Positions 1-64,000 of a stretch of 64,000 nucleotides of DNA are shown here, piece by piece (position 1 is the stretch's first letter; each line of letters starts with the position of its first letter). The translations under genes were made by a program, and so were the position numbers. Source of the DNA: Candidatus Hermodarchaeota archaeon (GTDB taxonomy: Archaea; Asgardarchaeota; Lokiarchaeia; Sigyniarchaeales; SOKP01). A model generated the notes under the pieces. The model was not told where the DNA came from. It was given only the letters and a program-made list of their open reading frames with translations, and did no database searches. The stretch is taken from NCBI GenBank assembly GCA_048885925.1, contig JBHLLG010000012.1:1-64000 (forward strand). Reading direction: 5' to 3'.

Positions 1-1
1 T

Positions 2-1003
2 TCATGATTCATAGATAAGTTCAATGAATTCCTCTTCATCATCTACTTTTTCTAAATTCTTAATTTTAACAATAGGTATTTTTTCTTTTTTAATTTCATC
101 GGGAATTCTTATATCATTATTAACAATAAATAGTGAAGTTTTCTGGAATAAATTTGTGAAACTTCTTAAGCATTTAAAACTTATTTCATTAATTTTAGTT
201 TGTTGTTCTGAAATACCAGAAAATAGAGGAAAAAATCCTTCTGATTCTTTTTTTTCAGAAATGGAATATAAAGACAATTTGAATGGTATTGAGCCCTTTT
301 TATACCAATAAGACCCAAGACCTATATCTGTTATGATTTCTTGAACATGAGCCTCGAAATCAGTTAATTCTGTTTCTTCAAGCATTTCTTTATCATCTAT
401 ATTAAGTTTAATTGGCCATCCAAAAATATCTATTCTTTTAAAAATTTCATTGTTTTTTAAGATGGTTAATAATTTTTCAGCGATTGGTTCAGAAGGGCGC
501 ATATTTTCATTTTCATAAGCGCATAATGTTCTTTTTGTGACACCCAATTGTTCTGATAATTCTTTTCTGGTTAATAAATGATCCTCTCTTAACTTTTTCA
601 TTAATTCTCCATTAATAAAAATTACACCACCACCCCTACGTGCTAAGATATAGGGATATTTACCGTTAATGATATTTTCAAATGTATTTAATGTAATAAA
701 TGGTAAATCTTCCCTAACATAAATTGTATGATCGTCCAATTTTTGATATCTATTCTTAATTCCAATTAATATAGGTTTTGATTTGAGAATCATAGATAGA
801 GATTTTATGTCGCGAGTAATATCAGAATTTATATTATCGATATTAGGAACAATTTTAATGCTAAAGATCAATTCATCCTTTTTAACTAAGAGATCAAAAC
901 AGAACTTGTTTTTCTTTAATGCAAAATTTCCTAATACTAAAGTTTCATAATTTGCATTCTTTAATACATGATTAATTCTCTCAAGTATCTTTTCAATCAT
1001 CAA
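2..1003 (-). CDS. Archaeal HTH transcriptional regulator (COG1395-like; restriction-endonuclease-like N-domain plus XRE HTH)
   Basis: 333 aa; FDLLVKK/SIKIVPNIDNI N-domain, ARRGGG motif, XRE HTH (LTRKELSEQLGVTKRTLCAYENE). Confidence 0.75.
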   Translation of the reverse strand: MMIEKILERINHVLKNANYETLVLGNFALKKNKFCFDLLVKKDELIFSIKIVPNIDNINSDITRDIKSLSMILKSKPILIGIKNRYQKLDDHTIYVREDLPFITLNTFENIINGKYPYILARRGGGVIFINGELMKKLREDHLLTRKELSEQLGVTKRTLCAYENENMRPSEPIAEKLLTILKNNEIFKRIDIFGWPIKLNIDDKEMLEETELTDFEAHVQEIITDIGLGSYWYKKGSIPFKLSLYSISEKKESEGFFPLFSGISEQQTKINEISFKCLRSFTNLFQKTSLFIVNNDIRIPDEIKKEKIPIVKIKNLEKVDDEEEFIELIYES

Positions 1004-1113
1004 ACTAATCTTAAAAAAATGATATCTTATAAAAAAATTATTTTTTTTCTTAAATTATAATAATAATTCTAAATATATGATTTTTCCTCGAAAATTGATT
1101 TTTTTATATGAAT

Positions 1114-1683
1114 TTATTTTTTACTAGGTATTTTAAGAAGATCAGAATCAGTAATGATTCCAATATACTCATTATTATCTCTTACTAAAACGGCGGGATA
1201 CTTCAAGAGTAAATCAGATATATCCTTAACACTCCAATTTTTATCAATTTCTGGAAAAGGAAGTTCTTTAACAAGGGATACGTCCATATTAATTATTTCT
1301 GGATTATCTGTTATATATTTCTGAATTTTTTTGGAGGTAATGCTTCCTAAATTCTGATTATTTTCTATTATTGGTAATTGTGAAATTTCATGGGTATTTA
1401 ACAGAGTAACTGCTTCTCTTATAGTAGAGCTAGATTTAATCGAGATGATATTCTTTACCATAATGTCTTCGGCATGTCTTTTTGATTTTACACGAACCTT
1501 ACGTTCATTTTCTAAATATTCATAAATTTTTTTTAATTTAGAATAAGGAGGATCTATAGTTCCATTTTCAATTCTAGAAATTGTTGATTGGCGGATATCT
1601 AATATTTTTCCAAGTTCTTGTTGGCTAATATTCAGTTTTTTGCGTAACCGCTTTATATCATTTAAACTGGGTAAAATTTCCAT
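1114..1683 (-). CDS. XRE-HTH plus tandem CBS domain regulator (COG3620-like)
   Basis: ISQQELGKILDIRQSTISRIENGTIDP HTH followed by CBS pair (AEDIM, ISQLPII, IGIITDSDLLK). Confidence 0.85.
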   Translation of the reverse strand: MEILPSLNDIKRLRKKLNISQQELGKILDIRQSTISRIENGTIDPPYSKLKKIYEYLENERKVRVKSKRHAEDIMVKNIISIKSSSTIREAVTLLNTHEISQLPIIENNQNLGSITSKKIQKYITDNPEIINMDVSLVKELPFPEIDKNWSVKDISDLLLKYPAVLVRDNNEYIGIITDSDLLKIPSKK

Positions 1684-1871
1684 TTTTGAAGAAGATTTTT
1701 TTATGCAATATATGCATAATTATTATACAAAATATTTTTTAAGTTTACTTATTTTAATTACGAAAAATGCTTTTAATTCCATTTTTCAATTAATAAGGAT
1801 TTTAACTAATAAAAAATTTAAAAATATATTTAAAACAAGGATTTATATAAATAAGAAGTTGGTTAAATGAA

Positions 1872-3116
1872 ATGTTAAAAGTGTCCTTAGCAGATTTTAA
1901 ACCAATAGAAAAAAGTGATTTCCCGGAACTCTGTGAACGGAAAGGAATTGGGCATCCCGATACAGTTTGTGATGCCGTTGCTGATGCTTGCTCTAGAGCT
2001 CTATGCAATTATTATCTTGAGAAATTCGATCGCGTATATCACCATAATGTTGACAAGGCGGCTCTCGTTGGAGGTACTGCTAGACCTGAATATGGTGGAG
2101 GTCAGATTATCCAACCACAATACTTTTTAATTGTAGGAAGGGCAATAAATCAAATTCTTAAAGAATGTGGAGATGGTGAACATAAACTTGAATATATTCC
2201 TATCCCAACTATTTGTATAGAAACTCAGCGGAAAGTTCTTTCCGATATTTTCAGAAATCTTGATTTGAATAGAGACATCCAGTTTGATTACGCTGTGAGA
2301 CCAGGATCAATAGATTTAACAGGAGTTTTTGATGAATCTCATCATACTGAAGAAGTTCCTCTCGCAAATGATACTAGTTTTGGAGTTGGATATGCTCCAT
2401 ATTCAGACGTGGAAAAAATAGCGTTAGAAGCAGAAAGACTAATTAATTCAGATAAATTCAAGGAAAAATGTAAAGCTTCAGGAGAAGATGTAAAAGTAAT
2501 GGTTGAGAGAACTGAAAATGATGTTGGTATTACTATTGCCGCAGCAATGATCAGTAAATATATAAAAAATGCAGACGAATATGTCAATTATACTAATCAA
2601 ATTAAAGAAGCGGTTTTAGATTTAGCTTCTGAAATTATCCCAGAACGTAATGTATCCTGTCAAGTAAATGTAGCAGATAATATAAAAAAAGGAATACTGT
2701 ATTTAACGATAACAGGCACTTCTGCTGAAGCGGGTGATGATGGAGAGGTTGGTCGAGGTAATAGGTCAAATGGGCTTATTACTCCTTGTAGAACTATGAG
2801 CTTAGAAGCGGTTTGTGGAAAAAATCCAATAAATCATGTAGGAAAATTGTATAATGTGTTAAGTTCAGAAATAGCGAGGGAAATTATTACACGAGGTCAA
2901 GGTGATATAGTAGAAGCACATGTTAAATTATTATCTCAAATTGGTAGACCCATAACTGATCCATGGGTAAATTCTATAGAATTGATTCCCGCTGATAATG
3001 TAAGTTTCGATTCAATAAGAAAAATAGCAGAAGAAGTATCAAACGAGAAACTTAGTAAGGAAAGTTTTTTAGATTTAAGAAAGAGGCTTATAGCTGGAGA
3101 AGTTCAGGTATTTTAA
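1872..3116 (+). CDS. mat: Archaeal S-adenosylmethionine synthetase
   Basis: [53 protein letters not shown] motifs. Confidence 0.96.
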
Positions 3117-3254
3117 AAAATTATCATTGATAAACAAATTTTTATTTTTTTCTCTTTTTTTAATAAATAGGTTTAATTTATAAGCTGCAATTATTTAAAT
3201 GTATGCTTTAAGTCTTTTTTATTTTCAAATAAAAAATTTCCAAAGTGAGTTTGA

Positions 3255-3521
3255 ATGGGCTTAGATAAATGGCTTAAACCAGAAGAAGAGGTAAATAGAA
3301 CAAAGAAGGTAAAAGATTCGCCCGTAAAAGCTAAAAAAAGAAAAATTGACAATTCTCAAAAAGGTTTAAAGGAAAAAAAATCAATTAAATTAACAAAGTA
3401 TACTCTTATTTGCCCAAGTGTTAAATGTAAATATCAAAAAATAATTATGAAAAAACTGCTCACTGATAATGATATAACTTGTCCAAGATGTAATAAAAAA
3501 ATGAAAATTAAGGAAATATAA
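3255..3521 (+). CDS. Small basic zinc-ribbon protein
   Basis: 88 aa, CPSVKC...CPRC; GTGAG upstream of the ATG. Confidence 0.65.
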   Translation: MGLDKWLKPEEEVNRTKKVKDSPVKAKKRKIDNSQKGLKEKKSIKLTKYTLICPSVKCKYQKIIMKKLLTDNDITCPRCNKKMKIKEI

Positions 3522-3774
3522 AACTACTTTTAGTGCCAAAAGCTTTGTCAATATTAGAATTTATAGGGGGAAGGTTTTTTAAATCAAAAATAGATTCGCA
3601 ATTAGGGCACGTATTAGGCTTTTTGCTGTATTTTAAGATAAAGTAAATAATAAATCCCAATCCGAGAGTTAGGATGACCATAAAGCAGAGTACCTCATGA
3701 TAAACATGATCGAAGTTTTTCCGGCGTAATACGACTTCCTGTTCGCAGGTAGGACAATATACTCTATAACCCAT
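3508..3774 (-). CDS. LITAF-like zinc-ribbon membrane protein
   Basis: CPTC - hydrophobic stretch (VLCFMVILTLGLGFIIYFIL) - CPNC architecture. Confidence 0.65.
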   Translation of the reverse strand: MGYRVYCPTCEQEVVLRRKNFDHVYHEVLCFMVILTLGLGFIIYFILKYSKKPNTCPNCESIFDLKNLPPINSNIDKAFGTKSSFIFP

Positions 3775-4046
3775 TTTTTATCTTTCCCGAATGTTCTCTT
3801 AATATTTGAAATTAATATTTTGAACTATAATTATTTTTTGTTTAATATAAATTTATTTTCATGTGGTTTATTTTTTTAATAAGTCTATGAAAAGATTTAT
3901 TATTTTCCTCAGGTTTTTGATTAAAATCTACAAGATTATCGATTTTTGTGCATTTTAATAATTAAATTATTTAATAAGGCAATATTATTAACCTGAATTG
4001 GTTAAAATTCACTTTTTAGAAAATATTAAAATAAAATATGTCGAAT

Positions 4047-4202
4047 TTATTTGAATCCTCGAAATGTTGGTTTATTTTCAGACTGTTTCTTTTTTACTTT
4101 TTCATTAGATAAGATGTTCCATGTATTATTTAAGCCCATTTCATTAAGTTTTTTACGTTCCTCATCCAAAGATTCCTTTTTTTCATTTTCTTCTTCACTC
4201 AT
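4047..4202 (-). CDS. Small charged hypothetical protein (51 aa), absent from the ORF track
   Basis: Manual translation MSEEENEKKESLDEERKKLNEMGLNNTWNILSNEKVKKKQSENKPTFRGFK*; AGGT 7 nt before the ATG. Confidence 0.5.
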   Translation of the reverse strand: MSEEENEKKESLDEERKKLNEMGLNNTWNILSNEKVKKKQSENKPTFRGFK

Positions 4203-4417
4203 AAAGTAAACCTATAAAACTTTAATCTTAAATAACTAGTAGACTTTAAGTTAATATATTTTACTTAATTCAAAATTAATAAGAATTAAGAACGACTAAA
4301 TCAACTCAAAAAAAAATTAAAAAAGATATTCTCAAAAGAAATTTAAATCTTTAATTTTATAATTAATTTAAAAAAATTCTTTTTATAAAGTAGAATAATA
4401 TAAATTAGTGTATTTAA

Positions 4418-5401
4418 ATGATTAATTGTGCTCATTGTGGGGAAGAAATTAGTGGTGATCCATTCTATTGTAGTGAATGTGGACAAAATTATTGTATATT
4501 GCATAAAGAACCAATTAACCATGAGTGTAATATTATAAAAGAAAGTTTGAGCCCTCAACAACAGTCAATAGCAACTTATACCGAACCTCCTCAAATTTTA
4601 GATATTTCACAAGAACAAATATACGAACAACAAACGATCCCTGGCGTAGTACGTGGAACTACGGATGGAACTTATACTTGGTACCGTCAAGAATCACAGA
4701 TTCCTCCAAATGCATTTGATCCAGATTCAGGAATTAAATTTAAAGGAATATTATTACCACATAAATCAGAGCTTTTTCATTTCATAATAGGGGTATCACT
4801 TATCTTTCTTATTGGTATTTTAACGTTCTATCCAAATTTAGTTGATACAGGATATGAGTGGGGAATTTTAATGCTGGCTGTTTTTTATGCTACAGCTTTT
4901 CTCTTTCACGAACTTGGACATAGACAAGTAGCGATACATTTTGGATTACAAACCAAATTTAGATTATTAACTTATGGAATGTTATTAACCTTATCAGGAT
5001 TGATTCTTGGTTTATATTCCTTGATTGGAGGGGGTTTAAGTTTCCCAACACTAGCACTACCAGGAGCGGTAGTTGTATTAGGTTTAAGTAAAATAGACAG
5101 AACTACTGGTTTATGTAAAGCAGCTGGACCTACTGTCAATCTTGTATACGGGTTAATTCTTTTCATAATATCTTTTATCATTCCAACTTATCCTCTAAAT
5201 AGTTTAATAGCATTAGCAGCAAATTTGAATTTCATGTTAGGTAGCTTTAATATGATTCCTATTGGTATCTTGGATGGGCAGAATATTTGGAAATGGAATA
5301 AAAAAGTATATATCGGTTTATCTCTTTCATTGGTAGTGCTTTTAATATTTACGTTTCTGCTTATATATGCCCCGGTTGATACAAATCCTTATATTGCGTA
5401 A
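4418..5401 (+). CDS. AN1 zinc finger fused to M50 (site-2) intramembrane metalloprotease
   Basis: CAHC...CSECGQNYC..H...H.C AN1 finger; HELGH, AAGP and NMIPIGILDG M50 motifs; several TM helices. Confidence 0.9.
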   Translation: MINCAHCGEEISGDPFYCSECGQNYCILHKEPINHECNIIKESLSPQQQSIATYTEPPQILDISQEQIYEQQTIPGVVRGTTDGTYTWYRQESQIPPNAFDPDSGIKFKGILLPHKSELFHFIIGVSLIFLIGILTFYPNLVDTGYEWGILMLAVFYATAFLFHELGHRQVAIHFGLQTKFRLLTYGMLLTLSGLILGLYSLIGGGLSFPTLALPGAVVVLGLSKIDRTTGLCKAAGPTVNLVYGLILFIISFIIPTYPLNSLIALAANLNFMLGSFNMIPIGILDGQNIWKWNKKVYIGLSLSLVVLLIFTFLLIYAPVDTNPYIA

Positions 5402-5582
5402 GTATGAAAAAGAAGAGGGAATCTTATGCATATTTTTTATTTATCTACTAAAAGGGAACTATTATGTTAAAATATTTAAATTGTAAAACATAAAAAGTAA
5501 AAATTATGAAGGGTGAAAATTTTTAATAATTATACTTTTGATTTTTTTAATCAATTTATTAAAATAATTTATTGCTTACGCG

Positions 5583-6530
5583 GTGAGAGAATTGACGTAT
5601 TGTGAATTTTGTGGTGATCAAATCGCTTATTTGCCATTCAATTGCAAATACTGTGGAGGAACATATTGTAAAAAGCATCGATTACCAGAAAATCATGAAT
5701 GTACTTTTGAGCAAAAACATATACCCGTTGTATCGGATACTCGCACAGATTCTAGAAGTTCATATCCAGAGACTCCATTAAAGCAACCAACATCAAGAGT
5801 ATATTTAGATCAAGGACCTAAAACATTAAAAAAATATTTAAGAAGACAAGAAAAGCAAAGAGAGAGAACTCTTAGAACTTTTAAAAAGCCATATAGAAAA
5901 GCATCTCAATATCAAGGTACAAAGACTTTATTTATTATGATTTTAATGTTTTCGATTGTTGCTTTATTTTTTTATTACAATTATACCCCAGAATATATCT
6001 ATTTGAGTTTAAATGGATTAGTTTATAAATTTATGTTTCATACTTTACTAACTAGCCTTTTTATTTACTCTGGAGATATTTTAAGTCTCTTTTTTTTGTT
6101 TATTATTTTATATTTCTTATACTTTATGGCTAGAAATATTGAAATGGGCTATGGTGCCAAGTTTTTATTTAAATTATATCTTATAGGATGCCTAGTTTCA
6201 GCCTTTTTCTATATTTTATTAAGGTTATCATTAATTGCAATCTATCCTTTAACTATTCCTGCTCCTGTTGGCTTAGCTTGGGGTGGAATATTAAGTTTGT
6301 TATCATTTTCGATTTTCCCTATAATGAATCGCCAAATTACAGCATTAATGTATTTTCTTCCTATAAGAATGAGAGGGAGATCTTTTCTGTTATTTATTGT
6401 TTTAATTAGATTAGTTCCCGCTTTATTTTATGTGTTTTATTCCCCAATACTTATATTGTTTTATCTTCCTGAACTAGGAGGAATTTTAGGAGCTTATATC
6501 GTTTATCGATATAAATTTGCAAGACTATAA
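5583..6530 (+). CDS. AN1 zinc finger fused to rhomboid-like membrane domain (catalytic residues apparently lost)
   Basis: CEFC...LPFNCKYCGGTYCKKHRLPENHEC; about 6 TM rhomboid-like core with GLAWGG and ELGG in place of GxSG and HLGG. Confidence 0.75.
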   Translation: MRELTYCEFCGDQIAYLPFNCKYCGGTYCKKHRLPENHECTFEQKHIPVVSDTRTDSRSSYPETPLKQPTSRVYLDQGPKTLKKYLRRQEKQRERTLRTFKKPYRKASQYQGTKTLFIMILMFSIVALFFYYNYTPEYIYLSLNGLVYKFMFHTLLTSLFIYSGDILSLFFLFIILYFLYFMARNIEMGYGAKFLFKLYLIGCLVSAFFYILLRLSLIAIYPLTIPAPVGLAWGGILSLLSFSIFPIMNRQITALMYFLPIRMRGRSFLLFIVLIRLVPALFYVFYSPILILFYLPELGGILGAYIVYRYKFARL

Positions 6531-6630
6531 GTTTTCTTTATTATTTAAATTCAAATTCCATAAATATTATCAAGGATTAAATTTTTATTTTTGTATCGTT
6601 TTTGGTATTAAAAGTATCTAAACCGTAATA

Positions 6631-7287
6631 ATGTCAGAAAAGAAAATTTCAAAAATAATTGAATTAAATGAAGATTTAATTGAAAATAATGATCGATTAG
6701 CTGAAGAAAATAAAAAAATACTAAAAGAGAAAGATATCAGAGCTTTTGATTTTGTAGGTGCAATTGGAGCTGGTAAAACAGCAATTATAGAAAGTATAGT
6801 AAAAAATATTTCAAGGCAATTTAGAATTTGTGTATTGAATGGAGATGTCGCTACTAGAATAGATGCTAATCGAATTGAAAAACATGGTGTAAAAACAATC
6901 CAGATTAACACCGGGCGAGAATGTGCCTTGAATTCATATCATATTTCACAAATTTTAAAAAACATGGATTTAAATGAAGTAGATATACTTTTTATAGAAA
7001 ATGTTGGGAACTTAATTTGTCCTTCTGATTTTATATTAGGTACTGAAAAAAGAATTGTAATAGTCTCTATAACAGAAGGCCCATGGGTCATTCGAAAACA
7101 TCCAATGCTATTTAAATATTCTGATATTGCTGTTATTAACAAAATAGATTTAAAAGATGTTATGGATGTCAAAGTTGAGGATATGATTAAAGACGCAAAT
7201 AATATTAATCCAAATCTTAAAATCTTTATCACTAGCGCCATAACCGGAGAAAATATCTCAAAACTTATAAATTGTATTTTGAATTAG
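6631..7287 (+). CDS. hypB: Hydrogenase nickel incorporation GTPase HypB
   Basis: GAIGAGKT, ENVGNLICP, SITEG, NKID motifs. Confidence 0.92.
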   Translation: MSEKKISKIIELNEDLIENNDRLAEENKKILKEKDIRAFDFVGAIGAGKTAIIESIVKNISRQFRICVLNGDVATRIDANRIEKHGVKTIQINTGRECALNSYHISQILKNMDLNEVDILFIENVGNLICPSDFILGTEKRIVIVSITEGPWVIRKHPMLFKYSDIAVINKIDLKDVMDVKVEDMIKDANNINPNLKIFITSAITGENISKLINCILN

Positions 7288-7348
7288 TTAAATTAAGAAT
7301 AAAAGCAAAAAAAGATAATTATAGTAATAAAGTAAAGTCTGATATATT

Positions 7349-7777
7349 ATGTCAATAAGACAGTATAATACTGAGTTAGGTTTATTAATTGATAAGATTG
7401 TTAAAGTCTATCTCGATAAAGATAAATTTTTTGTAGGTCAGTTAAAGGGAGTTTCTGAAGATTCAAATCTCATCTTGATAAATGCTAAAAATGAAAAAAA
7501 TAAATCATTCCCTAAACTGTTTATTAGAAGTTCATTTTACAATTTTGTTAGTCTTGAAGAAGAACCTTTTCCAATGAAAGCTTTGGCAGATAGAATTGCA
7601 ACTATATTTTCAAAAGGACATGTGAATTACATTGAAGACCAAAATATAATTTCTATATTAAATGGAAAGATTATTGTAGATGAAAATGAAGTAAGAGGTA
7701 CAGGCCCTTCAGCAGATCGGGTAAAAAAGATTTTTGAACAATTTAAAATGGATTTAGAAAGTCCACCAGAGGAATAA
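7349..7777 (+). CDS. Lsm/Sm-like protein with C-terminal domain (SmAP3-like)
   Basis: Sm1/Sm2 pattern (V.V.L....F.G.L.G...N L.L..A; LFIR) plus about 60-aa C-terminal domain ending GTGPSADRVKKIF. Confidence 0.8.
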   Translation: MSIRQYNTELGLLIDKIVKVYLDKDKFFVGQLKGVSEDSNLILINAKNEKNKSFPKLFIRSSFYNFVSLEEEPFPMKALADRIATIFSKGHVNYIEDQNIISILNGKIIVDENEVRGTGPSADRVKKIFEQFKMDLESPPEE

Positions 7778-7797
7778 TTTTTTTTAATTTTATATTT

Positions 7798-8301
7798 TCA
7801 TTCTGTTTCAAATATTTTAAGTAAATTTTTCAATTCTAAGTCATTGATGATATTCTTCATTATTGCTTTTCCTAAAGGTGTAACTCTAATTATACCTAAA
7901 TCCTCAAACCTTCTTAAGTAGTCATTATTGATTAAAAATTGGATATCTGTATCCCACAAATCACCAAAAATTTCTTTTAAATCATCTATCTTTATATTTT
8001 CATCGACTTCTTTACTTAATGCTATTATTAACGCTAAAATTCCATACTGAGATGGAGTAATATTGTCATCTTTGCCATCAGAAGTTAGAATGTAAAATTG
8101 CTGTTCAATAAACTTTGTTTTAATAAGCTCAAAACCTACATTTTTCAAGTTTAAATAAACATCACTCATAATCAGTTCAAAGTTAAAATCTTTACTTAAA
8201 TTTCTGAGATCTTGTTCTCTAATAGTCTTTTGAGGATTTGTTAAAATCATTTTTGTAATATTTTTAACATGTTCATTAAATTTGTTTTTTTCAATTGACA
8301 A
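7798..8301 (-). CDS. Tandem winged-helix protein, kite-like (ScpB/Nse3/MksE-like)
   Basis: 167 aa, two WH-like units (LKNVGFELI..; TPSQYGILALII...LINNDYL...RVTPLGK); last gene of the operon, after the SMC-like gene. Confidence 0.5.
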   Translation of the reverse strand: MSIEKNKFNEHVKNITKMILTNPQKTIREQDLRNLSKDFNFELIMSDVYLNLKNVGFELIKTKFIEQQFYILTSDGKDDNITPSQYGILALIIALSKEVDENIKIDDLKEIFGDLWDTDIQFLINNDYLRRFEDLGIIRVTPLGKAIMKNIINDLELKNLLKIFETE

Positions 8302-8306
8302 TAAAT

Positions 8307-9923
8307 TCAGCTCTCTTTTATAATTTTAATTTTTAAATCCTTGATTTCATTTTTTAATTCTAAATTTGCTATGATAAATATTAGATTAAATTTTGATAAA
8401 GAATCGTCTTTTTTAAAAATCGGTAAAATCTTTCTTATTGTTCTGAAAATAGAACCTGCTTTATTATATTTATTCAAGAGAGAGATATTCGAAAAGATTA
8501 TACTTTCATCTCTGATATGTAGTTTAATTGATATATAAAAGACAATAACAAAAAAAATTTTTTCAGGAGTAGTTAAATTGTTAAAATCGACTTGTTCCTT
8601 GTCATTTCTCAAAAATTTTATTTCAATAAAAAAATTTTTGACATCATTATTGACTATGATTCGAAATTGAGATTTTAAATTAATCTTTGGTAAAAATTTA
8701 TTTACTAAATAATTAATTTCAGTAAGATTTGTTTCTAATTTTTTAAATTGTTCAAAATATTTCATAATATCTATTTGTTTTGTATCTATAGTAATTTCTT
8801 TTACACAATTTTTCACTCTTTCATCAAACTCAATTAATTTTTTAATAATTAGAGAAAGATCATGAGGAATTAAAGGATTATAAATATCTTTAGGAATAGT
8901 TATATTAATTAATTCAGAATCTATTTTACGTATTTCCTCCTCTAATACTTCTGGAGGTTGCAGTAATTTTAAATCAATCACATCAAGATTCTGAAGGAAT
9001 GTGTTTTTATTGTCTTCATTAATCCCACTTTTAAGCTCTGATTGAAGCTCAATAATTTTTTTTTCATCTAAATTGATAATTTCTAAAAGTGATTCATAAT
9101 CAATTTTGTAGCTCTCGTAAGTTGGAGTTATTTCTTCTAGTTTAATTTGAGTTTTACTAATTTTTGATTTAATTTTAGATATTTCAAATTGAATTTCTTT
9201 CGCTTTAGTTTGTAAGCTTTTTATTTTTTCGGCATTTGATAGAGTACGCTCAGGTTTTATTGATGCAATTTCTTTACTTTTCTCCAATTCTTGAGAATCT
9301 CCAGACATTTCTCGAGTAATCTTATTAATTTGGCTAAAGCAGAATTTCTTTTGTTTATTTAGTTCTTGAATTTCTAAATTCAAAGTATTCAAGGTTTTTT
9401 CAAGTAGATTTATCTGTTCCTTTTGATGTAAATAATCTTCCTCTAAAAATTCTAACTTTTTTTTATTTAATTCTATTGATTCATTTAATTTTTTCAATAA
9501 ATCTTTACTCGCAAACACTTCACTTAATTTTTTATATTGACGTGATATCTCCAAATTTTTTAAAAGTAATTCTTTTTCTTTTGAAAGCAGGATAAATCTA
9601 AAAATCGAAAATAAGAATTTTACAAGTCCATTGAATTGAGAGGATAATTGAATATTGTTAGAAACAATATTTCGGTATTCATGGATAAGATCTAATATTT
9701 TTAGCGATTTTGCCAAATGAAGAAACCCATCTGATTCTTTTACTAAGAGCTCTATGAATTTTTCAATAGGTATAATATTGAGATCTTTAGAAATTTCATA
9801 AAATAATTGATTTTTATATATATTTAATAAGGCTTTTTTTATTTTTCCATTAATTAATGTAAATCGATCTTGAATTGAAATAATATCTGAACCGATAGAT
9901 ATTTTTAAACTGTTGTTTGAAAT
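8307..9923 (-). CDS. Long coiled-coil protein with degenerate SMC/ABC-ATPase-like C-terminal head
   Basis: Track start is TTG at 9716, but the frame is open to 9935 and ATT at 9923 follows AAGGGA; heptad-rich middle; LTTPEK plus hydrophobic helix and final FNLIFII strand echo the SMC LSGGEK...QFIVIT pattern. Confidence 0.55.
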   Translation of the reverse strand: MSNNSLKISIGSDIISIQDRFTLINGKIKKALLNIYKNQLFYEISKDLNIIPIEKFIELLVKESDGFLHLAKSLKILDLIHEYRNIVSNNIQLSSQFNGLVKFLFSIFRFILLSKEKELLLKNLEISRQYKKLSEVFASKDLLKKLNESIELNKKKLEFLEEDYLHQKEQINLLEKTLNTLNLEIQELNKQKKFCFSQINKITREMSGDSQELEKSKEIASIKPERTLSNAEKIKSLQTKAKEIQFEISKIKSKISKTQIKLEEITPTYESYKIDYESLLEIINLDEKKIIELQSELKSGINEDNKNTFLQNLDVIDLKLLQPPEVLEEEIRKIDSELINITIPKDIYNPLIPHDLSLIIKKLIEFDERVKNCVKEITIDTKQIDIMKYFEQFKKLETNLTEINYLVNKFLPKINLKSQFRIIVNNDVKNFFIEIKFLRNDKEQVDFNNLTTPEKIFFVIVFYISIKLHIRDESIIFSNISLLNKYNKAGSIFRTIRKILPIFKKDDSLSKFNLIFIIANLELKNEIKDLKIKIIKES

Positions 9924-9946
9924 AGTTAATCCCTTTTACTTCTTAT

Positions 9947-10996
9947 TTATTGATCTTTAAAATGATCTTTATATTGCCTATACTCTTTTTCTTTTTTTTT
10001 CTTTCTTTCCCTAATTAGTTCAATAGGATCTTTTTCTTCATTTTCTTGAATCATGTATGTTTCTTCAAAACTTTTTTCAAACTGAGATTTGAATTTTTTA
10101 ATTTTTTTAGATATTTCATCACTAATTTCTATTTCCTTTTTTTTTTTAGTTTCAGTAGTAATATCTTTTAATTTCTCTCTGCTCTTTTTCCTCCTTAATC
10201 TCTCAAATTCTTTATCAGAAAGTTTTAAATAGTTTTCATAGGCTTCTTTTTGTTCTTCTTGTTTCTGTTTTAATTTTTCCAATTCTTCTTTCTCCTTAAC
10301 TTTCTTAATAATTTCTTTTTTAGCCTCTAACTCTTGCTCACTTAATTTACTCTCGTGTGCTTTCAAAAAACCATCAAATGTTAAACTTGATTTCTCTTCA
10401 AAAGATTTTATATAATTTTTAATTAGATTTGGATCAGTACCCTCAGGAATTAGACTTAACTGCCTATTAAGTCTCACTTGAAGTAAATCTCTATAATAGC
10501 GAATTAACCTTTTTATTGAATTTATAAAAAGTGTATTAAACTTTTGAGTGTCTAAAAGCACTATCCAATTAGGTATATCTATTGAAGGAATATATGATAC
10601 AGAGTCGATGATTTTACAGACCTTTTTCTCGTTTATCAAAAATAATCCTAATTCTTTTGCGATATCCTTATTTATTTTTAATTTTTTTAATGTATTTTTA
10701 TAGCTTTCTTTGTATTTTCTTATTAAAAGATCTTGAAATTCGAGAAATTTATTAAGATTATTTTTTGAAATTCCAATTAAATTTCTATTTACATTTTCCA
10801 ATAACCCTTTAATTTTTTTTATTTGACTAGAAAATTCATCATTTTCAATTTCTTTTTCAATTATTGGGAGATCTTTTTTGAAATTTTGAGAATTTTCTAT
10901 CAGTTGGTCTAGAATTAATTGGAGTTCTTCAATAGGGGATGTCAAGTCCTTAATTTTTTCTAGATCAAATAACTGTTTATCTTCCATTATATTCAA
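9947..10996 (-). CDS. Hypothetical coiled-coil, charged-helix protein
   Basis: 349 aa ORF, E/K-rich C-half, embedded in the operon. Confidence 0.7.
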   Translation of the reverse strand: MNIMEDKQLFDLEKIKDLTSPIEELQLILDQLIENSQNFKKDLPIIEKEIENDEFSSQIKKIKGLLENVNRNLIGISKNNLNKFLEFQDLLIRKYKESYKNTLKKLKINKDIAKELGLFLINEKKVCKIIDSVSYIPSIDIPNWIVLLDTQKFNTLFINSIKRLIRYYRDLLQVRLNRQLSLIPEGTDPNLIKNYIKSFEEKSSLTFDGFLKAHESKLSEQELEAKKEIIKKVKEKEELEKLKQKQEEQKEAYENYLKLSDKEFERLRRKKSREKLKDITTETKKKKEIEISDEISKKIKKFKSQFEKSFEETYMIQENEEKDPIELIRERKKKKEKEYRQYKDHFKDQ

Positions 10997-11035
10997 AAAA
11001 TGAATTTTTGTAAGAATTACTTTTTTTTAATTATT

Positions 11036-12142
11036 TTATATTTCAGGAGGGCTTGTGATTCTTTTGTCCCTATCATCATATCTGTTTATGGTTGCATTTT
11101 TTTTAAGATTACTTAAAATATCTTGTCTTTCAACATGAATAGCAGTACCACCTACTAGCTTTAATGATTGGTAAAAAAATTCATAAGTCATACGTCCAGT
11201 ATTAATTGATTTTAATAAAGCTACTCTTGTTCCTCTCTCAATATCAGACCCTGAATAACCATATGTTAAAGCTAAGAGCCCCTTTAGTTTATTTTTTTTA
11301 TTGAATTCTGTCCACAAAGTATTATCGTCAAATTCAGAAATGGTTCTCCCTAGTTTGATTTCTAATTCTTTTGATATTGACTCAATTTCTTTATATTCAT
11401 TATTTAAGTTTGAAATTATAGTGTTATCAATCCCAATTTTAGCCGTTTTTAACTTATTCATAAATGATTCAATTATTTTTTTTCTTAAATGATAATCAGG
11501 AAAATCGAATTTAAAATGAAATGTAAATCGACGCCAAATTGCTGAATCTAGTTGATGTTGGTGATTAGTAGCACCAAAAATCGCAAGAGGCACTCCTTCG
11601 TAGTTTACTCTATCTATAACCTGTAAAAATGAAATCACAGCCCTTTTTATTTCACCAACTTCATGAATATTAGATCTTTCCGAGCCAATTGCATCAATTT
11701 CATCAAAAAATAAAATAAAAGCATGCCTTTCTTTAGCAATTTCAGCCGCTAATTCAACCACGCCTCTTATATTTTTGATTGTATCTCCAAGTAAAGGTGA
11801 TACAAGTCTATCAGATTCCACAACACATATTGGTATATTGAATTTCTTAGCAAAACCTCTTGTTAAAGAGGTTTTTCCGGTACCAGGGGGTCCATATAGA
11901 AGTACCGTTAAATTTGGGCTTAATTTTGTATTTTTTAATTGTTCTGTGAATTCATTATATTTTTTTAATGCTTCAAAAAAATCATTAAGAATTTCCTTTT
12001 TTGTTTCATTTCCTAAAATATCATCTACGGATTCCTTAATATCTGATGGAAAGTAAACAGCTCCATATTTTCCAATTCGTTCTTTTACAACATCATCCGT
12101 AAATATAATTTCATTTTCTTTTTCAGTACTAAGCTTACTCAT
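11036..12142 (-). CDS. Classical-clade AAA+ ATPase (single domain)
   Basis: Walker A GPPGTGKT, Walker B FFDEID, SRH ATNHQHQLDSAIWRRF, GYSGSDIE lid. Confidence 0.92.
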   Translation of the reverse strand: MSKLSTEKENEIIFTDDVVKERIGKYGAVYFPSDIKESVDDILGNETKKEILNDFFEALKKYNEFTEQLKNTKLSPNLTVLLYGPPGTGKTSLTRGFAKKFNIPICVVESDRLVSPLLGDTIKNIRGVVELAAEIAKERHAFILFFDEIDAIGSERSNIHEVGEIKRAVISFLQVIDRVNYEGVPLAIFGATNHQHQLDSAIWRRFTFHFKFDFPDYHLRKKIIESFMNKLKTAKIGIDNTIISNLNNEYKEIESISKELEIKLGRTISEFDDNTLWTEFNKKNKLKGLLALTYGYSGSDIERGTRVALLKSINTGRMTYEFFYQSLKLVGGTAIHVERQDILSNLKKNATINRYDDRDKRITSPPEI

Positions 12143-12153
12143 TCTTGTTCACA

Positions 12154-13458
12154 TCATATTTTATTTTTTTCATTAATTTTTTCACAATATAATGATATTT
12201 CATTAATAAAATCTTTAAGATTATCTATTTGGGATCCAATAAAGTTAAAGATTTCTTTCCGATATTGAACTGAATCTCTAATTTTCATCTTATCTAAACC
12301 TAAATAATTAGGAAAACAAATAAGTTTCATTAAATATGGAAGAACTTTCTCATTTGTTTGCAGATCCTTAAAAATACCATAGAATATATTCTCATCAGAT
12401 AGTTTCCATTTTAAAATACCCATGTAAATAAGGAAAGCAAAATTCATCGCAATCCAATTGATTAATTCTTTTGATAAAAAACCACGTCTCTGTGAAGCGA
12501 AAGCTAAATAATAAACAATTAAAGTTTCATTACTAAATTGAGGATAATACCTAATTGTCCCATCTGATTGTTTATTCTCTCGTAAAAAATTATTTTCTAA
12601 TAAGATGTCAACAAAATCATTTTGGGGGGCTAAAAATATACCATCAATTAAGCGTAAACCAATACGTTCAATAACTTTTTCAATAGCTTCTTCTTCTGCT
12701 GTCGCTATTGAGTCAATATAGGGTAAAAATACATCATTTTTTAAGATCATCGGAAGTTCATGATTGTCTCTTTCAGGGAATTCTCCAAAATTAGGATCCA
12801 AATTATAAAGAGAGGTTATATTATTTATTATTTGATAAACTTTTGGGGATATTCCAGGAATTTCAAAGTAATCCGAACTTTCTAAATTTTCTCGATAATA
12901 AGTATGAGATTGTAATAAATGTCTCTGACACTCATAAAAATCAGGAGAATATTGTAATAATTTGTTATAAATAATTCTAACGTTTGCTCCTCTTGGAAAT
13001 AATCTTTCCTCAATAAATTTAATTAATTGATATAAATATGTATTTTCAAGATTTAATTCATCAGGATTAGTAATATGACGTAAAATATTTAAAGCGTCAA
13101 TTGATTCATGGAGAAATTCTAAAATGTAATCCTTAATATCAATTATTGGAATTTTTTCTCGATATTTAACAATAAAATCTTTAATGATTTCATAAATATT
13201 CGATCTGTACATAGCAGAAAACTCTGAAAGTGCCCTAACTTTTCTGATATTTCGTTTTTCTTCCTCTTGTCGTATTTTATCTAAAACATCTGTATCTAAT
13301 AATAAATCCGCATCTAAATCAATTATAATTCTTCGTGTTTCTCTAAGAATTGGGCGCATATGACTTAAGAAAGTTAAATATCTCGGTAAAATATCTGTCC
13401 ATTTTTCTCTCTTTCTGCCTGGTTTTACAGTTCTAGAAGATTTTTTCTTATAACTCAT
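12154..13458 (-). CDS. Hypothetical protein
   Basis: 434 aa ORF within the tight minus-strand operon; no family recognised. Confidence 0.75.
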   Translation of the reverse strand: MSYKKKSSRTVKPGRKREKWTDILPRYLTFLSHMRPILRETRRIIIDLDADLLLDTDVLDKIRQEEEKRNIRKVRALSEFSAMYRSNIYEIIKDFIVKYREKIPIIDIKDYILEFLHESIDALNILRHITNPDELNLENTYLYQLIKFIEERLFPRGANVRIIYNKLLQYSPDFYECQRHLLQSHTYYRENLESSDYFEIPGISPKVYQIINNITSLYNLDPNFGEFPERDNHELPMILKNDVFLPYIDSIATAEEEAIEKVIERIGLRLIDGIFLAPQNDFVDILLENNFLRENKQSDGTIRYYPQFSNETLIVYYLAFASQRRGFLSKELINWIAMNFAFLIYMGILKWKLSDENIFYGIFKDLQTNEKVLPYLMKLICFPNYLGLDKMKIRDSVQYRKEIFNFIGSQIDNLKDFINEISLYCEKINEKNKI

Positions 13459-13482
13459 TTTTTTAGTTCTATTTAATCATTT

Positions 13483-14622
13483 CTATTCTTCTTCATACCC
13501 TACTAAAATTTCTGTAAATATATTGGAGATTTCAATAAATATTGGAATTTCTACACGACATAAATTCCCAAGTATCCATTTATTAACGTCCTTAAGAAGA
13601 AATCTTATTTGGTTATGAATCTTTTTATTAATTTCGGAATCAATTATTTTTGAGAACCATAAGCCTCCTCCTATTCTATAAGCAATAATTTTAATGAGAG
13701 GCTCAAATAATGGTTCTAGAACTTGTTTCATCATCCAAGATTTTGGAATAACACTCATATTATTTTCATCGAAATTAGGATCGTTTAAAATCGGATTTGT
13801 TTCATCAATATTTAATTTTGGCATAAAACTGAGTAATAAAATTAATGCAAATATTGCAGATATACCATTAATTGTGTAGGAACCACCAATCTTTTCTATA
13901 TCGTCTCTATTAATAGCAATATTTGCTAGAAACATACATATAAATACGTTTCTGTCAAAATTTTTCGAAACATAAGCATATCCTAATTCCTCATTAATGA
14001 TCAAATATTTCTCTTCAAGAATTTTTATAATTTCATCTGGAAATGTATAAAATACATAGATTTTTTCATCACTCCGTCTAACATCTTTTTCAATTAAGAG
14101 TTCTTTTGATACGAGGCCAAACATATTGACAAGTTCTTCAAGCTGTTTTTTTACATAATGACGTGGTCTATTAGGATCTCCAAACATAGCAAAAAATTGA
14201 TGATCTACGATATGAAAATCATTTCTTTTGCTAAATGCTTCAACCATTCTATCTATTATTGGTCCTTGAGTTCCAGACGCGATAGCTTTTGCTTTTGAAG
14301 ACACAAATCCATTTAACAATTCATTAATAATGAAATCTTGTTCATGAGTCCTTGATTTTAGAATTTTTTCAAAAGCTTCAGAGAATTCTTTTGTATTTGG
14401 AAAAAAAGCATTTTGAATTTTATCATTTATCGATTTTTTAAAAATTTCTCCATCGTTTTTAGGAAAATGAATTTTTATATTATTTAATCTTTGGATAAGA
14501 GCTTCTTTTGCTCCTGGAATATTTTCTATATTCCTTTTTTGTAATTGTTCTAAGGATTTTTCAAGACCTCTTTGAAAATCGTTTAATAATCCATTCCATG
14601 TTTTATCTTGAGCTTCTACCAT
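13483..14622 (-). CDS. Hypothetical protein
   Basis: 379 aa ORF within the operon; no family recognised. Confidence 0.75.
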   Translation of the reverse strand: MVEAQDKTWNGLLNDFQRGLEKSLEQLQKRNIENIPGAKEALIQRLNNIKIHFPKNDGEIFKKSINDKIQNAFFPNTKEFSEAFEKILKSRTHEQDFIINELLNGFVSSKAKAIASGTQGPIIDRMVEAFSKRNDFHIVDHQFFAMFGDPNRPRHYVKKQLEELVNMFGLVSKELLIEKDVRRSDEKIYVFYTFPDEIIKILEEKYLIINEELGYAYVSKNFDRNVFICMFLANIAINRDDIEKIGGSYTINGISAIFALILLLSFMPKLNIDETNPILNDPNFDENNMSVIPKSWMMKQVLEPLFEPLIKIIAYRIGGGLWFSKIIDSEINKKIHNQIRFLLKDVNKWILGNLCRVEIPIFIEISNIFTEILVGYEEE

Positions 14623-14664
14623 TTTTTAATCTCAATTTCTTGCATTTTTAATTTATTTTCAATT

Positions 14665-15618
14665 TCAGATTAATTCCGTTGATATACTTTTTAATGCATT
14701 AATTAATGGTCTAACAATTTTTTTTTCATAAATATTTGGAGAAGACATACCTTTTTGTGCTTTCCAGCCCATCTGAGTACCATCTCCCAATTCTCTTTGA
14801 CCATATTTTAAAATAGTGCTTAGATCTCGAACCCACCAATAGAATCTGAGCCATTTTTTATTTGGATTATCCTTAGAATAGATAATTGCTAATGCTTTCC
14901 ATTCTCCCATCAACCATTTAACTGTTATCCCTGCTACAGGTAAATAATAATTTATAGGGAAATTACCATGAAATCGAAGATCGAGATCGTTTGGTGCAAT
15001 ATTAAAAATTGGTTGATTATAACCCTCTAATATAACAATCTCTCCACAATGTTGACATTCATAATGAGACTTCATTTTATCCATTTTTTTTTGACATTTA
15101 GGACATGTTCGATTTTCAAGAATTCTATATTTAACTATCTCAAGATTCTTTTCCTTTTCTAAATCCTTTTCTTTTTTTGGTTCTTTTTTGCCATATCTTC
15201 CGCTCCAATTCCATATATCGTCAAATGAGTCATCTATCTTTTCTAAACTTAGAATAGTGTTATTTAAAACACTCTTATCATAAATTTTAAACATCCCAGC
15301 ATGTTGATAATTTTTCCACCATGACAATCTTACATATTTTTCATCTTTTATATAAGGATTATGACAAATTAATACTGCGAATAATCTATTTTCAGTTTTA
15401 TTTATTATAATTCCTTTTTCGCAGATTTCATATTGTTTATTTAAACTTGCATTTTTGTGAAAATATTCACCATCATAAAAATCTCCATCTTCAACTCCTT
15501 CTTTAAATTTTGATTCTTTATCTTTTTCCTTTTGCTTGATTATTTTTTTACATTGAGGACATTGGAATATCCCTGCCACTAAAGGTTCCATCTTAATATT
15601 ACATGCAGGACAATTCAA
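14665..15618 (-). CDS. Internally duplicated protein: zinc ribbon plus beta-rich (PC4/Pur-like?) domain, twice
   Basis: CPAC...CPQC and CPKC...CQHC; paired motifs KYVRLSWW / KWLRFYWW and KIYDKSVL / NIYEKKIV. Confidence 0.65.
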   Translation of the reverse strand: MNCPACNIKMEPLVAGIFQCPQCKKIIKQKEKDKESKFKEGVEDGDFYDGEYFHKNASLNKQYEICEKGIIINKTENRLFAVLICHNPYIKDEKYVRLSWWKNYQHAGMFKIYDKSVLNNTILSLEKIDDSFDDIWNWSGRYGKKEPKKEKDLEKEKNLEIVKYRILENRTCPKCQKKMDKMKSHYECQHCGEIVILEGYNQPIFNIAPNDLDLRFHGNFPINYYLPVAGITVKWLMGEWKALAIIYSKDNPNKKWLRFYWWVRDLSTILKYGQRELGDGTQMGWKAQKGMSSPNIYEKKIVRPLINALKSISTELI

Positions 15619-15620
15619 TT

Positions 15621-16721
15621 TTAATTATCACCATTCATTATAATTAATCTTTCATAATCAAGATTTAATAATTTTAATTCTTTTTGAGTAAGTTTATTAA
15701 TATGATCGTTAATTTTAATTAATTCTTTCCGCAAATCTATTAGTGAATTCTGAATATTGTCTACTATTTTATCTTCATTAAAAGATATCTTCTCTATAAA
15801 GTCTAAATAACTGAACTTTTTATCTTTACCAGAATAATTCTTTTTTAATTCATTTATTTTATTATCAATTCCTTCAACTTGATTCCTAATTATTAAAAGG
15901 GATGAAAGTTGAGAGTTCCATCTTTTAAATATATCATTGTCTCTATTGATTTTATCGAAATTGAACTTATCTGAGAGTTCAACTTTTTCATCCTTTAAAT
16001 ATTGTGAAATTTCTTTATTCTCTTCAATTGCTTTTTTAATTTTTTTAATAACTGGTGTTGTATTTAAAATGGGTTCAAAAATTTTAATAAATTCAGCAAC
16101 TTTTTCTTGAATTTCTTTAAATCTTTGATAAAAACTTTCAATTGTTATTTCAATCTTAATTGCTTGATAAATATTTCCATATTGGTCTAAAATATAATAA
16201 AGATCATCTGAGAGAGTATAATCATGTTCTCCAATTTCAAAAATTAATGAATGCAGAGTATTACTTTTTTCGCATCTTACTCCTTTTAGCTTAGTAAGAG
16301 CTAAATTAAAATTTCTCCTATTTAAAGATTTAAATTTCTTATTAATAATTAAAAAAAGTGTGTCATCAGGAACAGAAATTACATTATTTTCAATGGTTAT
16401 TGTTTCTTCTCCTATTTTTATGATAAAATCACCATCCTTTTGTTTAAATTCTTTTAAACTTCTAATATTTTTCATTAATCCTAAATCAATATAAATATCA
16501 GTAAATTCCTCATCCCAAAAATTAACAATGTTATTCTTGTAAATTTCATCCAAGATTAAAATCCTCTCATAAGATTCTATGAGGGATCTATGACTTAAAT
16601 CTTTAAATAAATCATTTCGTATAACGTAAAGGAATAATATGATATATCTCATATCAATATCGTCAAGAATTTTATCAATTAAATTTCTATCATCTACCAA
16701 TGTTAATTTTCTATGTTCCAT
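15621..16721 (-). CDS. Hypothetical protein (probable winged-helix N-half plus coiled-coil C-half)
   Basis: 366 aa; first gene of the operon; heptad-rich C-terminus. Confidence 0.7.
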   Translation of the reverse strand: MEHRKLTLVDDRNLIDKILDDIDMRYIILFLYVIRNDLFKDLSHRSLIESYERILILDEIYKNNIVNFWDEEFTDIYIDLGLMKNIRSLKEFKQKDGDFIIKIGEETITIENNVISVPDDTLFLIINKKFKSLNRRNFNLALTKLKGVRCEKSNTLHSLIFEIGEHDYTLSDDLYYILDQYGNIYQAIKIEITIESFYQRFKEIQEKVAEFIKIFEPILNTTPVIKKIKKAIEENKEISQYLKDEKVELSDKFNFDKINRDNDIFKRWNSQLSSLLIIRNQVEGIDNKINELKKNYSGKDKKFSYLDFIEKISFNEDKIVDNIQNSLIDLRKELIKINDHINKLTQKELKLLNLDYERLIIMNGDN

Positions 16722-16920
16722 ACCTAAAATCCACTTCCTAAAATTATAATTGCTAAAACAGTTCAGTTAAAAAGAGTAAATAAAGTAATTAATCATTACT
16801 AAAAAATTTTACTAATTCCTTTAAAAGATTTAACCTAAAAGCAAAAATATTTTAGCTTTGCCTTTCTTTATTCTACATGAGTAACATTATAATTTTTGAG
16901 AAAATAAGAGGTTTATCTCA

Positions 16921-17499
16921 ATGGGAAGAAGAAAACGTAAACAAGTTTCACCGAAGCGTATGAAAAGAGTACCTAAAATATTTACTTGTCCAGAATGTGG
17001 AGAAAAAAGCGTTAAAGTAACCGATTTAAAGAAAAAGGATGCTTTTGCAACTGTAAAATGTGGAAATTGTGGTTTAGCAAAAGAAGTTTTAGTTAATTCT
17101 TTTTCAGAACCTGTGGATGCATTTGGAGATTTTATTGATATATTTTATGCTGATCAAGAACTTCAAAGATTAGAAAAAAGAATTAAGAAACTTAAAGAAG
17201 ATAATGAATGGGGGGAATTAACATTAGCTTATTCGATCCTTTCCGATCTTTGTAAAACAAAGGCTGCTATACTATTAGATGAAGAAGATATTGATTTAGA
17301 TGAAGTTAATGATTGGAAAATGAAGGCCGAAAATTATAAACGTCTCGAAAAAGAAGCGTTATTAAAGTTAGATACTGAAGAATTAGAAAGGGGTGTTCGA
17401 ACAGACGAGGAATCTTTATTTGCAGAAAGCGATACTAAAATAAAAAAAGAAAGAAAAATTGATGACATTTTTGATGATCCTGGTTTTCTAGAATTTTAA
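16921..17499 (+). CDS. elf1: Transcription elongation factor Elf1 with C-terminal helical/acidic extension
   Basis: MGRRKRK...PKIFTCPECG...VKCGNCG...EPVDAFGDFID; GAGG SD upstream. Confidence 0.88.
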   Translation: MGRRKRKQVSPKRMKRVPKIFTCPECGEKSVKVTDLKKKDAFATVKCGNCGLAKEVLVNSFSEPVDAFGDFIDIFYADQELQRLEKRIKKLKEDNEWGELTLAYSILSDLCKTKAAILLDEEDIDLDEVNDWKMKAENYKRLEKEALLKLDTEELERGVRTDEESLFAESDTKIKKERKIDDIFDDPGFLEF

Positions 17500-17671
17500 A
17501 AACATTTTATTCAATCCCTAAAGAAGATTTTATAGAAAAAATTCTTGTATACTCATTTTATTATATTTATAAAACTTCTTCTCTTAATTGAATATGTAAT
17601 TAAAAATATGGTTTGCCATTTAGTTTAAAAAAAAGATTAAATCCCTTGAAGATTAATTTTCTTCAATTTTT

Positions 17672-18121
17672 TTAACCTGATTGCGATTTCCTCTTAGCAA
17701 AAAGCTGCTTGAGTTCACCCATAATGGCACCTCTGAGCGATACTGGACTTGCAGGCCTAGCAGGGCCTGGACCTCCTGGTGGGCCTCCTGGTGGACCTCC
17801 CGGTGGTGGTGGAGGTGGACCTCCTGGCGGAACTCCTGGTGCACGTGTTGCTACAGGTGCTGTTGCTCCCGAAGCGATTGCTGCTGGACCCCCCGATGAT
17901 CCGGATGTGATTGATGCCATCTGGTTATTTAGGGATGTTATTTGATTTTGTAAATTTGCAACTCTATCGTTTATAGACCCTAATGATTGATCTACCAAAT
18001 CAGGGATACGTAAGACAATTGACATTATTTTTTCAATGATGTCCCCGAAAGCATTGAGTTTTTCCTCCAAAGGTGCCTTTCTAGTACTATCTAAGAAGCT
18101 TGCGAATTCTTCAGCACACAT
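17672..18121 (-). CDS. Coiled-coil plus polyproline plus C-terminal amphipathic helix protein (VASP/WASP-family-like architecture)
   Basis: N-terminal heptads; PPGGPPPPPPGGPPGGPPGGPG; SLRGAIMGELKQLFAKRK. Confidence 0.7.
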   Translation of the reverse strand: MCAEEFASFLDSTRKAPLEEKLNAFGDIIEKIMSIVLRIPDLVDQSLGSINDRVANLQNQITSLNNQMASITSGSSGGPAAIASGATAPVATRAPGVPPGGPPPPPPGGPPGGPPGGPGPARPASPVSLRGAIMGELKQLFAKRKSQSG

Positions 18122-18242
18122 TTTAACTCTTTAATACTTATATATTTTTTCTTTTCTAATAATTTAATAGATTTTTGTTTAATAAATTTAAGTTTAAGCT
18201 TAAGAAATTTTTTTTGTAATAAAAAAGAAAGAAAATAATTAA

Positions 18243-18866
18243 TTAACTTAATTCAGTTACTGTGTCTTTTAATTTTATCCATAAAGAATTAATTTCATTT
18301 CTTACTTCTATGAATTGATGAATTTTTTTAAGTAAAATGTCCCTAGCCCGATCAAAATCTCTCTGAACATCATTTAACTGTTGGTCTAGGATGTTTAATT
18401 TATCACCATCAATTAGTTTGTTTTTAGCTTTTTCAACATCAAGGGCTTTCTTTATTACATGTGATCGCCTACTAGCAACGTTTGCTAAAGCATCAACAAA
18501 TTCTTCTTTCTTTTGAACTAAATATTCTTTTTGTATAGCAAGGTCTTTGATAGCATTTAAGTATTTATTATTTGCTTTAATATAATCATCATTTTTTTGG
18601 ATAATTTCTTTATATAAGTTTACTTCCTCATCTTTAATGTTAGATCTATGTTCTCGAGCAAGGGTTTGCATTTGTTTTAACACATCTCTAAAAGTTCTAT
18701 TTAGCATATCTCGTATTATGTTTGTTTTTGAAATATTTTCTGCATACTTTTTCTGAGAACTAATTAGATCACTCTGAGCTTTAGCTAATTTTTTAAATTG
18801 GGAAACTAGCTCCCTCTCCTGCTTCGCTAAAATCAGTTCATCTTCGTGCGTAATTATTGGACTCAT
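18243..18866 (-). CDS. All-helical protein, BAR-domain-like (SNX-BAR/Vps5/Pil1-like)
   Basis: 207 aa, three long amphipathic helices, only one Pro; C-terminal KLNILDQQLNDVQRDFDRARD..KKIHQF resembles SNX-BAR helix 3. Confidence 0.55.
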   Translation of the reverse strand: MSPIITHEDELILAKQERELVSQFKKLAKAQSDLISSQKKYAENISKTNIIRDMLNRTFRDVLKQMQTLAREHRSNIKDEEVNLYKEIIQKNDDYIKANNKYLNAIKDLAIQKEYLVQKKEEFVDALANVASRRSHVIKKALDVEKAKNKLIDGDKLNILDQQLNDVQRDFDRARDILLKKIHQFIEVRNEINSLWIKLKDTVTELS

Positions 18867-18958
18867 ATAATATCACTATTCTTTGTTTCATAAAATTCCT
18901 TTAAAAATGTTATAAGATTTGGTTATTTTGATTAATATAATTTTTTTAATATTTAAGT

Positions 18959-19993
18959 TTATATTGAAAAGGATGCTGTTAAAATATTATCTTTATGATC
19001 AGCTTTTATTATTTTTGCTTCAATATACTTTCCTATTAACTTTTCAGTATCATTGATTGTTTTGTTTATTAGTAGTTTAACACCAAGATTATCATTAATT
19101 TTCCCAATATATTCATTTTCCCAACGACCTTTGGATATGATTTTCAATCCTATTGAATCATTTTTTTTTATATTTAAAGATCCAACAATTTTTCGTTTGT
19201 GAATTCCAAAATCAAGAGGTCCGAGTTTTAATTTGATATAATATTTTTTTTCAAGTTTAGATAAATGATCATAAAAATAACCCCAAGTTTTGGGTCTAAC
19301 TTTTTTTAATCTTCTTCCTGTCTTATAAATTAAATATTTTTGAATTCCTAACTGAATTTTCTTATCAGAAAATCCCTTTCTCCTTAATTCTATAACAAAT
19401 TTCACGATATCTTCAATATCTTTATCATTTTCTCTCGGAAACCAAACAGGTGCTAATAATACATCGATATCTGTGTTTAGTAGACATAAAATATTCTTTA
19501 TAAGACCTTCCATATTATAATTATCACAATCGCATAAAAATTCGGCTTTTTTTTGGTTAAGAGAATTTAAACTAATATTTATCCGTGTTATCTTTGAGTC
19601 TACCAATTTTTCAATTATTTTATCATTAAGTAATAATCCATTTGTTTGCATTGATATAGTTTCAATTCCTTCTATCTTCCAGAGTGATCTAATTAACTCA
19701 ATTAATTTTTGATATAATAAAATTTCACCATAAGGAGCAAAATGAATTTCGATTTTATAATTTCCTTTAATCGCAACAATCTCTTCTATTTTCTTAAGCA
19801 TATATTGTGAATCAACAATAAAATTAGTGTTATAATCTCCAGCGCTTACAAAACAATATTTACATCTTAAATTACATAACGTAAGAGGCTTAATTTCTAT
19901 AACATTAGTCCCTCTATCAATAATACCAATAAAATCTAATCCAAATAATGGAATTTCTGATTTCTTATCCACATAAATTATATCAGATTTCAT
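18959..19993 (-). CDS. Radical SAM protein (archaeal COG2100-like)
   Basis: GIIDRGTNVIEIKP..CNLRCKYC (CX3CX2C), SMQTNG. Confidence 0.88.
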   Translation of the reverse strand: MKSDIIYVDKKSEIPLFGLDFIGIIDRGTNVIEIKPLTLCNLRCKYCFVSAGDYNTNFIVDSQYMLKKIEEIVAIKGNYKIEIHFAPYGEILLYQKLIELIRSLWKIEGIETISMQTNGLLLNDKIIEKLVDSKITRINISLNSLNQKKAEFLCDCDNYNMEGLIKNILCLLNTDIDVLLAPVWFPRENDKDIEDIVKFVIELRRKGFSDKKIQLGIQKYLIYKTGRRLKKVRPKTWGYFYDHLSKLEKKYYIKLKLGPLDFGIHKRKIVGSLNIKKNDSIGLKIISKGRWENEYIGKINDNLGVKLLINKTINDTEKLIGKYIEAKIIKADHKDNILTASFSI

Positions 19994-20002
19994 AATTATT
20001 TC

Positions 20003-21076
20003 TTAGAGTTTATATCGTAAAAAACCTACTATTGAACCTAAACTTACTAATTGCTCGCCAGTAATATTTTCAGTACTCATTATGTTTATTTCCCCTCCAG
20101 AATTTTCAACGTTTGTTATAATTTTTTCAATCTTTAATTTATTTTCTTTTGAAGTACCCCTAATTAACACATCTGCTATTAAAAGTTCTTTAATTGCTCC
20201 TTGATTAGAAGCTTTTGACACTTCATCAAGACCAATTACTATGAGATCGGCATCGTTGGCAAACTGTGTCATAATATTTTCGATTTTTTCAGCTTCCTGA
20301 AGAATCTTGACATTTTTTTTAAGATTTGCTAGTTTATTTGATTTTAAAGTTTCTCTAATAGCACTTTCTGTACCCGAAGTTGCTTGACATAATTCTATAT
20401 TACCTTTGAAGTTAAATTCAGGTATAGTACGCAGAAAATTTGAGAAATGGTCTTTAATGTTTCCAGGACCACATATAACAATTAAATTTATATTTGTTTT
20501 TTTTACATTTTCAATTAGAACTTTTTGAATGTCATCAAAAAAATCGTCTAAAGCCTTATTTCTATATGTTTGCTTATATCTTTTACCAGGTATGTTTTTT
20601 CTAATGGTAGCAATTCTTTTATAACTGAAATTTGTGATAAGTGCTAAAGTTGCTAAACCTGTTTCAATCGCAATAATAAATATAACAAAATTAGATTTGA
20701 ACTTTGAGCTTTCTTTTACTCTTCTTAATTCATGATTTAACCATTTTTCTTTAATAATTGTTAATTCCTGTAATACTTCAACATTAAAAGTATGATAAGA
20801 GCCAAAACTAACAAAATCTTCAGGCCCTTCTAAAATTCTTCCTTTTATTCTCAATCTATTTGAAAATTCATGAAAAGAAACATCTTCAACTTGTAATTTT
20901 AATCTCATTAATTTTCGTTCACCCTTAGTTCCTTCTTTAAGAACAACTCGTCTTTGAGTTAAGGAAATGATTATATCATCCTTATTTATAACGTTATAGA
21001 GAGACCATAAGTCATTAAGATTTTCAGTCTTAACAGTGATTTCTCCTTGTTTTTGATTTATATTAAGAATTTTCAA
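20003..21076 (-). CDS. pelA: mRNA surveillance protein pelota (aDom34)
   Basis: ENLNDLWSLYNVI, RLRIKGRI, GSYHTFNV, PGKRY, GEQLVSLGSIVGFLRY. Confidence 0.95.
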   Translation of the reverse strand: MKILNINQKQGEITVKTENLNDLWSLYNVINKDDIIISLTQRRVVLKEGTKGERKLMRLKLQVEDVSFHEFSNRLRIKGRILEGPEDFVSFGSYHTFNVEVLQELTIIKEKWLNHELRRVKESSKFKSNFVIFIIAIETGLATLALITNFSYKRIATIRKNIPGKRYKQTYRNKALDDFFDDIQKVLIENVKKTNINLIVICGPGNIKDHFSNFLRTIPEFNFKGNIELCQATSGTESAIRETLKSNKLANLKKNVKILQEAEKIENIMTQFANDADLIVIGLDEVSKASNQGAIKELLIADVLIRGTSKENKLKIEKIITNVENSGGEINIMSTENITGEQLVSLGSIVGFLRYKL

Positions 21077-21225
21077 ATCTTAAAATGACCCCATTAAAAA
21101 TTCTATTTATATAAACATAAGTTAAATTATTAGAAAAGCTTAATTCAATTTGTAATAAAACAAATTAATAAAAAATAAAATAAATAATAAAGATTAAAAC
21201 AAATTCAATTAAATTTATAAACTTT

Positions 21226-21378
21226 TTATTTTTCTCCTAAAGCTTGTTTGACTTTTTCTAATTCTTCCATTCGTTTCTTTTTCTCTTCTTCTCTTTTTCT
21301 TAACTCTTTCTCATCGACTTTCTGTAGTGAAACACCTTTTTTAATTTCTTCTTGAAGTTCTTTATCTATTGGAGCCAC
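21226..21378 (-). CDS. 50-aa microprotein with WH2/actobindin-like motif plus charged helix, absent from the ORF track
   Basis: Manual translation from GTG at 21378: MAPIDKELQEEIKKGVSLQKVDEKELRKREEEKKKRMEELEKVKQALGEK*; AGGTG SD 10 nt upstream. Confidence 0.7.
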   Translation of the reverse strand: MAPIDKELQEEIKKGVSLQKVDEKELRKREEEKKKRMEELEKVKQALGEK

Positions 21379-21469
21379 TTTTAATTAACACCTTATATTT
21401 TGAATTCATCTAATATAATTAAATTGATATTTACAGATATTATAATAGAATTTATTTATAAGTTTTAGT

Positions 21470-21937
21470 TTATAGAGAGTCTATATTTAATTCCATTAAA
21501 TAAGCAGATTCCCCAGATTGATAATAATTTTTTATTATTGTTGGATTTCTTTTAAAATTAAACTTTTCATATAATCTAATGGCAACAGAATTATTTATTT
21601 GGACATTTAAAATTATTTTTTTTATATTTGATAACTTTTTTATTTCTTTTATTGTTTCTTGAAGTAGATAGGAACCATATCCTTTCTTTTGAAATCTAGG
21701 ATTTATAAGAAAATTTATAATATTAACACAATTTTTTTTATCTTTCACTACTATTATGATTCCAATTAGTTCTTTTCTAATTTTATTTGTTTCTAATTTT
21801 AAAAAGAACGTATTGTTTTCGATTAATCTTTCAATTAAATCTTTTGAAAAAGCATTCTCTCTAAAAATTTTTTGTTCAAGATGTACAATTTTTTTTAAAT
21901 CTCTCGAATTTACTTCTTTAACTTCCATTAAAACCAT
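21470..21937 (-). CDS. GNAT N-acetyltransferase (RimI/Ard1-like)
   Basis: INPRFQKKGYGS motif A, NSVAIRLYEKFNF, YYQSGESAYLM. Confidence 0.88.
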   Translation of the reverse strand: MVLMEVKEVNSRDLKKIVHLEQKIFRENAFSKDLIERLIENNTFFLKLETNKIRKELIGIIIVVKDKKNCVNIINFLINPRFQKKGYGSYLLQETIKEIKKLSNIKKIILNVQINNSVAIRLYEKFNFKRNPTIIKNYYQSGESAYLMELNIDSL

Positions 21938-23069
21938 ATTCTTTTCTAAATACTTTAATTGGAGTCTTTTCTGTTATTTGTTGATATTTTGGAATTCTAA
22001 AAGGTATCATTTCAACAATATAGCCTTTTAATTCATATTTTTTCAATAAATTTTCAAAATTTGTTTGGATTGCTACATAGAATGGTAGTTTAATGTTTTT
22101 TCCATCAAATGTTATTAATTTTTCAGTAATTATTCTTTCTGATATTAAGATTTTATAAAATTCAGCTAATTTCTCTTTTTCTCCTTCAATTTGTCCAAAT
22201 ATTAATAATCCTTCTTCAGTAATAACTTCAAATGGTAGTCTTATGTTTTTAGCTCGTCTAATATATCTATTTTTTAATTGATAAAAATCTTTAGCTTTAG
22301 TTGTACAAAAATGCATTTTCATAGATACTTTTGGACCTAATTGCCGTATAATATCTAAACCAGCTTCATAACTATTGATGACAGAACCAATTGAGTCTTT
22401 TTTCAATTTAAAGCCTCTATCTTTTAGATTTTGGCTATTAGGAAAACAAAATTCAAATTCATTCAAATTAATAAAATCTACTCCTATCTTGTTTAAAAAA
22501 AGAATAAAATTTTCAAGATTATTAATATTTTCTTTTTCTGGAATTACCGGTACTTCAGCTCCTACATCTATATTTTTATTCAAAGCTTTTTCGATAAGAA
22601 ACCAATTTTCCTTGCTGGGATGGAACCGAATCTCATCTAATCCTACAGCAGATAACATTTTTGCTTTATTTTCATTGAAATCTATTCCATTTGTATAAAC
22701 ATGTACATGAAACTTATCTCCCTTTTTTGACTTAACGTATTTAATATATTCAATAGTTTTTCTAAAATTTAATTCTGAGAGAGGTTCTCCCCCTGTAATA
22801 CTCATTCCTTTAGCTTTTATAGTATTTATTTCTTTAAGTAATTCGTCTTTTGAACTAATTTCTATTTCGTTTGCGAACGTGAAATTTTTTGCTTTTCTCT
22901 CTTCTGAAATGGGGCAATACCAAGAACAATAATCAGGTTTTTGACAAATACCATTCAAAAATAAAACTACTTTACTTCCTTTTAAACAATATTTACAACC
23001 TTTAGGGATACCTCTCTCTTTTATATAAAAAGTTTCTCCTTCTGATTTTTTTAATTTTATATTATTCAT
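21918..23069 (-). CDS. Radical SAM protein (COG2108-like)
   Basis: PKGCKYC..G.K.VLF..G.CQKPDYCSWYCP, SITGGEPL, GLDEIRFHP, NLNEFE. Confidence 0.85.
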   Translation of the reverse strand: MNNIKLKKSEGETFYIKERGIPKGCKYCLKGSKVVLFLNGICQKPDYCSWYCPISEERKAKNFTFANEIEISSKDELLKEINTIKAKGMSITGGEPLSELNFRKTIEYIKYVKSKKGDKFHVHVYTNGIDFNENKAKMLSAVGLDEIRFHPSKENWFLIEKALNKNIDVGAEVPVIPEKENINNLENFILFLNKIGVDFINLNEFEFCFPNSQNLKDRGFKLKKDSIGSVINSYEAGLDIIRQLGPKVSMKMHFCTTKAKDFYQLKNRYIRRAKNIRLPFEVITEEGLLIFGQIEGEKEKLAEFYKILISERIITEKLITFDGKNIKLPFYVAIQTNFENLLKKYELKGYIVEMIPFRIPKYQQITEKTPIKVFRKEYGFNGS

Positions 23070-23773
23070 AATCTAAACAATTTTTTTCTTACAATAGATT
23101 TCTTTTTAGCTAATTCTTTTAATACTTCCTCAATAGTCTCATCAATATGAAGCTTTCTTTTAAGAAAAACTCCTGTCCTACCATATTTTTGTCTTCGAAG
23201 AAGGACCTTCACCCGTTCATTTAAAGTTTCAATGTTAATACCTACTACTTTAGCAGCATTGGCTTCATTATCTATAACTGAAATCTCTTCATGTCCATCA
23301 TTAGTTGGTTTAATTAATACAAGTCTTTTATCTATACCAGCTACTCGAATATTTGATTTCAACTGGTTTAAATCAACATTTCCTCCAAATTTATAAAATT
23401 CGATCATCTTTCTATCTAACTTTGATAAAGGGATTGTGATACTCTCTAATTCGCTTAAGTAGATGTAAAGTTTAATTGAATCCAAGGGTGTCGCCATAAT
23501 TATTTCTCTAAAAAAATTTTTAAAACCATTTTTATTTAAAATATACTCTACTTGAAAGGATGGGATTTGCTTTGTGAAAATAATATCAACATCACTATTT
23601 TTATGAACATCTCCCCGAGCAATACTTCCATACACAATTGGAGCGAAACCTTCATTTATAAATATTTCAAGTAATTTTTTTGCTGTAATCCTTTTTTCTT
23701 TTAAGAGATTCCATTTACTTTCTGAATAAACTACTTTATCAAAATGGTTTCTTAAAATTTTCTCTTTAAGCAT
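23066..23773 (-). CDS. Pol-beta-family nucleotidyltransferase (COG2413-like)
   Basis: YGSIARGDVHKNSDVDI, EFYKFGG, GIDKRL, GRTGVF. Confidence 0.88.
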   Translation of the reverse strand: MLKEKILRNHFDKVVYSESKWNLLKEKRITAKKLLEIFINEGFAPIVYGSIARGDVHKNSDVDIIFTKQIPSFQVEYILNKNGFKNFFREIIMATPLDSIKLYIYLSELESITIPLSKLDRKMIEFYKFGGNVDLNQLKSNIRVAGIDKRLVLIKPTNDGHEEISVIDNEANAAKVVGINIETLNERVKVLLRRQKYGRTGVFLKRKLHIDETIEEVLKELAKKKSIVRKKLFRL

Positions 23774-23791
23774 ATTACAAATCTATTTTTT

Positions 23792-24619
23792 TTATTTCAA
23801 TAATTTGGTTTCGATGATATCAATAATAATACCCATTAAAATCGTTTCATAGTATTTAAATGAATTTTTAGCTTTATCTAGAGTAATTATATTTAATCCT
23901 ATTAAGTTTCGAGAGGGAATTTTTCTTATTAACCTTTTTAAGTTCTTATTAGGTAATATAAATTTTGAATTTTTGCTAAAAATAACGTAAAGTTTGTCAT
24001 TATAAAAATTTTTCTTTATAAGTTTAGATAAGTTTTTTAAATTTTCCATATCTACTTTTGGATTAATTAAAATCAATCCCTTATTTCTATTATCATTTAG
24101 TATAACATTGTAAGAAAAAGAGCATTTTAAATAACTCAGTACTAAGTAATTTTGATTTTGCATAAGTTCATTTTTTTGTAAATAATCAAAGATTGTAGAA
24201 ATAAATGATTTTATTTCATCCATAATTGTTTGTTTCAATAAAATTGATTCTAGATAATGTTTAACCTTAATCTTAACATTAACAACATTAAATCCTGTAC
24301 TGGATAATCCCTCAGTTAAAGTATGTAGCATTTTTCTTTTAAAGCCTTGTCTAAAAATAAAAATTAGTGGATTTTTTATGAAATCTTTTTTTAAGGAAAT
24401 ATCTCTAGTTAGATACCATTTTTTTATTTGAAAAAATTGATTTTTATGTATCTTTTTAAAATCTGGAAAATAAAAATATTCTAAACATTCATTAGAGAAA
24501 GAGGATCGCCAACGATGAGTTGATTTGAAAATCCTTACACCAATTAATAAAAGAATTAACAAAATAATGATAATTGTATCTATTAGAATCCAATCAACTT
24601 GAAAAATATCATTCATCAT
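23792..24619 (-). CDS. Membrane-anchored hypothetical protein (possibly degenerate alpha/beta-hydrolase fold)
   Basis: N-terminal TM helix; GLILINP strand; no catalytic GxSxG. Confidence 0.55.
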   Translation of the reverse strand: MMNDIFQVDWILIDTIIIILLILLLIGVRIFKSTHRWRSSFSNECLEYFYFPDFKKIHKNQFFQIKKWYLTRDISLKKDFIKNPLIFIFRQGFKRKMLHTLTEGLSSTGFNVVNVKIKVKHYLESILLKQTIMDEIKSFISTIFDYLQKNELMQNQNYLVLSYLKCSFSYNVILNDNRNKGLILINPKVDMENLKNLSKLIKKNFYNDKLYVIFSKNSKFILPNKNLKRLIRKIPSRNLIGLNIITLDKAKNSFKYYETILMGIIIDIIETKLLK

Positions 24620-24642
24620 AATAAAATAAATCTAAATTCTTT

Positions 24643-24957
24643 TTAATCAACAACTTCATCAATCCAATTCAAATATTTTTTAGATCCTTTTTCAATTTTT
24701 ATACCAACACATTCTGGATTCTCATAACTATGGATTTCATTGATTTTTTGAATTAGTAATTCACAATTTTCTTCATTAGTCTTTATTAATAATATATGCT
24801 CATTGTCTTCCTCAATTTTTCCTTTCCATCTATAAATGGAATAAATATTCTGAATGATATTTACGCATGCTACTAATTTATTTTCTACTAAGATTCTTGC
24901 TATTTTCTGACCTTCATTAATATTAGGAACAGTTACAAAAAAAAGATAATAGTTCAT
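24643..24957 (-). CDS. cutA: Divalent-cation tolerance protein CutA
   Basis: LVENKLVACVNI, SIYRWKGKIE, HSYENPE, YLNWI; ATG at 24957 preferred over the track's upstream start. Confidence 0.92.
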   Translation of the reverse strand: MNYYLFFVTVPNINEGQKIARILVENKLVACVNIIQNIYSIYRWKGKIEEDNEHILLIKTNEENCELLIQKINEIHSYENPECVGIKIEKGSKKYLNWIDEVVD

Positions 24958-25347
24958 GATAACGATTTTTTCGAATTTTTTAATTTTAATTAATAAAATA
25001 CTTAATATCAAATTTTTTAAGATTTATTGATTATTAATAGTTTTTAATGGTTAATTTGAAGATGAATTATAGATTTTATCGTACTTTTTCCCTCAAAAAT
25101 TTAGATTTAACTGATTCAGTTTAATATTTTAGTTTATTTATATGGATTTAACCTCATCCTATCTAAAAATTCTCAAAATATATAAAGAGTAAATAATTTA
25201 AGAGATTTTTGTTATTAATCAATAGAAAATCTTATTTTTATCATCCGTAAATTTGCATATGGTTTTAATGAAGAAATTTATATGATCATAATTTATTAAA
25301 TATACAACAAAGAACATATTTTTTAAATAGCAATAAAGGTTTTAAAT

Positions 25348-26073
25348 TTGTTACATAACGTATATCTCATTCATCAGCACACAGGAATTTGTTTGATCCA
25401 TCGTAAATACGGTAGTATAGAATTTAATCAAGATTTAGTTAGTGGTTTTCTCACAGCATTAAAGGATTTTAGCGTCGAGTTTTCTAAAGGAAGTGGAGAA
25501 CTTAAAGTTATCGATATGCAAGTGTTCTATCTTCTTCTTGTTTTTAAAGAAGGTGTTCTGATAACTGCTGCAGCAGATAAGAATGATGATGCAAAAATAA
25601 CCCATAAAGCTCTAACAGATATTATTGATAAGTTTGTTGTCGAATTTGGTGAAAAATTGGAATCATGGTCCGGTGATGTCCGTATTTTTCGAAATTTTGA
25701 AACTGTTATTGATGAAATTTTGCAGAAAGGTAAAATTGCTGAGATACAGTTAAAAATTCCAATTTTAAAAATTTTCAAAAAGGATTTTATTAAATCTCAA
25801 AAGCAGATTGCAAAGAAAGGTTTAGTTATATCAGAGGAAGATTTACGTGAAGTTAAGGATGTGAAACCAGAATGGACTGCTAAAAAATTACCAAAACAAG
25901 TAATTACGCAAGGATTTTTAGATAAGAAAGAATTTAAAATTGCGCATTTAGCTGATGGATTTCATACTATTGCTGAAATTGCGGAGGAGACTGGACGTCC
26001 AGAATCAGAAATTCAGCGTATAATCACTAGTTTAGACGATTTAGGATTGCTATCGTTTATAGAAATAAAATAA
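25348..26073 (+). CDS. Longin-domain protein with C-terminal winged helix
   Basis: Asgard longin pattern (VYLI..TGICL...DLVSGFLTALKDFS...WSGD..F..F...ID) plus ADGFHTIAEIAEETG...LDDLGLL. Confidence 0.75.
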   Translation: MLHNVYLIHQHTGICLIHRKYGSIEFNQDLVSGFLTALKDFSVEFSKGSGELKVIDMQVFYLLLVFKEGVLITAAADKNDDAKITHKALTDIIDKFVVEFGEKLESWSGDVRIFRNFETVIDEILQKGKIAEIQLKIPILKIFKKDFIKSQKQIAKKGLVISEEDLREVKDVKPEWTAKKLPKQVITQGFLDKKEFKIAHLADGFHTIAEIAEETGRPESEIQRIITSLDDLGLLSFIEIK

Positions 26074-26199
26074 TATTAATATAGTCTCTTTTTTGATTTA
26101 TATTTAAATTAAAATATTATTTATTATGTTCCTATTTTTAGTTATTTTTTACAACTAAAAGAAAAAATTTTTCAAAACTGTTTTATTAACATATTTAAG

Positions 26200-27672
26200 A
26201 TGAATGTTAATAAAATTGCTGACAATATATATGAGATTCAACCAAAAACATTAATGACGCGTATTAAGGGGAACATTGAAAAATTTCAGATGAGAGTCCC
26301 TGTAAAAATATATGCTAATAATTACATTCTCGAACAAATAAAGTTAGATCGTACGCTAGAACAAATTTGCAATGTTGCTTGTTTACCTGGAATACAAAAA
26401 CATGCTATAGCTCTTTCGGACGCTCATCAAGGGTATGGTTTTTGCATAGGAGGAGTTGCTGGAACGGATGCAGAAAATGGAATGATTTCTCCGGGTGGGG
26501 TTGGATATGATATTAATTGTGGTGTAAGGTTACTAAGATCAAATTTAGATCTTAAAGATGTTAGGGATGTACTTCCAAATCTGTTGAACGCCATCTTTCA
26601 TAATATTCCTTCAGGTTTGGGTTCAAAAGGAAAACTCAATATTAGTTATTCTGATTTAGACAAAGTTCTAAATAATGGTGTGAATTGGGCATATGAAAAT
26701 GATTATGCAATTGAAGATGATATTGAGCACTTAGAAGAGAGAGGTTGTCTAAAAGAAGCTGATGCTAGTTTAGTTTCTGAAAGAGCAAAACAACGTGCGA
26801 TTAAACAGCTCGGCTCTCTAGGAAGTGGGAATCATTTTTTGGAAATTCAAAAAGTTGATCAAATTTATAATGAAGAAATCGCTAAAAAATTAGGTATCTT
26901 AAGAAAAGATCAAATAGCAGTTATGATTCACACAGGAAGTAGAGCTCTTGGTCATCAAGTTTGCACAGATTCATTACGTAACGTTGAAAAAGCTATGAAA
27001 AAATATAACATTAATGTCCCAGATAGAGAATTGGCATGTGTTCCAGCTAATAAACCTGAAGCACAGAATTACTTAAAACAAATGGCATGTGCTGCTAATT
27101 TTGGTTTTACAAATCGTCAATTAATAACTCATTGGTTAAGAGAATCATTTCAAAATGTCTTTAAAAAAGATATTGATGATTTAGATTTACATTTAATCTA
27201 TGGAGTTTGTCATAATATTCTTAAAATTGAAGAACATGAAATTAATGGTAAAAAAATGAAATTAAATGTTCATAGAAAAGGTGCTACAAGAGCTTTTCCA
27301 CCAGATCATCCAGTTTTACCATCTGATTATAAATCTATAGGTCAACCTGCATTAATTCCAGGAACTATGGGTTCAGCATCATATCTATGTGTAGGGAAGA
27401 AAAATGCTATGGATCTGTCATTCGGTTCTACTGCTCACGGTTCGGGAAGATTAATGTCTAGAACGAAAGCTATTAAGGAATATTGGGGAGAAAAAGTGAA
27501 AAATAATCTTAGCAAACAGGGTATTATTATACAAGCAGCTTCCATGAAGGTAATCGCTGAAGAAGCTCCCGGTGCTTATAAAGATATAGATCAAGTTGTA
27601 CAAGTAAGCCATGATTTAGGAATTGTTGAAAAAGTTGTTAGATTTGTTCCAGTAGGGGTTGTAAAGGGATAA
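26200..27672 (+). CDS. rtcB: tRNA-splicing ligase RtcB
   Basis: DAHQGYGFCIGGV, GYDINCG, GSLGSGNHFLE, HTGSR, VHRKGATRA, PGTMG, STAHGSGR, EEAPGAYK. Confidence 0.97.
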   Translation: MNVNKIADNIYEIQPKTLMTRIKGNIEKFQMRVPVKIYANNYILEQIKLDRTLEQICNVACLPGIQKHAIALSDAHQGYGFCIGGVAGTDAENGMISPGGVGYDINCGVRLLRSNLDLKDVRDVLPNLLNAIFHNIPSGLGSKGKLNISYSDLDKVLNNGVNWAYENDYAIEDDIEHLEERGCLKEADASLVSERAKQRAIKQLGSLGSGNHFLEIQKVDQIYNEEIAKKLGILRKDQIAVMIHTGSRALGHQVCTDSLRNVEKAMKKYNINVPDRELACVPANKPEAQNYLKQMACAANFGFTNRQLITHWLRESFQNVFKKDIDDLDLHLIYGVCHNILKIEEHEINGKKMKLNVHRKGATRAFPPDHPVLPSDYKSIGQPALIPGTMGSASYLCVGKKNAMDLSFGSTAHGSGRLMSRTKAIKEYWGEKVKNNLSKQGIIIQAASMKVIAEEAPGAYKDIDQVVQVSHDLGIVEKVVRFVPVGVVKG

Positions 27673-27701
27673 TTTCTTCCGTTAAATATTTATTTTTAGA
27701 T

Positions 27702-28139
27702 TTAAATATCAAATACAATGTTTATTTTTACTTTATCCTTTTTCTCTTCAATTTTCATGTAGGAATATGTTATTGCTTTCACTTCTGTACCTGATTCATG
27801 TTTATCTTTATTAAATTTTTCTCCTTTAACAATTGCCTCTAAAAAATATTTGTTTTGAATTTTTTTTATTGGTCGAATATCTATTTGGTTAAATAATAAA
27901 TCATCTACATCAAATAAGTAAAGAAATTCACTTAAAAAATCAAATAATAACGCCTCTTTATCTTCTGCTACAATAGTAATTTTTTTCTCAATTCTAGGAG
28001 ATATTAATTTCAAATTTGGAGTAATTGTTTCCATTAAGCTATATGCAGTTTGTTGAAAAGCCTCTTCTAAATTTCTACCTTTAATTTCAACAGAAACATC
28101 AGCAGTATGTTCCAGAAACCTATATCCTACATTCTTCAT
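27702..28139 (-). CDS. Archease (RtcB cofactor)
   Basis: YRFLEHTADV, LLFDFLSEFLY, EVKAITY, VFDI C-terminus; convergent with rtcB. Confidence 0.95.
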   Translation of the reverse strand: MKNVGYRFLEHTADVSVEIKGRNLEEAFQQTAYSLMETITPNLKLISPRIEKKITIVAEDKEALLFDFLSEFLYLFDVDDLLFNQIDIRPIKKIQNKYFLEAIVKGEKFNKDKHESGTEVKAITYSYMKIEEKKDKVKINIVFDI

Positions 28140-28246
28140 TTTTGCTTTGATAAATTGATTAAAATTTCGTGGTCTTTGATAAATATAACATTATAAAATT
28201 ATAAAAATTTCTTAGTGGTTTAAATTTATTCTAAAAAAAATAAATT

Positions 28247-28747
28247 ATGTTCTATACAATTGTGGATGATTTGATATTATACCAGTTATTGTCATTTGTA
28301 AAAAAATATTCTAATTTTGAACTTAAGTTATATAATTATTTTTATCAAAAAACTGATGGAATATTTCCAGAATTTATTCTGGTAATCAATAAATATGTTT
28401 TGTTTTTTGTAAAGAATGAAAATTTCTTTACATCTTGTAGGTATTTAAACTCAATGAGAAAGGAACTTAAAAAGAAAAAGATTTTAATTATAAGAGCTGA
28501 AAAAATTCTCATTAATTTGGTATTTAGCTTATTTCCTGATTTAAATATTAAGAATATTAAAGTAGAAATGGATAATAATTCTGGTATTAGAGTTTTATCT
28601 ATTTACTTTCTATTTTATGAAGAGAGAGGACTTGCAATAGGTCATAATGGTGATTATATTAAAGTTATAAATGAAATATTTAAAAAATATATTGTTTTTG
28701 AAAATCGAAATACTCCATTAGAGGTAAAATGTAAATTTAAAGAATAA
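28247..28747 (+). CDS. Divergent NusA-like KH-domain protein
   Basis: C-terminal RGLAIGHNGDYIKVINEIF KH motif; first KH degenerate. Confidence 0.55.
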   Translation: MFYTIVDDLILYQLLSFVKKYSNFELKLYNYFYQKTDGIFPEFILVINKYVLFFVKNENFFTSCRYLNSMRKELKKKKILIIRAEKILINLVFSLFPDLNIKNIKVEMDNNSGIRVLSIYFLFYEERGLAIGHNGDYIKVINEIFKKYIVFENRNTPLEVKCKFKE

Positions 28748-28765
28748 AGTGAAAGTATAGTTATT

Positions 28766-29536
28766 CTACCAAGGAACATCTTTCAAACCAATTAAATATG
28801 CAACAGTGTTAGCTATAATGCTAACAGCAGGGGTTAAAATTATTAGAAAAAGTATAATGAAGATATCTGGTAGGAGAAAGAGATTTGGAGCAAAAAAACC
28901 TGGGATTGAAACAAATAGTAAAGCTAATAAGGCAAAGTCTAGTTGATCTAAGATCCAAAATGGCTCTCCACTTTTAATATCAAATCTTCTCTTCAGAAAG
29001 GAACCCAGTAAGTCTCCTATTACCGCTCCATATGAAGCTAATACAATTCTTATAATTAATACAAGGAAGTTAATTGGAAATTCTCCACCTTTAAAGTAAT
29101 ATTCAAAAATTTCAATATTATTATAAAGATCATATTGTCCCTGGACCGTAGCCTCTGTTATGATTTCTTCAATAGGAATCCATAAAACGTTAAATAAGAG
29201 GAAAATGAGAAATGAAATTGGAATTCCGATATATAACGGACCTTTTAATCCATTCCATGTTTTATGATCTCCTAATATTCTTCTACCATCACGAAAATAT
29301 CTTCCACCATCGATAGGTTTACCCCCACCTGTAATAACCATTGAAGCATTTGAAATATAAGCAGGAACTATGAATAGAAGACTGAATATTAAGATTGTGA
29401 TCCAATCCGCCCAGTTAAAAATGATTGTTATTATAAGAAAATTAATTAAAATTAAAACAGCAAAAATTATTGCTAAGAGAATCGCTACTTTTTTGTGGAT
29501 TCTTTTCATTTCAGTCAGTTTATTTTCAGATGACAA
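28766..29536 (-). CDS. carS: CDP-archaeol synthase
   Basis: PAYISNAS..ITGGGKPIDGG..F.DGRRILGDHKTW.G; GDLLGSFLKRR; LDQLDF. Confidence 0.93.
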   Translation of the reverse strand: MSSENKLTEMKRIHKKVAILLAIIFAVLILINFLIITIIFNWADWITILIFSLLFIVPAYISNASMVITGGGKPIDGGRYFRDGRRILGDHKTWNGLKGPLYIGIPISFLIFLLFNVLWIPIEEIITEATVQGQYDLYNNIEIFEYYFKGGEFPINFLVLIIRIVLASYGAVIGDLLGSFLKRRFDIKSGEPFWILDQLDFALLALLFVSIPGFFAPNLFLLPDIFIILFLIILTPAVSIIANTVAYLIGLKDVPW

Positions 29537-29776
29537 GGTGATATTTTCTCTTAATATTTTATTTAATTAAATTTTTTAGTAATTGAAAGATTTGTTAATA
29601 AGAAGTTAATAAATATTGCTTCATAAATAAGATTCTTTTAAAGTATCGACAATAATAATATAAATTATTGAAAAGATTCATCAAAGTTATATATTAAATC
29701 TTTAACATTTTTCTATTAAATTAAAGTTTAATAATTAATTTTAAATATACAATCGAAATATTTTACATATCATAAT

Positions 29777-29789
29777 TTCGAGTGCAAAC
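29777..29789 (+). promoter_or_regulatory. Mini-ORB-like Orc1/Cdc6 binding site candidate
   Basis: TTCGAGTGCAAAC matches the ORB core TTCCAGTGGAAAC at 11/13 positions, about 40 nt upstream of cdc6 in an AT-rich intergenic region. Confidence 0.4.
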
Positions 29790-29826
29790 ACAGATATTAT
29801 AAGAATGAAGTAATATGGTGCCATAG

Positions 29827-31134
29827 TTGTTGAAAAATCATAATGAAAACTATCAATTTAATATTGATAAATTTTATAAGGGTTATCTCAAAGGTCCAAG
29901 GATTTTTAATAATCGAGACGCCCTAGAATCATCATATATTCCTGAAGAACTTCCCCATCGTGATTCTCAGATAAAAAATATTGCTGAAAAAACGGCTTGT
30001 GCTTTATTGGGATATACCCCGCCAAGTTTCTTATGTTATGGCATGACAGGTACAGGCAAAACAGCAACTATAAGATATGTAAGTCAAAAGTTAGCACATC
30101 AAAATTCAGCAATCAAGCCATGGTGGATATATATTAATTGTAATATTGTCTCAACTCCTTATCGTATTTTAGCTCACATTTATAACACTATTTCGAGACG
30201 GGAGAAAATTCCGCCAACAGGGCTTCCAAAGGACATAATTTTTAAAAAATTACTTGGATTATTAGATATTAAAGTTGGGAATACAATTTGTTTTTTGGTA
30301 TTGGATGAAATAGATATTTTAGTTGATAAGAAGGGCGGAAATGAGATATTATATGATTTAACACGATTAAATGAGAATTTAGATAATTGTAAAACGAGCA
30401 TAATTGGTATTTCAAATAAATTGAAATTTAGAGAGAATCTAGATCCACGAATAATTTCTAGTTTAGGTGAAGAGCATATAGTGTTCCCATCATATGATGC
30501 TAGTGAGCTTAGAGATATTTTAATTGAAAGAGCTAAAATTGCTTTTCATGATAAAGTCTTAAAAGAGGAAGTTATTCCTTTATGTGCAGCCCTAGCAGCG
30601 AAGGAGCATGGAGATGCCCGAAAAGCGTTACAATTGTTAAGAAAAGCAGGTGAATTGGCTGAGAGAGTTCAAAATAAAATTGTTACAGCTAAACATGTAG
30701 AAAAAGCTCAAGAAGATTTAGAAAACGATCATATTATGGAATACATAAAGGGTATGCCACTCCAAGCACAATTGATTTTATTATCAATATATTTAATTTC
30801 AAAATTCAGCCCTGATCATATTATTATATCTGGCGATATTTATGAAGTTCATTCAGAAATTAGAACTTTAATACCTGGGGTAAGACAATTAACTAAACGA
30901 AGGATAAGTGATTATATTAATGAATTAGCATTAGCAGGAATAATCTCTGCTGAAGTTAAATCTATGGGACATTATGGAAGGACAAAAATAATTAAACTTG
31001 ACATTGGAATGGAGGTTATTGGAAAAGTTTTAAGAGAGATAGAGAAAATTAAGGGGATTCTAAATCACAAACCAGTTTTACTACAGATTGATAAGGTTAA
31101 ATTAAAAAATAACATCTTTAAAAAGTTAATTTAA
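29827..31134 (+). CDS. cdc6: Orc1/Cdc6 replication initiator
   Basis: YIPEELPHRD, GMTGTGKT, LVLDEID, LDPRIISSL, HGDARKAL, C-terminal WH with GHYGRTK. Confidence 0.95.
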   Translation: MLKNHNENYQFNIDKFYKGYLKGPRIFNNRDALESSYIPEELPHRDSQIKNIAEKTACALLGYTPPSFLCYGMTGTGKTATIRYVSQKLAHQNSAIKPWWIYINCNIVSTPYRILAHIYNTISRREKIPPTGLPKDIIFKKLLGLLDIKVGNTICFLVLDEIDILVDKKGGNEILYDLTRLNENLDNCKTSIIGISNKLKFRENLDPRIISSLGEEHIVFPSYDASELRDILIERAKIAFHDKVLKEEVIPLCAALAAKEHGDARKALQLLRKAGELAERVQNKIVTAKHVEKAQEDLENDHIMEYIKGMPLQAQLILLSIYLISKFSPDHIIISGDIYEVHSEIRTLIPGVRQLTKRRISDYINELALAGIISAEVKSMGHYGRTKIIKLDIGMEVIGKVLREIEKIKGILNHKPVLLQIDKVKLKNNIFKKLI

Positions 31135-31814
31135 AAAGTAAAATCCCATTTATCTATATCTTCAGCTAAATTCTTTAGCAAAATTTCTGCTGATTTTTCG
31201 TCATTTTCTCTTAATAATAAAAACAGCTTTGTTATATGTTTACAAAATTTTTTATTTTCAGCCCTTCTAGATTCATAGTCATGACAATTATGATAAAATA
31301 TTTTTTTATTAAGATCAAGTTCAATAATATAAGATTCTTTTTTGGAACCTAAAACTTTTGATTTTAAAATTCCTTTTTCACTATTATATTCCAATGATTC
31401 AAATGCATCATCAGCAATAGATACTGATCTATTTAAAGTAGCTTTATCTGTAAAAGCATTAAGAAGAACACCAAAAGAATTTGATTCTTTTTTTTGTATA
31501 TCTTTTTTTAATTGATTAATCTTTTTGGCAGAATTTAATTTTTCAAGAATATCGTTTTTTCGCTTGTGTTGCCAATTCTTTAATTTTTGGATTAATAAAT
31601 TTGATAATTGAAGATTTTGATCATTAGTTTTTATAAGGAGTTTATCTTCAATGCATTTTTTAATAAATAATGTTGCATTCTCCGGAGAAAAAAGGAAAAG
31701 ATCAAACGAAATTTTATATAGTAAATCATTTAATGATATTGAAGGGAGATCGATTATTTTCCAGAGATATAATAACATTTCTGAATTATTTTTACGAGGA
31801 ATTGCAAAATTCAT
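31131..31814 (-). CDS. SWIM zinc-finger protein with N-terminal winged-helix-like domain
   Basis: V.GS....Y.I.......HNCHDY......FCKHI SWIM-like motif. Confidence 0.7.
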   Translation of the reverse strand: MNFAIPRKNNSEMLLYLWKIIDLPSISLNDLLYKISFDLFLFSPENATLFIKKCIEDKLLIKTNDQNLQLSNLLIQKLKNWQHKRKNDILEKLNSAKKINQLKKDIQKKESNSFGVLLNAFTDKATLNRSVSIADDAFESLEYNSEKGILKSKVLGSKKESYIIELDLNKKIFYHNCHDYESRRAENKKFCKHITKLFLLLRENDEKSAEILLKNLAEDIDKWDFTF

Positions 31815-31852
31815 GATAATTGAGTGATATTTTCTTTTTTAATGAAGATTAA

Positions 31853-33661
31853 TTAAACACTACTTTTTAAGTCTAACTGTGTTCCTTTTAATGTATCTAA
31901 ATCAACAATTGACAGAATACCAGGAGTAGGATGAATACCTAGGGAATTCATAAATTCTGTCTGAGTTTGGAAACATCCAGAATTTACTAATGAAATATTA
32001 TTATAATAATCCATACCATTAATGTGGATATGGCCTGTGTGAAAAATATCTGGAATTTTATCTATAACAAGCCAATCATTACTTGTAGGGGCAATTTGGG
32101 TTTTTTTACCATATACTGGTGCTAAATGCCTACATTTTAATAATTCAACCATAGTATCGATTGGTTTATTATTATCTAAACCATGTATTAACATATTCAA
32201 ATCGAGGAGACTGTCACCATGAAAAACTAATGTATTAACATTATGTGTTTGAATAAGGGAGGGATTTCCTATGCATAATACACCATTATCTATAAGTTCT
32301 GCCGAATATTTCTTTGGAACTGCTGGTCGAGGTATTGCATTTCTTACAGGTTCATGATTACCTGAACTATAGAAAATTTTAATATATTCTGGTACTCCCG
32401 AAAGGATTTCCTTAGCTTTCTCAAATTGTTTATATATATCAGTTATAATTAGATCACTTTTTTGATTTGGATAAACTCCTATTCCATCAACTAAATCCCC
32501 ATTAATTATCAAATATTTAATTCTTCCCGCTATTTCCTTTTGTTTTTTATTTCCTATTTTTCCATTCAAGAAATCAATAAATCTATTCCATAAATGTTCT
32601 TCAAATTCTTTGCTACCAATGTGAGTATCAGAAATTAATGCAATAGATAATGGAGATATAGACATATTTGGTTGATAATCTCTAGGAATATCTATTTTTG
32701 ATATATAATTGCCATATACAATACCGCCTTTTCTATTATCTCCTGGATTATAAGTCCCCTCTACATAGATCATTTGATCATTAAGACATCTTTCAGCGAT
32801 TTTTACATTTTCTTGGTTTTCTGAATCATTCTTGATTATTACATTAATACTGTTGGTAAGATCTTCCAAGGTTAAAAAGAAGTTTCCATTTTTAGTCTTA
32901 TGGATATCATAAATCATTCCGATGACAGAGATTTCAACTTTATTGGTTAATCTTAAAATATTATTAATATTGTTTGCAGAATGAACTTCTGGCCTTTTTT
33001 TAATTAATTCTCGAAGTTTATTGAATTTATCTAATGTTAAATTATAAAAATCTTCATAAGTTCCATTTGTATATAGCTTGTCTGTTGGATCTTTTAATAT
33101 CTTATAATTAAAATCATATTCTTTTGCGGAGGGTTTAAATTTCAATGTTGATCTTGATGATTGATATGGTGTTGTTCTGGTTTTGTCTTTTTGTATTCCT
33201 AAAGGAGATTTCTTGCTGGTTTCATCCACAACAAAAGAATTCTCTTGATTTTCTTGTTGAATATTTAACTTTTTTACATTCTTAAATCCATCTGAAGTTT
33301 GTGGTTTTGCTTCTGTTATCTCTACCTCTTCGTTTGAATTTAATGATGCAGCATAAAGTTTTTCTTTTAAATGTTGATTTTGGATAGTCTTAGATTGAAT
33401 TTCTTTTATTAGTACTTGATTTAATGCTTTTTCTATTTCAGGATTTGAAATCTTACGTAATACGTCTATAGTTAGATGACTATCAAAACTAGGAAGAAAA
33501 CTAATATTTTTAATAATTAATTTGACCTTTTCTAAAGGGGCATCTAACTTTAAAAGAATTTCTAGAATTGACGGTGTTAGATTAATACCAGAATTGACGA
33601 ATTCCTTAATAACGACTTCTTTTAAATTTAAATTATCTGATTCCAATATTTTCCGATCCAA
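31853..33661 (-). CDS. polB: DNA polymerase D small subunit DP1
   Basis: OB fold (LTLEDLT), ISDTHIGS, GDLVDGIGVYP, GNHE, FHGDS, RHLAP, FHTGHIH, NSGCFQ. Confidence 0.95.
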   Translation of the reverse strand: MDRKILESDNLNLKEVVIKEFVNSGINLTPSILEILLKLDAPLEKVKLIIKNISFLPSFDSHLTIDVLRKISNPEIEKALNQVLIKEIQSKTIQNQHLKEKLYAASLNSNEEVEITEAKPQTSDGFKNVKKLNIQQENQENSFVVDETSKKSPLGIQKDKTRTTPYQSSRSTLKFKPSAKEYDFNYKILKDPTDKLYTNGTYEDFYNLTLDKFNKLRELIKKRPEVHSANNINNILRLTNKVEISVIGMIYDIHKTKNGNFFLTLEDLTNSINVIIKNDSENQENVKIAERCLNDQMIYVEGTYNPGDNRKGGIVYGNYISKIDIPRDYQPNMSISPLSIALISDTHIGSKEFEEHLWNRFIDFLNGKIGNKKQKEIAGRIKYLIINGDLVDGIGVYPNQKSDLIITDIYKQFEKAKEILSGVPEYIKIFYSSGNHEPVRNAIPRPAVPKKYSAELIDNGVLCIGNPSLIQTHNVNTLVFHGDSLLDLNMLIHGLDNNKPIDTMVELLKCRHLAPVYGKKTQIAPTSNDWLVIDKIPDIFHTGHIHINGMDYYNNISLVNSGCFQTQTEFMNSLGIHPTPGILSIVDLDTLKGTQLDLKSSV

Positions 33662-33885
33662 AGTAGAATTACTAGAAATATTGAAGAGTAAAATTAAATT
33701 ATTTGTTATTAAAGGAAAAACATATTCTCATTTATAATAATGGGGTCCAGTAATTTAGCATTCTCTCTGATTTTATATTTGAAATAGCTGATTAATAATT
33801 GAATTTAATTTATTTAGAAAAATAAGTATAATAATTCAAAATTTCATCTATTCAATATTTTACACGAGAAAAATTTAGAATAATA

Positions 33886-36800
33886 ATGATAGATTTAAGC
33901 AAATCGATGGAACATTATTTTAATCTAATTCAAAAACAGGTAGATCAATGTTATAAAATCGCTGAAGCGGCTCGCCAGAAAGGTATTGATCCAGAATTGT
34001 ATGTAGAATCCCCTCAGGCAAAAGATCTTGCTGGACGAGTTGAGAAATTAGTAGGACCAAAAGGGGTTGCAGAAATTATCAGGCATTTAAAATTGAAAGG
34101 TTTAACTGAGGATGAACTTGTTTTTAGAGTAGTTTCTGATATTTTAGATAAAAATTTGGGAAATATTGAAGATTTAGAAAAACGCGTCGATAGAGCGATA
34201 AGAGTAGGGTTGGCGATTAAAACAATGGGGGTTGTTAGTGCACCGCTTGAGGGAATATCTAAAATACTAATACGAAAAGATATATTTGGCAGAAAGTATT
34301 TGTCTTTATATTTCGCAGGACCAATTAGAGCTGCTGGAGGAACAACTGCGGCATTATGTGTATTAATTGCTGATTATGTTAGAAAGAAATCAAACATTCC
34401 AAGATATGAGGCGACGGAAGCAGAAATAGGAAGATATGTTGAAGAAGTTAAATTATACGATAGAAGAGTTCATTTACAATATCCCTCATCTAATCAGGAA
34501 ATACGTTTCGCTGTAAGTAAATTACCAGTTGAAATCAATGGTGATTCAACTGAAGATGAAGAGGTATCAGCATTTAGAGATTTGCCCAGAATTGAGACAA
34601 ATAATATTAGAGGGGGCGCTTGTCTTGTTTTAAATGATGGAATTCTTCTAAAAGCACCAAAATTGCTTAAAATTGCTAATGCTATGAAAATTGAAGGATG
34701 GGATTGGCTTGCTGAATTGAAAACTATTAGTCAGAAACAGGAAAAGAAGAAAAAATTAAAGAAGGAAATGGGCGGAAATGGGGTTAAAATCCCTCCAAAT
34801 TCAAAATTTGTTGCAGATATTATTGCAGGACGCCCAGTTTTTAGTCATCCCTCGAAAATAGGTGGGCATCGAATAAGGTATGGCCGGTCAAGAAATACAG
34901 GTTTAGCTGCTGGAGGAATGCATCCTGCTACTATGGCATTATTAGATGAATTCATTGCTATTGGAACACAATTAAGAATTGAACGTCCAGGAAAAAGTAC
35001 TAGTATCTGTCCCGTAAATTATATTGAACCACCAATAGTAAAGCTGAAGAATGGGGATGTTATAAGGGTATCAAACATTAAAAAGGCTATACAAATTTTT
35101 TCTGATATCAAGAAAATTCTATTTTTAGGAGATATTTTATTTGGTTTTGGAGAATTTACAGAAAATAATCATAAATTGGTCCCTTCCGGATATGTAGAAG
35201 AATGGTGGGCCCTCGAATTGGAAAAATCTCTTAAAAAGCGAGTTACAGGCAAAGAAAGTGTTGAAAAATTTATTGCTAATCCTTTTGAAAATATTCCTAC
35301 AGCTGAAGAAGCTATCAAAATTTCAAAAGAATTTGAAATACCTCTACATCCTTCTTATTTAGATTTCTGGGGAAATATTTCTTTAGAAGAATTGGATACG
35401 TTACGTAATGCATTTATTAAGAGTTACAATGAATTAGAACAAAAAATTTATTTGTATTATGAGAAACCAATTAAAAAAGTGTTAGAAAAAGCTTTTATTA
35501 GACACAAAATAAAGGATAATAAAATTTTTTTTAGTAAACGCATGAGTTTCATATATAAAACAATTTTTGACTTAAATAATAAAAATACTGTTAAAATTGA
35601 TAAATATGATAATGTATTTACATATTTCTATAATATATCATCGATTAAAATTAAAAATAAGGCACCATATTATATGGGATCACGTATGGGAAGACCTGAA
35701 AAGTCAGAAAGAAAAAGTATGAAAGGAATTCATGCCCTTTTTCCTTTAAGTGATATTGTAGGGAGTTCAAGATTAATAGAAAAAGCTATGGAGCATAGCA
35801 CGAGAAAAGAAAATGAAACTCAACAGAAAAAGAGAAAATCAGTTAATTTTGGAGGACCAAATAATGTTGTAGAAACGGGAAGAATTAAAATAGATGTATG
35901 TAGAAAGAAATGTTCTAATTGTGGGAAGGTGAGTATTTTTAACTTATGTTATAATTGTGGTAAACACACCGAACTCCAAAAAATATGCACGCGATGCAAG
36001 ATCCTATATCCTACGTTTGAAGATAAATGCTTGAAATGTCATGAAATTCTAAAAACATCCAGCGAAGCTAAAATCAATATTAAATTACATGTGAATTCTT
36101 TTTTAAAATCAATTCATATCCCATTACCCAATAAATTTAAAGGAATTATCGGTCTTACAAGTAAATATAAAGTTCCTGAACCTATTGAAAAAGGAATTTT
36201 AAGAGCGAAGAATAAAGTTTTAGTTTATAAAACAGCTGAAATAAGATATGATGCTACTGATATTCCATTGACTCACTTTAAACCAAAAGAAATCGGCACA
36301 TCCATAAAAGTATTAAAAGAATTAGGATATAATCATGATATTCATGGCGATCCTCTTGAAGATAAAGATCAGATTTTGGAATTGAAAGTTCAGGATGTTA
36401 TTCTTTCTGATGATTGTGCTAAATATTTTATTAAAGTTGCTAATTTTCTTGATGATGAATTAGAATTAATTTATATGTTGAAACGATTTTATTACATTAA
36501 AATTCGAGAAGATTTAATAGGGAATTTGGTTGTGGGTTTAGCTCCTCATACAAGTGCAGGAATTATAGGTAGAGTAATTGGTTTTTCTCCTGCTAATGCA
36601 ATCTATGCCCATCCTTACTGGCATGCAGCAAAAAGACGAAATTGTGATGGAGATGAAGATGGAATTATGTTGCTTTTAGATCCGTTATTAAATTTCTCAC
36701 GACATTACCTTCCAAGCAAAATTGGTGGAAGAATGGATGCAACTTTAGTGATTGGCACAAAAATTGACCCAAATGAAATTGATGCTGAAGCACATAATAT

Positions 36801-37401
36801 TGATACTTTATTTAAGTATCCTTTAGAGTTTTATGAAGCAACTGAAAGATATATTACACCCTCTGAAATAGAGGGAATAATGAAATTAATCAAAAGTTGT
36901 TTAGGTACACCTTATCAATATGAACATATTGGGTATAATATACCAACTGATGATATTAATGAGGGTCCTACAAATTCAGCGTATAAATTATATGAAACTA
37001 TGGATGATAAAATTAATGCTCAATTACATCTTGCCAAAATCATTAAATCAGTTGATGCAAAAAAGGTGGCTGAAAAAATTTTAACTACTCACTTCAATCC
37101 AGATATCCTTGGAAATTTAAGAAAATTTACAGTTCAAAATTTTCGATGTGTCAAATGTAATGAAAAATTTAGGCGGCCCTCGATATCAAATGGTGGAAAA
37201 TGCCCTAAATGTGGAAATAAAATTATTTTAACAGTAAATCGTGGAGGAATAGAAAAATATATATCTCGTGCTTTAGATTTGTGTAATGATTTTAATTTAG
37301 ATAATTATACTAAACAGAGAATGGAATTAATAAAGGAATATGTAGAAAGTTTAACAAATAATCCAAAAATTAAACAGCATAAGTTATCTGATTTTTTTTA
37401 A
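33886..37401 (+). CDS. polC: DNA polymerase D large subunit DP2
   Basis: APLEG, AGPIRAAGGT, RYGRSRNTG, RMGRPEKS, HAAKRRNCDGDED, Zn fingers, C-terminal PIP box QHKLSDFF; no intein. Confidence 0.97.
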   Translation: MIDLSKSMEHYFNLIQKQVDQCYKIAEAARQKGIDPELYVESPQAKDLAGRVEKLVGPKGVAEIIRHLKLKGLTEDELVFRVVSDILDKNLGNIEDLEKRVDRAIRVGLAIKTMGVVSAPLEGISKILIRKDIFGRKYLSLYFAGPIRAAGGTTAALCVLIADYVRKKSNIPRYEATEAEIGRYVEEVKLYDRRVHLQYPSSNQEIRFAVSKLPVEINGDSTEDEEVSAFRDLPRIETNNIRGGACLVLNDGILLKAPKLLKIANAMKIEGWDWLAELKTISQKQEKKKKLKKEMGGNGVKIPPNSKFVADIIAGRPVFSHPSKIGGHRIRYGRSRNTGLAAGGMHPATMALLDEFIAIGTQLRIERPGKSTSICPVNYIEPPIVKLKNGDVIRVSNIKKAIQIFSDIKKILFLGDILFGFGEFTENNHKLVPSGYVEEWWALELEKSLKKRVTGKESVEKFIANPFENIPTAEEAIKISKEFEIPLHPSYLDFWGNISLEELDTLRNAFIKSYNELEQKIYLYYEKPIKKVLEKAFIRHKIKDNKIFFSKRMSFIYKTIFDLNNKNTVKIDKYDNVFTYFYNISSIKIKNKAPYYMGSRMGRPEKSERKSMKGIHALFPLSDIVGSSRLIEKAMEHSTRKENETQQKKRKSVNFGGPNNVVETGRIKIDVCRKKCSNCGKVSIFNLCYNCGKHTELQKICTRCKILYPTFEDKCLKCHEILKTSSEAKINIKLHVNSFLKSIHIPLPNKFKGIIGLTSKYKVPEPIEKGILRAKNKVLVYKTAEIRYDATDIPLTHFKPKEIGTSIKVLKELGYNHDIHGDPLEDKDQILELKVQDVILSDDCAKYFIKVANFLDDELELIYMLKRFYYIKIREDLIGNLVVGLAPHTSAGIIGRVIGFSPANAIYAHPYWHAAKRRNCDGDEDGIMLLLDPLLNFSRHYLPSKIGGRMDATLVIGTKIDPNEIDAEAHNIDTLFKYPLEFYEATERYITPSEIEGIMKLIKSCLGTPYQYEHIGYNIPTDDINEGPTNSAYKLYETMDDKINAQLHLAKIIKSVDAKKVAEKILTTHFNPDILGNLRKFTVQNFRCVKCNEKFRRPSISNGGKCPKCGNKIILTVNRGGIEKYISRALDLCNDFNLDNYTKQRMELIKEYVESLTNNPKIKQHKLSDFF

Positions 37402-37612
37402 TGATTTTCACAAATCAATTGAAATATCAACCAGAGTCATAAATTCAATTGATGATATAAGATTTTAGATAAAAACCGAGAAAGTTAGAAGTGTTGATAT
37501 AAATATTATTCATTTATGTAACTACAATTAATAAATTTAAAATATAGACGATATGAAAACAATCCAGAACGAATATCGTTGTACTAAGAACAATAATTTA
37601 TGTTATTTTTTA

Positions 37613-37761
37613 TGCAGGAGGTGGGATTTTCAAAAGAGATCGATAAGATCTTAGCCAATTTTTGAACCCACGAAGACCTATGTCACTAGAGCCTCAGTAT
37701 CGCCATAGAAACATAATTATGTAATCCACTAGCGCCGTAGACCAAGCTTGGCAACTCCTGC
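37613..37761 (-). tRNA. trnL: tRNA-Leu(GAG) with two non-canonical introns (30/31: 37699-37728, 30 nt; 59/60: 37627-37660, 34 nt)
   Basis: Acceptor GCAGGAG/CTCCTGC-A; removing both inserts gives an 85-nt tRNA with anticodon arm CTAGA-CTGAGGC-TCTAG, long variable arm and GTGGG-TTCAAAT-CCCAC; central helices CGCT/GGCG and TTCA/TGAA. Confidence 0.88.
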
Positions 37762-38101
37762 GTTTTTATTTATATTTCCTTGTTTTGAATTATTAGAAAA
37801 TATTGATTTATGATAATGTATTTAATTTTTAAAATTTTTTTCCTAATTTTCCTAAATTAAATAACTCATATGATTTTTAAGAAAAATATCAAAGACTAAA
37901 TGTTCTAAAAAAAATTATTACTTTTTTTAATCTGCTAAATCAAAATTCACCTTTTATTAAGATAAATCTAAACTTGATATTCAAATTTCTATAACACTTA
38001 TCGTTTTCTATAAATTTTTATAAAAGACTTATTTTATAAAATATTAGATTTAGATCATTTTATATTACATTTAATAATACTAATTAAATGTGATCAAATT
38101 C

Positions 38102-39115
38102 ATGTCAGTCGATCGAAAAAAATTAGAAGCATTACTTAAATGGTATCAACAGGAGGTTGGAGAAAATTTAATTGCGTCTCTTATTGTAAATAGAGAAGGC
38201 TTAGTAATGTTTGCTTTAAAGGGTTCTTCTGAAACAGAGGTTGAAGAAGATGTAATTGGTGGGGTCAGTGCATTAGTAGAGCCTGTTTTAACAAGAATTA
38301 CAAAAGAGTTTAGCTCTGGTTCCTTTGGTACAGGCACTTTTGATACAGAAGAACAGAGATTCATTTTTTGTGAAGCTGGTCCTGAAGCAATTTTTGTAAC
38401 TGTATTGAATTCTATAGCAATGGTTGATCCTGTTTTTCCATATGCTTATTTAGCTGCTGAGAAGATTGCTAGAATATTTGATGGAAGATCAGTAAGTCCC
38501 GTAATCCCAAAATTATATACGAGTAAAGATTCTCAAAATATTGAAAGAAAGATCGATAAACTTCAGAAAATTAAGATTCAATCAGCAGAATATGCATATA
38601 AATTAATTCTAGGTGGTGAAGGAGGAGTAGGAAAAACTAGTATGGTTCATCGTTTCGTCGAAGATTCCTTTCAAAAGGACTATAAATCCACTATTGGTAC
38701 CTCAATCATGAAAAAAGAATGTGATTTTAAAGGTTTGGAATCAAAAGTTCGATTTGTTATTTGGGATTTAGCAGGACAAGCACAATTCAAGCGTGTTAGA
38801 CAGTCTTATCTAGCTAATGCTGAAGCGGGTATTCTAGTTTATGACGTAACACGTAAAGATACTATGGATAGTTTAGAAGATTGGTTTGAAGAAATTAAAA
38901 GTGTCTCGCCAGTAATATCACTAATTCTAGTTGGTAATAAGATAGATTTGGAAGATCAGCGAGTAATTCCACCGGAACAAGGAGAAGAATTAGCAAAAAA
39001 ATTAAATCTTTCGTACATTGAAACATCAGCAAAAACGGGAGAAAATATAAATGATGCTTTTAAAATGCTGGCTCTAGAAATAATTAAAAGCTATATGATT
39101 ACAGAAGAAGTATAG
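38102..39115 (+). CDS. Roadblock/LAMTOR-like domain fused to Rab-like small GTPase
   Basis: N-terminal ASLIVNREGLVM roadblock pattern; GEGGVGKT, STIG, WDLAGQ, NKID, ETSAK; ATG at 38102 (track start GTG 38090). Confidence 0.9.
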   Translation: MSVDRKKLEALLKWYQQEVGENLIASLIVNREGLVMFALKGSSETEVEEDVIGGVSALVEPVLTRITKEFSSGSFGTGTFDTEEQRFIFCEAGPEAIFVTVLNSIAMVDPVFPYAYLAAEKIARIFDGRSVSPVIPKLYTSKDSQNIERKIDKLQKIKIQSAEYAYKLILGGEGGVGKTSMVHRFVEDSFQKDYKSTIGTSIMKKECDFKGLESKVRFVIWDLAGQAQFKRVRQSYLANAEAGILVYDVTRKDTMDSLEDWFEEIKSVSPVISLILVGNKIDLEDQRVIPPEQGEELAKKLNLSYIETSAKTGENINDAFKMLALEIIKSYMITEEV

Positions 39116-39119
39116 CTAA

Positions 39120-39220
39120 AGCCTCTGGGGGGAATTGAACCCCCGACCTACGGATTACGAATCCTTAGCATTTAAGGCAAAATGACTAAAAACGTTGCTC
39201 TACCGCTAAGCCACAGAGGC
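39120..39220 (-). tRNA. trnT: tRNA-Thr(CGT) with a 29-nt intron at 28/29 (39165-39193)
   Basis: GCCTCTG/CAGAGGC-T acceptor; spliced arm ACGGA-TTCGTAA-TCCGT; central helix AGCA/TGCT with bulges AC|G and AA|G. Confidence 0.9.
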
Positions 39221-39283
39221 AAACAAATTTTAAAATTAAATTATCTTGAAAAATTATAAGCTTTAAAAAATTTTAAACTTTAT

Positions 39284-40312
39284 TTGATGAAAAATAATAT
39301 TCAAATAGGAAATTTAGGAGAACTTAAATTAATAGAATTAATAGAAGATTTAGTCTTAAAGAAAACTGGAAATCCAATTTTAAGAGATGATGCATTTTTT
39401 GCTGATATTTCCAGTAAAAATTTGGACGAAAAAATTGTCTTAAATTCAGATATGTTAGTATCCACCACTGATGTACCAATTCAAATGAATTATTATCAAG
39501 TAGGCAGAAAATCGATTCTAATGAATATAAGTGATTTATTGGTAAAAGGGGTAAAACCTAAAGGTATTATTTTATCTTTTGGTTTACCAAAAACACTTAA
39601 AGAAAAAAATTTTATAGATTTATTGCTAGGAGTTATTGATTTCTGTATGAAATACCATCTTGAATATATCGGTGGAGATATTAATGAAACTAAAGAATTA
39701 ATAATAAGTCCTACTGTTTTTGGTTTTAAACCATCTTCAAATTTGATTTATAGAAGAGGGATAAACATCGGTGATATTATTGTAGCAAATAATAAATTTG
39801 GATTAACTGGGGTAGGATTTGATATTCTTTTAAATAAAAAAGGTGAAATTCACGATTTTCCAAATTATAAAAGATCAATTATGAGTGTCTTAGAACCGAA
39901 TATCTCAGGAATTGAAGCTCAAATATTGTCAGAAAGAAAGCTGGCAACTGCAAGTATAGATTCTTCGGATGGTTTATATAGATCTTTAAGTGATTTAATG
40001 ATTTCTAATCCAAATTTAGGTTTTGAAATTGATTTTAATGAGAATTTAATTGATTCAGAAGCGATGAGCTATGCCCAGGAATTTAGCTGTTCATTAGAAG
40101 ATTTAGTATTGAATGGAGGTGAAGAATTTATTCATCTATTTACTATAAATCCTAAGGATTATAATCTCGCTAAAAAAGAAATTCAGTCTATGAATGGGCA
40201 GATTATTAAAATCGGAAAAATAGTTTCTGATAAATATATTAAGATTGTAAAAAATGGGGAAAAAAAAGAAGTTAAATACCATGGATTTGAACATTTCATT
40301 AAAAAGACGTAA
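39284..40312 (+). CDS. thiL: Thiamine-monophosphate kinase
   Basis: LGELKLI, DDA, NSDMLV, NISDL, IGGDIN, IDSSDGL, GGEEF. Confidence 0.92.
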   Translation: MMKNNIQIGNLGELKLIELIEDLVLKKTGNPILRDDAFFADISSKNLDEKIVLNSDMLVSTTDVPIQMNYYQVGRKSILMNISDLLVKGVKPKGIILSFGLPKTLKEKNFIDLLLGVIDFCMKYHLEYIGGDINETKELIISPTVFGFKPSSNLIYRRGINIGDIIVANNKFGLTGVGFDILLNKKGEIHDFPNYKRSIMSVLEPNISGIEAQILSERKLATASIDSSDGLYRSLSDLMISNPNLGFEIDFNENLIDSEAMSYAQEFSCSLEDLVLNGGEEFIHLFTINPKDYNLAKKEIQSMNGQIIKIGKIVSDKYIKIVKNGEKKEVKYHGFEHFIKKT

Positions 40313-40437
40313 AATTTGGTAGTTTTCGATACATTGCTTAAAAATGAAAGAATTCTACGTCAGTTAAATAAAATTTTTAAATTATAATTGATTTATACTC
40401 ATACAATTCACACCTAAACATATATCAAATTCTTCAT

Positions 40438-40544
40438 GGGCTATTGGCGCAGGCAGGTAGCGCAGCAGGCTTTTAACCTGACATTTAAGGGAGAATCTGC
40501 CTTAAAAAGAAAGGTCGGGGGTTCAAATCCCCTATAGCCCGCCA
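40438..40544 (+). tRNA. trnK: tRNA-Lys(TTT) with a 30-nt intron at the anticodon-stem/variable-loop junction (best fit 44/45, about 40483-40512); CCA encoded
   Basis: GGGCTAT/ATAGCCC-G-CCA; GCAGG-CTTTTAA-CCTG; insert hairpin TTTAAGG/CCTTAAA; exact junction ambiguous by 1-2 nt. Confidence 0.85.
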
Positions 40545-40660
40545 TTTTTTATACTCATAAATAAGGTTTCAAAATTAAAACCGAGCATCTCTTTTAAGAA
40601 AAGTTTATGAGATCTCTATATTTATTAATTACATAAAAACCCTCCTTATTATTATATAGT

Positions 40661-41665
40661 ATGGAAAATTTAAAATTAAGGCTACCTTCTGATGAGCCTG
40701 AGCAATTATTAGTAAAGTCTCAAGAAACTTCGGACCCAAATTATGGTTGTGAGCCTGAGAAAAGAAATATTGAATCCCTTTTGAAATATGGAGTAATAAA
40801 TTTGGATAAACCAAGTGGTCCGACTAGTCATGAAGTAGTATCATGGGTTCGTAAAATTTTAGGAATTCCTAATGCAGGTCATGGTGGAACTCTTGATCCA
40901 AAAGTGACTGGTGTTTTACCATGTGCTCTTGGAAACGCTACAAGGGCATTATCGGCATTATTAAGTGCTGGTAAAGAATATATAGGAGTAATGTATTTAC
41001 ACACACCAGAAACGCAAAAAAGAATCAAAAAAATATTCAAATTATTCACTGGAAAGATTTATCAAAGACCTCCAATGAAATCATCAGTTGTAAGAAAATT
41101 ACGAATAAGAGAGATTTATTATAATGATGTTATTGAAATTGATAAGAATCATGTTTTATTTCAAATTGGATGTGAAGCAGGTACGTATATTAGAAAATTA
41201 TGTTTTGATTTAGGTGAAGCTCTCTGCTCTGGTGCACACATGCTTGAGCTTAGAAGAACTAGAGTTGGTAACTTTAAAGAAAAAGATAATTTAATATCAC
41301 TTCAAGATTTAAAAGATGCTTTTACAATTTATCAAATGGAAGGAAATGAAATATATCTGAAAAGGATTATCTTCCCGATGGAGAAAATGGTAACTCATTT
41401 ACCAAAAATTTATGTAAGAGACACAGCAGTAGATGCCCTATGTCATGGGGCAGATTTAGCTTCTGCAGGTATATGTTATATCGATGCTAGAGTAAAAACA
41501 AATAAATTAATAGCGCTAATGACTTTGAAAAAAGAATTAATTGGATTTGGTACAGCTTTAAAAGATGCAATGCAAATCTACAAAGCAAAATCGGGAATAT
41601 TAGTAAAAATTAATAAAGTATTTATGGAGAGAGGGATTTATCCACGTTGGAATGAAAAAAAGTAA
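40661..41665 (+). CDS. cbf5: H/ACA pseudouridine synthase Cbf5
   Basis: INLDKPSGPTSHEVV, GHGGTLDPKVTG, CEAGTYIR, C-terminal PUA, YPRW. Confidence 0.96.
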   Translation: MENLKLRLPSDEPEQLLVKSQETSDPNYGCEPEKRNIESLLKYGVINLDKPSGPTSHEVVSWVRKILGIPNAGHGGTLDPKVTGVLPCALGNATRALSALLSAGKEYIGVMYLHTPETQKRIKKIFKLFTGKIYQRPPMKSSVVRKLRIREIYYNDVIEIDKNHVLFQIGCEAGTYIRKLCFDLGEALCSGAHMLELRRTRVGNFKEKDNLISLQDLKDAFTIYQMEGNEIYLKRIIFPMEKMVTHLPKIYVRDTAVDALCHGADLASAGICYIDARVKTNKLIALMTLKKELIGFGTALKDAMQIYKAKSGILVKINKVFMERGIYPRWNEKK

Positions 41666-41694
41666 GCATATTTTAATTAAACATTAAATTTGCT

Positions 41695-42324
41695 ATGAAA
41701 GATAATAGAGATCATTATTATAGCCAACTTCCTAACGCTAATGTCAAAATTCACACAATTTCAGAAAGTTTAAGAAGGCATCTTTATATTTTTAAAACTA
41801 TTACAGGTGTATTTTCATTTAATAAAATAGATTTAGGCACTAAAATTTTTATTGAGCATATGCATATTCCAAAAGAAGATAATCTTTTACTTGATTTAGG
41901 ATGTGGTTATGGTGCAATAGGAATCGTTTTAGGTTATGAATCACCTAATAGTTCTGTTTATCTTACAGATCTTAATAAACGAGCAATTTGGTGTGCTAAA
42001 GAAAATATTAAATTAAATTTACCAAATCAAAAAAAAAACATTATAGTTCTATCTGGAAGTTATTTTGAACCATTTGAAGGCAAAAATTTAAAATTTGATG
42101 GGATTTATATGAATCCTCCTATGCGGCAAGGGAGAAAAGAATTTTTACAGTTGTTAAATATTATTCCACTTTATTTAAGAAAAAAAGGGGCTTTTCAATT
42201 TGTAGTTAAGAAAAAGATGGGAGCCGCATATATTTTAAACTATTTTAAAAATACTTTTCCAGAGGAGTGTATTGAGATCTTATGCAAAAGAAGCGGTTAT
42301 TGGGTTTTTAAAGCATTTCATTAA
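41695..42324 (+). CDS. RsmC-like class I SAM-dependent methyltransferase
   Basis: HYYS, GVFS..KIDLGT, LDLGCGYG, NPP motif, GYWV. Confidence 0.88.
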   Translation: MKDNRDHYYSQLPNANVKIHTISESLRRHLYIFKTITGVFSFNKIDLGTKIFIEHMHIPKEDNLLLDLGCGYGAIGIVLGYESPNSSVYLTDLNKRAIWCAKENIKLNLPNQKKNIIVLSGSYFEPFEGKNLKFDGIYMNPPMRQGRKEFLQLLNIIPLYLRKKGAFQFVVKKKMGAAYILNYFKNTFPEECIEILCKRSGYWVFKAFH

Positions 42325-42437
42325 GAATTTCTAATTTGGATTCTCTTTTGTTGAATAAAAATGGGGAAAAAATGAAAAAATTTTTTAGAAAAGTATCATT
42401 TCTTAATTTATAATTTCTAAGAAAAGAGGATTTTTCC

Positions 42438-42695
42438 TTGACTAAGAAGAAACGTATTGACGTTTTACTCCATAAATTTGTTCCTAAGCACATTCTGTTA
42501 ACAAAAGAAGAATCACAAGATCTTTTGTCAAAATATAAGATTGATATTAACGATTTACCTCAAATGTTTGACAAAGATCCAGTTGCTATAGCAATCGGCG
42601 CAAAAGAGGGTGATATTATCAAAATCGTTCGAGATTCCCATACAACAGTTAAAACTATAGATTACTATCGCTATATAAAAAAGGAAAAAGTTTAA
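42438..42695 (+). CDS. rpoH: RNA polymerase subunit Rpo5 (H)
   Basis: HKFVPKHILL, LPQM...DPVA..IGAKEGDIIKIVR, YYRY. Confidence 0.96.
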   Translation: MTKKKRIDVLLHKFVPKHILLTKEESQDLLSKYKIDINDLPQMFDKDPVAIAIGAKEGDIIKIVRDSHTTVKTIDYYRYIKKEKV

Positions 42696-42740
42696 TATCA
42701 AATTATAGAAAAAATAGAATTTAATATGGTTTAATAAATT

Positions 42741-45700
42741 TTGAGTCTTGAAACATTATCAAATGAAGATAAATGGATAATTTTAAAAAGTCTTTTTGAT
42801 GAAAAAGGTTTAGTTCGCCAGCATTTAGATTCATATAATAATTTCATTGAATATGAAATGCAGGCAATCGTAGATGAATCTGGTGAAGTAATCCCTGACA
42901 TCCCAGGTTTTAAGATAAAATTTGGAAAAATCAAAGTGGGAGTACCGAAAGTAAGAGAAGCTGATGGTGCTACTATGGAGATTACTCCAATAGAAGCTCG
43001 GATAAGGGAACTGAGTTATGCGGCTGATATTGCTTTAGAAATGACGCCAATTACGATTGATGAGCGAACTCAAAGGGAAGAAGCAGAAGAGACATTAGAT
43101 ATTTATATTGGAAAAATACCTATTATGCTCAAGAGTTGTCGATGTCCTTTAGAAAGTTTGTCTGAGCAAGAATTAATTAATAGAGGTGAAGACTTTTTAG
43201 ATCCAGGAGGATATTTCATAATTAATGGAACTGAACGAGTTCTTGTAACTCAGGAAGATTTAGCTCCCAATAGGATCCTAGCGGAAGAATCAAGTAGAAG
43301 CTCTAGTGCAACTCATCAAGCTAAAGTGTTTTCAACAAGAAGTGGATTCCGTGCTCCTGTAACCATTGAAAGGAAAAAAGACGGCAATTTAAGGGTTTCA
43401 TTTCCTTCTGTTCCTGGTAAAATTCCTTTAGCAATTCTTATGAGAGCTTTAGGTTTACATTCTGATAGAGAGATTTTTGAAGCAATATCTGAAAATGATG
43501 AGATACAAAAAGAATTAATCCCAGTAATAGATGTTGCTTCTGAAATTCAAGTATTAAAAGATCCTGAAAAATCTCAACAAAATGCACTTGATTACATTGG
43601 TAAAAGGGTAGCAATAGGACAGACAAAAGATTATCGTATTAGAAGAGCACTTCAAGTTTTAGATAGATATCTTTTACCCCATATAGGAAATGCGGAAGAA
43701 GATAGAATTAAAAAAGCCTACTATCTAGGACAAATGGCACAAAAAGTTATGGAGCTTGCTTTAGGATTAAGAGAACCAGATGATAAAGATCACTATGCAA
43801 ATAAAAGGTTAAAATTAGCAGGTGAATTATTTACTTCTTTGTTTAGAGTAGCTTTTCTTAATCTTGTTAAGGATATTAAGTATCAGTTAGAACGAACCGC
43901 AGTTCGCGGAAGAGCGCCGAACATTAAAACTGCTGTAAGAGCAGACGTAATTACAGAAAGAATTAGACATGCATTAGCAACAGGCAATTGGGTTGGTGGT
44001 AAAGCAGGTGTCAGTCAACTTTTAAACAGAACTAATCATGTTGGTACTTTAAGCCATTTAAGAAGAGTTATATCCCCTCTCAGTCGAAGTCAACCACATT
44101 TTGAAGCTAGAGATTTGCATCCGACTCAATGGGGAAAAATTTGTCCTGCAGAAACTCCAGAAGGTCCAAATTGTGGACTTGTTAAGAATCTTGGGCTAGC
44201 TTCAATAATTTCTGTAGGCACTGATGAAAAAATTGTTGAAAATATTTTAATTGATTTGGGAGTAATACCTATAAATGAGGTTAAAAACGTTAAAGGAGAT
44301 AAAGTAAAAGTATTTTTAAATGGTAAATTAATAGGTATACATCAGCAATATAATCCATTTATTCGCCAACTTAGAGAGAAAAGAAGAAAAGGTGAAATTG
44401 GACAACATGTTAATCTTGGATATTATCATGATTCTAAAGAAATCCAAATAAATTGCGATGAAGGAAGGGCAACACGACCTCTATTTGTATTAAAAAACAA
44501 GAAATTATTAATAACTAAAGAAGATATCGAAAAATTAAGACATGGCAAATTTAATTGGTCAGATTTAGTTCAAAAAGGAGTTATTGAATATTTAGACGCT
44601 GAAGAGGAAGAAAATGCGTATATTGCTATGTTTGAAGAAGATATAACAGCAGAACATACACATTTAGAAATATCACCTGCAGCTATTCTTGGAATATGTG
44701 CTTCTATTATTCCATTTCCAGAACATAACCAATCTCCTAGAAATACATATGAAGCTGGGATGGTAAAACAAGCTTTGGGTTTGTTTGCAGCAAATATGCA
44801 TCTGAGATTAGATACAAGAGGACATACTTTACATTATCCTCAGCAACCATTGGTAAAAACAAGTCCAATGGAAATCATCGGAATAAATAAAAGACCGGCC
44901 GGGCAAAATTTTATCATAGCAATGATGAGTTTTGAAGGATTCAATATAGAAGATGCAATTATCATTAATAAAGCATCAATCGAGAGAGGGCTTGCACGTA
45001 GTCATTTTTTTAGAACATACGATGCTGAAGAAAGGAAATATCCTGGAGGAGAGGTCGATAAGTTTGAGATTCCAGAGAGAGGTGTTAGGGGTTTTAAATC
45101 TGCTGAATCATATAGATTATTATCTGAAGTGGATGGAATAATAGAGCCAGAAACTCAAGTTAATGGGGGAGATGTACTTATAGGTCGAACATCTCCGCCT
45201 CGATTTATTAAATCATATGAAGAATTTGAACTTATGCAACCCAATAGGCGTGAAACTTCAAAAAATATGAGGCATAATGAACAAGGAATTGTTGATACAG
45301 TTATTATTTCAGAAACTGTTGATGGAAATAAATTAGTAAAAATAAAAGTTCGAGATTTAAGAATTCCAGAATTGGGAGATAAATTTTCATCTCGACATGG
45401 TCAAAAGGGAGTATTAGGATTGGTGGTTGATCAAGCAGATATGCCATATACAGCATCTGGAGTAATTCCGGATATTATTGTTAATCCTCATGCAATGCCA
45501 TCAAGAATGACTTTAGGACAACTTTTCGAAGGGATCAGTGGAAAAATCGCATGTTCTACAGGAAAATTAGGAGATGCCACTGCTTTTGAGTGGACAGACA
45601 TTACTAGACTTCAGGAGCAACTGGTAGAATCGGGATTTGAATTCAATGGAAGAGAAGTTATGTATAATGGAATTACTGGGGAAAAATATGAAGCAGGAAT

Positions 45701-46112
45701 TTATTGTGCCCCCATCTACTACCAAAAATTATATCACTTGGTTGCAGATAAACTTCATGCAAGAGCAAGGGGACCAGTTCAGATTTTAACGAGACAACCG
45801 ACTGAAGGTCGGGCTCGTGAAGGAGGTTTAAGATTTGGAGAAATGGAGAGAGATTGTTTAGTAGGTCACGGTTCAGCGCTTTTATTAAAAGAAAGATTAT
45901 TAGATGAGTCTGATAGAACTGTTATATTAGTATGTGAAAAATGTGGTCTTTTAGCTGTTTATGATCGAAATCGAGATAAGCGATATTGCCCTGTATGTGG
46001 TGAAGGAACTATTATTTCAAAGGTTGTTTGTTCTTACGCGTTTAAATTGCTATTACAAGAAATGATGAGTTTAGGTTTAGCTCCCCGATTAAAATTAAAA
46101 GAAAAAATTTGA
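42741..46112 (+). CDS. rpoB: RNA polymerase subunit Rpo2 (B), unsplit
   Basis: DPGGYFIINGTE, ETPEGPNCGLVKN, GDKFSSRHGQKG, RQPTEGRAREGGLRFGEMERD, C-terminal Zn ribbon. Confidence 0.98.
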   Translation: MSLETLSNEDKWIILKSLFDEKGLVRQHLDSYNNFIEYEMQAIVDESGEVIPDIPGFKIKFGKIKVGVPKVREADGATMEITPIEARIRELSYAADIALEMTPITIDERTQREEAEETLDIYIGKIPIMLKSCRCPLESLSEQELINRGEDFLDPGGYFIINGTERVLVTQEDLAPNRILAEESSRSSSATHQAKVFSTRSGFRAPVTIERKKDGNLRVSFPSVPGKIPLAILMRALGLHSDREIFEAISENDEIQKELIPVIDVASEIQVLKDPEKSQQNALDYIGKRVAIGQTKDYRIRRALQVLDRYLLPHIGNAEEDRIKKAYYLGQMAQKVMELALGLREPDDKDHYANKRLKLAGELFTSLFRVAFLNLVKDIKYQLERTAVRGRAPNIKTAVRADVITERIRHALATGNWVGGKAGVSQLLNRTNHVGTLSHLRRVISPLSRSQPHFEARDLHPTQWGKICPAETPEGPNCGLVKNLGLASIISVGTDEKIVENILIDLGVIPINEVKNVKGDKVKVFLNGKLIGIHQQYNPFIRQLREKRRKGEIGQHVNLGYYHDSKEIQINCDEGRATRPLFVLKNKKLLITKEDIEKLRHGKFNWSDLVQKGVIEYLDAEEEENAYIAMFEEDITAEHTHLEISPAAILGICASIIPFPEHNQSPRNTYEAGMVKQALGLFAANMHLRLDTRGHTLHYPQQPLVKTSPMEIIGINKRPAGQNFIIAMMSFEGFNIEDAIIINKASIERGLARSHFFRTYDAEERKYPGGEVDKFEIPERGVRGFKSAESYRLLSEVDGIIEPETQVNGGDVLIGRTSPPRFIKSYEEFELMQPNRRETSKNMRHNEQGIVDTVIISETVDGNKLVKIKVRDLRIPELGDKFSSRHGQKGVLGLVVDQADMPYTASGVIPDIIVNPHAMPSRMTLGQLFEGISGKIACSTGKLGDATAFEWTDITRLQEQLVESGFEFNGREVMYNGITGEKYEAGIYCAPIYYQKLYHLVADKLHARARGPVQILTRQPTEGRAREGGLRFGEMERDCLVGHGSALLLKERLLDESDRTVILVCEKCGLLAVYDRNRDKRYCPVCGEGTIISKVVCSYAFKLLLQEMMSLGLAPRLKLKEKI

Positions 46113-46127
46113 AGCTTAAAATCCAAT

Positions 46128-46152
46128 CTTTTTTAACTTTTTTAAATTCTTA
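46128..46152 (+). terminator. Oligo-T terminator candidate after rpoB
   Basis: CTTTTTTAACTTTTTTAA directly after the stop, before a convergent gene. Confidence 0.4.
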
Positions 46153-46244
46153 TCTACTAGATTATTTTTTTATAATTCTCTGATTATCTCAAAATCCAAT
46201 ATCTAATAAATGGTAATAAAAAAAAGAAGATTAATTTTTATTAA

Positions 46245-46661
46245 TTATAATGTGAATCCAAGAAAAGACGCGAGTCCAGGTATTAGAGTGTATAGAAGGA
46301 ATAAAATAAACAAAGTCAATAAAGATATCCATACAGAATTATCCCAAGCAACATCTAATAAAAATTTAACTAGAATCAGTATTATAAGAAACCCAATTAT
46401 TGGAACTAAAAGCATTAAATAATTACCGTCACTCCAAGGAATTTCGCTAAAGATTCCAAGAACGGTACTTACTGCGCCTAATACTATTGGAATTACAAGA
46501 ACACATATGAATGCTAACAAAATAATTAAAAATTTTTTATCTGAAGCTTTAGTTTTCGAAACAATAAGTAAAACAGAAATAAAGAGAATCAAAGCTACAA
46601 TTATTGTTGCTAGAATAAGCCATAGTATAAACCATAGGGTATCATTCATTTGAAATAACAT
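46245..46661 (-). CDS. Integral membrane protein (about 4 TM)
   Basis: 138 aa, almost entirely hydrophobic helices; AGGG upstream. Confidence 0.7.
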   Translation of the reverse strand: MLFQMNDTLWFILWLILATIIVALILFISVLLIVSKTKASDKKFLIILLAFICVLVIPIVLGAVSTVLGIFSEIPWSDGNYLMLLVPIIGFLIILILVKFLLDVAWDNSVWISLLTLFILFLLYTLIPGLASFLGFTL

Positions 46662-46840
46662 TATCTTTTCCCTTTTTTTTATTATAAAATTGAAGAACTT
46701 TTAGTTATTACATGAAAACTTTTCTTCTTTTTTAAAGATTAACAATATAAATTATGAAGTGGGTTAGATTGAGAATTGTCTCTTGAGATCTTTCAAATTA
46801 AAAAAATTCAATTTTTAATGCTTTATTTTAAATATTTAAA

Positions 46841-47041
46841 TTATAATCCCCAGGAAAGTAATAAGAAATGAAAAGCAAATCCTAGAAATATTGATGTAAT
46901 TACAATACTAATTACTGAGAGTCGAACAGATACCTCTCTTCCAAATTTAGTGTATAATACTAAAACTATTAATGAAATTAATCCTATAACAAGAAAAATC
47001 CATGCTAAAATCCATATAGATAAAGATGGGATACCTGCCAT
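46841..47041 (-). CDS. Two-TM protein, OST5/TMEM258-like oligosaccharyltransferase subunit
   Basis: LAWIFLVIGL...Y...SIFLGFAFHFLLLSWGL resembles the TMEM258 pattern L..IG...Y...S.FMGFG..FLLL..G. Confidence 0.6.
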   Translation of the reverse strand: MAGIPSLSIWILAWIFLVIGLISLIVLVLYTKFGREVSVRLSVISIVITSIFLGFAFHFLLLSWGL

Positions 47042-47193
47042 ATGTAATAAAATTTAATTTTGTTATCTCTATTATTTGATATATTTTATTTTTTTTTAAC
47101 TTTATGAATGAATAAAATTTTTAATGATTCTCTTGTGATATTTAATAAATAGAACTAAAAATATCTTCAAATTAATTTAATAGAGAAAAAATT

Positions 47194-47976
47194 ATGCACT
47201 TTCTAAAAAAAATTATTGATTCTCCGATTCTGGATGACCCTGCTGAAAATTATAAGGGAGTTCATCGCCATTTCTATAGGTATTCAAGAGGTGATTTTAT
47301 AGGGCCGGCAATGAAAATCTCGCAAACCAAATCGAAATTAACATTAAAAGGTAGCCATGAATATGAGGATTTGATTCTAGAATTAGTAGTTAGTACAATT
47401 TCTGATCCTAATACAACTTTTGAAATTAAGGGAAGTTTGATAACAGGGTTTGATATTAGTGAAAGCCTTAATAAATTAGGTTTTAATTGGGATCTCAAAA
47501 AATCAACAGGCAAAACAATAAATTTTAAAGCTGAGATAATCGATAAAATAAATCGAGATAGATTATTGAAAAGTCTTGATACTTTTAGAGAAAATTGTTA
47601 TTATTTATTATCTTTCAATTTAAATCCGACGTGCAAAGTATCAACCAAAAAAAACATTCCTCAACCATCAAAAAAAAAAGTAGATGAAGATGATGTAAAT
47701 CAAAGACTCCAATTTTGCACAGGTTATCTTAGTAATACTGAAAAAAATCTTAATATGGTGTTGGAGAATATTGTGCCCGATTTTAAAACTGAACTCCCAA
47801 AAAGTTGGAAATCAATCGTTATCTTAAATAACTACAAAATAACTGATATTATTTTACCTAAAAAAGTCACAGATTCAAGATTATTGAGAATAAAGGCAAT
47901 TAGAAAAGGTAAATTATTTAGAACTATTGAGGTAAACAGTGAAATTATAGAAAAACAATATTCTATAGTTGTTTAG
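47194..47976 (+). CDS. Conserved hypothetical archaeal protein
   Basis: 260 aa; VHRHFYRYSRGDF and KAIRKGKLFR motifs; upstream of tfe. Confidence 0.7.
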   Translation: MHFLKKIIDSPILDDPAENYKGVHRHFYRYSRGDFIGPAMKISQTKSKLTLKGSHEYEDLILELVVSTISDPNTTFEIKGSLITGFDISESLNKLGFNWDLKKSTGKTINFKAEIIDKINRDRLLKSLDTFRENCYYLLSFNLNPTCKVSTKKNIPQPSKKKVDEDDVNQRLQFCTGYLSNTEKNLNMVLENIVPDFKTELPKSWKSIVILNNYKITDIILPKKVTDSRLLRIKAIRKGKLFRTIEVNSEIIEKQYSIVV

Positions 47977-48066
47977 TATTTGCAATTAATTTTATTTCAA
48001 TGAATTTTCAAAAAAATTTAATTTTTATAAAAGATAATTATAGATCAACTTAACATTAAATACTAC

Positions 48067-48657
48067 ATGAGGCTAAGTCATATTAAAGAATTAAATCAAT
48101 ACTTACGGTCTTTTTTATATATTATTGGTGGTGATGTTGCAATCTATGTTGGCGAGGAACTTTTAAATTCTGAATCTGAGGATATAACTGATGAGGATAT
48201 AACTGAAAATGTAAAAGATCGTATTGCTGGTACTGATATTGACTTCGAACCAGACGATTCTGAGACCTTGAAATTAAATACTGTTCGAAAAACATTGTAT
48301 AAACTTTATTCTGAAAAATTAGCTCAGTTTAGACGTATAAGAGATAAATCAACTGGATGGTTTATTTATTATTGGTGGCATGAATTTGATTTACTTGAAG
48401 AAATTATTATTGAAAAAAAAAAACTAACAGACACTAAGTTGAGAGATCGATTACAATTTGAAGAAAATAATTATTTTTTTATATGCAAAAATTGTAAAGA
48501 TTCCAATATTAAATATAATTTCGAAGAAGCCTTCGAGCTAAATTTTAGATGCCCAGAATGTGGAGGACCACTTGAAGCGCAGGATAACCAAGCGATTATT
48601 GAATTTTTAAAAAATAAAATCGTATTGAATCAAAAAATTAAGATTTTAATCAATTAA
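48067..48657 (+). CDS. tfe: Transcription factor E alpha
   Basis: TDEDI, LNTVRKTLYKL, RIRDKSTGWFIYYW, CKNC...FEEAFELNFRCPECG. Confidence 0.93.
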   Translation: MRLSHIKELNQYLRSFLYIIGGDVAIYVGEELLNSESEDITDEDITENVKDRIAGTDIDFEPDDSETLKLNTVRKTLYKLYSEKLAQFRRIRDKSTGWFIYYWWHEFDLLEEIIIEKKKLTDTKLRDRLQFEENNYFFICKNCKDSNIKYNFEEAFELNFRCPECGGPLEAQDNQAIIEFLKNKIVLNQKIKILIN

Positions 48658-48745
48658 GAAAAAATTCAATACTAATAGACTCTACATTAAAAAAACAATT
48701 TTTTCTATTAATATACCATAAATATTTATTGACTAAAGATTTTTC

Positions 48746-50806
48746 ATGATTGAAAATAAAAATCCTTTGAAAATTCGATTTGGCACATGTACTAAAGATT
48801 GCTACGGTTCCTGCGTATTTAAAGGAATTTGGAATGATTTAGCTCCCGAATATAAATTTTTATCGGCTAATCCATTAAAAAATCATCCATTTACAAAAGG
48901 CTTTTTCTGTCAAAAACTTCAACATAGAGAAAATCTACTATATCATAAAGATCGATTAAAAGATCCATTAATTAGAAGTGGACCTAAATCTGAAAACAGT
49001 TTCAAATCAATTACCTATGACCGTGTATTTGAAATACTATCTAAAAAAGTAATAGATATTATCGAGAAAGATAACACAATATCTATCTTAGGAGCATTCT
49101 ATTCTGGAAATATTGGTTTGATCTCGATGTATGCCCCATTAAGATTCTTTGGAAAAATAGGTGCTACAATTACTAGTGGAGGAATCTGTAATGAAGGTGG
49201 ATGTGCTGGACTTAAAAAACTTTTCGGTACATACTCCACTACAAATCCGTTTCAATTAATAAATCCTTCTACAAATCTAATAGTTATCTGGGGTACTAAT
49301 CTTTCGGAGAGTAATATTCATGCTTATTATCTAGTAAAATGTGCAATAAGAAATGGTACAAAAATTGTAGTAGTGGATTCACGACGTACGAAAATAGCGG
49401 AAAAAGCGCATTGTTTTTTACAAATTTTTCCTGGTACGGAGCATTTATTAGTCAAAGTAATAATCAATGAACTAATTGTTAGTAAATACCAAGATGAAGA
49501 ATTTTTAAGGGATAATGTGGATCTTTATTCGTCAATTTTTAATGAATCGGTCGGGGTTGAGAAGGAAAGCCTTTTAGAAGAAATAGGAATTAATGAACAA
49601 ACCTTTCAAAAATTTGTTGAATTATTAAAGAAATTCAAACATCATACTATCTTCAGTATTGGGTATGGTGTCCAGAAGGATTTTTATGGCGGAAGAATAG
49701 TAAGAAGTATTGCTCTAATACAGATTTTACTCGGGAATATAGGAAAATCTGGTACTGGCGTGATTTACTCTCAAAGTGATTTTTTAAGACCTATGATTCA
49801 ACCGATTAAGGAATATATTACTCAAATTAAGTCCAATCTTAAGATTAAAGAAATTCCTATAATAAAACTTGGTTCTGAGTTATCAACTGGAAATTATCAA
49901 ATATTATTCATTTATAACTTCAATCCTGCAAGTTCTCTGCCCAATCAAAAAAAATTAAGAAGTGCTTTATTGAATAAGGATATATATATAATAGTATTAG
50001 ATATGTTTTTAAATGATACAACTAAATATGCTGATATTGTAATTCCAGCAAAATTTGATTTGGAATCGCATGATTTAATATCTCCATTTTATATACCTAG
50101 TTTATCAATAAATATCGGGGGTCCTTGTCCGTATCAAAACTGTATGTCTAATTATGAATTTTTCCAACATTTAGCATGGGCAATAGGATATAATAATTCT
50201 CAGATTTTTCAAGAATCAGAAAAAGAAATTTTAGATAAGTGTATAAAGATGTTACCATCGTACATTCAAAAACAAATTAATTCTCAAGGTTATTATTTAT
50301 TATTTGATTATAATTCTATACCATTTAGTAATTTAAAATTTCCTACTCCCAATAGTCGAATTCAAGCTGTTGGACCTCATTTCAAGTTCGGAAAAATGGA
50401 ATTGAAACAAAAATTAAATAGAAAAGAAAATGAATTTTTGCTAATTTCTCCCTCACACTTTTACTTTTTGCATTCTCAATTAGGATATTTAAATTCTAAA
50501 TACAGAGATGTATTTAGTAAAATTTTTTTGAGAATGGAAGACATTAAGAGATTAGATTTAGTATTGGATAGTCAAGTACTTGTTTCTAATGAGTATAGTT
50601 CTGAAATTTATACTTTAGCCGAATCTTCAATCTTAAAACCTGGGACTGCATTAATCTATTCAGGTTTAGCTTCAAACTTAATAGGAACTCCAAATGTGAA
50701 TTATTTTACACCTAATGAACCTGAAGAATTAGGATTATCAGGAGCGTATAATTCCACTTTAGTTAAAATTATAAAAATAGACTCTAAAAGAGGCATCAAA
50801 TCATAA
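48746..50806 (+). CDS. Molybdopterin-dependent oxidoreductase (DMSO-reductase family)
   Basis: CTKDCYGSC...GFFCQK Fe-S motif, DRLKDPL, IVIWGTN, FNPASS, DMFLNDTTKYADIVIPA. Confidence 0.88.
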   Translation: MIENKNPLKIRFGTCTKDCYGSCVFKGIWNDLAPEYKFLSANPLKNHPFTKGFFCQKLQHRENLLYHKDRLKDPLIRSGPKSENSFKSITYDRVFEILSKKVIDIIEKDNTISILGAFYSGNIGLISMYAPLRFFGKIGATITSGGICNEGGCAGLKKLFGTYSTTNPFQLINPSTNLIVIWGTNLSESNIHAYYLVKCAIRNGTKIVVVDSRRTKIAEKAHCFLQIFPGTEHLLVKVIINELIVSKYQDEEFLRDNVDLYSSIFNESVGVEKESLLEEIGINEQTFQKFVELLKKFKHHTIFSIGYGVQKDFYGGRIVRSIALIQILLGNIGKSGTGVIYSQSDFLRPMIQPIKEYITQIKSNLKIKEIPIIKLGSELSTGNYQILFIYNFNPASSLPNQKKLRSALLNKDIYIIVLDMFLNDTTKYADIVIPAKFDLESHDLISPFYIPSLSINIGGPCPYQNCMSNYEFFQHLAWAIGYNNSQIFQESEKEILDKCIKMLPSYIQKQINSQGYYLLFDYNSIPFSNLKFPTPNSRIQAVGPHFKFGKMELKQKLNRKENEFLLISPSHFYFLHSQLGYLNSKYRDVFSKIFLRMEDIKRLDLVLDSQVLVSNEYSSEIYTLAESSILKPGTALIYSGLASNLIGTPNVNYFTPNEPEELGLSGAYNSTLVKIIKIDSKRGIKS

Positions 50807-50815
50807 TAGATAGTT

Positions 50816-51349
50816 TTATTTTTTCTTTTTAATAAATGCGATATCACCAAGAGAACTTCCGTTTGATTTCTTCATATACTTACTGTCTTTCATATTGGCT
50901 TCAATCTCATCAACTTTTTTGATTATTTTTATTTTATAAACCGCTTCAATTTTTTTCGCTAATTTAACTGTAGGTTCTACCTTTCCTGCTTCAATCCTTC
51001 TAAGTAATGATGGTTTCTCGTTCAATTTCTGGGCAAATTGATCTTGGTTGAGTCCAAGTGAATTTCGCACATTTCTTATTTTTTTCGCATAATCAGAAAT
51101 CATTTCTACATCTTCGATAATATTTCCCTTTGAAACTTGTCGTTTTGAATAATTTTTCCTATTACGTGAAGGTACCTGATTATATTTGATAATTTTAGGG
51201 GGTTTTTGGATTTTTATCCCATGTTGAGCACAATTAGAGCATACCTTTATTTTAGCTCCTTCTAATAAAACTTTTTGCCCTTTACCCCAAATTATGCTTC
51301 CACAAATGGGGCATTCTTTATCAATTTCATTATATTTAGGTTTTGGCAT
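50816..51349 (-). CDS. mbf1: Multiprotein bridging factor aMBF1
   Basis: CPICG...EGAKIKVCSNC ribbon, HTH GLNQDQFA...RIEAGK, SLGD tail. Confidence 0.93.
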   Translation of the reverse strand: MPKPKYNEIDKECPICGSIIWGKGQKVLLEGAKIKVCSNCAQHGIKIQKPPKIIKYNQVPSRNRKNYSKRQVSKGNIIEDVEMISDYAKKIRNVRNSLGLNQDQFAQKLNEKPSLLRRIEAGKVEPTVKLAKKIEAVYKIKIIKKVDEIEANMKDSKYMKKSNGSSLGDIAFIKKKK

Positions 51350-51592
51350 AGAAACCTCTCAATTATAAACGTTAAAATGGAATTTTTTCAATATATGATT
51401 TTGAATTAGAATTCTTATAATTTACGGTTAATTGACATTATATTTTATAATCTATAAATTTTTTATAAATTCCACATTTTAAGTTAATATTCCAGAAGTA
51501 ACCTTAAATTTAAATGAATAAAAGTTTATTAATAAATTAAAGCATTTTCTTAAAAATACAAAATAAAGGAGAAAAGAAGGGGTACACTTTTT

Positions 51593-52801
51593 TTGACTAC
51601 GACTAAAGAAAAGAAGAAAAAAGAAGAAAGTAAAGATGGAGAATATCTTATAACATATACCAGACATTTAGAAAAACGACTCCGAAATTTAGAAACAGAA
51701 AAACAATTATTAGATGCTGAGAGATTGCGACTAGAACAAGAATTACATAGCTTACGGAATGAAATTGACAGATTAAGAGAACCTCCATTGGTATCAGCAA
51801 CAATAATAGATTTCTTAGACGAAAAAGGGAGAGCAATTGTAAAAAGTTCAACTGGACCGAGTTTTGTTGTAAATACTAGTAGAAAAGTTAAAAATGAAAA
51901 ATTAAGCCCTGGAATGAGGGTTGCCTTGAATCAAAGAACATTTGCTATAATGGAGGTATTACCCACAAAATTAGATCCATTCGTTAAAGGTATGGAAGTT
52001 ATAGACTCAATTCCAGATATTTCTTATATTGATGTTGGAGGTTTGGAAGAACAATTACAAGAAGTAAGGGAAACTGTGGAATTACCATTGAAGAAACCAG
52101 AATTATTCAAGAGGATTGGAATTGAACCTCCTAAAGGAGTTTTGTTATATGGACCACCTGGCACTGGAAAAACTTTATTAGCCAAGGCTGTTGCTCACGA
52201 AACTGAAGCAACATTTATAAGAATCATTGGATCTGAATTAGTTCAAAAATTTATTGGAGAAGGTGCTCGTTTAGTAAGAGAAATTTTTAATATGGCAAAA
52301 GAAAAAGCCCCTACAATATTATTTATAGACGAATTAGACGCAATAGGGTCTCAGAGATTAAAAATTGCCACTTCAGGTGATAGGGAAGTTCAAAGAACTC
52401 TTATGCAGTTATTAAGTGAATTAGATGGGTTTGAACAAAGAGGTGATGTAAAAATTATTGGTGCAACAAACAGAGTTGATATATTAGATCCTGCACTGTT
52501 AAGACCTGGTAGATTTGATCGTATGATCGAATTTCCTATTCCTGGAGAAGAAGCAAGGGGAGCAATTTTCAGAATTCATATAAGAAATTTAAATATTGGA
52601 GAAAATGTTGATTTCAAAAGATTAGTAAGTCTTACAGAAGGTGCAACAGGAGCAGATATAAAAGCAATCTGTACAGAAGCAGGAATGTTTGCGATTAGAA
52701 AGGATGCTGATGTAATTATTAATAAAGATTTTATAGATGCTGTAAATAAAGTTATGAATAAAGTTAAAGATCAATTTATTGAGTCTAGACTCTACTCATA
52801 A
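51593..52801 (+). CDS. pan: Proteasome-activating nucleotidase
   Basis: Coiled coil-PPL, KSSTGP OB fold, [28 protein letters not shown], HbYX C-terminus (LYS). Confidence 0.96.
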
Positions 52802-52872
52802 TTTTAATATGTATAATCTATTTATATTCTACTTGCTTTTTTTTATTAAATAATTGTTTTATTAATTATTCT

Positions 52873-53364
52873 ATGGAAACAGAAACACTTTTAGGATTTA
52901 GACAAATTAAAGCAATTTCTGATTACCAATTTGGGAAGGAAATTACTAATACTTTATTTGATGAGATTAATTGTATAAGGATTGAAAGATCTAAAAATAC
53001 CAATAAAATAAGACATATCTATTATAAGAATAATTTATTACTTACATTGAGACCATCATGTGGTTTTTTTGCTTTAACTTTATATTCATCAGAAAAAATA
53101 GTTAAAAGTATATTACCTCCAAAACTAAGAGTAATTGTATTAAGTGATATTTCTGAATTTATAAAAAAGGGAAGGAATGTTTTCTGCAAACATGTAGTTG
53201 AGATTGATGAAAATTTAAGACCAATGGATGAAGTAATTGTAGTGAATCAAACCGATGAATTATTGGGTATTGGGAAATTAAAAATTCCAGTTCCATATGT
53301 TAAACATTTTACAAGAGGAATTGCTGTAAACATAAGAAAGGGATGGAATAAATCAAAAATTTAA
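52873..53364 (+). CDS. PUA-domain protein (archaeosine TGT C-terminal-like)
   Basis: DYQFG, LLTLR, GRNVFCKHV...LRPMDEV.VV, GIAVNIRKG. Confidence 0.85.
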   Translation: METETLLGFRQIKAISDYQFGKEITNTLFDEINCIRIERSKNTNKIRHIYYKNNLLLTLRPSCGFFALTLYSSEKIVKSILPPKLRVIVLSDISEFIKKGRNVFCKHVVEIDENLRPMDEVIVVNQTDELLGIGKLKIPVPYVKHFTRGIAVNIRKGWNKSKI

Positions 53365-53417
53365 GTCTAGAATTATTATATAATTTAAAATAAATAATAG
53401 TTTTAATGTGAAGAAAA

Positions 53418-53897
53418 TTGGTAAAACTTCCAAAAGAACTACAGAGTAGGGAAAAAAGTAAACCAAAACGCCCACAACCAATTAAAAAACGAGAAGGGCA
53501 ACAATTTGGATCGAGGCAAATGAGAAGAAGAATGGCTCAACAAGGTATTGACATGGAAGAAGTTGATGCAACAAGAGTTATAATTGAAGGATTAGAAAAA
53601 ACCTTGATAATAGACCAACCTGAAGTTGTTCTAATGAAACAAGCAGGTCAAGAAATATATCAGGTAATAGGAAATGCAGAAGAAGCATCTACTGGCAGTA
53701 TTTCATTTGAAAGAGAAGAAAAAGCTGAAGAATTACAAGCTTTAGAAGAAACAGAATTAAAACCGATAATAACAGAAAATGATATAATTTTAGTTGCATC
53801 TCAAGCAAATGTAGATAAGAAAGAAGCAGAAGCGGTATTAGCAGAATGTAATGGAGATATTGCAAAAGCGATTTTATTGTTAAAAAATCGACCTTAA
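53418..53897 (+). CDS. nac: Nascent polypeptide-associated complex protein
   Basis: RQMRRRMAQQGIDMEEV, YQVIG, UBA EDI.LV.SQA...GDIAKAILLL. Confidence 0.93.
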   Translation: MVKLPKELQSREKSKPKRPQPIKKREGQQFGSRQMRRRMAQQGIDMEEVDATRVIIEGLEKTLIIDQPEVVLMKQAGQEIYQVIGNAEEASTGSISFEREEKAEELQALEETELKPIITENDIILVASQANVDKKEAEAVLAECNGDIAKAILLLKNRP

Positions 53898-53974
53898 TAT
53901 ATACAAAGTTTAAACAATAAACATTAAGAATTATCAAATTTTTAATATTCAAAAAGACTTTAAATTGATTTTAT

Positions 53975-54328
53975 ATGTCAAAAATAAAGAAAAAAGGAAA
54001 GCAAGGTATATCCACAATTTCAGAATTAGATATTAAGTTTGAAAAAATTATTAAATTCTCAGGATGGATATTTTTATTGGCGTTGATAGGATTCCTCGGA
54101 GCTTGGGTAGTTTTAGATACTATGCTAGAAATGATAAAATTAGATCTTAACGCTATGACTTTTTCTTTTATTATATTTATTGGTACCAACTCTGCTATCA
54201 GTTTTGGTTTGGCTACATTAATCAAAAATAATAGAGATAGAAAAAGAGAATTTTTTCATGACTGGTTAATAGGAGAATTTATTTTTGGTATGTTAGCAAT
54301 TTTTGCTGTAGCCATATATGTTTGGTAA
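53975..54328 (+). CDS. Membrane protein (3 TM)
   Basis: 117 aa with three hydrophobic helices. Confidence 0.65.
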   Translation: MSKIKKKGKQGISTISELDIKFEKIIKFSGWIFLLALIGFLGAWVVLDTMLEMIKLDLNAMTFSFIIFIGTNSAISFGLATLIKNNRDRKREFFHDWLIGEFIFGMLAIFAVAIYVW

Positions 54329-54378
54329 GAGCTTAAAATTTGTTTCTTTAAATAAAAAGTTTTAAAAAAAAATTGATA

Positions 54379-54717
54379 TTACACGTAATCCTCCCTTGCG
54401 GGATTGAAAACTTCTATTACTTCTGCTTGTTCTAATATGAATGCCCCGTGTTTTTCTTCAGATTCAAACACATAACTATCTCCTTCAATAGCTATAAATT
54501 CTCCATCTTCTGTTTCAAATTTAATTTTTCCTTTAATTACATATCCTATTTGGTATTCTTTATGGTGGTGTATAGGAACCTCAGCATTTTTTTCAAGTTT
54601 AAAATTACATAACATCAAATTCTTATTATATATTAAAGTTCTACGATAAATCCCTTTTAGAACTTCTATAGGTTCAACTTCTTTTTTGTTTTTTGTTCTT
54701 ATTCTCTTTTTTATCAT
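54379..54717 (-). CDS. Cupin-domain protein
   Basis: VPIHHHKEYQIGYVIKG...GDSY.F.....HG...EVFNPAREDY. Confidence 0.88.
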   Translation of the reverse strand: MIKKRIRTKNKKEVEPIEVLKGIYRRTLIYNKNLMLCNFKLEKNAEVPIHHHKEYQIGYVIKGKIKFETEDGEFIAIEGDSYVFESEEKHGAFILEQAEVIEVFNPAREDYV

Positions 54718-55144
54718 GATAGAAATTCCTTTTAAAAAAATTATGTCTCATTTTTTTACTTAAATATATTTATTTTTACCTCTTATAAAATTTTTATAGT
54801 AAAATTTGAGAAAAATTGAGCATAAGTACGACATTAATTTATATTAAATGCAATTACAGAATTAATAAATTAGAAATTGAGAAGACTCCAAATTGTTAAG
54901 AATTTTTTCGTAACTTTAATAGATAATTTTTAAATAATCAAATAAAGAGTTAATAAAATAAGTTTAAATTGGAAAAATAAATAAATTTTTATATCAAAAG
55001 AGGTAAAATATTAACGATAATAAATAATTAATAATTCTCTAAATTCAGTTCATGTCACCGACAAAATATTTTAATCGAAACTATTATATTATCTTATTTT
55101 TTTTAAATTAAATATTTAAATATTGAAAAAGGGGTATAATTTCT

Positions 55145-57280
55145 TTGGTATTGGTATCAAATTCTAAACATAAAAAAGAAAAGGAAGTTGAAAATATAAA
55201 TCGCAAATATTTAACTAAATTATTACCTACAGTTTTTAGAACTGAAGGTGATGTAGTACCATTTAATTTTTCCAAAATCGAAGAAAGTATAATATATGAA
55301 ACAGGTTTGGACCAAAACTCAGCCAATAAGATTACTGAATTAGTAGTTAGAAGAATTATCTCTTCGGGTATTAAATTTTTATCAGGTCCCCACATTAGAG
55401 AGATTGTCTGCTCAATCTTATCTGAACAGCATTTTGAGGATGAGCGTAAAATATACACAAGGATTGGAATGCCTTTAATGGATTACGAGGCAATTTTAGA
55501 GTATGGAGTAGATGAAAATGCAAATCAGGATATGAATCCCGAAAGCATACACCATTGGGCTGCAAATAGAATCTCTGATGAATATGCTCTCTTAAGAATA
55601 TTAGATTCTGAAGAAGCTCATGCACATTTATTTGGGGATATACATGTTCATATGTTAAGATACTTTGATTTAAGACCTTTTTGTCAAGAATGGGATCCTC
55701 GAATGATTCTGGAACATGGATTACCACCAGTTGAGAGTTGGGCACACTGTAGTAAATCAGGGCCAGCAGGTAGTCTACGTGTAGCGGTAACACATCTTGC
55801 TAAATGGCTTGGAATTATTCAAGGTGAATTTAGTGGAGGACAGGGTTATGATTATATAACTACCTTTTTAGCACCATATGCCTATGGTATTTCGGATAGA
55901 GAAATTGAACAATCAATGCAATGTTTTATTTTTGAGACAAATCAAATCTTTGCTGCTAGGGGAGGACAAGTACCTTTTACTTCAATTTCTTGTACTCCAA
56001 CAATACCTGATGGTTTATTGAATATTCCCGCTGTTGGTCCACATGGAAAAATAGTTGGAACTTATGGGGACTATAAAGAAGAATGTCTGAAACTTTTTGA
56101 TGCCTTAACTGAAGTATATCTACAAGGTGATCATAATGGAAAACTTTTTGCATTCCCAAAACACGAGATTAAGATTAAGAGAGAATGGTTAAAAGATTTT
56201 GAGTCCTCTTATTTAAAAGTAATGGAAGAAGTAGCAACAATGGGTACACCTTATTTCCTTAATATGTGTCCCGATTGGATGCCTGATGAAATTCATAGCC
56301 AATGCTGTAGAAAATTTCTTAGTGGTAATCAAATTCTTGAGCAATGTATTCTTGATCCTGAAAAAAGAAAGGTAGCTAATGTTTGGGAAAATTATGTAAC
56401 TATTGGCTCACTTCAAAGTGTGAGTCTAAATCTTCCACGTTATGCTTATTTATCAAAAAATGAAAATGAATATTTCTCAGTATTGGATAATAAAATCGAA
56501 CTTTCTGCGAGAATTTTACGTAAAAAATGGAATCTCATGAAAAAGAGGTTAAATACTAGACATTTACCTTTATGTAGTGGAAAAATAAATGGTAAAGCAA
56601 TTTTTAATATAAAGGATCAAAATCTCTCAATTGGATTTACTGGATTAAACGAGGCTGTAAAAAGTTTAACTGGGTTTGAATTACATCAAACTGATACATC
56701 ATATAATTTAGGAAAGAAAATTTTGAATTATATGGTTGCAAAATGCAACACTATGACAGAGAGAGACAATAAGTATTACTCACTGTGGGAACAACCTAGT
56801 GAATCGACTAGCAACCGTCTTGCTAGATTAGATTTAAAGCATTTTCCTAAAAAAGCCATTGTTCAATCATCTGGTAAATCTGCTTATTATACAAATTCTG
56901 ATCATTTTAGATATGACGCTGAAATCCCCTTATCAGTAAGAATTAAAAAACAAGGTGATTTCCATCCCATAGTTAATGGTGGTGTAATAACACATATTTG
57001 GCTTGGAGAGCAAAAACCTGATCTTCATGGTTTATGGGAGCTTACAAAAAATATTTGTCTTAATACAAACACCGCCTATTTTGCCTATACAATAGATTTC
57101 ATATATTGTCCTTCCTGCCAGAGAATGTTTCAAGGTTCTCAATTCCTTTGTCCTAGATGCCATACTGAAGAAGTTAAAATATACTCAAGAGTTACAGGGT
57201 ATTATAGCGAGGTAAATAGATATAATCCAGGTAAAAGGGCTGAATGGCAAGCTCGTAAGCGAGAATATTTATTCAATTAA
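55145..57280 (+). CDS. nrdD: Class III anaerobic ribonucleoside-triphosphate reductase with ATP cone
   Basis: ATP cone, AHLFGDIHVH, SGGQG, VSLNLPR, YYTNS, CPSC...CPRC, glycyl-radical motif SRVTGYY. Confidence 0.95.
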   Translation: MVLVSNSKHKKEKEVENINRKYLTKLLPTVFRTEGDVVPFNFSKIEESIIYETGLDQNSANKITELVVRRIISSGIKFLSGPHIREIVCSILSEQHFEDERKIYTRIGMPLMDYEAILEYGVDENANQDMNPESIHHWAANRISDEYALLRILDSEEAHAHLFGDIHVHMLRYFDLRPFCQEWDPRMILEHGLPPVESWAHCSKSGPAGSLRVAVTHLAKWLGIIQGEFSGGQGYDYITTFLAPYAYGISDREIEQSMQCFIFETNQIFAARGGQVPFTSISCTPTIPDGLLNIPAVGPHGKIVGTYGDYKEECLKLFDALTEVYLQGDHNGKLFAFPKHEIKIKREWLKDFESSYLKVMEEVATMGTPYFLNMCPDWMPDEIHSQCCRKFLSGNQILEQCILDPEKRKVANVWENYVTIGSLQSVSLNLPRYAYLSKNENEYFSVLDNKIELSARILRKKWNLMKKRLNTRHLPLCSGKINGKAIFNIKDQNLSIGFTGLNEAVKSLTGFELHQTDTSYNLGKKILNYMVAKCNTMTERDNKYYSLWEQPSESTSNRLARLDLKHFPKKAIVQSSGKSAYYTNSDHFRYDAEIPLSVRIKKQGDFHPIVNGGVITHIWLGEQKPDLHGLWELTKNICLNTNTAYFAYTIDFIYCPSCQRMFQGSQFLCPRCHTEEVKIYSRVTGYYSEVNRYNPGKRAEWQARKREYLFN

Positions 57281-57408
57281 TTTAGATATGAATATTTAAA
57301 TCTAATTATATTCTTTAATTCTAGGATAAATATTGAGCTTGAAGAATTTAAGAATGTTTTTCTATTTTTTAATTTGATTATTTAAATGATTAAAAAAACA
57401 GTATAATT

Positions 57409-57726
57409 ATGTCTGAAAAGAATTCTCTTAAGGATATTCAACTCATGGTTCATGATTGGATCACCAAACATGGTGGTTATTGGTCTCCATTAGCAATGTT
57501 AGCTGCTGTTATAGAAGAAGTTGGTGAATTAGCAAAAGAAATTAATCACTTTGAAGGATACAAGCCAAAAAAAAATATTAATGAAAAAGCTAAGATTGGT
57601 GAAGAATTAGCAGACATTCTTTATGCAATAATTTGCATAGCGAATTATTATAAAGTTGATTTAACTACGGAACTAAAAAATACCATAAAAAAATATTCAG
57701 AAAGAGATTTAAGAAGATTTATTTAA
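57409..57726 (+). CDS. MazG-like nucleotide pyrophosphohydrolase
   Basis: GGYWSPL, EEVGELAKEI, EELADIL, KYSERD. Confidence 0.9.
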   Translation: MSEKNSLKDIQLMVHDWITKHGGYWSPLAMLAAVIEEVGELAKEINHFEGYKPKKNINEKAKIGEELADILYAIICIANYYKVDLTTELKNTIKKYSERDLRRFI

Positions 57727-57742
57727 GCCAGAAGTCATTTTC

Positions 57743-58525
57743 ATGAAAAATTTCGAATTTAAGGGGAAAAATGTAAAAATTTGGGATAATAAATTAGATT
57801 TAAGTCAAAAAGGTATAAATGATATATCTGAGATAAAGAATCTTGAAAATGTAACATATTTGAAAGGATTAGATCTTTCAGGTAACAATATTCGAGAAAT
57901 TAAAAACATTGAACATTTAAAAAATTTAGAATCCTTAAATCTTAGATATAATCAGATTACAGATGTTAATGGGCTTGAAAATTTAACAAGATTAAAAAGG
58001 CTATTTCTTTATAATAATCGTATATCTGAAATAAAAGGCTTAAATAACCTTAATAATTTAAAAGAGTTAAATCTTTATGAGAACTATATAAAAGAAATAA
58101 CAGGTTTAGAAAATTTAACTGAATTAAACGATTTATATTTAGGTAGTAATAGAATTTTTGAAATTAAAGGCCTCAAAAATCTTACAAATTTAAAATATTT
58201 GAATTTAGAAAAGAATAAAATTACCGAAATAACGGGACTTGATAATTTAGAGAATTTGGTTTTACTTGGGCTTAAATGGAACCAAATAAGTGAAATTAAG
58301 GGCATTCATAATCTAAGGAATCTAATAAGGTTGGAACTTTCATTTAATAAAATTTCGGAAGTAAAAGGATTAGAAAGACTTAAGAATTTAATAGATATAC
58401 ATCTTGAGGGTAATCCGATTTATGAATCATATATCAATATAAGAATTAACAAACAGGCAAGAAAACAAGTTAAGTTTTTAGACGCCCAGGATTTAGTTAT
58501 CTATTGTGCTGAAAGAAATAAGTAA
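57743..58525 (+). CDS. Leucine-rich repeat protein (22-aa SDS22-like repeats)
   Basis: About 8 repeats of LxxLxxLxLxxNxIxxIxGLxx ending in GNPI. Confidence 0.92.
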   Translation: MKNFEFKGKNVKIWDNKLDLSQKGINDISEIKNLENVTYLKGLDLSGNNIREIKNIEHLKNLESLNLRYNQITDVNGLENLTRLKRLFLYNNRISEIKGLNNLNNLKELNLYENYIKEITGLENLTELNDLYLGSNRIFEIKGLKNLTNLKYLNLEKNKITEITGLDNLENLVLLGLKWNQISEIKGIHNLRNLIRLELSFNKISEVKGLERLKNLIDIHLEGNPIYESYINIRINKQARKQVKFLDAQDLVIYCAERNK

Positions 58526-58654
58526 AGAAATTATCTTATAAGATCTTATCTGCAATCTCATCTGTTTTATTGTAAAATTTTAATTGTTTAAAATGTTCTA
58601 TTTGTTAGAAAAAATAGTGAAGATTTTATAATTGAATAGTTAAATATAAAAAGA

Positions 58655-59833
58655 ATGCGCGAAGACGGCTTAAATAAGCAAGAAGTATTTAAAATATTGG
58701 AAAAGAAATTGGAGAGAGATTTTTCATATAAATCAGGTTCAATTCTAGGATCTATGTGCACTGAGCCTTTAAATTTCGGAGTAGAGGTTTATGTGAAATA
58801 CATCTCTAAAAATCTTGGAGATCCAGGTTTGTTTTTGGGGACTGCTGCCTTAGAGGAAGAATTAATATCTGAAATTGGAGAATTATTTAATGGTAAAAAT
58901 ATAATTGGAACTTTTACTACTGGAGGTTCAGAAGCAAACTTAATAGCTATGAGGATTGCTAAGAAATTAAAGCCAGATATCCCACACCCCGAAGTTGTAG
59001 TTCCCTGTACTGCACATATTTCTTTTGATAAAGCAGCTGATTTACTTGGAATTAAACTTAGGAAAGCCAAATTGAAGGAAAATTACGAATTAGATCTAAC
59101 TCATTTTGATTCACTTATAAATAAAAATACATGTGGCGTAGTAGGAATTGCAGGAACTACATCTTTAGGATTAATTGATCCCATAGAAGATATTGGGAAA
59201 CTTATAGAAGATAAGGATATATTTTTTCATATTGATGCGGCATTTGGAGGTTTTATATTGCCTTTTTTAAAAAAACTAAATTATCCGATACCTCTATGGG
59301 ACTTTTCTGTAAGTGCAGTTGATTCAATAACAGCAGATCCACATAAAATGGGACTAGGAATTATACCCTCTGGCGGATTTTTTTTAAAAGATCCCTCAAT
59401 TTTGAAAAAAATAGGATTTGAGATTCCATATCTCGCTGGAGGAAACTTTAAACATTTTCATATAGTAGGGACCAGATCAGGGGGAACAGTTATAGCATTT
59501 TGGGCGATTTTAAACTTTCTAGGAGTTAATGGTTTTTTAAAAATAGTAAATAGATGTATGGAAAATACTAAATATTTAACTAATCAAATCTACGAAATAA
59601 GGGGAATTAAACTGGCTACTAATCCAATTACAAATGTTGTAGGAATTACTACTGAGAATGGACAAAGCATTTGTAAAATTGATGAAGAATTACGAAAAAG
59701 AAATTGGATGTTAGGAAAATTTGAAGATTTCAATTTAATTAGACTAGTATTAATGCCTCATGTTGAAAAATCTCAAATAGAATATTTTATAAAAGATTTG
59801 AAAAAGATTTTAAAAAAGTTAAAAATTTCGTAA
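58655..59833 (+). CDS. mfnA: PLP-dependent L-tyrosine/L-aspartate decarboxylase
   Basis: ILGSMCT, NLGDPGLF, TGGSEAN, AHISFDKA, HIDAAFGGF, ADPHKMG, GTRSG. Confidence 0.92.
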   Translation: MREDGLNKQEVFKILEKKLERDFSYKSGSILGSMCTEPLNFGVEVYVKYISKNLGDPGLFLGTAALEEELISEIGELFNGKNIIGTFTTGGSEANLIAMRIAKKLKPDIPHPEVVVPCTAHISFDKAADLLGIKLRKAKLKENYELDLTHFDSLINKNTCGVVGIAGTTSLGLIDPIEDIGKLIEDKDIFFHIDAAFGGFILPFLKKLNYPIPLWDFSVSAVDSITADPHKMGLGIIPSGGFFLKDPSILKKIGFEIPYLAGGNFKHFHIVGTRSGGTVIAFWAILNFLGVNGFLKIVNRCMENTKYLTNQIYEIRGIKLATNPITNVVGITTENGQSICKIDEELRKRNWMLGKFEDFNLIRLVLMPHVEKSQIEYFIKDLKKILKKLKIS

Positions 59834-60120
59834 TATCCTATTTTAAACTCCTAATATTTGGATATAATTAATGATTTGTTTCTAATTGATTTTCATTGCA
59901 GGATAGTTTAATTCTCTTTAAGGATTAAAATTTCTGAGCTTTAAAACAATTTTAAAACAGAGTAATACAATTTTAATTGATTGAACCTCAATGAAATTAT
60001 TAATTTAATTAATTATTTTAATACTTTCCTTAGGTAAAAAAATATATTTAAAACAAATTATTATTTAATTATTAAAAAGTTTTATTGGGAGTTTAATTTC
60101 AAAAACTTAGAAGTACTATT

Positions 60121-60903
60121 ATGGGCAAAGAAAAAAAAACATTAGGAATCAAAACAACAAGATATTTTACAAAAAATTGTTCCAAATGTAGTTTTGAATA
60201 CCCTAATTGGTTTACAAATTGTCCTAAATGTGGAGCTGCATGGGATGATACCGAGCTAATACCTACAACAAAAGAAGTCAGTAAAAAGACAATAAAGATT
60301 GTTGTAAAAATTACTGAAGAAGATTTTAGTAAATCAATCTCTTATGTAAATTTAATTTTTAGTGCTGATCAAGGGACATCATGGTATCAAATGGAAATGG
60401 AGGCGAAACTGGATTATTATATTGCCGAAATAGCAGAAGTTCCAGTTGGTTCAGTTATCATCTATTATATTGAAGTTTATTTAGAAGATGGAGAAAAGGT
60501 TATTGAAAACAATGATGGAAATTACTTTTTTTATAAAGTAGGAATATCAATTGAAGAAGATAATAAAAAACCACCTAAACCAGAAAGAGCAATTATAAAA
60601 AATAGGATTAAAGAAACACCAATTAAACCTCAAAAGTATAATAAACCTCAAATAGAGGTACCGAAACAAAAATCTCATGTTACTCAAGAAATGCTTGAAA
60701 AATCCACTACAATTCCTCAACAACAAATTAGAGCTCCCAAAAGCTCGGAATTTAAAGTTTCTGATGATTATGATATAAGTAATGCTACTATATTTGGTAA
60801 ACCACAAACAAAAATAGACCCGGAGCTAAAAGTTTGCATTCATTGTAATTCGAAAATTAAGAAGATGTGGAGTATTTGCCCTATATGTGGAAAGAATCTC
60901 TAA
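60121..60903 (+). CDS. Zinc ribbon - Ig-like beta domain - low-complexity linker - zinc ribbon protein
   Basis: CSKC...CPKC; V.L.FS.D.G.SW...M...Y.A.I..VP.GS.I.YYIE; CIHC...CPIC. Confidence 0.75.
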   Translation: MGKEKKTLGIKTTRYFTKNCSKCSFEYPNWFTNCPKCGAAWDDTELIPTTKEVSKKTIKIVVKITEEDFSKSISYVNLIFSADQGTSWYQMEMEAKLDYYIAEIAEVPVGSVIIYYIEVYLEDGEKVIENNDGNYFFYKVGISIEEDNKKPPKPERAIIKNRIKETPIKPQKYNKPQIEVPKQKSHVTQEMLEKSTTIPQQQIRAPKSSEFKVSDDYDISNATIFGKPQTKIDPELKVCIHCNSKIKKMWSICPICGKNL

Positions 60904-61000
60904 TTACTATTTATTACCTTTTTGAATATTGAATTTTCATTTTATTATACAATTTCAAAATAAAAAAAACCTCAAGGACAAAAATATTAAAAATCAAAAT

Positions 61001-62627
61001 TTATAATTTAGAACCACATTTATTACAAAATGCATAGTCGGATGACAAAATAGCACCACATTGTCTGCAGATTATTATTTCTTTTCCATCACGTTTTTGA
61101 GTGTCTGATTTAATTGAAGATTTTGATTGAGTTCTGAGAACTTGACTAGGCTGACTTTCGAGATCTGAAACATTGGGAATAATTCGAAGTTTACTAACCC
61201 CTTCCGGTTCTATTTCTTTTTTAGCTGTAAATGGCATAAAAGCAGTAACAGCACTTTTTTCTGCATCATCTGATTTTTGAGTTAAAGTTTGAAAAAGAGA
61301 AGCAGTACTTGTTTTTTCAACAATCGGTGTAGGTGGTGTAGGAGTTAATTGTTTTTCTTTTTCTACTTTTTCCTTTTTAGTTTTTTCTTTCTTATCTTTT
61401 TTAGACTTTTTCATTTCTTGTAATAATCTTTCTTGTTTTTCCTTTTCTTCTTGAAGTTTTTTCTCCTTTTCTTCCTTCTTTTTCTGTTTATCAAGCTTCT
61501 TTTTTTCCTTTTTAGAATAGATTGGCTCAGGCAAATAATCTGCTAAGGAATCTGATTTAGGCTCAGACGAATCTTTTGGTATAATAAATGGAACATTAGA
61601 TGATGGTAAACTCTGAACAGAGGGAGTTCCTCGAGAAGACTGAAATCCTTCTGGTGTTGGAGCAGGAATGGGAACATTTGATGTAAAAGGGACGGCCTTC
61701 GGTTTATATTTATCATCTTTAGGGTAAATTGGAGTTTCTTGTGAAGGTGTCTCACTAGCTAAGATTTCTTCTGGTGTTTTAAATGTAAATGAAGCGGGTG
61801 TTTTTGTTATTTCTTCTAATTGTGCATCAGGGAGGGGTATATCTGGTTCAGGTACTGGCGGTGCCTCGAACTCAAACTCCGGTTCTGGTTCAAATGTAGA
61901 TGGTGATTCATGGAATTGAGTAGGAGCTGGTTCCGGTACAGGAGGGGCTGCATATTCAAATTCTGGCTCTGATAGACTGATAGAGGGGGTAAATACTTCG
62001 GTTCCTGTTATAGGAATCATACCTGGGCTGAAAACTATTCCTTTAGTAATAAGTTGATCCGGAACTCCTGAACCTATCATTAGACATGCAAGGATATAAA
62101 AACAATCGCCTACTCCTTCACCTGTTTTAGCTGAAGTTTCCATATAATACAGATTAAAATTTCTTGTAAAGTGATTAATTTCATCTAAGGATACAGCCCT
62201 TTGACCAACTAAATCACTTTTATTACCAACTAATAATAATGGTATTTCACTTTTTACATTTGCTCTCACTTCTTCTATCCATTGTGGTAAATGGTCAAAA
62301 CTATCAGAATTAGTAAGATCAAAGATTAATAACGCACCTAATGAACCTCTATAATACATAGGTCGGATAGAGCTAAAACGTTCTTGTCCTCCAGTATCCC
62401 ATATTTGAAGCTTTGCACGTATAGGTCCTTCATCAGAGTCGATGGCGATGGTTTTAACATGAAAGTGTGTGCGTCTAGGGGGAATTCCACTTAGACACTA
62501 CACCTATCGTCATCTTATAGTCCTCTGTGAAAAATCCTTTACTAAAACGCAGCGTTAATGCAGTTTTACCTACTCCTCCATCTCCTACAACTATCGATTT
62601 AAAGAGGTAATCATATTCTTCAGCCAT
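61001..62627 (-). CDS. Rab-like GTPase with Pro-rich/charged tail and C-terminal zinc ribbon; two exons (62627-62498, 62466-61001), 531 aa spliced
   Basis: Exon 1 MAEEYDYLFKSIVVGDGGVGKT...DYKMTIGV joins via a split GAC codon to FHVKT...KLQIWDTGGQERFSSIRPMYYRGS, in frame with track ORF 61001-62359 (NKSD, ETSAK). Confidence 0.92.
62467..62497 (-). other. 31-nt bulge-helix-bulge intron in the Rab-like GTPase mRNA
   Basis: RNA 5'-GAUAG GUGU AG|U GUCUA-(14 nt)-UAGAC GCAC AC|A CUUUC-3': 4-bp helix, two 3-nt bulges, 5-bp intron helix; cleavage after bulge nt 2 restores GUA GAC UUU. Confidence 0.88.
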
Positions 62628-62900
62628 TGCTAGTCCACTATTAATGTTTCAATTTCTTATATTTTTCAAGCTTTTATGTATTATTACTATAAATACAAAT
62701 TTATAATTTTATTTATATCATTAAAACGATTTTCTTGTGAATTTACTAAGATATAGTTAAGATATAAAGAGAATCCTCTCTTTAAACTCTTTAGAGTAAT
62801 GAATTTTTTCAAAAATAATGTAAACTGTTAAGGCAAAAAGCCTAATTCTAACCTTATCTTGAGATGATTTATTAAAAAAATGGGTAATTTAACTAAATAA

Positions 62901-63794
62901 TTACTGACTCTGAATCAGTTTATGAGCTTCTTCACATATATCAATCTTTTCCATCCATAGATTAATTTTATTTAAATCTTGTAGTGGGAATTCATATGAA
63001 TGTTCTCGATCTGGGTAGATCCCATTTATGACTTCATCTTTATATTTATTTATAGCTAGAAGAATATCTTGGCCAATATTTCCAAAATATTTAAGAAATT
63101 TGGGCTTAATATCGGTAAAAATGCCCAACATATCATGAATAACTAATATTTGGCCATCACAGTAAGGTCCCGCGCCAATACCAATAGTTGGAATATCAAT
63201 ACTACTTGTAATTAATTTAGCAATTTGCCAAGGAATACTTTCTAATACTATTGAAAAAACTCCGCATTCTTCTAAATTTTTTGCATCTAGTATTAATTTT
63301 TTCGCTGCCTCGATGGTCTTCCCTTGAACTAGGAAACCTCCAAACTCATAGATGGCTTGTGGAGTAAGACCAATATGTCCCATTACCTGTATATCTGCGT
63401 TGATCATTGCGTTGATTATTGGACAAATTTCTGTTCCTCCCTCAACTTTGACTGCTTCAGCCCCACCTTCTTGGATAAATCTTCCAGCATTTTTGATAGC
63501 CTCATTTTTATCTATTTTATACGAAAGAAATGGCATATCTCCTACTATTAAGGCATTTGATACTCCTCGACTAACTGCCTTAGTATGGTGTATCATCTCA
63601 TCCATAGTTACTGATAAGGTATTTTTATATCCAAGAATAACCATTGAAAGTGAGTCACCTACAAGAATTAAGTCAATATTGCTTTGATCTACTAATTTTG
63701 CGAAAGAGTAATCATAGGAAGTTATTGTAACAATTTTTTCGCCTTTTTTCTTCTTTTCTATTATATCTTTTATAGTTACTTTTTGTAAAGCCAT
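62901..63794 (-). CDS. panB: 3-methyl-2-oxobutanoate hydroxymethyltransferase
   Basis: ITSYD, ILVGDSL, GDMPF, VKVEGG, MGHIGLTPQ, IGIGAG..CDGQILV.HD. Confidence 0.97.
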   Translation of the reverse strand: MALQKVTIKDIIEKKKKGEKIVTITSYDYSFAKLVDQSNIDLILVGDSLSMVILGYKNTLSVTMDEMIHHTKAVSRGVSNALIVGDMPFLSYKIDKNEAIKNAGRFIQEGGAEAVKVEGGTEICPIINAMINADIQVMGHIGLTPQAIYEFGGFLVQGKTIEAAKKLILDAKNLEECGVFSIVLESIPWQIAKLITSSIDIPTIGIGAGPYCDGQILVIHDMLGIFTDIKPKFLKYFGNIGQDILLAINKYKDEVINGIYPDREHSYEFPLQDLNKINLWMEKIDICEEAHKLIQSQ

Positions 63795-64000
63795 ATATTC
63801 AAATAACTAATTAGTTTTGAAAAATTTTATCAAAATATGATAGATTCTTTTTCAATATAAATCAAAGAATTTCTTATAAATAGCGAGTTCTTATCTTGAA
63901 ATTTCAATTAAAATACTTAAAAAGAGGTAAATTATTCTAATAGGAATTTGTTATGATATTCATTTTTTATTAATAAGACTTTTAAACGGAAGCTTCATAT

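What the first reader, a model, noticed from the sequence alone, without database searches (positions are those of the whole stretch)
62461..62510. Bulge-helix-bulge intron inside a protein-coding Rab-like GTPase gene
Seen in the sequence: the ORF track starts this gene at an internal Met (62359), but an upstream exon from ATG 62627 encodes MAEEYDYLFKSIVVGDGGVGKT...KMTIGV. A 31-nt GC-richer insert (62467-62497; sense UGUCUAAGUGGAAUUCCCCCUAGACGCACAC) then shifts the frame and contains an in-frame UAG. The pre-mRNA folds as exon helix GAUAG/CUUUC, central 4-bp helix GUGU/GCAC, bulges AGU and ACA, and intron helix GUCUA/UAGAC. Established: archaeal tRNA-splicing endonuclease (EndA) cuts after the second nt of each BHB bulge and RtcB ligates; the classic archaeal mRNA case is crenarchaeal cbf5. 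Applying that rule gives GUA G|AC UUU, exactly the Rab motif TIGVDF, and a 531-aa frame. Inference: this is a tRNA-type intron in a eukaryotic-signature gene of an Asgard archaeon. I do not know of a prior description, but could not search.
Basis: partly seen in the sequence, partly recalled or inferred. Interest (0 to 1): 0.95.

Follow-up and report, generated by a model that had tools for sequence, protein, structure and literature searches.

The report
tRNA-type intron splits Asgard GTPase gene
A 31-base intron of the kind normally cut out of archaeal tRNAs interrupts a Rab-like GTPase gene of a Lokiarchaeon, environmental RNA shows it removed exactly where predicted, and two more protein genes of the same genome carry similar introns.

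Summary
On the minus strand, a Rab-like small GTPase gene runs as exon 1 (62627-62498), a 31-nt insert (62497-62467) and exon 2 (62466-61001).

- **Structure.** The insert and its flanks form a canonical bulge-helix-bulge (BHB) motif. Cutting after the second base of each bulge restores TIGVDF and a 531-codon frame.
- **Orthologues.** The insert boundaries match intron-less orthologues: 69 of 71 loci are uninterrupted.
- **RNA.** One metatranscriptome contig (149/151 identical to the exons) skips exactly 62467-62497. DNA contigs from three other studies keep the insert.
- **Conservation.** Two other species of the genus carry a homologous 31-nt intron at the same site, with one compensatory pair in the central helix.
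- **Enzymes.** EndA, RtcB and archease are all encoded; RtcB and archease lie in this window.
- **More cases.** A strict BHB scan of the genome found 32-nt introns in a CO-dehydrogenase/prismane gene and in a 4Fe-4S ferredoxin-type gene. Each restores the frame exactly. There is no RNA evidence for these two.
- **Literature.** The papers I read name crenarchaeal cbf5 as the only intron of this kind inside a coding region. My searches found none in Asgard protein genes.

Caveats: the RNA evidence is a single contig, only three intron sequences are available, and in vitro cleavage is untested.

The parts
62498..62627 (-). Exon 1 of the Rab-like GTPase gene (ATG 62627; P-loop GDGGVGKT; ends ...KMTIGV plus the first base of the Asp codon)
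   Evidence: Translation. Pfam Ras PF00071 profile 1-33, E 3e-09. Same N-terminus MAEEYDY... in orthologues.
62467..62497 (-). 31-nt BHB intron (52% G+C; holds the in-frame TAG 62477-62475 that ends the exon 1 frame)
   Evidence: Absent from 69 of 71 orthologue loci. Skipped exactly by RNA contig X20 record 18 and kept in DNA contigs of X1, X4 and X13.
61001..62466 (-). Exon 2: rest of the GTPase domain (DTGGQE, NKSD, SAK), a roughly 350-aa low-complexity tail, a C-terminal zinc ribbon and the stop codon 61003-61001
   Evidence: Translation. Pfam Ras profile 38-157, E 3.1e-35; Zn_Ribbon_1 at 24.4 bits, just under its 25-bit cut-off. Rab proteins are the top 60 solved matches.
62504..62508 (-). 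Exon helix h, 5' strand (GAUAG)
   Evidence: Pairs with 62461-62465 at 4 of 5 positions, with a central U.U.
62500..62503 (-). Central helix H, exon strand (GUGU)
   Evidence: Pairs with GCAC 62469-62472. Paired in 12 of 12 cells across 3 species, with one compensatory U-A to C-G change.
62497..62499 (-). Bulge 1 (AGU); the 5' splice site lies between 62498 and 62497
   Evidence: The RNA joint starts after 62498.
62473..62496 (-). Intron hairpin: h' GUCUA (62496-62492) with UAGAC (62477-62473), and an inner stem-loop
62469..62472 (-). Central helix H, intron strand (GCAC)
62466..62468 (-). Bulge 2 (ACA); the 3' splice site lies between 62467 and 62466
   Evidence: The RNA joint resumes at 62466.
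62461..62465 (-). Exon helix h, 3' strand (CUUUC)
26362..27669 (+). RtcB RNA ligase gene (extent of the Pfam match)
   Evidence: PF01139, E 4.8e-171, profile 1-426.
27705..28124 (-). Archease gene (RtcB cofactor), next to rtcB and convergent with it
   Evidence: PF01951, E 8.8e-42, profile 1-136.

Best explanation
The 31 nt at 62497-62467 are an archaeal bulge-helix-bulge intron inside the coding region of a Rab-like small GTPase gene of a Lokiarchaeon (Promethearchaeia).

Proposed mechanism:
1. The pre-mRNA folds so that exon 1 and the 3' end of the intron form a 4-bp helix. Two 3-nt bulges flank it on opposite strands.
2. The tRNA-splicing endonuclease EndA cuts after the second base of each bulge.
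3. RtcB, with archease, joins the exons.
4. The mature mRNA encodes one 531-aa protein whose switch I motif TIGVDF spans the junction.

Shown here: the motif, its exact register with intron-less orthologues, the spliced RNA form, the unspliced DNA form, a homologous intron in two congeners, and the genes for the enzymes.

Inferred from what is established for tRNA, rRNA and cbf5 BHB substrates: that EndA and RtcB are the enzymes acting here.

The gene is not an isolated case. Two other protein genes of the same genome have 32-nt BHB introns that restore their frames at the predicted cuts.
For: **Motif and frame.** Searches show the motif and the frame logic. Pfam Ras covers profile 1-33 in exon 1 and 38-157 in exon 2.

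**Register.** 21 of 22 same-genus orthologue loci and 69 of 71 loci in genome contigs read TIGVDFHVKT uninterrupted. A one-base shift of the 31-nt window would give VHF or VVF instead. The strict motif has a frequency of 5e-5 per position and length in this genome.

**RNA.** Run X20 record 18 (151 nt, depth 6) lies on 62392-62466 and 62498-62573. The tool reports it as 'skips 31', side 75, both 0. No such joint appears in DNA runs X1, X4 or X13. Their contigs bridge the insert: X1 record 7 with 0 differences, X4 record 20 (1539 nt), and X13 record 16, a 91%-identical strain with 3 substitutions in the intron, one of which turns a U-A pair into U-G.

**Source of the RNA contig.** It is 149/151 identical to the exons of this genome. 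The nearest intron-less orthologue is 126/151.

**Homologous introns.** G012/L107 and G084/L065 have a 31-nt intron at the same site, 22/31 and 23/31 identical to this one. H is paired in 12 of 12 cells. The exon's synonymous GGT-to-GGC change is matched by GCAC-to-GCGC in the intron.

**No decay.** dN/dS is 0.01-0.04 in the GTPase domain although synonymous sites are near saturation (pS 0.58-0.75). There is no other frame break in 1.6 kb.

**Enzymes.** EndA, RtcB and archease are encoded.

**Parallel cases.**
- CODH/prismane gene: exon 1 matches Pfam profile 3-457 up to its last residue and exon 2 matches 458-512 from its first residue. The insert is exactly 32 nt relative to orthologues.
- Ferredoxin-type gene: the junction restores a CxxCxxCxxxC motif, and 14 of 16 congeners have uninterrupted frames of 184-188 aa.
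Against: - **Thin RNA evidence.** It is one assembled contig (depth 6) from one run. No DNA run from that run's study was laid. The contig differs from the window at 2 of 75 bases in exon 2, so an intron-less allele in that population is not formally excluded. Contigs cannot show the ratio of spliced to unspliced RNA, nor a circular intron.
- **Fold energy.** The unconstrained fold prefers another register in this genome: -19.7 kcal/mol against -14.7 for the best fold with H paired and both bulges open.
- **Weak outer helices.** Helix h has a U.U mismatch. In the two other species h and the two h' pairs next to the bulges do not form, so only 53% of cells in h are paired. Those two motifs are relaxed rather than canonical.
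- **No statistical weight for covariation.** With three sequences, 163 of 500 shuffles reach the observed score. The alternative register has the same overall share of paired cells, 77.8%.
- **EndA architecture open.** Only one EndA homologue (198 aa) was found, and no beta subunit. Whether the enzyme accepts relaxed motifs is therefore unknown.
- **Patchy distribution.** The intron is in 3 of 53 species of the genus. On the gene tree the carriers sit in two well-supported separate clades. This needs several losses or a transfer.
Confidence: 0.9

Rival explanations
1. The insert is a disabling insertion, so the gene is a pseudogene in this genome. The 'spliced' RNA contig would then come from a closely related strain whose DNA lacks the insert.
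For: The RNA run's own study has no DNA run among those laid. The RNA contig has 2 differences from the window in 75 bases. Most species of the genus lack the insert.
Against: - DNA contigs from three studies keep the insert, including strains about 99%, 95% and 91% identical to the window. None shows the joined form.
- The nearest known intron-less orthologue is only 126/151 identical, against 149/151 for the RNA contig.
- There is no further stop or frameshift in 1.6 kb, and dN/dS is 0.01-0.04 in the GTPase domain.
- The insert is kept at 22-23 of 31 identical bases in two species whose synonymous sites are saturated relative to this genome.
- A random insertion would carry a strict BHB in exact register with probability about 5e-5.
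Confidence: 0.05
2. Two separate products are made: a 50-aa P-loop peptide from ATG 62627 and a 452-aa protein from ATG 62359. No RNA processing takes place.
For: Both frames are open and each has a start codon.
Against: - Neither piece is a complete GTPase. Pfam Ras profile 1-33 and 38-157 are split between the two.
- The second product would start inside the G domain, after switch II.
- Orthologues are single proteins of 531-572 aa.
- The joined RNA exists.
Confidence: 0.02
3. The 31 nt are skipped during translation (ribosomal bypass or frameshift) and not at the RNA level.
For: A stable hairpin and a stop codion shortly after the take-off point resemble phage T4 gene 60. That comparison is from my own recall, not from a call.
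Against: An RNA contig already lacks the 31 nt. The cut points follow the BHB rule, which is an RNA-level rule. No matching take-off and landing codons were looked for.
Confidence: 0.01
4. The insert is an assembly or sequencing artefact of this one genome.
For: None found.
Against: The stretch is held by 20 runs of 8 studies. Independent contigs of three studies contain the insert. Two other species' assemblies have a homologous insert.
Confidence: 0.005

Closest known systems
cbf5 pre-mRNA intron of Crenarchaeota (Desulfurococcales, Sulfolobales). Sources: abstract of PMC2738675; passages of PMC7714728 and PMC5829648 that cite Watanabe 2002 and Yoshinari 2006.
   Same: It is a BHB intron inside the coding region of an archaeal protein gene, removed by the tRNA-splicing pathway. 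Its distribution is lineage-specific, with inferred secondary losses.
   Different: - The phylum differs (Asgard/Promethearchaeota, not Crenarchaeota), and so does the gene (a Rab-like small GTPase, a eukaryotic signature protein).
- At least three unrelated genes of one genome are affected here, not a single conserved one.
- Here the intron is rare within its genus (3 of 53 species), whereas cbf5's intron is inferred to be ancestral to two orders.
- Splicing of cbf5 was shown by experiment. Here it rests on one metatranscriptome contig.
BHB intron in the 5' UTR of Haloferax volcanii HVO_1309 mRNA (passages of PMC7714728)
   Same: It is an mRNA substrate of the archaeal splicing endonuclease, apart from tRNA and rRNA.
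   Different: That intron lies in the untranslated leader and does not interrupt the reading frame. It was confirmed by endA knock-down and by in vitro cleavage. It belongs to a euryarchaeon.
tRNA introns of Asgard archaea (passages of PMC11291895 and of bioRxiv 10.64898/2026.10.13.758758; EndA typing in passages of PMC5829648)
   Same: Same recognition motif and, presumably, the same enzymes. Same picture of many lineage-specific, repeated gains.
   Different: Those papers deal with tRNA genes only. A term search of the 2026 preprint found 'mRNA' 0 times and 'protein-coding' only in the sense of neighbouring genes. Here the host genes encode proteins, so the frame must be restored to the base.
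Unconventional cytoplasmic splicing of HAC1/XBP1 mRNA in eukaryotes (Ire1 plus tRNA ligase/RtcB). Mentioned in passages of PMC13149111; the details are from my own recall.
   Same: A short intron in an mRNA is removed without a spliceosome: a structure-specific endonuclease cuts and a tRNA-type ligase joins. The excision changes the reading frame.
   Different: The endonuclease is different (Ire1 cuts two stem-loops and does not recognise a BHB). That splicing is regulated by stress. No regulation is shown here.

Membership tests
Archaeal BHB (tRNA-type) intron | [quoted passage not shown] | tested here: met
   Window: H 4/4 pairs, h' 5/5, h 4/5, bulges AGU and ACA. In the two other species H is 4/4, but h and the first two h' pairs fail, so those motifs are relaxed. 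The MFE of the window's RNA prefers another register.
Archaeal BHB (tRNA-type) intron | Cleavage inside both bulges (after base 2) yields the functional product | tested here: met
   The predicted junction equals the uninterrupted sequence of 69 of 71 orthologue loci and gives a 531-codon frame. The same rule gives Pfam profile 457|458 in the CODH gene.
Archaeal BHB (tRNA-type) intron | The spliced RNA exists while the DNA keeps the intron | tested here: met
   one RNA contig has the exact 31-nt skip, and three DNA runs have contigs bridging the insert and no joined form. The evidence comes from contigs, not raw reads, and from different studies.
Archaeal BHB (tRNA-type) intron | The organism encodes the splicing endonuclease and the RtcB-type ligase | tested here: met
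   EndA PF01974 at 7.1e-29 and PF02778 at 7.8e-8 in one 198-aa ORF. RtcB at 4.8e-171. Archease at 8.8e-42. No second EndA subunit was found.
Archaeal BHB (tRNA-type) intron | EndA cleaves the transcript in vitro or in vivo; the intron is released and often circularised | not testable with these tools
Contigs cannot show a circular intron.
Archaeal BHB (tRNA-type) intron | Base pairs are maintained by covariation among homologous introns | tested here: inconclusive
   There is one compensatory pair in H among three sequences, but 163 of 500 shuffles reach the score. A further strain variant keeps an h' pair as U-G.
Ras-superfamily small GTPase, Rab-like | G1 P-loop GxxxxGK[ST], switch I Thr, G3 DxxGQ, G4 NKxD, G5 SAK | tested here: met
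   GDGGVGKT is in exon 1. DTGGQE, GNKSD and TSAK are in exon 2. Switch I TIGVDF is complete only after splicing. Pfam Ras. The motif names are from my own recall.
Ras-superfamily small GTPase, Rab-like | Closest relatives are Rab proteins | tested here: met
   All 60 listed PDB matches are Rab/Ypt/Sec4 proteins, the best being Rab-2A at 6.8e-31.
Ras-superfamily small GTPase, Rab-like | C-terminal prenylated Cys motif of eukaryotic Rabs | tested here: not met
   The protein ends in CRQCGAILSSDYAFCNKCGSKL, a zinc-ribbon-like CxxC...CxxC, after a roughly 350-aa low-complexity tail. It is Rab-like in its G domain only.

The most novel reading that the evidence does not exclude
This Lokiarchaeal lineage carries a dynamic population of tRNA-type introns inside protein-coding genes.
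- At least three unrelated genes are split in one genome: a Rab-like GTPase, a CO-dehydrogenase/prismane protein and a 4Fe-4S protein.
- Two of these three introns were found in no other genome searched.
- The ferredoxin-type gene was hit at almost the same site, one base apart, by unrelated 32-nt inserts in other species. This looks like repeated independent gain at exon sequences that can supply half of a BHB.

If so, the closest prokaryotic relatives of eukaryotes routinely splice mRNAs with protein enzymes, and gene callers systematically mis-annotate such genes.
Probability: 0.55. Interest if true: 0.9.

Novelty: new member of a known kind. Interest (0 to 1): 0.82.

Why it matters
BHB introns inside archaeal coding regions have rested on one gene, crenarchaeal cbf5, for two decades. 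PMC7714728 says so in the passages I read.

Finding them in Asgard archaea matters for several reasons.
- One host gene is a eukaryotic-signature GTPase, and at least three genes of one genome are affected.
- Protein-enzyme mRNA splicing would then be a recurring feature in the lineage closest to eukaryotes.
- Intron gain and loss in protein genes of prokaryotes becomes directly testable. There are presence/absence polymorphisms within one genus, and one site carries different inserts in different species.
- There is a practical annotation problem. Such genes are called as truncated ORFs or pseudogenes: here 452 aa from an internal Met where the real product is 531 aa.
- The system offers natural substrates for studying the specificity of Asgard EndA.

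Tried and rejected
**Genome-wide scan.**
- The strict hBHBh' scan with an ORF-merging filter gave 707 candidates. Frame-shifted decoys gave 660-704, so the filter alone has no power.
- Adding alignments to paralogues that span the junction gave 28 candidates against 25-33 for decoys. That also has no power.
- Only ranking by BHB energy, followed by a homology check, singled out the CODH and ferredoxin-type cases.

**Candidates inspected and rejected.**
- C45 N=25 and C14 N=31 are adjacent genes or have their own N-terminus.
- Eight further candidates with N of 27-69 were rejected by eye.
- Six with N of 95-146 were rejected as well.

**Other negative results.**
- In-frame (3n) introns hidden in ORFs: no excess of 3n lengths among strong motifs.
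- Other copies of the GTPase intron in this genome: none at up to 4 mismatches of a 23-nt core.
- JGI metagenome contigs: 0 hits for the 27-nt pattern. The 20-nt pattern gave 9 hits, all in unrelated contexts.
- Rfam on 62300-62700: only a sub-threshold snR75 hit, 16.6 against 40 bits.

**Incomplete or unreliable steps.**
- The AU test of monophyly of the three intron carriers did not finish in two 300-s runs. I rely on SH-aLRT support of a quick tree, which holds 43 of 77 possible rows. The other 34 rows were dropped because my script's N-terminus pattern or its 300-codon frame test failed.
- aragorn -i listed 31 tRNAs, 19 with introns. These calls are unreliable: two of them lie in the window, where the default tool finds none. 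I did not use them.
- The parts of the gene not covered by the RNA contigs say nothing either way.
- Supplementary files of papers were not consulted. The supplements of the Asgard tRNA-intron papers might list non-tRNA BHB motifs that I could not see.
Full report
**What is in the sequence.**
Read on the minus strand, a frame opens at ATG 62627 and encodes MAEEYDYLFKSIVVGDGGVGKTALTLRFSKGFFTEDYKMTIGV. It continues for seven more codons and stops at TAG 62477-62475. A second frame, offset by one base, is open from 62497 to the stop at 61003-61001. From 62464 on it encodes FHVKTIAIDSDEGPIRAKLQIWDTGGQERF.... The mechanical ORF list starts this second frame only at Met 62359, giving 452 aa.

Pfam's Ras family matches exon 1 over profile positions 1-33 and exon 2 over 38-157. 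One G domain is therefore cut in two inside switch I. Removing the 31 nt 62497-62467 joins the frames into 531 codons. The insert is 52% G+C, in a gene of 36% and a genome of 29%.

**The structure.**
- h: GAUAG (62508-62504) with CUUUC (62465-62461), four of five pairs and a central U.U;
- H: GUGU (62503-62500) with GCAC (62472-62469);
- bulges: AGU (62499-62497) and ACA (62468-62466);
- h': GUCUA (62496-62492) with UAGAC (62477-62473).

Cutting after the second base of each bulge leaves exon 1 ending ...GGTGTAG and exon 2 beginning ACTTTCAT... This reads Val-Asp-Phe. Sliding the 31-nt window by one base either way would give VHF or VVF.

In my strict scan of this genome the same motif definition is met at 55,730 of 1.06e9 position-by-length combinations, about 5e-5. 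Here both position and length are fixed independently by the orthologues.

There is a caveat. The unconstrained minimum-energy fold uses a register shifted by two bases, with single-base bulges. It scores -19.7 kcal/mol, against -14.7 for the best fold with H paired and both bulges open. Against shuffled sequences the fold of the 61-nt region has z = -2.5.

**Orthologues define the insert.**
Among 22 orthologue loci from other species of the genus, 21 read TIGVDFHVKT without interruption. One (G012) has an insert at the same place.

In the larger genome collection I fetched 76 loci. Of these, 71 contained exon 1. Of those 71, 69 are uninterrupted and two are interrupted at the same site: L107, which is G012, and L065. 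Five loci lacked the upstream part.

A search for the intron core in 160 genomes of the class found it in three: G000, G012 and G084, the last with the same sequence as L065. All three are in the same genus, so the count is 3 of 53 species. The contig titles name Promethearchaeota/Promethearchaeia, i.e. Lokiarchaeia within the Asgard group.

**RNA evidence.**
The stretch is held by 20 public runs of 8 studies. I laid one metatranscriptome run (X20) and three DNA runs of three other studies.

The RNA run has a 151-nt contig (depth 6) lying on 62392-62466 and 62498-62573. The tool reports the joint as 'skips 31', side 75, with no positional ambiguity. None of the DNA runs shows that joint. Their contigs run through the insert:
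- X1 record 7 covers 62412-62519 with no difference.
- X4 record 20 covers 61077-62615.
- X13 record 16 covers 62444-62514 and comes from a strain with 6 differences in 71 nt.

In the X13 strain three substitutions fall in the intron. One changes the A of a U-A pair of h' to G, which keeps a U-G pair.

The RNA contig is 149/151 identical to this genome's exons. The closest intron-less orthologue I hold reaches only 126/151. The RNA therefore comes from this species or a very near strain, and every DNA contig of such strains carries the insert.

Limits remain. This is one contig, from a study without a laid DNA run. Contigs say nothing about the proportions of the two forms or about a circular intron.

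**Comparison of the three introns.**
All three are 31 nt long and lie at the same site. The two others are 22/31 and 23/31 identical to the window's.

The central helix is paired in all 12 cells. Its second pair is U-A in the window and C-G in the other two. There the exon has the synonymous Gly codon GGC instead of GGT, and the intron has GCGC instead of GCAC. The inner hairpin is also kept.

Helix h and the two h' pairs next to the bulges do not form in the other two species. Those motifs are relaxed, with an enlarged 5' bulge. In L065 the minimum-energy fold is itself the BHB-like fold.

Three sequences give no statistical weight: 163 of 500 shuffles reach the covariation score. The alternative register has the same overall share of paired cells, but its central pairs hold in only one of the three species.

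**The gene is alive.**
Against six orthologues, dN/dS is 0.01-0.04 in the G domain and 0.17-0.21 in the tail. Synonymous differences are near saturation (pS 0.58-0.75), and there is no other stop or frameshift. The intron is better conserved (22 of 31) than synonymous sites between the same species. That fits constraint on its structure, or a later transfer.

**Distribution.**
On a quick maximum-likelihood tree of the protein, L065 and L107 sit in a clade with support 100 that also holds the intron-less L057 and L062. The window's gene sits in a different 21-row clade with support 97. Well-supported branches force at least two changes. The tree holds 43 rows; 34 rows were dropped by my script's filters.

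The AU test did not finish. G012 is also among the most distant congeners in the CODH gene (81% identity against up to 91%) and in the ferredoxin-type gene (89% against up to 98%).

So there was either an old gain with several precise losses, as inferred for cbf5 in the abstract of PMC2738675, or a transfer. I cannot tell which.

**The enzymes.**
- One EndA gene encodes a 198-aa protein with both Pfam domains, at G000:C22:7621-8214.
- RtcB lies in the window at 26362-27669.
- Archease lies next to it at 27705-28124.

No second EndA subunit was detected. The assembly is 95% complete. Passages of PMC5829648 assign Asgard archaea an (alpha-beta)2 enzyme with the loop linked to broad specificity. 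Passages of the 2026 preprint report two paralogues in 44 of 60 Asgard genomes. For this genome the architecture stays open.

**Two more split protein genes.**
Ranking all strict BHB motifs of the genome by the energy of the BHB fold put two 32-nt cases at ranks 1 and 3 of 55,730.

*(a) G000:C4:38336-38367, plus strand, a prismane/CO-dehydrogenase gene.*
- Exon 1 (560 aa) matches Pfam PF03063 over positions 3-457 up to its very last residue. Exon 2 (75 aa) matches 458-512 from its first residue.
- 560 + 75 = 635 aa, which is the open-frame length in most orthologues.
- At the nucleotide level the insert lies exactly between ...GAATAT and ATGGAG.... All 9 orthologues that my pattern matched are uninterrupted there. 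Nine others were not matched by my pattern but have open frames of 635-648 aa.
- Its helices are h 6 bp, H 4 bp and h' 8 bp.

*(b) G000:C31:18957-18988, minus strand, a 4Fe-4S ferredoxin-type gene.*
- Exon 1 ends ...CNGCAFC plus two bases of an Ile codon, and exon 2 starts RACDFG. The junction therefore restores a CxxCxxCxxxC cluster motif. A paralogue aligns straight across it.
- Of 16 congeners, 14 have uninterrupted frames of 184-188 aa.
- Two congeners (G016, G023) carry a different 32-nt insert one base downstream. It has an 8-bp exon helix but only 3 of 4 pairs in H.

The scan needs strict helices and exons of at least 30 codons, so three is a lower bound.

**Literature.**
Passages of PMC7714728 (2020) state that, besides their own 5'-UTR case in Haloferax, only the cbf5 mRNA intron had been reported. 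PMC5829648 and PMC12397907 cite the same three cbf5 papers. The Asgard intron papers deal with tRNA genes: passages of PMC11291895, and the bioRxiv 2026 preprint, in which a term search found 'mRNA' 0 times.

Eight searches of the held library combining Asgard, Lokiarchae- or Promethearchae- with BHB, mRNA, protein-coding or splicing endonuclease found no description of BHB introns in Asgard protein genes. Subscription journals and supplementary files were not covered.

**Verdict.**
The finding is real and correctly interpreted. It is a new member of the known kind 'BHB intron in an archaeal mRNA'. It is the first in an Asgard archaeon as far as my searches reach, it has direct though thin RNA support, and it has at least two companions in the same genome.

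Noticed in passing
L109:1937-1968 (= G000:C4:38336-38367, + strand): A 32-nt canonical BHB intron splits a prismane/CO-dehydrogenase gene. The Pfam profile breaks exactly at 457|458 at the predicted junction. It is absent from all 18 orthologous genomes found.
   Followed up: partly
L110:458-489 (= G000:C31:18957-18988, - strand): A 32-nt BHB intron with the best BHB energy in the genome (-18.3 kcal/mol) splits a 4Fe-4S ferredoxin-type gene inside a CxxCxxCxxxC motif.
   Followed up: partly
L148:1466-1497 and L149:1466-1497 (G016, G023; - strand of the loci): The same ferredoxin-type gene in two other species has an unrelated 32-nt insert one base downstream of the G000 site. It has an 8-bp exon helix but only 3 of 4 pairs in H. 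This may be an independent gain at a hot spot.
   Followed up: partly
window 26362-28124: RtcB (+ strand) and archease (- strand) lie as convergent neighbours about 35 kb from the intron.
   Followed up: partly
window 62474, 62479, 62484: DNA run X13 holds a strain with three substitutions inside the intron. One keeps an h' pair as U-G, and another gives the loop base seen in G012.
   Followed up: no
G000:C22:7621-8214: Only one EndA homologue (198 aa, both domains) is detectable in this 95%-complete genome, although Asgard archaea are reported to have two-subunit enzymes.
   Followed up: partly
G000:C36:17976-18011 and G000:C59:3197-3289: These are very strong BHB-like motifs (-14.8 and -16.6 kcal/mol). 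The first lies outside long frames. The second is a 93-nt in-frame stretch inside an open frame. They may be unannotated RNA genes or plain hairpins.
   Followed up: no
window 39120-39220 and 40438-40544: aragorn with the intron option lists tRNA-Gly and tRNA-Lys candidates with introns here. The default tRNA tool finds none in the window.
   Followed up: no
window 61001-62090: The GTPase carries a roughly 350-aa proline-, glutamate- and lysine-rich low-complexity tail that ends in a zinc-ribbon-like CxxC...CxxC. It has no Rab-type prenylation motif. The tail evolves much faster than the G domain (dN/dS 0.17-0.21 against 0.01-0.04).
   Followed up: partly
window 60121-60903: The neighbouring gene on the + strand encodes a 260-aa protein with zinc-ribbon-like CxxC pairs at both ends. 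It is convergent with the GTPase gene.
   Followed up: no

What the first reader, a model, noticed from the sequence alone, without database searches (positions are those of the whole stretch)
61001..62627. Possible splicing-controlled switch for a GTPase, analogous to XBP1/HAC1 unconventional splicing
Seen: the unspliced mRNA yields a 50-aa peptide (43 aa plus VSKWNSP*) with the P-loop but no G3-G5 motifs, while splicing yields the full GTPase. Expression would therefore depend entirely on splicing. RtcB and archease are encoded in this window (26200-28139). Established: metazoan XBP1 mRNA is activated by removal of a short frame-shifting intron with RtcB as ligase, cut by IRE1 rather than EndA. 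Inference: splicing efficiency could couple this GTPase to tRNA-processing capacity or stress. Similar hidden introns may explain other truncated or frameshifted Asgard genes.
Basis: inference. Interest (0 to 1): 0.7.

Follow-up and report, generated by a model that had tools for sequence, protein, structure and literature searches.

The report
tRNA-type mini-intron splitting an Asgard GTPase gene
A 31-base intron of the kind that archaea cut out of tRNAs interrupts a Rab-like GTPase gene of an Asgard archaeon, so the protein can be made only after RNA splicing, but nothing indicates that this splicing works as a regulated switch.

Summary
The minus-strand gene 62627..61001 reads 43 GTPase residues, then VSKWNSP and a stop. 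The rest of the Ras domain continues in the +1 frame.

The break is an exact 31-nt insert (62497..62467) that folds as a canonical bulge-helix-bulge (BHB) motif. Cutting inside the two bulges restores TIGVDFHVKTI, as in the uninterrupted orthologues. RtcB, archease and EndA are all encoded in the genome.

- **Spread:** a homologous intron sits at the same site in 3 of 53 genomes of the genus, with one compensatory base-pair change in the central helix.
- **Selection:** two intron-bearing sister species show dN/dS of 0.10, so the interrupted gene is still under selection and must be spliced.
- **Other genes:** this genome holds at least two more ~32-nt BHB introns in unrelated genes (a CODH-family gene and a ferredoxin-like gene).
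- **Linkage:** the distance to RtcB is the same in intron-less relatives, so it says nothing about the intron.

The switch idea has no support here. The patchy spread fits sporadic intron gain or loss with housekeeping splicing. No RNA run was available.

One oddity remains: the BHB fold competes with a slipped helix predicted to be 8.7 kcal/mol more stable.

Earlier notes of this scan report coding-sequence BHB introns on other DNA.

The parts
61001..62627 (-). Whole split gene. After removal of the intron it encodes a 531-aa protein: a Rab/Ras-like small GTPase domain, a long low-complexity K/E-rich linker and a C-terminal zinc ribbon.
   Evidence: ORFs and translations. Pfam Ras 1-36 and 36-157, and Zn_Ribbon_1 at the C-terminus. 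Full-length orthologues in 22 of 23 congeners searched.
62498..62627 (-). Exon 1 (130 nt): ATG, the P-loop GDGGVGKT, the switch-I region ending in TIGV, and the first base (G) of the Asp codon.
   Evidence: The DNA alignment with 19 uninterrupted orthologues is.
62467..62497 (-). 31-nt BHB mini-intron. It is 16/31 G+C (my count from the sequence printed) in a genome of 29% G+C.
   Evidence: MAFFT places a 31-column gap exactly here in 19 of 19 orthologues. There is no second copy in the genome. A homologous insert sits at the same site in L096 and L117.
62464..62505 (-). hBHBh' motif. Outer helix 62505-62504 with 62465-62464. Central 4-bp helix 62503-62500 with 62472-62469. Bulges 62499-62497 (AGU) and 62468-62466 (ACA). 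Inner helix 62496-62492 with 62477-62473.
   Evidence: Pairing checked by script (outer 2, central 4, inner 5). The central helix is kept in 3 of 3 species with one U-A to C-G swap. RNAalifold predicts the same central and inner helices independently.
62475..62477 (-). TAG stop met by the unspliced reading frame. It lies inside the intron.
61001..62466 (-). Exon 2 (1466 nt including the stop). It starts with AC, completing the GAC (Asp) codon, then FHVKTI.., the G3 motif DTGGQE, the G4 motif GNKSD, the G5 motif TSAK, the linker and the zinc ribbon.
26200..27672 (+). RtcB RNA ligase gene, intact (Pfam profile 1-426 of 426).
27702..28139 (-). Archease gene (the RtcB cofactor family).

Best explanation
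This is a genuine archaeal tRNA-type (bulge-helix-bulge) mini-intron inside the coding sequence of a Rab-like small GTPase gene of a Promethearchaeota (Lokiarchaeota, Asgard) archaeon.

The pre-mRNA would fold into two 3-nt bulges separated by a 4-bp helix. The splicing endonuclease EndA would cut inside each bulge, and RtcB with archease would join the exons. This removes 31 nt and restores the frame (..TIGV|DFHVKTI..).

The sequence evidence shows four things: the exact insert, the motif, the restored frame and continuing purifying selection. Two things are inferred: that EndA and RtcB act on this RNA, and that splicing is constitutive housekeeping.

The intron is best read as one of several sporadically gained or lost mini-introns in this lineage, tolerated because the tRNA-splicing machinery removes it. 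It is not best read as a device that evolved to control the GTPase.
For: 1. **Exact insert.** Pfam Ras positions 1-36 and 36-157 abut across the break. 19 of 19 fetched congeneric orthologues and 78 of 80 loci from the species collection are uninterrupted and read TIGVDFHVKTI. The two sets overlap in genomes.
2. **Motif agrees with the gap.** The BHB cut sites that I derived before aligning coincide base for base with the 31-nt alignment gap. In the real exon context, 0.064% of 200,000 random 31-mers and 0.02% of shuffled introns give a motif this good at these sites.
3. **Rule works elsewhere.** The same cutting rule gave the exact gap in a CODH-family gene (14 of 14 orthologues) and in a ferredoxin-like gene (3 aligned intron-less orthologues).
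4. **Shared intron.** A homologous 31-nt intron sits at the same site in L096 and L117. The central helix is paired in 3 of 3 with a U-A to C-G compensatory swap. The three L096/L117 intron differences all lie at unpaired positions.
5. **Selection.** dN/dS between the two intron-bearing sister species is 0.10 over 419 codons and 0.025 in the GTPase domain, at dS 0.34. Exon 2 stays open for about 490-530 codons in all three intron-bearing genomes. Five of five exon-1 differences in a variant contig that reaches into the intron are synonymous.
6. **Machinery.** EndA alpha subunit, RtcB and archease are encoded. Passages of PMC5829648 say Asgard EndA is the broad-specificity (alpha-beta)2 type.
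7. **Against a dedicated switch.** The 20-nt core pattern occurs in 3 of 134 family genomes, which is 3 of 53 in the genus, once each. The genomes nearest to G000 by RtcB identity (86-89%) lack the intron, while the other two carriers are at 81%. The RtcB-GTPase spacing of 31-38 kb is also present in 9 intron-less congeners.
Against: - No RNA evidence exists. No listed run holding this DNA is RNA, and the one RNA run laid gave nothing. Splicing itself, and its constitutive nature, are therefore inferred.
- The outer helix is only 2 bp.
- The BHB conformer is predicted to be 8.7 kcal/mol less stable than a slipped-register helix with no BHB. For the other two coding-sequence introns of this genome the gap is 0.1 and 0.9 kcal/mol. 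Splicing here could therefore be inefficient or conditional.
- In L096 and L117 the motif is relaxed: two inner pairs and one outer pair are not formed.
- With only three sequences the covariation statistics are weak: 185 of 500 shuffles reach the observed score.
- The dN/dS evidence comes from the sister pair and not from G000's own branch.
Confidence: 0.75

Rival explanations
1. One reading: splicing is rate-limiting and condition-dependent. The intron then acts as an on/off or dosage switch that couples GTPase production to tRNA-splicing capacity or stress, in the manner of XBP1/HAC1.
For: - Production of the protein depends wholly on splicing.
- The BHB fold competes with a slipped helix predicted to be 8.7 kcal/mol more stable, unlike the two other coding-sequence introns of this genome (0.1 and 0.9 kcal/mol). 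In L096 and L117 the gap is 4.3-4.6 kcal/mol.
- The outer helix is short (2 bp).
- The intron has been kept in two lineages with its paired positions conserved.
Against: - The intron is present in only 3 of 53 genomes of the genus. The other orthologues work without it.
- The same intron type interrupts unrelated metabolic genes.
- No sensor nuclease was found; an IRE1 KEN-domain search of the genome found nothing, though that search had no positive control.
- The RtcB/archease proximity is conserved synteny independent of the intron.
- No expression data exist.
Confidence: 0.1
2. Dead gene: in G000 the insert has inactivated the GTPase, and the BHB-like fold is irrelevant or not processed.
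For: - No RNA evidence of splicing exists.
- The predicted competitor fold is more stable than the BHB fold.
- G000's own branch could not be tested for selection.
Against: - Exon 2 remains open for 488 codons in a 29% G+C genome.
- Exon 1 is identical in protein to its orthologues despite many synonymous DNA differences.
- Five of five exon-1 variants in a strain contig that reaches into the intron are synonymous.
- The intron-bearing sister species show dN/dS of 0.10.
- No closer paralogue in G000 could replace it; the next best hit is 43% identical.
Confidence: 0.06
3. Assembly or sequencing artefact, or a programmed ribosomal frameshift or bypass instead of RNA splicing.
For: The genome is a draft assembly of 181 contigs. 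The frame change is +1.
Against: - The insert is carried by contigs of runs from two studies with 0 gaps, and by two other species' assemblies.
- It is 31 nt absent from 78 of 80 orthologue loci, which is not a slippery site.
- It folds as a BHB with cut sites at the insert's ends.
Confidence: 0.02

Closest known systems
BHB intron in the cbf5 pre-mRNA of Crenarchaeota (Watanabe 2002; Yokobori 2009, PMC2738675, abstract read)
   Same: A short BHB intron inside a protein-coding sequence. It is removed by the tRNA-splicing machinery, its distribution is lineage-specific with inferred loss, and no known function is attached to it.
   Different: The host gene differs (a small GTPase, not a pseudouridine synthase) and so does the phylum (Promethearchaeota/Asgard). 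The distribution is far patchier (3 of 53 genomes of one genus). Splicing is not shown experimentally here. The same genome carries further coding-sequence introns in unrelated genes.
BHB intron in the 5' UTR of HVO_1309 mRNA, Haloferax volcanii (PMC7714728, passages read)
   Same: An mRNA substrate of the archaeal splicing endonuclease. In that case removal appears to matter for efficient expression.
   Different: That intron lies in the untranslated leader and does not break a reading frame. It was shown by in vivo knock-down and an in vitro assay, whereas the present case rests on sequence only.
XBP1 / HAC1 unconventional splicing (IRE1 cut, RtcB or Trl1 ligation). Recalled knowledge; the listings name XBP1 and RTCB.
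   Same: A short frame-changing intron removed without a spliceosome, RtcB-type ligation, and a protein product that depends on splicing.
   Different: The cutting enzyme there is a stress sensor (IRE1) that recognises twin stem-loops; here it would be housekeeping EndA acting on a BHB. The XBP1/HAC1 intron is conserved among orthologues and its regulation is demonstrated. Here the intron is rare among orthologues, and regulation is untested.
Repeatedly gained tRNA introns of Asgard archaea (bioRxiv 10.64898/2026.10.13.758758; abstract and passages read)
   Same: Small BHB introns, many lineage-specific gains, placement where the exon context lets the motif form, and an unknown route of arrival.
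   Different: That work concerns tRNA genes only; the word 'mRNA' occurs 0 times in its main text. The present intron is in a coding sequence.

Membership tests
Archaeal BHB (EndA/RtcB-spliced) intron in a pre-mRNA | [quoted passage not shown] | tested here: met
   G000 has outer 2 bp, central 4 bp, bulges AGU and ACA, and inner 5 bp. The central helix is kept in 3 of 3 species. L096 and L117 have a relaxed form. The geometry and the cut position inside the bulges are recalled knowledge; in three genes they reproduced the alignment gaps.
Archaeal BHB (EndA/RtcB-spliced) intron in a pre-mRNA | Excision at the bulges restores the reading frame and the orthologous protein sequence | tested here: met
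   Removing 31 nt gives TIGV-D-FHVKTI, identical to 19 of 19 fetched congeneric orthologues. Pfam Ras positions 1-36 and 36-157 abut.
Archaeal BHB (EndA/RtcB-spliced) intron in a pre-mRNA | The splicing endonuclease and RNA ligase are encoded by the organism | tested here: met
   EndA catalytic domain PF01974 at G000:C22:7945-8169, 101.7 bits. RtcB and archease are in the window.
Archaeal BHB (EndA/RtcB-spliced) intron in a pre-mRNA | The spliced mRNA, or the excised and often circular intron, is observed | not testable with these tools
   No RNA run holds the stretch, and the one RNA run laid gave no contig.
Archaeal BHB (EndA/RtcB-spliced) intron in a pre-mRNA | The host gene stays under purifying selection while interrupted | tested here: met
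   dN/dS is 0.10 (419 codons) between the intron-bearing L096 and L117. G000's own branch was not separable.
XBP1/HAC1-type regulated unconventional splicing switch | A dedicated sensor endonuclease (IRE1 kinase/KEN RNase) | tested here: inconclusive
   PF06479 had no match in G000 (95% complete), but the search rang in none of the 14 control genomes, so it is not a validated negative.
XBP1/HAC1-type regulated unconventional splicing switch | Splice sites lie in the loops of twin stem-loops | tested here: not met
   The splice sites lie in the 3-nt bulges of a BHB, not in hairpin loops. The twin-stem-loop rule itself is recalled.
XBP1/HAC1-type regulated unconventional splicing switch | The intron is conserved among orthologues as part of the gene's regulation | tested here: not met
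   3 of 53 genomes of the genus carry it. 78 of 80 orthologue loci lack it.
XBP1/HAC1-type regulated unconventional splicing switch | Splicing is induced by a condition such as stress | not testable with these tools
   No transcriptome was available.

The most novel reading that the evidence does not exclude
Splicing of this intron is conformationally gated. The GUGU/ACAC repeats around the splice sites let the RNA choose between a stable slipped helix that hides the BHB and the cleavable BHB fold. Temperature, a helicase, ribosome traffic on exon 1 or EndA abundance would then set how much GTPase is made. That would be an archaeal, EndA-based counterpart of XBP1/HAC1 control in the closest prokaryotic relatives of eukaryotes.
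Probability: 0.1. Interest if true: 0.75.

Novelty: new member of a known kind. Interest (0 to 1): 0.55.

Why it matters
In the papers I could search, BHB introns in archaeal mRNAs are known only from cbf5 of Crenarchaeota and one haloarchaeal 5' UTR. Five full-text searches found no report of one in an Asgard protein-coding gene.

In this case a eukaryote-signature gene family (Rab/Ras-like GTPases) in an Asgard archaeon needs RNA splicing to be expressed. The same genome carries at least two more such introns, and their patchy spread points to ongoing gain and loss.

- **Annotation.** These genes will be called as truncated or frameshifted unless BHB introns are searched for.
- **Intron evolution.** This lineage offers a place to study how protein-coding introns arrive and persist in the closest archaeal relatives of eukaryotes.

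The specific claim of a regulatory switch would matter more, but it has no support yet.

Tried and rejected
- **RNA evidence.** No RNA holder was listed among 24 runs. The one metatranscriptome laid (X23) gave no contig on the stretch. This says nothing about expression.
- **Loose BHB scan.** A genome-wide scan with a loose BHB definition is uninformative on its own. It found 300,354 motifs, of which 3,599 join two open frames, against 3,320 for random positions of the same lengths.
- **Candidate follow-up.** Ranking by helix strength gave two convincing extra introns. From the 93 candidates of 48 nt or less that passed a coding-potential filter, I picked 9 by eye, and Pfam showed all 9 to be adjacent complete genes of different families. 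The other 82 were not tested, so 'at least three' is not a census. The coding filter also wrongly dropped the ferredoxin intron.
- **Small-GTPase hits with internal stops.** In one search I looked only at G000:C175: it is an intact gene, with the stops beyond its end. My BHB scan of the ten other fetched loci showed no intron, and I did not locate their stops. The G010:C415 TGA was also not followed.
- **Intron as a multi-copy mobile element.** Rejected. There is no second copy in G000, one copy per genome in the 3 of 134 family genomes with the core pattern, and 0 matches in metagenome contigs.
- **'Intron unique to G000'.** This was my reading after and it was wrong. G012, one of three congeners whose loci I had not fetched, carries the intron.
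- **Monophyly of the three intron-bearing sequences.** The free gene tree needs 2 changes. The AU test gives p = 0.052, so monophyly is not clearly rejected.
- **Recombination tract.** I saw none around the intron by eye. G000's exon 2 start matches its intron-less neighbours, not L096 or L117.
- **tRNA introns in the window.** My BHB scan gave no clean parse. Left open.
- **IRE1 search.** No match and no positive control.

Full report
**What is in the sequence.** The gene lies on the minus strand. From ATG at 62627 the frame reads 43 residues of a small GTPase (P-loop GDGGVGKT, then ..YKMTIGV), followed by VSKWNSP and a TAG at 62477-62475. The +1 frame then carries ..HFHVKTIAIDSDEGPIRAKLQIWDTGGQERF.. 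and stays open to 61001. In Pfam the first piece matches Ras profile positions 1-36. The second piece matches positions 36-157 of 162 and has a C-terminal zinc ribbon. Nothing of the domain is missing, so something has been inserted.

**The insert is a canonical BHB intron.** I folded the region and applied the archaeal rule, which I recall and did not take from a tool: two 3-nt bulges on opposite strands, 4 bp apart, with a cut after the second bulge base. This gave me:
- an outer helix of 2 bp;
- a central helix GUGU/GCAC;
- bulges AGU and ACA;
- a 5-bp inner helix.

The cuts fall at 62498|62497 and 62467|62466. Removing these 31 nt joins ..GTAG to ACTTT.. and reads TIGV-D-FHVKTI.

I then fetched orthologues. 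Of 23 congeners searched, 22 have a full-length orthologue. All 19 loci returned are uninterrupted and read TIGVDFHVKTI. MAFFT put a 31-column gap in all 19 exactly at my cut sites.

In the real exon context, only 0.064% of 200,000 random 31-mers and 0.02% of shuffled introns give a motif this good at these positions. The insert is not an assembly slip, because contigs from runs of two studies carry it with no gap. One of those runs may be the source of the window.

**The intron is shared by three species and the gene is alive.** A wider fetch gave 80 orthologue loci, whose record titles read Promethearchaeota or Promethearchaeia MAGs.
- 78 of the 80 loci are uninterrupted. Two (L096, L117) carry a 31-nt insert at the same site, clearly homologous to G000's.
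- A 20-nt core pattern of the intron occurs in 3 of 134 genomes of the family. That is 3 of 53 in the genus: G000, G012 and G074, once each and always at this gene. By coordinates, G012 and G074 are the genomes of L096 and L117.
- G012 was among the three congeners whose loci I had not received, so my interim reading 'unique to G000' was wrong.
- Across the three sequences the central helix is paired in 3 of 3. One pair changes on both sides: the exon Gly codon GGU becomes GGC while intron A becomes G. RNAalifold predicts the same central and inner helices without my input. With three sequences the shuffle control is weak, as 185 of 500 shuffles reach the observed score.
- In L096 and L117 two inner pairs and one outer pair are not formed, so their motif is relaxed. 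Passages of PMC5829648 say Asgard archaea have the (alpha-beta)2 EndA with the insert linked to broad substrate range.

The strongest evidence that the intron is removed is evolutionary. L096 and L117 both carry it and differ at dS 0.23 (0.34 in the GTPase domain). Their dN/dS is 0.10 over 419 codons and 0.025 in the domain. Their three intron differences all lie at unpaired positions.

In G000, exon 2 is open for 488 codons in a 29% G+C genome. Five of five exon-1 differences in a variant contig that runs into the intron are synonymous.

**How it most likely works.** EndA would cut the two bulges, and RtcB with archease would ligate the exons. These steps are inferred from the motif and from the known pathway. 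No RNA run holds this DNA.

**Is it a switch?** The evidence leans against a dedicated regulatory role.
1. The intron is rare among orthologues (3 of 53 genomes). The genomes closest to G000 by RtcB identity (G018, G010, G014 and G009, at 88-89%) lack it. G012 and G074 are at 81%, ranking 47th and 49th of 51.
2. On the gene tree, intron presence needs two changes. An intron-less sequence (L112) sits inside the 98%-supported clade of L096 and L117. The AU test for one clade gives p = 0.052, which is borderline. Repeated loss or lateral spread cannot be told apart here.
3. The same kind of intron interrupts unrelated genes of G000.
   - A 32-nt BHB intron lies in a Prismane/CODH-family gene. Pfam positions 3-457 and 458-512 abut, and 14 of 14 congeneric orthologues lack it, with the gap exactly at the BHB cuts.
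   - A 32-nt BHB intron restores the CxxCxxCxxxC motif of a ferredoxin-like gene.
   - That ferredoxin site also carries 32-nt inserts of different sequence in G016 and G023. They form a BHB with 3 of 4 central pairs, 12 outer pairs and 7 inner pairs.
   - 14 other congeners have open frames of 184-188 aa at that gene. Only 3 of them were checked at alignment level, because my anchor pattern missed 11 rows.
4. The roughly 34-kb distance to RtcB/archease is conserved synteny. It is also present in 9 congeners without the GTPase intron.
5. No IRE1-type RNase domain was found, though that search had no positive control.

**What keeps the switch idea alive.** The BHB conformer of the G000 GTPase intron is predicted to be 8.7 kcal/mol less stable than a slipped-register helix made possible by GUGU/ACAC repeats. 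For the CODH intron the gap is 0.9 and for the ferredoxin intron 0.1 kcal/mol. L096 and L117 are intermediate at 4.3-4.6. The outer helix has only two pairs.

One of those two outer pairs uses the C of a GAC Asp codon. All 3 intron-bearing sequences have GAC, against 10 of 97 intron-less rows. The rows overlap in genomes and kin are not independent.

This could mean inefficient or conditional splicing. It could equally reflect the limits of nearest-neighbour energies for a protein-bound motif. I give the regulated-switch reading about 10%.

**Comparison with what is known.**
- The closest known case is the cbf5 pre-mRNA intron of Crenarchaeota, for which lineage-specific loss was inferred (abstract of PMC2738675).
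- A 2020 paper states that cbf5 was then the only reported additional BHB intron in an archaeal mRNA, and it adds a 5'-UTR intron in Haloferax (passages of PMC7714728).
- A 2026 preprint describes repeated gains of tRNA introns in Asgard archaea at BHB-permissive sites. It does not mention mRNA.
- Five searches found no report of BHB introns in Asgard protein-coding genes. Subscription journals are not covered.
- Earlier AI notes of this scan report coding-sequence BHB introns on other DNA: DPANN rtcB and carB, archaeal viruses, and a Hermodarchaeia fwdB gene. I did not test those notes, and they are not independent support.

**Verdict.**
- **Observation:** confirmed.
- **Interpretation:** partly supported. 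Dependence on splicing and 'more hidden introns exist' hold. The XBP1-like switch does not.
- **Classification:** the feature is a new member of a known kind, a BHB pre-mRNA intron. It is of real interest for annotation and for intron evolution in Asgard archaea.
- **Limits:** the count of coding-sequence introns in this genome (at least three) is a lower bound from a motif-led scan, not a census.

Noticed in passing
L034:2337-2368 (+) = G000:C4:38336-38367: A 32-nt canonical BHB intron (outer 6, inner 8 pairs) splits a Prismane/CO-dehydrogenase-family gene. Pfam positions 3-457 and 458-512 abut. It is absent from 14 of 14 congeneric orthologues, with the gap exactly at the BHB cuts.
   Followed up: yes
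L033:1458-1489 (-) = G000:C31:18957-18988: A 32-nt BHB intron (outer 8, inner 10 pairs) lies in a 4Fe-4S ferredoxin-like gene. Excision restores the CxxCxxCxxxC motif. The flanking Cys-codon exons are themselves complementary, which may make the site permissive.
   Followed up: yes
L074 and L075 (G016:C24, G023:C29), same codon as the G000 ferredoxin intron: Two other congeners carry 32-nt inserts at the same site, but with a quite different sequence. Their BHB has one mismatch in the central helix, with outer 12 and inner 7 pairs. This could be independent gain at a hot spot or rapid divergence.
   Followed up: partly
window 39120-39220 (-) and 40438-40541 (+): Rfam finds two tRNA genes of 101 and 104 nt, about 30 nt longer than a standard tRNA, and ARAGORN finds neither. 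They presumably hold non-canonical mini-introns. My BHB scan gave no clean parse.
   Followed up: partly
window 62467-62497: The GTPase intron is 16/31 G+C in a genome of 29% G+C, whereas the CODH and ferredoxin introns are about 25% G+C. Its origin is unknown. There is no other copy in 134 family genomes or in metagenome contigs.
   Followed up: partly
window 60121-60903 (+) and 61001-61100 (-): The GTPase ends in a zinc ribbon after a roughly 300-aa low-complexity, K/E-rich linker. The convergent neighbour gene has zinc ribbons at both ends. The GTPase and its architecture are conserved in 22 of 23 congeners.
   Followed up: no
L022 (G010:C415:1639-2052): A close paralogue or second copy of this GTPase in another congener has one in-frame TGA inside the match. 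It was not examined for an intron, recoding or an error.
   Followed up: no
L081, L091, L099, L101, L134 (record titles): Records holding orthologues 74-85% identical to this GTPase are titled Heimdallarchaeota, Hodarchaeota, Odinarchaeota, Thorarchaeota and even Nanopelagicaceae bacterium. This suggests inconsistent taxonomic labels or mis-binned contigs in public MAGs.
   Followed up: no
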